Positions 1-17,581 of a stretch of 17,581 bases of DNA are shown one piece after another. Within the stretch, counting starts at the first letter, position 1. Each line of letters starts with the position of its first letter. This stretch comes from Candidatus Heimdallarchaeota archaeon (GTDB lineage Archaea; Asgardarchaeota; Heimdallarchaeia; Heimdallarchaeales; Heimdallarchaeaceae). The stretch covers positions 1-17,581 of the forward strand of contig JAAFKJ010000007.1 of the NCBI GenBank assembly GCA_021399395.1. The letters run 5' to 3'. The translations under genes and the position numbers were made by a program. Below the pieces are notes generated by a model. The model was given only the letters and a program-made list of their open reading frames with translations, ran no database searches and was not told the origin of the DNA.

Positions 1-21
1 ATATTTTTTGAATAGAACTAC

Positions 22-408
22 CTAGAGATTTCCTAAAATTTCCGTTGTTTCAGGTACATATCGTTTAATAACTTGCATCGCAAGTCCAATATTATGTAAA
101 TCTCTGCTTGCACCAATCAGAATGTACTCTCCTGCACTGGCTAGAATTGTGAAACCCTCTTCTCCTCTTATTAACACTTGTTCTAGATCTCCATGTGCAA
201 TATTGCTTGTTACCATTTTTCCTGTAGATAATATCGCTGACGAAACCGCACTCAAAAGGTCTGGGTCTGTACCTTTTTCTGAGAAGAAAGCTACTTTTAT
301 TCCCTCTTGATTTACAACAGCTAAAGCTTCTAAGTCACATCCAAGTGATATCTGTTTCAATATTCTAACTAATTGTTTTTTTTGTCCTGGTGATAGATCA
401 ATAGACAT
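22..408 (-). CDS. Roadblock/LC7 (MglB-like) domain protein
   Basis: 128 aa with the roadblock pattern: 'LEALAVVNQEGIKVA', 'DPDLLSAVSSAILSTG', 'GDLEQVLIRGEEGFTILASAG', 'NIGLAM'. AGGTGG RBS on - strand at 415-420. Confidence 0.9.
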   Translation of the reverse strand: MSIDLSPGQKKQLVRILKQISLGCDLEALAVVNQEGIKVAFFSEKGTDPDLLSAVSSAILSTGKMVTSNIAHGDLEQVLIRGEEGFTILASAGEYILIGASRDLHNIGLAMQVIKRYVPETTEILGNL

Positions 409-606
409 TTTTTGCCACCTTTTATCTCTACTCTATTTATATCAAGTATAACACTCTTAAAGTTATTGAAATAAGAAAAGGGAAAACTCTACTACCCCCA
501 TCCCACATAGCTACAAAACCTAATATTGATTTTGTACTTTTACTAGCATTACTAGAAACATAGTTTAGAATAAACCTTTTTATTTGATTATGATTTTCGC
601 TTATCC

Positions 607-1836
607 ATGAAGTTGTTGTTTATTGTGATGGATGGTCTTGGAGATAGACCTATCAAAGAATTAGATGACAAAACTCCTTTGGAATATGCTCACACACCTA
701 ATATGGATAAATTTGCATCAATGGGGATGAATGGATTGCTGCATGTTATTAGCCCAGGAGTTACCCCAGGAAGTGATACTGCCCATCTAGCATTATTTGG
801 AGTAGACCCATATAAATATTATACAGGTAGAGGTCCTTTTGAAGCTGCTGGAATTGGACTAGAAGTCAAACCAGGCGATATTGCTTTTAGAACAAACTTT
901 GCCACAATAAATTCGGAAGATATAATCACAGATCGGAGAGCAGGTCGGATTAAAAAGGGAACAAAAGAACTAGCCAAACTTCTTGAGAAAATGGAAATAG
1001 ATGGTGTTAAAATCCTATTAAAGGCAGGAACTGAACATAGAGCTGCTTTAATTCTTAGGGGAGATGGATTATCTGATAAAATCTCTGAGAATGATCCCCA
1101 TGTTGAAGGTAAAGGACCTTTAGAATTCAAACCACTAGATGACAGTCCAGAAGCACAAAAAACAGCAAGAATATTAACTTCATTTGTGATGAAAGCCAAG
1201 ACTTTGTTATCAAATGCAGAGCTAAATATAAGTAGAGAATCACAAGGATTGCCCCCTGCAAATTATCTACTCATCAGAGGAGCTGGTAAAGCTCCCAAAG
1301 TACCAAACTTTGAGGAAGAGTATGGTTTGGAATCAGCTTGCGTTGCAGGAGGTGGACTTTACAAGGGAATTGGAAGAATGCTAGGGATGAAGATTATAGA
1401 AGATCAGAGACTGACTGGAGGTACAACAACAGATCTGTCAGCTAAATTTGATGTAGCTTTGGAAACTCTTGAAAAATTCGATTTTGTATTTACTCATGTT
1501 AAAGGAACCGATAACTTCTCACATGACGGTAATCCAGTGGAGAAAATGAAATTCATTGAAAAAATTGACGAAGAACTGTACAGATTCCTTCCAGAGAATT
1601 TCAAAAATGATCTTGTAGTTATGATAACTGGAGATCACAGCACTCCTTGTTCTTTCAAAGATCATTCAGCTGATCCTGTTCCTGTTGTTATTTATTCACC
1701 AGACTGTCGCGTAGATAAAGTGGAAAAATTTGGAGAAAGCTATGCTACAGATGGTAATTTAGGACATCTACTAGGAAAACATTTAATGGGTATCGTTCTA
1801 AACGAATTAAGACTGGTGCACAAATTTGGAGCATAA
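607..1836 (+). CDS. apgM: 2,3-bisphosphoglycerate-independent phosphoglycerate mutase, archaeal type
   Basis: Motifs 'MDGLGDRP', 'TPLEYAHTPNMD', 'PGSDTAHL' (phosphoserine), 'YTGRGPFEAAG', 'HVKGTD..SHDG', 'TGDHSTP', 'HSADPVP', C-terminal 'KFGA'. Confidence 0.95.
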   Translation: MKLLFIVMDGLGDRPIKELDDKTPLEYAHTPNMDKFASMGMNGLLHVISPGVTPGSDTAHLALFGVDPYKYYTGRGPFEAAGIGLEVKPGDIAFRTNFATINSEDIITDRRAGRIKKGTKELAKLLEKMEIDGVKILLKAGTEHRAALILRGDGLSDKISENDPHVEGKGPLEFKPLDDSPEAQKTARILTSFVMKAKTLLSNAELNISRESQGLPPANYLLIRGAGKAPKVPNFEEEYGLESACVAGGGLYKGIGRMLGMKIIEDQRLTGGTTTDLSAKFDVALETLEKFDFVFTHVKGTDNFSHDGNPVEKMKFIEKIDEELYRFLPENFKNDLVVMITGDHSTPCSFKDHSADPVPVVIYSPDCRVDKVEKFGESYATDGNLGHLLGKHLMGIVLNELRLVHKFGA

Positions 1837-2812
1837 TACTGAAGAAGAAGTAACGCTATTTAAAAGATCATTACCTTATCTTCAGCTATTTTTGGCGATT
1901 GTATCCGTTTCCTTCTCTGCAATTATAGTGGTATTTCTTCTTGCTGAAGGAGTTCCTCCTGAAGTAACAGCAATGTATCGTACATTTTTCGCAGGAATTG
2001 GAGCTTTAATCTTTTCTCTCTACAAGAAGAAATTCAAGTGGATTGGAAAGAAATCTACTATCAGCAGATATCATTGGATCTTGTTTTCTGGGTTTCTTCT
2101 TGCTGTTCATTTTGCTACTTGGTTCATATCATTAGACTATGTTAACGTCGCTATTTCTACAACTATGGTTGATACAGTTCCTATTTTTCTAGCAATATTC
2201 GGTTTTATTTTCTTCAAAGAGAAGATTAAAACTATTGGAATACTTGGTATAGCTATAGCTTTTACTGGAGGAATCTTACTAGCATTTTTCTCAGATGAAT
2301 CAGGTTCAACTCAAACAAATCTGCTTTTGGGAATAACTTTTTCCCTAATTGGAGCCTTAACTGTGACTTTTTACTTCTTAATTGGTAAGAAGATTTTACA
2401 GGATTCTCCATTGTGGCCTTATTTTGCTTTGGTTAATCTTTCCTCTTCAATTTTCCTTCTTGTCTATAATTTAATAAGAAACTATGAGCTTTTTAGGTTT
2501 CAGAATCCTGCTCTGGTTTATGGTTTATTCATTGTCTCAGCATTGGGGCCATCATTAATAGGCCATGCTACTTACAATTATTCTTTGAGAAAATTACCTG
2601 CATATGTTGTAGGTGTAGCGATTTTAGGCGAACCTATAGGTGCGACAATACTTGCTGTTCTTATTTTTCCTTCAACCCAAACCCCAGATCCCATAACAAT
2701 TCTATTTGCGGTCATTATTCTGTTGGGGATAGTAATGACATCAGTTTCACAATATCTACGTGTAAAGCTATTCTCAAGAAAAAAGGAAAAATTAGAAGAA
2801 AAACCGAGTTAA
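1826..2812 (+). CDS. DMT/EamA family transporter
   Basis: About 10 hydrophobic segments in two repeats; 'LAVHFATWFISL', 'PIF...FFKEKI', 'GHATYNYSL', 'LGEPIGATILA'. Overlaps the apgM stop by 11 nt (TTG start, start uncertain). Confidence 0.9.
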   Translation: MEHNTEEEVTLFKRSLPYLQLFLAIVSVSFSAIIVVFLLAEGVPPEVTAMYRTFFAGIGALIFSLYKKKFKWIGKKSTISRYHWILFSGFLLAVHFATWFISLDYVNVAISTTMVDTVPIFLAIFGFIFFKEKIKTIGILGIAIAFTGGILLAFFSDESGSTQTNLLLGITFSLIGALTVTFYFLIGKKILQDSPLWPYFALVNLSSSIFLLVYNLIRNYELFRFQNPALVYGLFIVSALGPSLIGHATYNYSLRKLPAYVVGVAILGEPIGATILAVLIFPSTQTPDPITILFAVIILLGIVMTSVSQYLRVKLFSRKKEKLEEKPS

Positions 2813-4014
2813 ATTCGGTTATCGTTGAGTAAATCTTCTAGTTTATTCATGGCAGAATCTATTTCTTCAAGTGTTGGTAGATAAACCATTCTGAAACCGT
2901 TCTCTCCGAAGGGTCCAAAACCTGATCCAAACACAGTGAGCACATGCTTTTTCCTTAGAAAATCAAAAACAAATTCCTTATCATCTTTCCATTTAAATTG
3001 GTCCATTGAAATCATTGGAAACATATAGAAAGCAGCTTCTGGTTTGAAGACTGAGATTCCTTCCATCTCAGCTAATCTATTGTACATTAAATCTCTTCTA
3101 TCTCTTAGTGCTTTAATTGTTTGAGGTAGATAGGTGTCTTGATTTTGTTTGAGAGCTTCAGCACCAGCTTTCTGTAGGGGAGTTGATGCACATAACCTCA
3201 GTCGAGTGAGCTTGTTCAACCCTTCCCAAGGTTCTTTTATTTTTTCTGCAGGATCATGAATATAAGCATAACCCAATCTCCAACCGGGAGCTAGGAAGAC
3301 TTTGCTGAAACCATTGTAAGCAATAACTGGTACATCATTTGCAATTTTTGAAGTTGGTACATGTTTTAATCCTTCTTCTAACATAAGTAAATCATAAGTT
3401 TCGTCAGATACTATACAAGCATCATATTCTCCGACTATATCTATTATCTCCTTGAGACGTTTCTCAGGATATACAGAGCCAGTTGGGTTGTTAGGTGTAT
3501 TAAGAAAAACCAGTTTTGTTTTGTCATTCATCAGAGATCTAATATGGTCTGGATCTGGATAGAAATTCTCCTCAACTACAGTTTTGTAATATTGTATGTC
3601 GTTTTCAAAGATTGTTGCATTTCCAGAATAACTTGGATAATGTATCCCAGGAACCAAAACTCTATCTCCAGGATTTGTGAATGACATGAAAGTCATTTGA
3701 ATACCTTCAGAAACACCTGCTGTTGCAATAATTCTATCTGCGGATAATCCAAGATCATACTTCTGATTCTCGTAATTTGCAACAGCTTCTCTAAATTCCA
3801 AGATACCTTGTGAGTTTGCATAATAATTATAATTTTCTTCTCCAGCAAACTTTAATGGATCTGTTAGCAATTTTGGTGTTTTGAAGCCATATTTTATGGG
3901 GTCACCAATATTGAGTTTGATTATTTTATGACCTTTGGATTCAACTTCGTTAGCGACTGCAACAACATCTCTTATTGCATAACTAAAACTAGCAGTACGA
4001 TTTGATATTCTCAT
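2809..4014 (-). CDS. PLP-dependent aminotransferase class I/II (alanine aminotransferase AlaA/AlaT-like)
   Basis: 'YAIRD', 'KLNIGDP', 'NTPNNPTGSVY', 'SDETYD', 'NGFSKVFLAPGWRLGY' (PLP lysine), 'AFYMFP', 'GSGFG', 'FRMVYLP'. Confidence 0.93.
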   Translation of the reverse strand: MRISNRTASFSYAIRDVVAVANEVESKGHKIIKLNIGDPIKYGFKTPKLLTDPLKFAGEENYNYYANSQGILEFREAVANYENQKYDLGLSADRIIATAGVSEGIQMTFMSFTNPGDRVLVPGIHYPSYSGNATIFENDIQYYKTVVEENFYPDPDHIRSLMNDKTKLVFLNTPNNPTGSVYPEKRLKEIIDIVGEYDACIVSDETYDLLMLEEGLKHVPTSKIANDVPVIAYNGFSKVFLAPGWRLGYAYIHDPAEKIKEPWEGLNKLTRLRLCASTPLQKAGAEALKQNQDTYLPQTIKALRDRRDLMYNRLAEMEGISVFKPEAAFYMFPMISMDQFKWKDDKEFVFDFLRKKHVLTVFGSGFGPFGENGFRMVYLPTLEEIDSAMNKLEDLLNDNRI

Positions 4015-4171
4015 CTTACATGTTTCCTTTAGTTTGAGAGAAGTAAAATATTTGGAAAAATAAAATTATTGGTTTAACCCTCAGTCATTTTCTCGATTGA
4101 TCTAACTTACTATTCCCCGGATATTACATCTATAAATAAAACACTCATCTAGTTATTTTCTTAAATACTGG

Positions 4172-5581
4172 GTGTTATGTTTGCCGGCAATATCTAGTTG
4201 TAGTTTCTGTAATGGTCCCGCTCAATACTACTGTAAGTCATGCAAGAGAAGACTGTGTTCTGAGCATATCAGGATTTCTAATACAGTATATCACTGTGCT
4301 ACCTGTGATACGGAAGGGTTTGATTCAAAGTGCCTAAAATGTGGTTCTTTTACAACTGTGATGAGACATGAACCAACTCACACATGTGAATGGTGTAAGT
4401 CCTCGGATGTAGAAGATGGACTTCTATACCATCAACAATTACCTCATTTAATTTTCTCTTCTTTCAATGAGCTTAATAAAAAACTCTCAGAAGTATGGGA
4501 CTTAACACAACAGTACCTTAATACTGTCAAGTCAGTTTTTGAAATGAGAAAAGCTCGAATAATGCTTTTTGGCTCTGTAGAAGATGAGATCACACTACTT
4601 AGGGGGAAAATCTCTACTTTCATTGACCAACTTGTGAAATTTGAAAATGATACTTTTTCTATGGTTGATGATAAACTTAAAACTATTGGTTATATGCGTT
4701 TTACAAATCTAGATAATATAGAGAAAGCAGAAGAAATTTTGAACCTATTGCAATCTAGATTAGATCTGTTAGATACTACACTGGGTGGTAAATTCAAAGA
4801 TATAGAAAATGATTTCACCAGTTTAAATAACAAAGTTAATTTCTTAGGTTTCCAACACAGGCTACTTAATCGTATTCACAGTCTATTACCAGAAGACAGA
4901 GATGAACATCTGATATCTATTATTCCTAGAATCTGGTTGAAGAAGAATAATAGATTTTATAAGAAATATCTACTTGTTCTAACAAATAGAAATATCTATT
5001 TTTTGAGAGAAAAAGGATTATTTGATGTAAAATTAAAATCTAAAGAAACATTAAGTCTTTCCTATATTATAAGTAAAAAATTTGTATCAAGGTTACTTTC
5101 AAGGAATATGCTTAATTTCAAAACTCGATTGGATTCCTATACTCTTTTAGGAAGAAGAGAAAGTTTAAGCCAATTTATGATCTACTTCCATATAATTGAA
5201 AATTACATCGATTATTCAATTCATAAATCTTCAATAATAGAAGATTTGAAGCATTACTCTTTAACTATTAATGAGTTAAAAACCAACATCCAACGTAATG
5301 TTAGTCACTTGAGAGCCTATTTACTAAATAAACGTGAATTGAAGCGAGAATTATATTGGCGAGAAGGACAAGATGCTAGATTCAAGAAACTCTTTGAACA
5401 ATTGCTTTCTGTTGAAAGAAAGATACACAGATTAAATGAATCTAGAACAGATGGAACTCGTGGAACTAGAGGAATTGATGGTCTATTAAGGAAACTAACC
5501 AGAGAACATACAAGATTAAAACAACAGCTAGATACTGTTCAACAAAGAAGTGAAGAGTTCGATGATAAGTGGGAATTTTGA
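4172..5581 (+). CDS. Multidomain protein: B-box-like Zn finger, further CxxC Zn ribbons, long helical/coiled-coil region, PH/GLUE-like domain, C-terminal steadiness-box-like hairpin
   Basis: N-terminus CxxC-x7-CxxC-x4-CxxH, then CATC/CLKC/CEWC; about 150 aa of heptad-rich helix; 'YLLVLTNRNIYFLREKG' typical of PH-fold GRAM/GLUE/bPH domains; C-terminal hairpin aligned by eye to TSG101 SB. The ORF is secure but the domain calls are inference. True start may be the in-frame TTG at 4181. Confidence 0.7.
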   Translation: MLCLPAISSCSFCNGPAQYYCKSCKRRLCSEHIRISNTVYHCATCDTEGFDSKCLKCGSFTTVMRHEPTHTCEWCKSSDVEDGLLYHQQLPHLIFSSFNELNKKLSEVWDLTQQYLNTVKSVFEMRKARIMLFGSVEDEITLLRGKISTFIDQLVKFENDTFSMVDDKLKTIGYMRFTNLDNIEKAEEILNLLQSRLDLLDTTLGGKFKDIENDFTSLNNKVNFLGFQHRLLNRIHSLLPEDRDEHLISIIPRIWLKKNNRFYKKYLLVLTNRNIYFLREKGLFDVKLKSKETLSLSYIISKKFVSRLLSRNMLNFKTRLDSYTLLGRRESLSQFMIYFHIIENYIDYSIHKSSIIEDLKHYSLTINELKTNIQRNVSHLRAYLLNKRELKRELYWREGQDARFKKLFEQLLSVERKIHRLNESRTDGTRGTRGIDGLLRKLTREHTRLKQQLDTVQQRSEEFDDKWEF

Positions 5582-5616
5582 GAAAATGCATATATACTAG
5601 CTGAAATCTCTTTTTA

Positions 5617-5913
5617 TTGATAATCATGCCTAAGAAGAAAAGCACTTTCAATAGACTAACTTGGGTTTTAACAGAATTAGTCTTTGGTTTAGCTGGATTA
5701 ATTTATGGTTTATTGGGTACAATTTCATCTGAAGTTAGAGTAACGTACATTATTTTACTCTCATTAGGTGGAGTTCTACTAATTGTAGCCACAGTACAAC
5801 TGATTATCTACTTCAAGAAGAAAGAGAAAATCTACTGTGCAAAATGTGGTGAAAGGATTAAGAAAAATGATGAATTTTGCTCTAAATGTGGAGAAAAAAT
5901 AGAAGAGAAATAA
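5617..5913 (+). CDS. Small membrane protein (2 TM) with C-terminal zinc ribbon
   Basis: Two hydrophobic segments followed by 'YCAKCGERIKKNDEFCSKCGEKI'. ATG at 5626 is the likelier start. Confidence 0.8.
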   Translation: MIIMPKKKSTFNRLTWVLTELVFGLAGLIYGLLGTISSEVRVTYIILLSLGGVLLIVATVQLIIYFKKKEKIYCAKCGERIKKNDEFCSKCGEKIEEK

Positions 5914-5926
5914 AGATAATCTGTCT

Positions 5927-6310
5927 TTATTTTTTCCATACTTTCAGGAAATCAGGCATTTCTTCAAAAGTAACAAGTGGGATATTTAACCACTTAGCAT
6001 CAGAAGCATCATTGGAGAAATTGTGTTCCTCCTTAGGAGATGTTCTATACCGTAGAAAAGACTCTCGAGAATTGCTTTCATCTTCAACCCATACAATAAT
6101 TGGAAGTGCATTCAATTCATAATAACCTAAACTTGTGTTAAAGATGAAATATATGGTTTTATCATTATAACTATGACGGCCTATATATCCTGCATTCCTA
6201 TCTGGACCTAAACCAGAGATTACCAATTTTATTAAATCGCTAAGAGATGAAAGTTTGATTCCTGCTGGAGGTTTGAGTATTTTAGTTTCTTCTGTCAAGA
6301 TAATCACCAA
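5927..6310 (-). CDS. Conserved archaeal hypothetical protein, co-oriented with atpK
   Basis: 127-aa ORF starting 21 nt after the atpK stop. 'IKLSSLSDL...YYELNALPIIVWVE...FLRY...IPLV' resembles, from memory, the small 'cren protein' family of TACK archaea. Confidence 0.65.
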   Translation of the reverse strand: MVIILTEETKILKPPAGIKLSSLSDLIKLVISGLGPDRNAGYIGRHSYNDKTIYFIFNTSLGYYELNALPIIVWVEDESNSRESFLRYRTSPKEEHNFSNDASDAKWLNIPLVTFEEMPDFLKVWKK

Positions 6311-6331
6311 AAAAGGAAGTAGAAGAGAGGA

Positions 6332-6640
6332 TTAGAATACAATCAAAATTGCAACTAGTAATCCATAAATAGCTACAGCTTCTATAAGCACAACAAACAG
6401 AAAAGCTTTTCCAAAGATATCTGGTTTCTCTACGATGGCTCCTATTGCTGCGCTCCCTGCCATTCCCATTCCGATGGAAGCAGCTGCTCCTGCAATGCCA
6501 ATTGCTAATGCAGCACCAATTGGTTTTAAATCGACGGGTTCAGGATCTTGAGCTTGTGCCAAATTAGAGGCTAAGATAATCAAAGTCACACTAATTACTA
6601 ACAATCCTAAGATTCGAGTTGTTTTCTTTTTTAATAGCAT
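6332..6640 (-). CDS. atpK: A/V-type ATP synthase proteolipid subunit K (c)
   Basis: 'IGAALAIGIAGAAASIGMGMAGSAAIGAIVEKPDIFGKAFLFVVLIEAVAIYGLLVAIL' is a single hairpin with the conserved ion-carrying Glu. N-terminal signal-like extension. AGGTG RBS upstream. Confidence 0.95.
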   Translation of the reverse strand: MLLKKKTTRILGLLVISVTLIILASNLAQAQDPEPVDLKPIGAALAIGIAGAAASIGMGMAGSAAIGAIVEKPDIFGKAFLFVVLIEAVAIYGLLVAILIVF

Positions 6641-6747
6641 ATAATTACACCTATTTTACAAACTAGATTCAGCTAAGTTAATTTAAAAATTTCGGAAAGA
6701 CATTAATCTTCTAAAAGGCGAATATAAAACAATACATATAATAACTA

Positions 6748-6761
6748 CGAAAGCTTAAATA
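6748..6761 (+). promoter_or_regulatory. Putative BRE-TATA promoter of the ESCRT-III genes
   Basis: CGAAAG-CTTAAATA ends about 30 nt upstream of ATG 6792, matching archaeal promoter geometry. Confidence 0.55.
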
Positions 6762-6791
6762 GTTATAGTAAAAAAGTAAAGCGTGAGATAG

Positions 6792-7406
6792 ATGTTCCGG
6801 GACTTTATGGGATGGCTTCTAGGTTCAAAAAAGAGCCCTCGTGACCACATCATTAACCTTAGGTTAACTGTAAGAAGATTGGAAAGAGCACAGAGAAAAT
6901 TATCTCGTGATGAATCTAAGATGCAGTTGAAGATGAAACAAAGTATACAACGAGGCGACCTTGAATCTGCTAGATTATTTGCTACAGATATTGTTAGAAA
7001 TAGACGATGGGAATTTGGTTATCAAAAACTAGTTTCTAGAATGAATGGACTTATCTTCAAACTAGAGCGAGCAGATACTGCTGCTAGCATGGCACAAGAA
7101 ATGCATGGCATTGCTTCTGCTTTAAGAACAGCAAATGCACAATTACAAATTCCTGATCTGGATAGAGTTATTCAAGATATGGAGAGCTCTATAGATGGTA
7201 TTGAAGAATCAACTGGAACTATCGAAGATGGGATAGAAGATTTATTGGTAGCTGACTCAGATCCTGCTGAAGTTGATCGATTGATCGAACAAACAGCTGC
7301 TGAGTTGGGAGTATCTACTCAAGCTGGATTACCTTCTGTTGGAGTCATAGAAACCGACGATTTAGAAAATGAAATACAGAAATTAAGGAGAAAAGAAGAA
7401 GATTAG
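6792..7406 (+). CDS. ESCRT-III subunit, Vps2/24/46 class (ESCRT-IIIA, Snf7 superfamily)
   Basis: 'LRLTVRRLERAQRKLSRDE...MKQSIQRGDLESARLFATDIVRNR' matches the Vps2/Did2 helical hairpin; acidic C-half; terminal 'DDLENEIQKLRR' MIM1-like helix. Confidence 0.93.
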   Translation: MFRDFMGWLLGSKKSPRDHIINLRLTVRRLERAQRKLSRDESKMQLKMKQSIQRGDLESARLFATDIVRNRRWEFGYQKLVSRMNGLIFKLERADTAASMAQEMHGIASALRTANAQLQIPDLDRVIQDMESSIDGIEESTGTIEDGIEDLLVADSDPAEVDRLIEQTAAELGVSTQAGLPSVGVIETDDLENEIQKLRRKEED

Positions 7407-7420
7407 AAAGGTGATTTATC

Positions 7421-8071
7421 ATGGTTAAAAATTGGCTTTTTGGAAAGAAAAGGAAGGAAGATGCAGACGCATTGGCTACACTTAAATCTCAACAGAATAG
7501 ACTTCAAGCAGAAGCAAGAAATCTTGAAAGACAATCTGATGAACAAAAAGTTTTAGCTTCTAAAATGCTTCAGGCAGGTAATAAAGCTGGTGCTCGCCAA
7601 GCTCTTAAAAGAAGAGCTGTTTTCATGAAACGGCTTAACACAGTTCATAATACTGCTATGAATCTGCAAGCTCAAATTGATAGTATTCAAACTGCTACCT
7701 CAACAGCTGAAACAGTACAAGCTATGGAACTTGGTACAAAAGTTGTTGGTGAGAAAATAAAAGTCGTATCTCCTGAGAGAACAGAGAGGGTTATGGATAC
7801 AGTTATGGAACAAAGAGATCAAATTGAGATGATGACAGAAGCTCTTTCCGATCCTGCTTTATCTGAGGGGATCTTAGACTTTGAAGATGATGCTGCTATC
7901 GATGAGCAATTAGCTCAATTAGAAGCAGAAATGGATCTTGGTACAACTACAAGTCTTCCAGATGTTACTGGTTTGCCATCAACACCTGTTGGCACAGAAA
8001 AGGAAGAGGATACCTCTGATCTTGAAGCTGAACTTGAAGGTCTGAAAAAGAAAATGAGTGAAGATAACTAA
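7421..8071 (+). CDS. ESCRT-III subunit, Vps20/32/60 class (ESCRT-IIIB, Snf7-like)
   Basis: 'WLFGKK' N-terminal anchor; 'GNKAGARQALKRR' (cf. Snf7/CHMP4 NKRAALQALKRK); 'NLQAQIDSIQTA'; 'IDEQLAQLEAE'; 'LPDV..LP' MIM2-like. AGGTGA RBS at about 7409-7414. Confidence 0.95.
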   Translation: MVKNWLFGKKRKEDADALATLKSQQNRLQAEARNLERQSDEQKVLASKMLQAGNKAGARQALKRRAVFMKRLNTVHNTAMNLQAQIDSIQTATSTAETVQAMELGTKVVGEKIKVVSPERTERVMDTVMEQRDQIEMMTEALSDPALSEGILDFEDDAAIDEQLAQLEAEMDLGTTTSLPDVTGLPSTPVGTEKEEDTSDLEAELEGLKKKMSEDN

Positions 8072-8094
8072 TTCTTCCCTTTTTTTACACTTTT
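8072..8094 (+). terminator. Putative archaeal U-rich terminator after ESCRT-IIIB
   Basis: TTCTTCCCTTTTTTTACACTTTT directly after the stop; a separate TATA-like TTTTATAT precedes vps4. Confidence 0.45.
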
Positions 8095-8161
8095 AGATAT
8101 GAAACTGAATAAAATATTTTATATTGGATAATTGGAATAATTAGATAGAGGTTGTAAACAC

Positions 8162-9310
8162 GTGTCCGCTCAAGGTTTAATAGATCATGCTAGAGATTTT
8201 GCAATAAAAGCATATAATTTTGATAAAGAAAAAAATTACAGTGAAGCAATTCCATACTATTTGGATGCTGCAGAGGCGTTAATGAAAGCTATTAAATTTG
8301 AGCGAAATCCACAAGTTGCTCGTTCATTAAAAAAGAAAGCTGAAATGTATATTAGTAGATCTAAAGAATTACGTGATCTCCTTGAGAGAAAAAAAGAGCG
8401 AAGATCTTCTGCTGGTAGTGACGATGAAGAAGAAGATAAACTCGAAGGAGCTATTTCTGATATAATTGTAACTGAAAAACCTAATATAACTTTAAATGAA
8501 ATAGCAGGATTGGAAACTGCTAAACAAACACTTCGTGAAGCAATTGTCTTACCTTTAATGAGACCAGATCTGTTCTCAGGAGCGAGAAGACCTTGGAAAG
8601 GTATTCTTTTATTCGGACCTCCCGGTTGCGGTAAAACACTTCTAGCCAAAGCAACTGCAGCAGAAGTAGAGGCTACTTTTTTCAATGTGAGTGCATCTTC
8701 GATTATCTCTAAATGGCTTGGAGAATCTGAAAAGCTAGTTCGAACCCTTTTTGAACTTTCACGTGAGAAACAACCAAGTATCATTTTTATCGACGAAGTT
8801 GATGCTCTAGCTGGAGCTAGAGGTGGTGAACATGACGCGATGAGGCGAGTCAAGACTGAATTATTGACTTCAATGGATGGACTCTCAAGTTCAGAAAAAG
8901 ACCGAATTGTAACAGTAGGTGCAACCAACATGCCTGAAGCTATAGATGGGGCATTTCGAAGAAGGTTTGAAAGAAGGATTTACATACCATTACCTGATTT
9001 TCCAGCTCGTGCTGCAATATACGGTTTTAATACAAAAGGCGTGGATTTGGCGGATGAAGTTGATTTTGAGGTTCTTGCCGAAATTACAGATGGTTATTCA
9101 GGGTCAGACATTGCTATGGTTTGTAGAGAAGCGATCATGACACCTATACGTGAATTAGATATGGCTGGAGCAATCGATGATGTCTCAATAAAAGCAAGAG
9201 CTGTAACTCAAGATGATTTCATTGAAGCCATAGAAGCAATTAATCCTTCTGTTAGTGATGATGAGATCGAAAAATATGATCAATGGAACGAAGAATTTGG
9301 CAGCGCATAA
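8162..9310 (+). CDS. vps4: Vps4 AAA+ ATPase with N-terminal MIT domain
   Basis: MIT ('AIKAYNFDKEKNYSEAIPYYLDAAEAL...YISRSKEL'), 'RRPWKGILLFGPPGCGKT' (Walker A), 'SKWLGESEKLV' pore loop, 'IIFIDEVD' (Walker B), 'RRVKTELL', 'ATNMP..IDGAFRRRFERRIYIPLP', C-terminal 'WNEEFGS'. GTG start with GAGG RBS. Confidence 0.97.
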   Translation: MSAQGLIDHARDFAIKAYNFDKEKNYSEAIPYYLDAAEALMKAIKFERNPQVARSLKKKAEMYISRSKELRDLLERKKERRSSAGSDDEEEDKLEGAISDIIVTEKPNITLNEIAGLETAKQTLREAIVLPLMRPDLFSGARRPWKGILLFGPPGCGKTLLAKATAAEVEATFFNVSASSIISKWLGESEKLVRTLFELSREKQPSIIFIDEVDALAGARGGEHDAMRRVKTELLTSMDGLSSSEKDRIVTVGATNMPEAIDGAFRRRFERRIYIPLPDFPARAAIYGFNTKGVDLADEVDFEVLAEITDGYSGSDIAMVCREAIMTPIRELDMAGAIDDVSIKARAVTQDDFIEAIEAINPSVSDDEIEKYDQWNEEFGSA

Positions 9311-9323
9311 TTAAGAGGTCTCC

Positions 9324-10085
9324 TTGATGTCTACAACAGAGAAGAAAAAGCCTAAGAAAGAGAAAAAATCCTCAATTGATTTAAAACAACTCAAAGCTGA
9401 GAAACAAGTATCTGAAGAGAAATTAAAATTAATTGAAGCTAGTATAAAGGGTTTAGAAATTTCTGAGAATGATTTGAAATCCACACTTCCTGTTGAAACT
9501 ATTATTAGAGTAAAAGATGATTTGTCAAAAGATCAAAGAGCAGTTCTTGAGTTAGAATTTGATGAAGCCTTGCCAAAATGGGTTAAGGCTCCATGGATGT
9601 TCATAAAACCACCAAAAGGTGATCAGATTGAATCTTGGTTGGAAAGCTGGTCAGCAATAGTACTTGATTACTCTCGAATTTTTGTAATTCATGTAATTAA
9701 TATCAATGATCTTAGAACAGTACACCCATTTAACAATAAAAAGATAGGAAAAAGACTAACTGTTGAACAAGTTAGGGATGTAATTGACCATTTAGTTAGC
9801 CAGAATATTGCACGTTGGCTTGATGAAGATAAGAAAACCCGTGCAAGAATATACTGGAAATCTAATGAAGAATGGGCTGATAAACTTCTAGGTTTTATGA
9901 TAGAAACAGGAAGGGTTGTTGAAATCCAATCTCTATATGATTTAACACAACTTGAAGAAAATTGGAGCAATTTACCCGCAGATGATATGGTTATTGTATG
10001 TGAAATGCTGGTGGAACGTAAAGTTGCTAGATGGCTAAATAAAGATAAGACCATTATACAATTTGAAGCAGATAAAGTATTTTAA
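9324..10085 (+). CDS. vps25: ESCRT-II subunit Vps25-like with N-terminal extension
   Basis: 'PWMFIKPP...WLESWSAIVLDY', 'PFNNKKIGKRL', 'IYWKSNEEWADKL', 'SLYDL' correspond to conserved Vps25 winged-helix blocks. ATG at 9327 is an alternative start. Confidence 0.9.
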   Translation: MMSTTEKKKPKKEKKSSIDLKQLKAEKQVSEEKLKLIEASIKGLEISENDLKSTLPVETIIRVKDDLSKDQRAVLELEFDEALPKWVKAPWMFIKPPKGDQIESWLESWSAIVLDYSRIFVIHVININDLRTVHPFNNKKIGKRLTVEQVRDVIDHLVSQNIARWLDEDKKTRARIYWKSNEEWADKLLGFMIETGRVVEIQSLYDLTQLEENWSNLPADDMVIVCEMLVERKVARWLNKDKTIIQFEADKVF

Positions 10086-10098
10086 AAAAAGAAGGGTT

Positions 10099-10836
10099 TT
10101 AAAGACCCAACAATCCTGGGAACCAAAACTTCGTTCCTTCCGAGTAGCTTCGATCAACTCTAGCTATACCATGCTCTTCGAAGAATTTCAAACTTCTATC
10201 GATTCTTTCTTCTGTCCAATCAGTTTTCATGAGTAAAGCTTCTTTGGTTATAAAGCCCTCTCGAGAAGCGTAATTCAGTATTATATCATGATCTGTGCTG
10301 AACTCTACAGTGGTAAATTCTAAAATCTTCACACCAGAATCTAATACCCTATAGGGCGGTAATAACTGTGAATTAATCAATTTATCAATTGAACGTCTCA
10401 AATCATCTATTGAAACCATTCTACCAGGACGAATCTTATTCAATTGAGTAAAAAGTTCTCCAATTGCAATTATACCTCCATTCTCTGGAGTTAAACTCTG
10501 TCCTAATTCCAAGATTTCATTTGCTAAAACATCATAGAAACCTTTCCCTGTTAGCTTATCTTTGAGTGTTGGTGATTCTTTCCAATCATAACGACCAATC
10601 TCAGTGGGTAAACCTAACTCTTCCCTTAAATCAGCTAATTTATCGTAATAATCTTTATTACCAGAGATTTTGTCTCCATATTTCTTTTCGAATTTCTTCA
10701 ATTGCTTCTTAACTTCACTGATATTGTTTATCATCTGTTCAAGTTCTTTAATCATTAATTCTGCATCTTTCACCTGAAATGCAGACTTAATCTTGATTTT
10801 CTTTTCAATATCTCTTAAACCCACTTCAATCTCCAC
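10099..10836 (-). CDS. vps22: ESCRT-II subunit Vps22/Vps36 (EAP30 domain)
   Basis: 'FEKKYGDKI', 'ELGLP', 'GFYDVLANEILE...ENGGII', 'VSIDDLRRSIDKL', 'DH..IL', 'WTEERIDRSL', 'ARVD', 'FWFP' follow Snf8/EAP30 over the whole length. GTG start. Confidence 0.93.
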   Translation of the reverse strand: MEIEVGLRDIEKKIKIKSAFQVKDAELMIKELEQMINNISEVKKQLKKFEKKYGDKISGNKDYYDKLADLREELGLPTEIGRYDWKESPTLKDKLTGKGFYDVLANEILELGQSLTPENGGIIAIGELFTQLNKIRPGRMVSIDDLRRSIDKLINSQLLPPYRVLDSGVKILEFTTVEFSTDHDIILNYASREGFITKEALLMKTDWTEERIDRSLKFFEEHGIARVDRSYSEGTKFWFPGLLGL

Positions 10837-10888
10837 TTGTGTTATTGTCTAGCAGTTATTTATATCTTCTCAAATTAAAAAGATAAAT

Positions 10889-11221
10889 CTAGAACAAACT
10901 TGGTAATTTGAGTAACCATTTATTGATTTTTTCAGTCAGCAAATTTCTTTCTTTAGAAGATAAAAATGCAGCTAACTTATTTTGATACTTTTTGAGAAGA
11001 GATCTGTAAATATCATTCATCTCTTCAAAAATCCTCTCTCCTTCTCCTCCCACTTTCTTTAACTCTAGTGAAAGTTCTTCTAATTCCTCTAAAATATACC
11101 CTACATCTATTCTTATCTCTACCATATCAGCTAATTCGAATAGTTCTTTTCGAATAGAGACATACACATTGTTCATAGGGCTAGTTCTTTCCATTTTTGC
11201 CACCAAGTTGTTGAATTTCAA
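10889..11221 (-). CDS. Small alpha-helical protein; probable stand-alone Vps28 C-terminal-domain paralogue
   Basis: Fills the gap between ESCRT-I and vps22 in the same orientation and aligns by eye with the last ~90 aa of the upstream gene (see findings). Start uncertain (TTG 11221, GTG 11203, ATG 11194). Confidence 0.65.
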   Translation of the reverse strand: MKFNNLVAKMERTSPMNNVYVSIRKELFELADMVEIRIDVGYILEELEELSLELKKVGGEGERIFEEMNDIYRSLLKKYQNKLAAFLSSKERNLLTEKINKWLLKLPSLF

Positions 11222-11255
11222 GAAAAGGAGAAATGATTTGAGAAACCTGATCAGA

Positions 11256-12668
11256 TTATAGTTCTTTTAATAATCTTCTGAAATCATTTAGCCATCTGGC
11301 TGCTTGGAATTCTAGTTTCTCACAATCCTCTTCTTTAATTACATCCTGTGGATTGTACTTTGAAATTATATCTTTCCAATTATTCATATCATCAATAGCC
11401 CAATGATCTTTTGGAATAGATGGAAATGTTTTCAAGATATGAAGCATTTCATCAATATCTGCAAGTAATAAGTCGGCTCTTGCCACTGATTTTAGTCTAG
11501 TTAAATCTATTAATTCAATGGCTGAAGAAACAAAGTCTGCAGTTTTTGATGGCATTTTCTTCAATGTGTCAAATGGTATAGACACACTTTCAGTAGTTTC
11601 AACTCCTTCAGCATTTCTTAACTGTTTGATGCCTTTGGGATATTTCTTCTCGATACCTTCTCTGCGAAGGAATGCTTCTAAATTGAATCCAATTTTTTCC
11701 AATTGTAATCTGGTTTTGAAGATAGCTCTGATTAGGGCTCTCAATTGTTTTCTATAAGCAATCTGCTCTATTTCATTATCTTCATATCCCTCAATTAAAG
11801 TATTCAGAGTAGCTATAGATGCAAATAAATCTGCTTCTAAATCCAGTATTCTTTCATCTCCTTTTGTCATGTCACCACTTGATTTAGTTTTAACTTGGTT
11901 AAGCTGTTTTTCAGCTATAAAACCTTTTTTCGTGTATCGTTTATGTAATTTTAGATATTCAATGTTTGTCATATCTCCATCTTCGAATTTCTCTTCAACC
12001 ACTTCTAATGTGCCTTGAATAGCAACAAATTCTGCTTGAAGATCTTCTTCTCTAGAGATTGTTATCTCCTTAGATTTTGCTTCAAAAGCAATTCCGCCCT
12101 CTTTCAGAAGTGCCTCTCTCTCATCTTCTATCTCTCTAGATATATTTTGAATTTCGCTCTGATATTCAACAATTGAGTCATCCAAATTTCTTTTTTCTGC
12201 GACCATTTGAGGACTACTTGATGAAGCTAAGGAAACCTGAGGCAGTTCTTTTATAGGTATTTTTGAAATAGTTAAACCTGTATGTCTTTCATCTCTTTTT
12301 GCTTTCTTAGCTTTTGTTTTGTAAGTTTTAGCAGTAACAGTTTCAAATAATTTCTTAATGTCTTCAATTATCTGGTAAATATGAAAACTTGCCTGCCATT
12401 CAACTAAAATACGTAAGCTCAAAGATCCATCATCATCTACATTAGGGTGATTTATTTTTGGAGTTATATCAACAAATGGCGGAACTTCAGGAAAACCGTC
12501 TTGGACATATATGTTGGCAAATATTGGTATATCAGTACCTTCTATCGTACCCACATATCCTTTCCATTGTTTAAGATTCCCTCTAACGGGTTCAAAATTC
12601 ATCTGTTTATCAAATATTAATTGCATTTCATTTGCGAGTAGGAAATCGTCTGGGGAAATTTTGTTCAC
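11256..12668 (-). CDS. Single-chain ESCRT-I: UEV (E2-like) domain, coiled coil, Vps23 steadiness-box hairpin, Vps28 N- and C-terminal domains
   Basis: E2 fold 'FPEVPPFV...NHPNVDDDGSLSLRILVEW' lacking the catalytic Cys; 'AIQGTLEVVEEKFEDGDMTNIEYLK' SB-like; 'ADLFASIATLNTLIEGYEDNEIEQIAY' Vps28-N; 'ADFVSSAIELIDLTRL...W....KYNPQDVIKEED..KLEF' Vps28-C. GTG start. Confidence 0.88.
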   Translation of the reverse strand: MNKISPDDFLLANEMQLIFDKQMNFEPVRGNLKQWKGYVGTIEGTDIPIFANIYVQDGFPEVPPFVDITPKINHPNVDDDGSLSLRILVEWQASFHIYQIIEDIKKLFETVTAKTYKTKAKKAKRDERHTGLTISKIPIKELPQVSLASSSSPQMVAEKRNLDDSIVEYQSEIQNISREIEDEREALLKEGGIAFEAKSKEITISREEDLQAEFVAIQGTLEVVEEKFEDGDMTNIEYLKLHKRYTKKGFIAEKQLNQVKTKSSGDMTKGDERILDLEADLFASIATLNTLIEGYEDNEIEQIAYRKQLRALIRAIFKTRLQLEKIGFNLEAFLRREGIEKKYPKGIKQLRNAEGVETTESVSIPFDTLKKMPSKTADFVSSAIELIDLTRLKSVARADLLLADIDEMLHILKTFPSIPKDHWAIDDMNNWKDIISKYNPQDVIKEEDCEKLEFQAARWLNDFRRLLKEL

Positions 12669-12747
12669 CTAGCTTTTTATCTCTAAATAATGAATACAAT
12701 CAAACTTTAAAAAATATTGCATTTAAAATGATGTTTTTCCTTGTTGA

Positions 12748-13755
12748 TTAATCCTTTATCTGAAGCACTACTTTTATTGGCTTGGCTAAGTTATTATCTA
12801 TGATGTAAGCAATCGACTTGGATTGTTTAATTACTTCTTTGATTACTTTATCTGGACTTATTATGGTTCCTTGTATCATAATATCGGGTTTAGCAAGTCC
12901 GTAAGTTAGTATTAACCTCAAAATCAGGTCCTTGACTGACTCTTCAGAATTTACAACAAATTCTATTTGTTCTAATTTGTAAAGGTCACCACAAGTTGGA
13001 CATTCCTCTGATCTAACTAGTTCAATTATTGTGGTTGCATTATGTAAACCATCATAAAACATGTAATTTTCTAAAATACTACCAATTCCAAGTAAGAGTT
13101 TCAAAGCTTCTTGAGATATAAACCCAGCAATTATAGACGATAATGTAGCAACTGCAGGTAAAGGTGGTTCCTTTTCTATTTCTTCCTCTCTCTCTTTCTT
13201 CCTTTCTTCTCCAAAAGGAGTACAAGCTTGTGCTAATTCTTCATCAGGTACCAGGGGCTGGCATTCAAAACATGCTGTTTCATGTGGCTTTATCACTTGA
13301 ACATTACCCAAGAAAGCAAACATTCCCCCCATAACTAATGGAGCATTAACTCTAACTGCCATTGAATTTATCCATCTTCTTCCGATAAATGTGTCTAGAC
13401 AAGCAATGATTACATCAGCTTCTTCATATATGGAAACGGAAACTTCTTCCATTTTTTTGTGGATAAAATCAATTTCGCATTTAGGATTTAAATCTCGTAA
13501 TCTTTCTGCAGCTATTTCAGATTTGGATTTCCCTACATCTTTATCTCTAAAGAGAAGTTGTCTGTTCAGATTGGAAACTTCAATAGTATCAAAATCAATG
13601 ATGATCAGTTTTCCTATTCCTGAAGATACTAGAATTGTTGCGACATAACTGCCTATTGCTCCTGCACCAACAAGAACAATGGTACTTCCACTCAACCTAT
13701 CTTGATCCCATCCTGGGATGAGCATTTGTCTGGAATAGCGATCTTCATCATTCAT
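12748..13755 (-). CDS. Ubiquitin-activating enzyme E1 (ThiF/MoeB superfamily, Uba2/Uba3-like layout)
   Basis: 'DRYSRQ', 'VGAGAIG', 'DFDTIEVSNLNRQLLF', 'GKSK', Zn pairs 'CFEC' and 'CPTC', candidate catalytic Cys in 'AQACTP', and a ~75-aa C-terminal extension resembling a ubiquitin-fold domain. Adjacent to ubiquitin. Confidence 0.92.
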   Translation of the reverse strand: MNDEDRYSRQMLIPGWDQDRLSGSTIVLVGAGAIGSYVATILVSSGIGKLIIIDFDTIEVSNLNRQLLFRDKDVGKSKSEIAAERLRDLNPKCEIDFIHKKMEEVSVSIYEEADVIIACLDTFIGRRWINSMAVRVNAPLVMGGMFAFLGNVQVIKPHETACFECQPLVPDEELAQACTPFGEERKKEREEEIEKEPPLPAVATLSSIIAGFISQEALKLLLGIGSILENYMFYDGLHNATTIIELVRSEECPTCGDLYKLEQIEFVVNSEESVKDLILRLILTYGLAKPDIMIQGTIISPDKVIKEVIKQSKSIAYIIDNNLAKPIKVVLQIKD

Positions 13756-13875
13756 ACGATGTACAATCCTTGATACTTCTTTTAGAATTATCGGATATAA
13801 GTTTATTTTTACTTAGTAACTGAATTAAAATATGTTAAAGAAAAGAGAAATTGTTGAAAAAGAGCATTAAGAAAG

Positions 13876-14112
13876 TTAAGAACCGCCTTTGGTTCTTGCG
13901 ATAAGATAGCATTTGTCGCCATCCATCATACCTGTTTGTTTTAGGATTTCACTATCGTCCAATTGTTTTCCGTGGAAGACAATGATAACTGTATTTGCAG
14001 GAATTTTTTTCTTCTTTGCTACTTCTCGTTTTAATTGAGCAACTGTTGATTGTGGATCCACATCTAGCTCAATTGATCCCCCACCAATTGCTGTGACTAC
14101 TGAAATTCGCAC
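13876..14112 (-). CDS. Eukaryote-like ubiquitin (precursor ending GG-S)
   Basis: 78 aa; 'IELDVDPQSTVAQLK', 'IP', 'VFHGKQLDD', 'LIARTKGG-S' map directly onto ubiquitin (ITLEVEPSDTIENVK, IFAGKQLED, LVLRLRGG). GTG start with GGTG RBS. Confidence 0.95.
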   Translation of the reverse strand: MRISVVTAIGGGSIELDVDPQSTVAQLKREVAKKKKIPANTVIIVFHGKQLDDSEILKQTGMMDGDKCYLIARTKGGS

Positions 14113-14216
14113 TTTTTTTCACACCTAAATTATTCTAATTTTATTTATTACATCTAACTTCTTAAAGCTTACCAAATTGTACGATGTAAAACTACACTAA
14201 ATTAAATGACAAAAAT

Positions 14217-14609
14217 TCATGAATTGACAGTCTTCTTCTTCTCACCCTTTCGTTTTATGGTAATAGAGGAAGGAATGCCTTCAATTTCTCTTTCCAGCTT
14301 TTTTATGCCTAATCTTGAAATCTGTTTTCCTTCCAAGAAACCAATTTTTATCATGTAGAGAACATTTTTGAATATAACTTCAGCTGTTTGTTTCTTATTA
14401 GGGCTATTGTAGAGATCTGACCAATAGTCATATGCTTCTTGAACCAAGAAAAATTGCATCAAAGCTATTTTATCTTTCTCTTCTACACTTTGAGGAGCTT
14501 CTTCAGCACTTTTCAGATCTTCCATTCTTTCTTTTCGCATTTCAGCAATTCTCAAGAGTTCTTGAGTCTTTTTCTTTCTGATTGCTTCCAGTTCATCATC
14601 GCTGGTCAT
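14217..14609 (-). CDS. Divergent PDCD5-like (dsDNA-binding domain) protein
   Basis: 'DDELEAIRKKKTQEL' N-terminus, 'LMQFFLVQEAYD' (cf. ILTPEARE), 'G...KQIS', C-terminal 'ITIKRK'. ATG 14609 preferred over 14627 because a BRE-TATA (GAAAAATAAA-TTTATAAC, - strand, about 14641-14658) sits about 30 nt upstream. Confidence 0.6.
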   Translation of the reverse strand: MTSDDELEAIRKKKTQELLRIAEMRKERMEDLKSAEEAPQSVEEKDKIALMQFFLVQEAYDYWSDLYNSPNKKQTAEVIFKNVLYMIKIGFLEGKQISRLGIKKLEREIEGIPSSITIKRKGEKKKTVNS

Positions 14610-15019
14610 TATCTTATCTAGTTTCAAAACAGTACTTCAAGTTATAAATTTATTTTTCAGTAACACTAGAAGTTAAAGAATCAAAAAAATGGTAAAAGAT
14701 ATAGAAAAAGAGATTTTGTGATCAAAAACAGGATATACACTATGTTTCTCGACTTATAGGTAAGTGCTTTCTACTGGCAGATATCTTGAAAGACCATTGA
14801 ATTTTTCTGCGTATTTTACTCCACATTTGAATCCATTTGATTTTCTTCCTACTTCAAGCCACTCATCTACTTGTTTCCATCCATAGAAATCTCTTCAGTA
14901 AATTTCGGGGTTTTTAAATTTCTGCCTAAATTGACTTTTGGTTTTTTTTACTTTGAATGAAGTGTCTTGCCAAAAATACTTTAAATAATCAAAACAACGC
15001 ATATCTAACAGATACTGTC

Positions 15020-15679
15020 ATGAACCAGAGGATTGTCCAAATGTTTGAAAATAAGAAGGATCAAAGAATCGCTAGAATCATTGAATTACCTGTTCCGCTA
15101 GAATTCTTTGATATGCTTCAAGATCTGATTCAACATTATGGTAGTACTGATATGGCAATACTTGAATCTATCAAATCACATCATAAAGAGCAGTTTGGAA
15201 CTCTAGATGACTTTAAAATTTCAATTTCTTCAACTGGTACTAGACCTGTTCGACCAGCATCAAAAATCAATACTCCCGTAACTGATGCAAGACTAGCAAA
15301 GATTATCGCAAACGGAAAGAAAATGGAAAAACGAACCAAAAAGGAAATTGAAAAAGTAGACAATCTACTCGATAAGTTGGAAGATTTAACATCTTTCAAA
15401 GAGTTGAAAGATGAAATTAGCTCGATGAAATCAATGATTGAGCGGATACAAACAACTGGTGTGACATCAGGTAGAATAAGAGGGCCTAGGGCGGATTTGT
15501 CATCTATTGATGTGTCGATTGTTGATGGAGTTGATATACCCTTATCTGCTCCGGAACGCCCACTTCTGGATACTGTATTAGATGGTATGCTTTTCTTTGA
15601 TGATGAGGACCTCTTAGGTGATGAAGACCAAGATGAACAAAAAGAGGAAGAAAAAACCTCTGATAAAAAGAAATCTTAA
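15020..15679 (+). CDS. Hypothetical protein (possible N-terminal ribbon-helix-helix, central coiled coil, acidic tail)
   Basis: Long ORF (track start 14957). ATG 15020 preferred because CAAAAA-TAC-TTTAAATA at 14971-14987 looks like its promoter. Stop overlaps the GTPase stop by 4 nt. Confidence 0.7.
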   Translation: MNQRIVQMFENKKDQRIARIIELPVPLEFFDMLQDLIQHYGSTDMAILESIKSHHKEQFGTLDDFKISISSTGTRPVRPASKINTPVTDARLAKIIANGKKMEKRTKKEIEKVDNLLDKLEDLTSFKELKDEISSMKSMIERIQTTGVTSGRIRGPRADLSSIDVSIVDGVDIPLSAPERPLLDTVLDGMLFFDDEDLLGDEDQDEQKEEEKTSDKKKS

Positions 15680-16221
15680 GCGCCTAATTTCTTTGCTTGT
15701 TCTACAAGACGTTCGGCAATTTCACTAAAAGCTTCTTCTACATGAGCTCCTGTTAAAGCACTTGTTTGAAAACTATTATGACTTTTCATTTTGGTATGTG
15801 CTTCTTCACATTCCTTTTTGGAAACTGCTATTTGATCCTTCAAATCTTCTTTGTTTCCTACTAAAATCTTAACAACATCCTTTCCGCAGTTTTCAATGAA
15901 TTCTTTGCTCCATTTATGAACATTCTTCAGTGTTGCAGCTCTAGTGAGATCATAGACAAGTAGTGCTGCTTTTGCACCAGTGTAAAATGTATGACGAATA
16001 AACCTGAACCTTTCCTGGCCTGCTAGATCCCATATAGAAAGTGCCACTCTTGTTCCATCCTTCAAATCTACATGTTTCTCCGAAGGTTCCATTCCTATGG
16101 TCATTAAATATGAACTATCAAATCTATCATGAACGAATCTCTGAACGAGACTGGTTTTTCCAACAGCAGCGTCACCAAGTAAGAGAACCTTGAAATTATA
16201 ATCTGGTTGTAGTTTACTCAT
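15676..16221 (-). CDS. Rab-like small GTPase (Ras superfamily)
   Basis: G1 GDAAVGKT, G2 YLMTIG, G3 WDLAGQERF, G4 GNKED, G5 TSAL; RabF-like 'LSIW', 'RFRFI', 'FYTGA', 'LVYDLT'. ATG 16221 overlaps the upstream gene end (the track start 16230 is TTG). Confidence 0.95.
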   Translation of the reverse strand: MSKLQPDYNFKVLLLGDAAVGKTSLVQRFVHDRFDSSYLMTIGMEPSEKHVDLKDGTRVALSIWDLAGQERFRFIRHTFYTGAKAALLVYDLTRAATLKNVHKWSKEFIENCGKDVVKILVGNKEDLKDQIAVSKKECEEAHTKMKSHNSFQTSALTGAHVEEAFSEIAERLVEQAKKLGA

Positions 16222-16534
16222 TGTCTCCAACTCCTAATATACTAGATGCTTTTTCAAGTTCGTCATGAAGGCTGTTTATATAGAAGTTTTCGAATTTTCC
16301 TTCAGCTCTGTCAATTGTAGAAAGAGAGATGCACAAATCTAAAACGGCTTCTTTATGCTCTTTTTCAAGATCATTAGGTTTGTATGACTCTACCTTCTTT
16401 TGAGCTCTTTTAGCAAGATGGGCTATCTCTTTTTTACTAGTTATTCCGTTTTCATAAGAAGTAATAGTTTGTAGCATCCAAGTTACTGCTTGTTTGAGTT
16501 TGTTAAGATTTTCTAGAGGGGAAATAGTACTCAT
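16214..16534 (-). CDS. Hypothetical helical protein overlapping the GTPase start
   Basis: 106-aa ATG-started ORF with amphipathic helices; its end overlaps the GTPase ATG. No family recognised. Confidence 0.7.
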   Translation of the reverse strand: MSTISPLENLNKLKQAVTWMLQTITSYENGITSKKEIAHLAKRAQKKVESYKPNDLEKEHKEAVLDLCISLSTIDRAEGKFENFYINSLHDELEKASSILGVGDNE

Positions 16535-16590
16535 TACAAATAAGGAAAAGAAACCGCGTTAATATAATTTACGTTTGATAGCCAAGAAAT

Positions 16591-16618
16591 AACAATAAAA
16601 GGAGGGAAAAAATCCCTC
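16591..16618 (-). terminator. Hairpin plus U-tract terminator downstream of the wHTH gene
   Basis: - strand GAGGGA-TTTTT-TCCCTC followed by CTTTTATTGTT. Confidence 0.6.
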
Positions 16619-16660
16619 TCCACTCCCCTAATAAATGGAGCCAGTGACTCCAAAAGAAAC

Positions 16661-16933
16661 CTAAGCAGTTTGACTTATTTCGACTTGTTCCTCAACTAGG
16701 AACTCGAAATTTTCTCGTATACTTGGATCGAGATAATAGAATACACTTCTCATATCACTTAAATTGGACATTTTTTTGAGTATGCCTTTTTCTAATAATC
16801 TTCTTATACCATACCTTACTGTTCTTTCAGGTTGTTCTACGGAACTCAGGATCTGCTTCTGAGTCATAGGGCCATTTATGTCTAAGACCTTAATTATGTC
16901 TTCTCCACCGCGTGGCAATTTCCTTCTTTTCAT
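16661..16933 (-). CDS. Winged helix-turn-helix transcriptional regulator (MarR/ArsR-like, archaeal)
   Basis: 'IIKVLDINGPMTQKQILSSVEQPERTVRYGIRRLLEKGILKKMSNLSDMRSVFYYL' is a classic archaeal wHTH with a D-x-R wing. AGGTG RBS. Confidence 0.9.
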   Translation of the reverse strand: MKRRKLPRGGEDIIKVLDINGPMTQKQILSSVEQPERTVRYGIRRLLEKGILKKMSNLSDMRSVFYYLDPSIRENFEFLVEEQVEISQTA

Positions 16934-17037
16934 TTTTGTTACACCTTGATTTTTTAAATCCCTTCAACCAGCTCTCACTGATTGTCATGCTCTGTTGAGC
17001 CGAAATTTATTCGTGGTATTCTCTCCCAGCGTTAGTC

Positions 17038-17053
17038 CTTATAAACTTTTGGG
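17038..17053 (-). promoter_or_regulatory. Putative BRE-TATA promoter for the wHTH gene, giving a ~80-nt 5' leader
   Basis: - strand CCCAAAAG-TTTATAAG. Confidence 0.5.
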
Positions 17054-17134
17054 AGGCCCAAATACCTATACTCCAACGTATTTTAGCCGATTCTATACAT
17101 ATTCTTCATACGTATTTCTGTATTCCATTTTATT

Positions 17135-17581
17135 ATGAAATCTTCCGACTCAAAGGTTCTAGTACTTATAATTGTCCTTTTTCACTTATATACCTTTCTC
17201 ATTTCAAAGCAACAAACGAAAAAAACGGTATCTACAGTTATTTTTTTTGCACTTTTCTGTATTCTCTGTCGTAATACTTCAGTAACTTTCTTTTTTCTAC
17301 CTTCTCTAATCTTAGCTGTCAATTCGGTTAATTAGTTAAATTTAAAACAGTCTCATTCTTCTTTATGTTGTGACTGCCTTCAGAAAGCGAGAACTAATCT
17401 TATACTACGGTGTAGCTTATCTAATTACTGCTATACTTGAAACTATTTGGTTTACTATTCTCATTGGATCTTGGACTTTTCGTGATATAATGCTTAACTT
17501 CAGTATGTGGGGAATTATCTGGTTAGTTTCGTTATTCGCTTATCCTATGTTCTTTACTGATGCTCAAAGCAGCAATCTCGC
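17135..17581 (+). pseudogene. Fragmented or partial membrane-protein coding region, running off the window end
   Basis: Hydrophobic 66-aa ORF (17135-17335) followed in another frame by an open hydrophobic frame from 17346 (GTG at 17370: VTAFRKRELILYYGVAYLITAILETIWFTILIGSW...) to the window end. Could be a decayed gene or simply a gene starting at 17370. Confidence 0.35.

Follow-up and report, generated by a model that had tools for sequence, protein, structure and literature searches.

The gene at positions 4172..5581 (+ strand) of the 17,581-nucleotide stretch analysed here (the window) belongs by homology to the Asgard-wide family Znr_CC_PH_SB, as its orthologue in Heimdallarchaeaceae, and we put at roughly 60% the probability that its product serves the ESCRT machinery as a peripheral membrane adaptor. 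The family as a whole probably tethers this membrane-cutting machinery to membranes. Among known archaea, Heimdallarchaeia stand nearest to eukaryotes, and Asgard archaea are not known to have a Vps36 GLUE domain, Vps37 or ESCRT-0 that would explain how their ESCRT complexes find a membrane. The protein described here is a useful component of a kind already described, and it leaves the published picture unchanged in kind; the additions are the placement of Heimdall cog.006820, a truncated AB_125 gene model, ESCRT-III as the conserved genomic neighbour and a rare EAP30 fusion.

The family was published as Znr_CC_PH_SB (also written Znr_PH_CC_SB), cog.011556, by Makarova et al. 2024 (mBio 15:e00335-24), who see in it “a likely ESCRT-I component” whose PH domain should associate with membranes. 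An earlier note on this DNA had arrived at an ESCRT-linked membrane adaptor, in agreement with that inference for the homologous family. In Table S2 of the same work, the Heimdall orthologue is entered under a separate asCOG, with no SB (steadiness box) and no ESCRT flag. A literature search outside the subscription journals met the names and asCOG numbers of the family in that paper and in one 2023 preprint, which uses cog.011556 solely as a source of SB sequences, and found no experimental study of the Znr_CC_PH_SB family.

The gene and its Asgard-wide family

Reading of the sequence bore out the open reading frame of the earlier note as real: it encodes 469 aa on the + strand from a GTG start at 4172. 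An alternative TTG start at 4181, which yields the “MPAI...” N-terminus seen in relatives, is likely the true one, and a candidate TATA-box-like element, TATAAATAA (4131..4139, + strand), lies ~35–45 bp upstream of the start codon. The window’s own genome has one full-length copy of the gene. In Heimdall AB_125, whose proteins are those used for Asgard ESCRT biochemistry (Hatano 2022), the deposited gene model, HeimAB125_13980, is truncated at its N-terminus.

We found 18 close homologues of the target, and a first profile (A1) matched 36 cluster representatives, the distant ones over profile positions 6–385. A second profile (A2) matched 386 of the 400 Asgard genomes, 337 of them at E < 1e-20, as well as 87 of 90 high-quality genomes and 82 of 85 genera; nearly all Asgard archaea thus carry the family. 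One alignment covers all parts of the target and of the distant family members, and full-length homology (E 1e-7 to 1e-19) links the target to proteins whose C-termini match Vps23_core, among them P0042, P0043 and P0046.

We place Heimdall cog.006820 in the published Znr_CC_PH_SB family. As in cog.011556, with whose members the comparison was made by description, three zinc sites, a helical region, a PH domain and a C-terminal hairpin follow one another in the same order in an Asgard-specific protein, and profile homology extends over the full length of proteins that share the architecture and have a recognisable Vps23_core hairpin; unlike in cog.011556, the hairpin of the target no longer scores as Vps23_core. 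Most likely, cog.006820 also belongs with Thor cog.002441. The locus L079, which we identified with cog.002441 from gene order and lengths and not from sequence, has the Thor gene order of the published description (Vps24, an opposite-strand 1,578-bp gene, TldD, TldD), and the family profile recognises its product at E ~1e-111. The difference lies in the middle domain, which the published description gives as a winged helix, whereas close Thor-type relatives (P0048) show a weak bPH_3 match and no winged-helix match.

N-terminal zinc modules and helical region

The domain reading of the earlier note, namely a zinc module, a coiled coil, a PH/GLUE-like fold and an SB-derived hairpin, holds along the length of the protein. 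The first zinc module (residues 10–45; 4199..4306, + strand) has eight ligands with B-box/ZZ-like spacing (C10, C13, C21, C24, C29, H32, C42 and C45), of which position 32 is histidine in the target and cysteine in other lineages. The second (residues 54–75; 4331..4396, + strand) is a C4 zinc ribbon built on invariant cysteines (C54, C57, C72 and C75), with beta-hairpins at 47–49 and 62–72 in the structure models. Eleven of the 12 zinc-ligand positions in the target are cysteines that are invariant across 29 phylum-wide sequences, and the N-terminus holds three zinc sites, as in the published definition of Znr_CC_PH_SB. The AF2 domain model of the zinc region reaches a pLDDT of 87.8.

The helical (“coiled-coil”) domain (residues 83–238; 4418..4885, + strand) comprises three long AF2 helices (83–127, 134–171 and 181–238), in keeping with the coiled-coil/long-helix part of the published definition. 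At the first turn of this domain R126 is invariant and E137 near-invariant phylum-wide. Its fold search returned generic helical-bundle matches only.

The zinc module of the earlier note is thus borne out by the invariant cysteines, while its B-box identity is not, since the Pfam scores of the target fall below the cut-offs (ANCHR-like_BBOX 20.2 bits vs 27; zf-B_box 14.7 vs 24.1). Sub-threshold B-box matches recur in 10 of 15 subfamily members and in many distant ones, and ZZ, B-box and RING modules are the best fold matches of residues 1–85, tied at Z ≤ 4.0. The resemblance to TRIM proteins drawn in the earlier note goes back to these same scores and fold matches, which do not establish it. 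We also weighed a reading in which the protein is a TRIM-like scaffold of the ubiquitin system or a DH-PH-like regulator of small GTPases that lies beside ESCRT genes through conserved gene order alone, and we regard it as very unlikely. The Ras-like GTPase genes that flank the homologue in family f7 would suit such a regulator, as would the top Foldseek matches of the whole model, which are DH-PH RhoGEF tandems (E 3e-5). These tandems were rejected, however, at TM 0.17–0.30 and rmsd ~20 Å (12–18 Å when aligned by VIA), because the PH domain together with helices of any kind accounts for the matches, and none of the 46 family members scanned has a RhoGEF match in Pfam. The target is also without a RING, its relatives have either a canonical SB or EAP30, and the linkage to ESCRT genes recurs across sampled families as detailed below, all of which argues against a scaffold or GTPase regulator.

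The PH-superfold domain

Residues 239–345 (4886..5206, + strand) form a PH-superfold domain of the bPH/GRAM/GLUE-like sequence type, as the earlier note had proposed. In the AF2 model a beta-sandwich plus helix occupies residues 247–343, with the PH-like motif quoted in that note inside it (266–278); this region is continuous, and the zinc modules lie N-terminal to it. Aligned with VIA-align, residues 235–350 match several PH-superfold families at Z 9.6–10.1, in line with the PH domain of the published family: the PH domain of Trio (Z 10.1, rmsd 2.6, 105 residues aligned), the GRAM-PH domain of MTMR2 (Z 9.6) and the EAP45/Vps36 GLUE domain 2dx5_A (Z 9.6, rmsd 3.3, 96 of 99 residues aligned), the GLUE score being tied with those of other PH domains. 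Profile comparison of the region with the PDB gave the bacterial PH protein 3dcx at E 0.0048 and the Vps36 GLUE domain 2cay at E 0.84. With Pfam, PH_PLEKHM2 is weakly matched in 6 of 15 subfamily members; among the relatives, P0044 exceeds the cut-off for bPH_3, and there are weak matches to GRAM and Vps36_ESCRT-II, the latter appearing in P0053 only (22.0 bits vs a cut-off of 24.1). The EAP30 protein of the window itself is without a PH or GLUE domain by Pfam, as had been stated.

A probable diverged steadiness box at the C-terminus

The PH domain is followed by a helix (residues 346–394; 5207..5353, + strand) that has the highest conservation within the subfamily (mean pairwise identity 0.83 vs 0.63–0.70 in the other domains) and low model confidence (AF2 pLDDT < 50 for residues 353–390). 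Next comes a helical hairpin (residues 395–460; 5354..5551, + strand), read from AF2 and from hhalign comparison with relatives as a probable diverged steadiness box, with one helix to 423, a loop at 424–432 and a second helix from 433. Within the subfamily, conservation of the hairpin and of the helix before it equals or exceeds that of the globular domains. The protein ends in an acidic/aromatic tail (5552..5578, + strand) with the consensus E-F-D-D-M-W-E-F, which is conserved in the close family.

Both its position and the profile comparisons show that the target hairpin corresponds to the bona fide steadiness boxes of the relatives, and its SB homology is transitive, running through family members that match solved Vps23/TSG101 cores. 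The hairpins of the target and of the distant family align by hhalign at Prob 93.6 (E 2e-7), and at 87.8 (E 3.3e-6) in a second run. The distant hairpins in turn reach the yeast Vps23 core at E 5.3e-8 and TSG101 (6vme_B) at E 6.1e-7 in a PDB profile search, solved Vps23/TSG101 cores being the top 4 of 49 PDB matches, and 15 of 19 of them match Pfam Vps23_core while 3 of 19 touch Pfam CdvA.

Direct comparisons gave no such link. With E values of up to 1 allowed, neither Vps23_core (PF09454) nor Mod_r (PF07200) matched the target or a single one of 15 subfamily members; the profile of the target’s own subfamily did not match TSG101; and the 28 PDB matches of the close-family hairpin profile were coiled coils only, with no ESCRT-I chain. 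The whole-protein profile returned chance-level PDB matches only (BCL10 E 0.32, dynactin E 1.2), and the hairpin fold search found generic helical hairpins, such as designed proteins and the CHMP4B hairpin; the lack of ESCRT-I core chains among the 50 matches listed speaks neither for nor against a link. Compared with the headpiece hairpins of ESCRT-I (Vps23/TSG101, Vps37 and Vps28), the target likewise ends in a helix-loop-helix of ~55–65 residues after a long helix; it differs in the missing direct sequence match, in its longer loop of 9 residues and in the absence of the G-x-I-x-x-E-x-Y/F signature, and it has no UEV domain. With the signature lost and the loop lengthened, the hairpin may therefore have changed partner or function.

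The UEV-Vps28 fusion and the ESCRT-I headpiece

The earlier note had aligned a C-terminal segment of the target, correctly placed at nt 5396–5542 (residues 409–457), without gaps to a hairpin of the UEV-Vps28 fusion encoded at 11256–12668 on the − strand. The pairing with fusion residues 212–260 has 8 identities in 49 positions and a BLOSUM62 score of 22, and it ranks first among 422 offsets in the fusion and first among 3,634 49-mers in the 21 other proteins of the window; the second-best offset (279) falls on the second hairpin of the fusion. Its register is also that of the transitive hhalign alignment. On its own, however, the gapless pairing is only marginally above chance: BLASTP of the target against the fusion gave no significant pairing and rated this one at E 22 (13.1 bits). 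Of 300 shuffled fusions, 4 reach the same BLOSUM62 score.

That the fusion has two SB-like hairpins was upheld by hhalign against the distant-hairpin profile. The Vps23-type SB hairpin used in the alignment (SB1; fusion residues 195–265; 11874..12086, − strand) scored Prob 96.7–97.5, and the second (SB2; residues 266–338; 11655..11873, − strand), which is the N-terminal part of the Vps28 region, scored 93.7–94.1, against Prob < 5 for all of ten helical/coiled-coil controls. Pfam finds VPS28 at 279–467 of the fusion and a weak Vps23_core at 271–325. Compared directly with these two hairpins by hhalign, the target hairpin gave Prob 0.3–0.5.

Does the target, then, contribute a third hairpin to an ESCRT-I headpiece in Heimdall, its hairpin packing on the two of the fusion in place of Vps37 and its PH domain anchoring ESCRT-I? 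We consider this unlikely. The fusion does have exactly two SB-like hairpins, the transitive SB homology runs in the register first noticed, Vps37 is absent from Asgard archaea according to Hatano 2022, and the family was itself proposed as an ESCRT-I component by Makarova et al. 2024. Set against this are the lack of direct profile similarity between the target and fusion hairpins, and the behaviour of the fusion, which dimerises by itself, the third position in Odinarchaeota being filled by a Vps23 dimer (Hatano 2022). The same genome further encodes a second UEV-SB protein with a canonical SB, and the conserved neighbour of the family across Asgard is ESCRT-III, not ESCRT-I (Vps23/Vps28). 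The “third hairpin” of the earlier note is not shown: the target hairpin has no direct Vps23_core, Mod_r or ESCRT-I chain match, the genome has other SB donors in the second UEV-SB protein and, marginally, the Vps22 N-terminus, and across Asgard the gene adjoins ESCRT-III rather than ESCRT-I. A complex prediction of target residues 340–469 with fusion residues 135–340, each with its own alignment, scored 0.00 against a mark of 0.32, and with controls absent it speaks neither for nor against binding. Elsewhere in the window, hhalign found no SB similarity in orf110 (10889–11221) or in the Vps25 N-terminus (Prob ≤ 1.8).

Linkage to ESCRT-III and proposed role

Downstream of the target lie two ESCRT-III (Snf7) genes, at 6792–7406 and 7421–8071 (together 6792..8071, + strand; Pfam Snf7 E 4.9e-18 and 3.2e-23), the first beginning 1,211 bp after the end of the target gene, which agrees with the 1.2 kb given earlier. 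The AB_125 orthologue sits in the same position relative to the ESCRT-III genes. Within Heimdallarchaeaceae this synteny is uninformative, because the order of phosphoglycerate mutase, permease and aminotransferase genes is equally conserved, and in a sister genus 33 kb separate the gene from ESCRT-III. Across Asgard, where the earlier note had pointed to synteny as a check, a Snf7 gene lies 15 bp to ~4 kb from the homologue in 10 of 15 sampled GTDB families (f1, f5, f11, f12, f13, f14, f19, f26, f31 and f33), and immediately adjacent (15–640 bp) in f11, f12, f13, f19, f26, f31 and f33, genome G368 included. In the other five families (f4, f7, f16, f17 and f20) no ESCRT gene was found within ~9 kb by phmmer with the window proteins, which may miss divergent ones.

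In Sulfolobales, CdvA is the membrane-binding recruiter of the ESCRT-III homologue CdvB. The target resembles it as a putative membrane-binding protein with a coiled coil encoded beside ESCRT-III; it is unlike CdvA, which has a PRC barrel, in having zinc modules plus a PH domain, and Pfam CdvA found no match in the target or in 15 subfamily members. A CdvA-like or Vps36-like nucleator, which would sit on the membrane by its PH domain and recruit ESCRT-III directly or dock on Vps22 as a Vps36 “in trans”, with ESCRT-I uninvolved, is possible but doubtful in our estimate. Points in its favour are the immediate Snf7 adjacency in seven families, the position of the neighbouring Snf7 gene far from the EAP30 gene in G116 and G142, the existence of a Znr-CC-PH-EAP30 fusion, the CdvA matches of a few distant hairpins and the SB-CdvA hairpin similarity reported by Makarova et al. 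2024. The N-terminus of Vps22 is only marginally SB-like here, though (Prob 4–28), no ESCRT-III-binding motif was identified in the target, and the EAP30 fusion is rare.

The peripheral membrane adaptor that we favour has several candidate partners. Its PH domain, whose beta1-beta2 loop is basic and whose core motif is GRAM/GLUE-like, would bind the membrane; the helical region would oligomerise; and the zinc module would bind a protein, perhaps ubiquitin or cargo that carries it. The SB-derived hairpin and the highly conserved helix before it would dock onto another ESCRT component, for which the UEV-Vps28 fusion, the second UEV-SB protein, the Vps22 N-terminus and ESCRT-III itself are candidates, and this docking would bring the ESCRT-II/III assembly to the membrane. 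Such a role would cover that of the Vps36 GLUE domain or of ESCRT-0 in eukaryotes. With a conserved PH domain and an SB-derived hairpin encoded 1.2 kb from ESCRT-III, and with an AB_125 orthologue placed likewise, the protein is therefore a concrete candidate for reconstitution and interaction work.

Comparison with Vps36

Eukaryotic Vps36/EAP45 combines a GLUE domain carrying NZF zinc fingers with EAP30 winged helices. The target is like it in having a PH-superfold module plus zinc fingers in an ESCRT setting, and the Vps36 GLUE domain is among its best structural matches, although GLUE is not distinguished there from other PH domains (tied Z scores; 2cay at E 0.84). It is unlike Vps36 in having no winged-helix/EAP30 part and in the position of its zinc modules, which are N-terminal and not inserted in the PH domain. 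In a rare relative, P0053, a module of the target type is fused to EAP30, the hairpin being replaced by EAP30 winged helices (EAP30 E 1.8e-11, Vps36_ESCRT-II E 1.8e-4). A more far-reaching reading, which we offer as a long shot, would make the Zn-CC-PH-SB protein the missing “GLUE half” of Asgard ESCRT-II: its hairpin would dock on the Vps22 N-terminus or another SB protein, fusions of the Znr-CC-PH-EAP30 type would record the partnership, and eukaryotic Vps36 could descend from such a fusion, while in Heimdallarchaeaceae the hairpin and helix 346–394 may have switched to ESCRT-III. The fusion occurs in three clusters (P0053–P0055), and Vps22, rather than Vps36, is the closer match to the EAP30 portion of the fused relative.

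Gene content of the locus

The Pfam-annotated genes mark the window as an ESCRT-ubiquitin locus from a Heimdallarchaeaceae genome, with two Snf7/ESCRT-III genes (6792-7406 and 7421-8071), Vps4 (8162-9310), Vps25 (9324-10085), an EAP30/Vps22 protein (10099-10836, minus strand), a UEV-Vps28 fusion (11256-12668, minus strand) and a ThiF-type E1 (12748-13755, minus strand), as well as a Ras-family GTPase and a Roadblock protein. The EAP30/Vps22 protein carries no PH domain by Pfam, in agreement with the earlier note, which had described it as lacking GLUE. The open reading frame of interest (4172-5581, plus strand, 469 aa) and the peptides quoted from it lie where that note had placed them, and 1,211 bp separate the end of the frame from the first ESCRT-III gene (1.2 kb in the note). 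Three small genes lie in between: a 98-aa transmembrane plus zinc-ribbon protein (5617-5913, plus strand; found in 14 of 26 close loci), a conserved uncharacterised frame (5927-6310, minus strand; arCOG04275 in the AB_125 table) and a lone V-type ATPase c/K subunit (6332-6640, minus strand).

Predicted fold and zinc module

An AF2 model built on an alignment of 15 close homologues (mean pLDDT 71.2) predicts small beta elements in residues 1-82, long helices at 83-127, 134-171 and 181-238, a beta-sandwich capped by a helix at 247-343, and long C-terminal helices with a final hairpin (366-423, loop 424-432, 433-468). When compared with 48,161 chains using VIA-align, residues 235-350 superposed on PH-superfold domains, including those of Trio (Z 10.1, rmsd 2.6, 105 aligned), CARMIL, P-Rex1, Bcr and MTMR2 GRAM-PH (Z 9.6), and on the EAP45/Vps36 GLUE domain (2dx5_A; Z 9.6, rmsd 3.3, 96/99 aligned). 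Since these scores (Z 9.6-10.1) are tied, the fold is that of a PH domain and not specifically GLUE. The hairpin matched only generic hairpins by the same method.

Across 29 sequences from the phylum, 11 cysteines are invariant and position 32 is either H or C, and thus the N-terminal module has three zinc sites. When residues 1-85 were modelled on their own (pLDDT 87.8), the result matched ZZ, B-box and RING modules with Z of at most 4.0, and this predicted fold is weakly compatible with a cross-brace module. B-box matches in the 31 of 36 family proteins scanned with Pfam were sub-threshold. A motif at residues 126-142 (window 4547-4597) occupies the turn joining the first two long helices; within it, R126 is invariant phylum-wide and E137 nearly so.

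The C-terminal hairpin

The earlier note had aligned a 49-residue C-terminal segment without gaps to a steadiness-box (SB) hairpin of the fusion. This pairing, which covers residues 212-260 of the fusion, scores 22 under BLOSUM62 with 8 identical positions; it ranks first among 422 fusion offsets, ahead of offset 279, which is the fusion's second hairpin, and also tops 3,634 49-mers from the other 21 window proteins. However, its score was reached by 4 of 300 shuffled fusions and BLASTP gave 13.1 bits (E=22), and the sighting is therefore real yet statistically marginal.

Further evidence came from hhalign on segment alignments excised from the fetched loci, comprising 27 hairpins of the target subfamily and 26 of distant family members. 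The two sets matched each other at Prob 93.6 (E 2e-7, 72 columns; Prob 87.8, E 3.3e-6 with a second hhalign implementation), and the distant hairpins matched fusion residues 195-265 (Prob 96.7, E 3.8e-10) and 266-338 (Prob 93.7, E 2e-7). The register of this two-step alignment is the gapless one reported earlier. Searched against the PDB, the distant-hairpin profile retrieved the yeast Vps23 core (2f66, E 5.3e-8; also 2p22 and 2caz) and human TSG101 (6vme_B, E 6.1e-7), Vps23-core and TSG101 structures being the top four of 49 matches, and 15 of 19 distant hairpins matched Pfam Vps23_core. The target's other helices, the fusion stalk, the ESCRT-III hairpins and the Vps25 N-terminus remained below Prob 5, as did orf110, a 110-aa protein between Vps22 and the fusion (10889-11221, minus strand) that has no Pfam match and shows no SB similarity; in Table S2 of Makarova et al. 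2024 the orthologue from AB_125 carries the description 'Vps28 protein, C-terminal region' (cog.004115). The link of the target to SBs runs through the distant hairpins and is not direct: the target hairpin scored Prob 0.3-0.5 against each fusion hairpin, and its subfamily profile found no ESCRT-I chain among 28 PDB matches and no Vps23_core or Mod_r model in Pfam. On these profile comparisons it is probably a diverged SB whose signature motif is gone and whose loop has nine residues.

Conservation of the hairpin within the subfamily equals that of the globular domains. The most conserved segment in Heimdallarchaeaceae is helix 346-394 (window 5207-5353; mean pairwise identity 0.83), and AF2 confidence in 353-390 is below pLDDT 50; the helix may serve to bind a partner and fold only when bound.

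A published family across Asgard archaea

A word-indexed search returned 18 close homologues, all from Heimdallarchaeota and unnamed or 'hypothetical', while a profile run against 1.84 billion representatives extended these to 36 proteins. Distant members (440-680 aa) align to profile positions 6-385, the zinc, helical and PH parts. Among the 31 members scanned with Pfam there were bPH_3 matches (P0044 above the cut-off), weak GRAM matches, and C-terminal Vps23_core in P0042, P0043 and P0046. A profile built from 24 close and distant members matched 386 of 400 Asgard-phylum genomes (337 with E<1e-20), including 87/90 high-quality genomes and 82/85 genera, and the weaker matches cluster in a few lineages, GTDB family f5 among them. 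The window's own genome has a single full-length copy.

The protein belongs to a published kind, which the earlier note had read correctly, and its Heimdall lineage had been filed apart. Makarova et al. 2024 (mBio 15:e00335-24) describe the Asgard-specific family Znr_CC_PH_SB (cog.011556), with three zinc ribbons, a coiled coil, a PH domain and an SB, as 'likely to be ancestral in Asgardarchaeota' and 'a likely ESCRT-I component'. In their Table S2 our protein's AB_125 orthologue, HeimAB125_13980, appears at 765..2072, whereas family homology on that contig (MEHH01000089.1) spans 669-2069; the model begins 96 nt (~32 codons) late and so omits six of the 12 zinc ligands. Gene order and exact gene lengths in one of our loci (L079) equal their Thor neighbourhood, and the family member there (8958-10535, minus strand) is credited with winged-helix domains by Makarova et al. 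2024, whereas its close relatives gave weak bacterial-PH matches here. One family appears to be divided over three asCOGs (cog.011556, the Thor cog.002441 and the Heimdall cog.006820). The literature searched yielded no experimental work on it.

Linkage to ESCRT-III and possible role

The order running from the target through ESCRT-III, Vps4, Vps25, Vps22, the fusion and E1 recurs in 23 of 26 Heimdallarchaeaceae loci (the remaining three contigs stop earlier), although this says little because upstream housekeeping genes are equally conserved. A phylum-wide comparison is more informative. Homologue coordinates were set against those of Snf7 and EAP30 in five complete genomes, and twenty 14-20 kb regions and five genomes of GTDB family f5 were examined as well. 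Homologue and Snf7 gene lie 15 bp to ~4 kb apart in 10 of 15 GTDB families (f1, f5, f11, f12, f13, f14, f19, f26, f31 and f33). The f5 homologues (G071:C14:32622-33575, G074:C11:126657-127586 and G057:C10:31238-31828) are divergent proteins of ~450 aa without the zinc module, aligning to profile positions 143-461, and lie 1.6-4 kb from the two Snf7 genes of those genomes. In four families (f4, f7, f16 and f17) no Snf7 gene was found within ~9 kb of the homologue, the distance is 180 kb in f20, and in a sister genus within the window's family ESCRT-III is 33 kb away. In two complete genomes a long distance separates the Snf7 gene adjoining the homologue from the EAP30 gene. The family thus recurrently neighbours ESCRT-III and not ESCRT-I. 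At two f7 loci (L068 in G084, L069 in G081) Ras-like GTPase genes flank the homologue on either side, with no ESCRT gene within 9 kb.

In function, the PH domain would bind membrane, as Makarova et al. 2024 also expect, the zinc module would take a protein ligand, and the C-terminal helices would dock onto an ESCRT partner. The earlier proposal, a three-hairpin headpiece shared with the fusion's hairpins, is one option for that partner, which we regard as unlikely. Direct action on ESCRT-II/III is at least as likely, though itself doubtful. The fusion dimerises in the Heimdall case described by Hatano et al. 2022. Outside the window, the same genome encodes a second, 218-aa UEV protein (L029:1069-1725, plus strand, contig C18; UQ_con E 1.2e-9, UEV E 3.9e-4) whose C-terminal hairpin is canonically SB-like (hhalign Prob 88.6-94.7 against the distant-hairpin profile); it is a free Vps23-like protein and could occupy the third position of the headpiece.

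A variant fused to EAP30

Hatano et al. 2022 report neither Vps37 nor Vps36 from Asgard archaea. A rare variant of the family (P0053, P0054 and P0055), found as three clusters only in a 5.8-billion-protein set, has EAP30 winged helices in place of the C-terminal hairpin; in P0053, Pfam matched EAP30 (E 1.8e-11) plus Vps36_ESCRT-II (E 1.8e-4). One such protein of 601 aa (L077:9001-10806, plus strand; G298, family f26) adjoins an ESCRT-III gene. The order zinc module, coiled coil, PH and EAP30 is Vps36-like; the winged-helix part is closer to Vps22/SNF8 than to Vps36.
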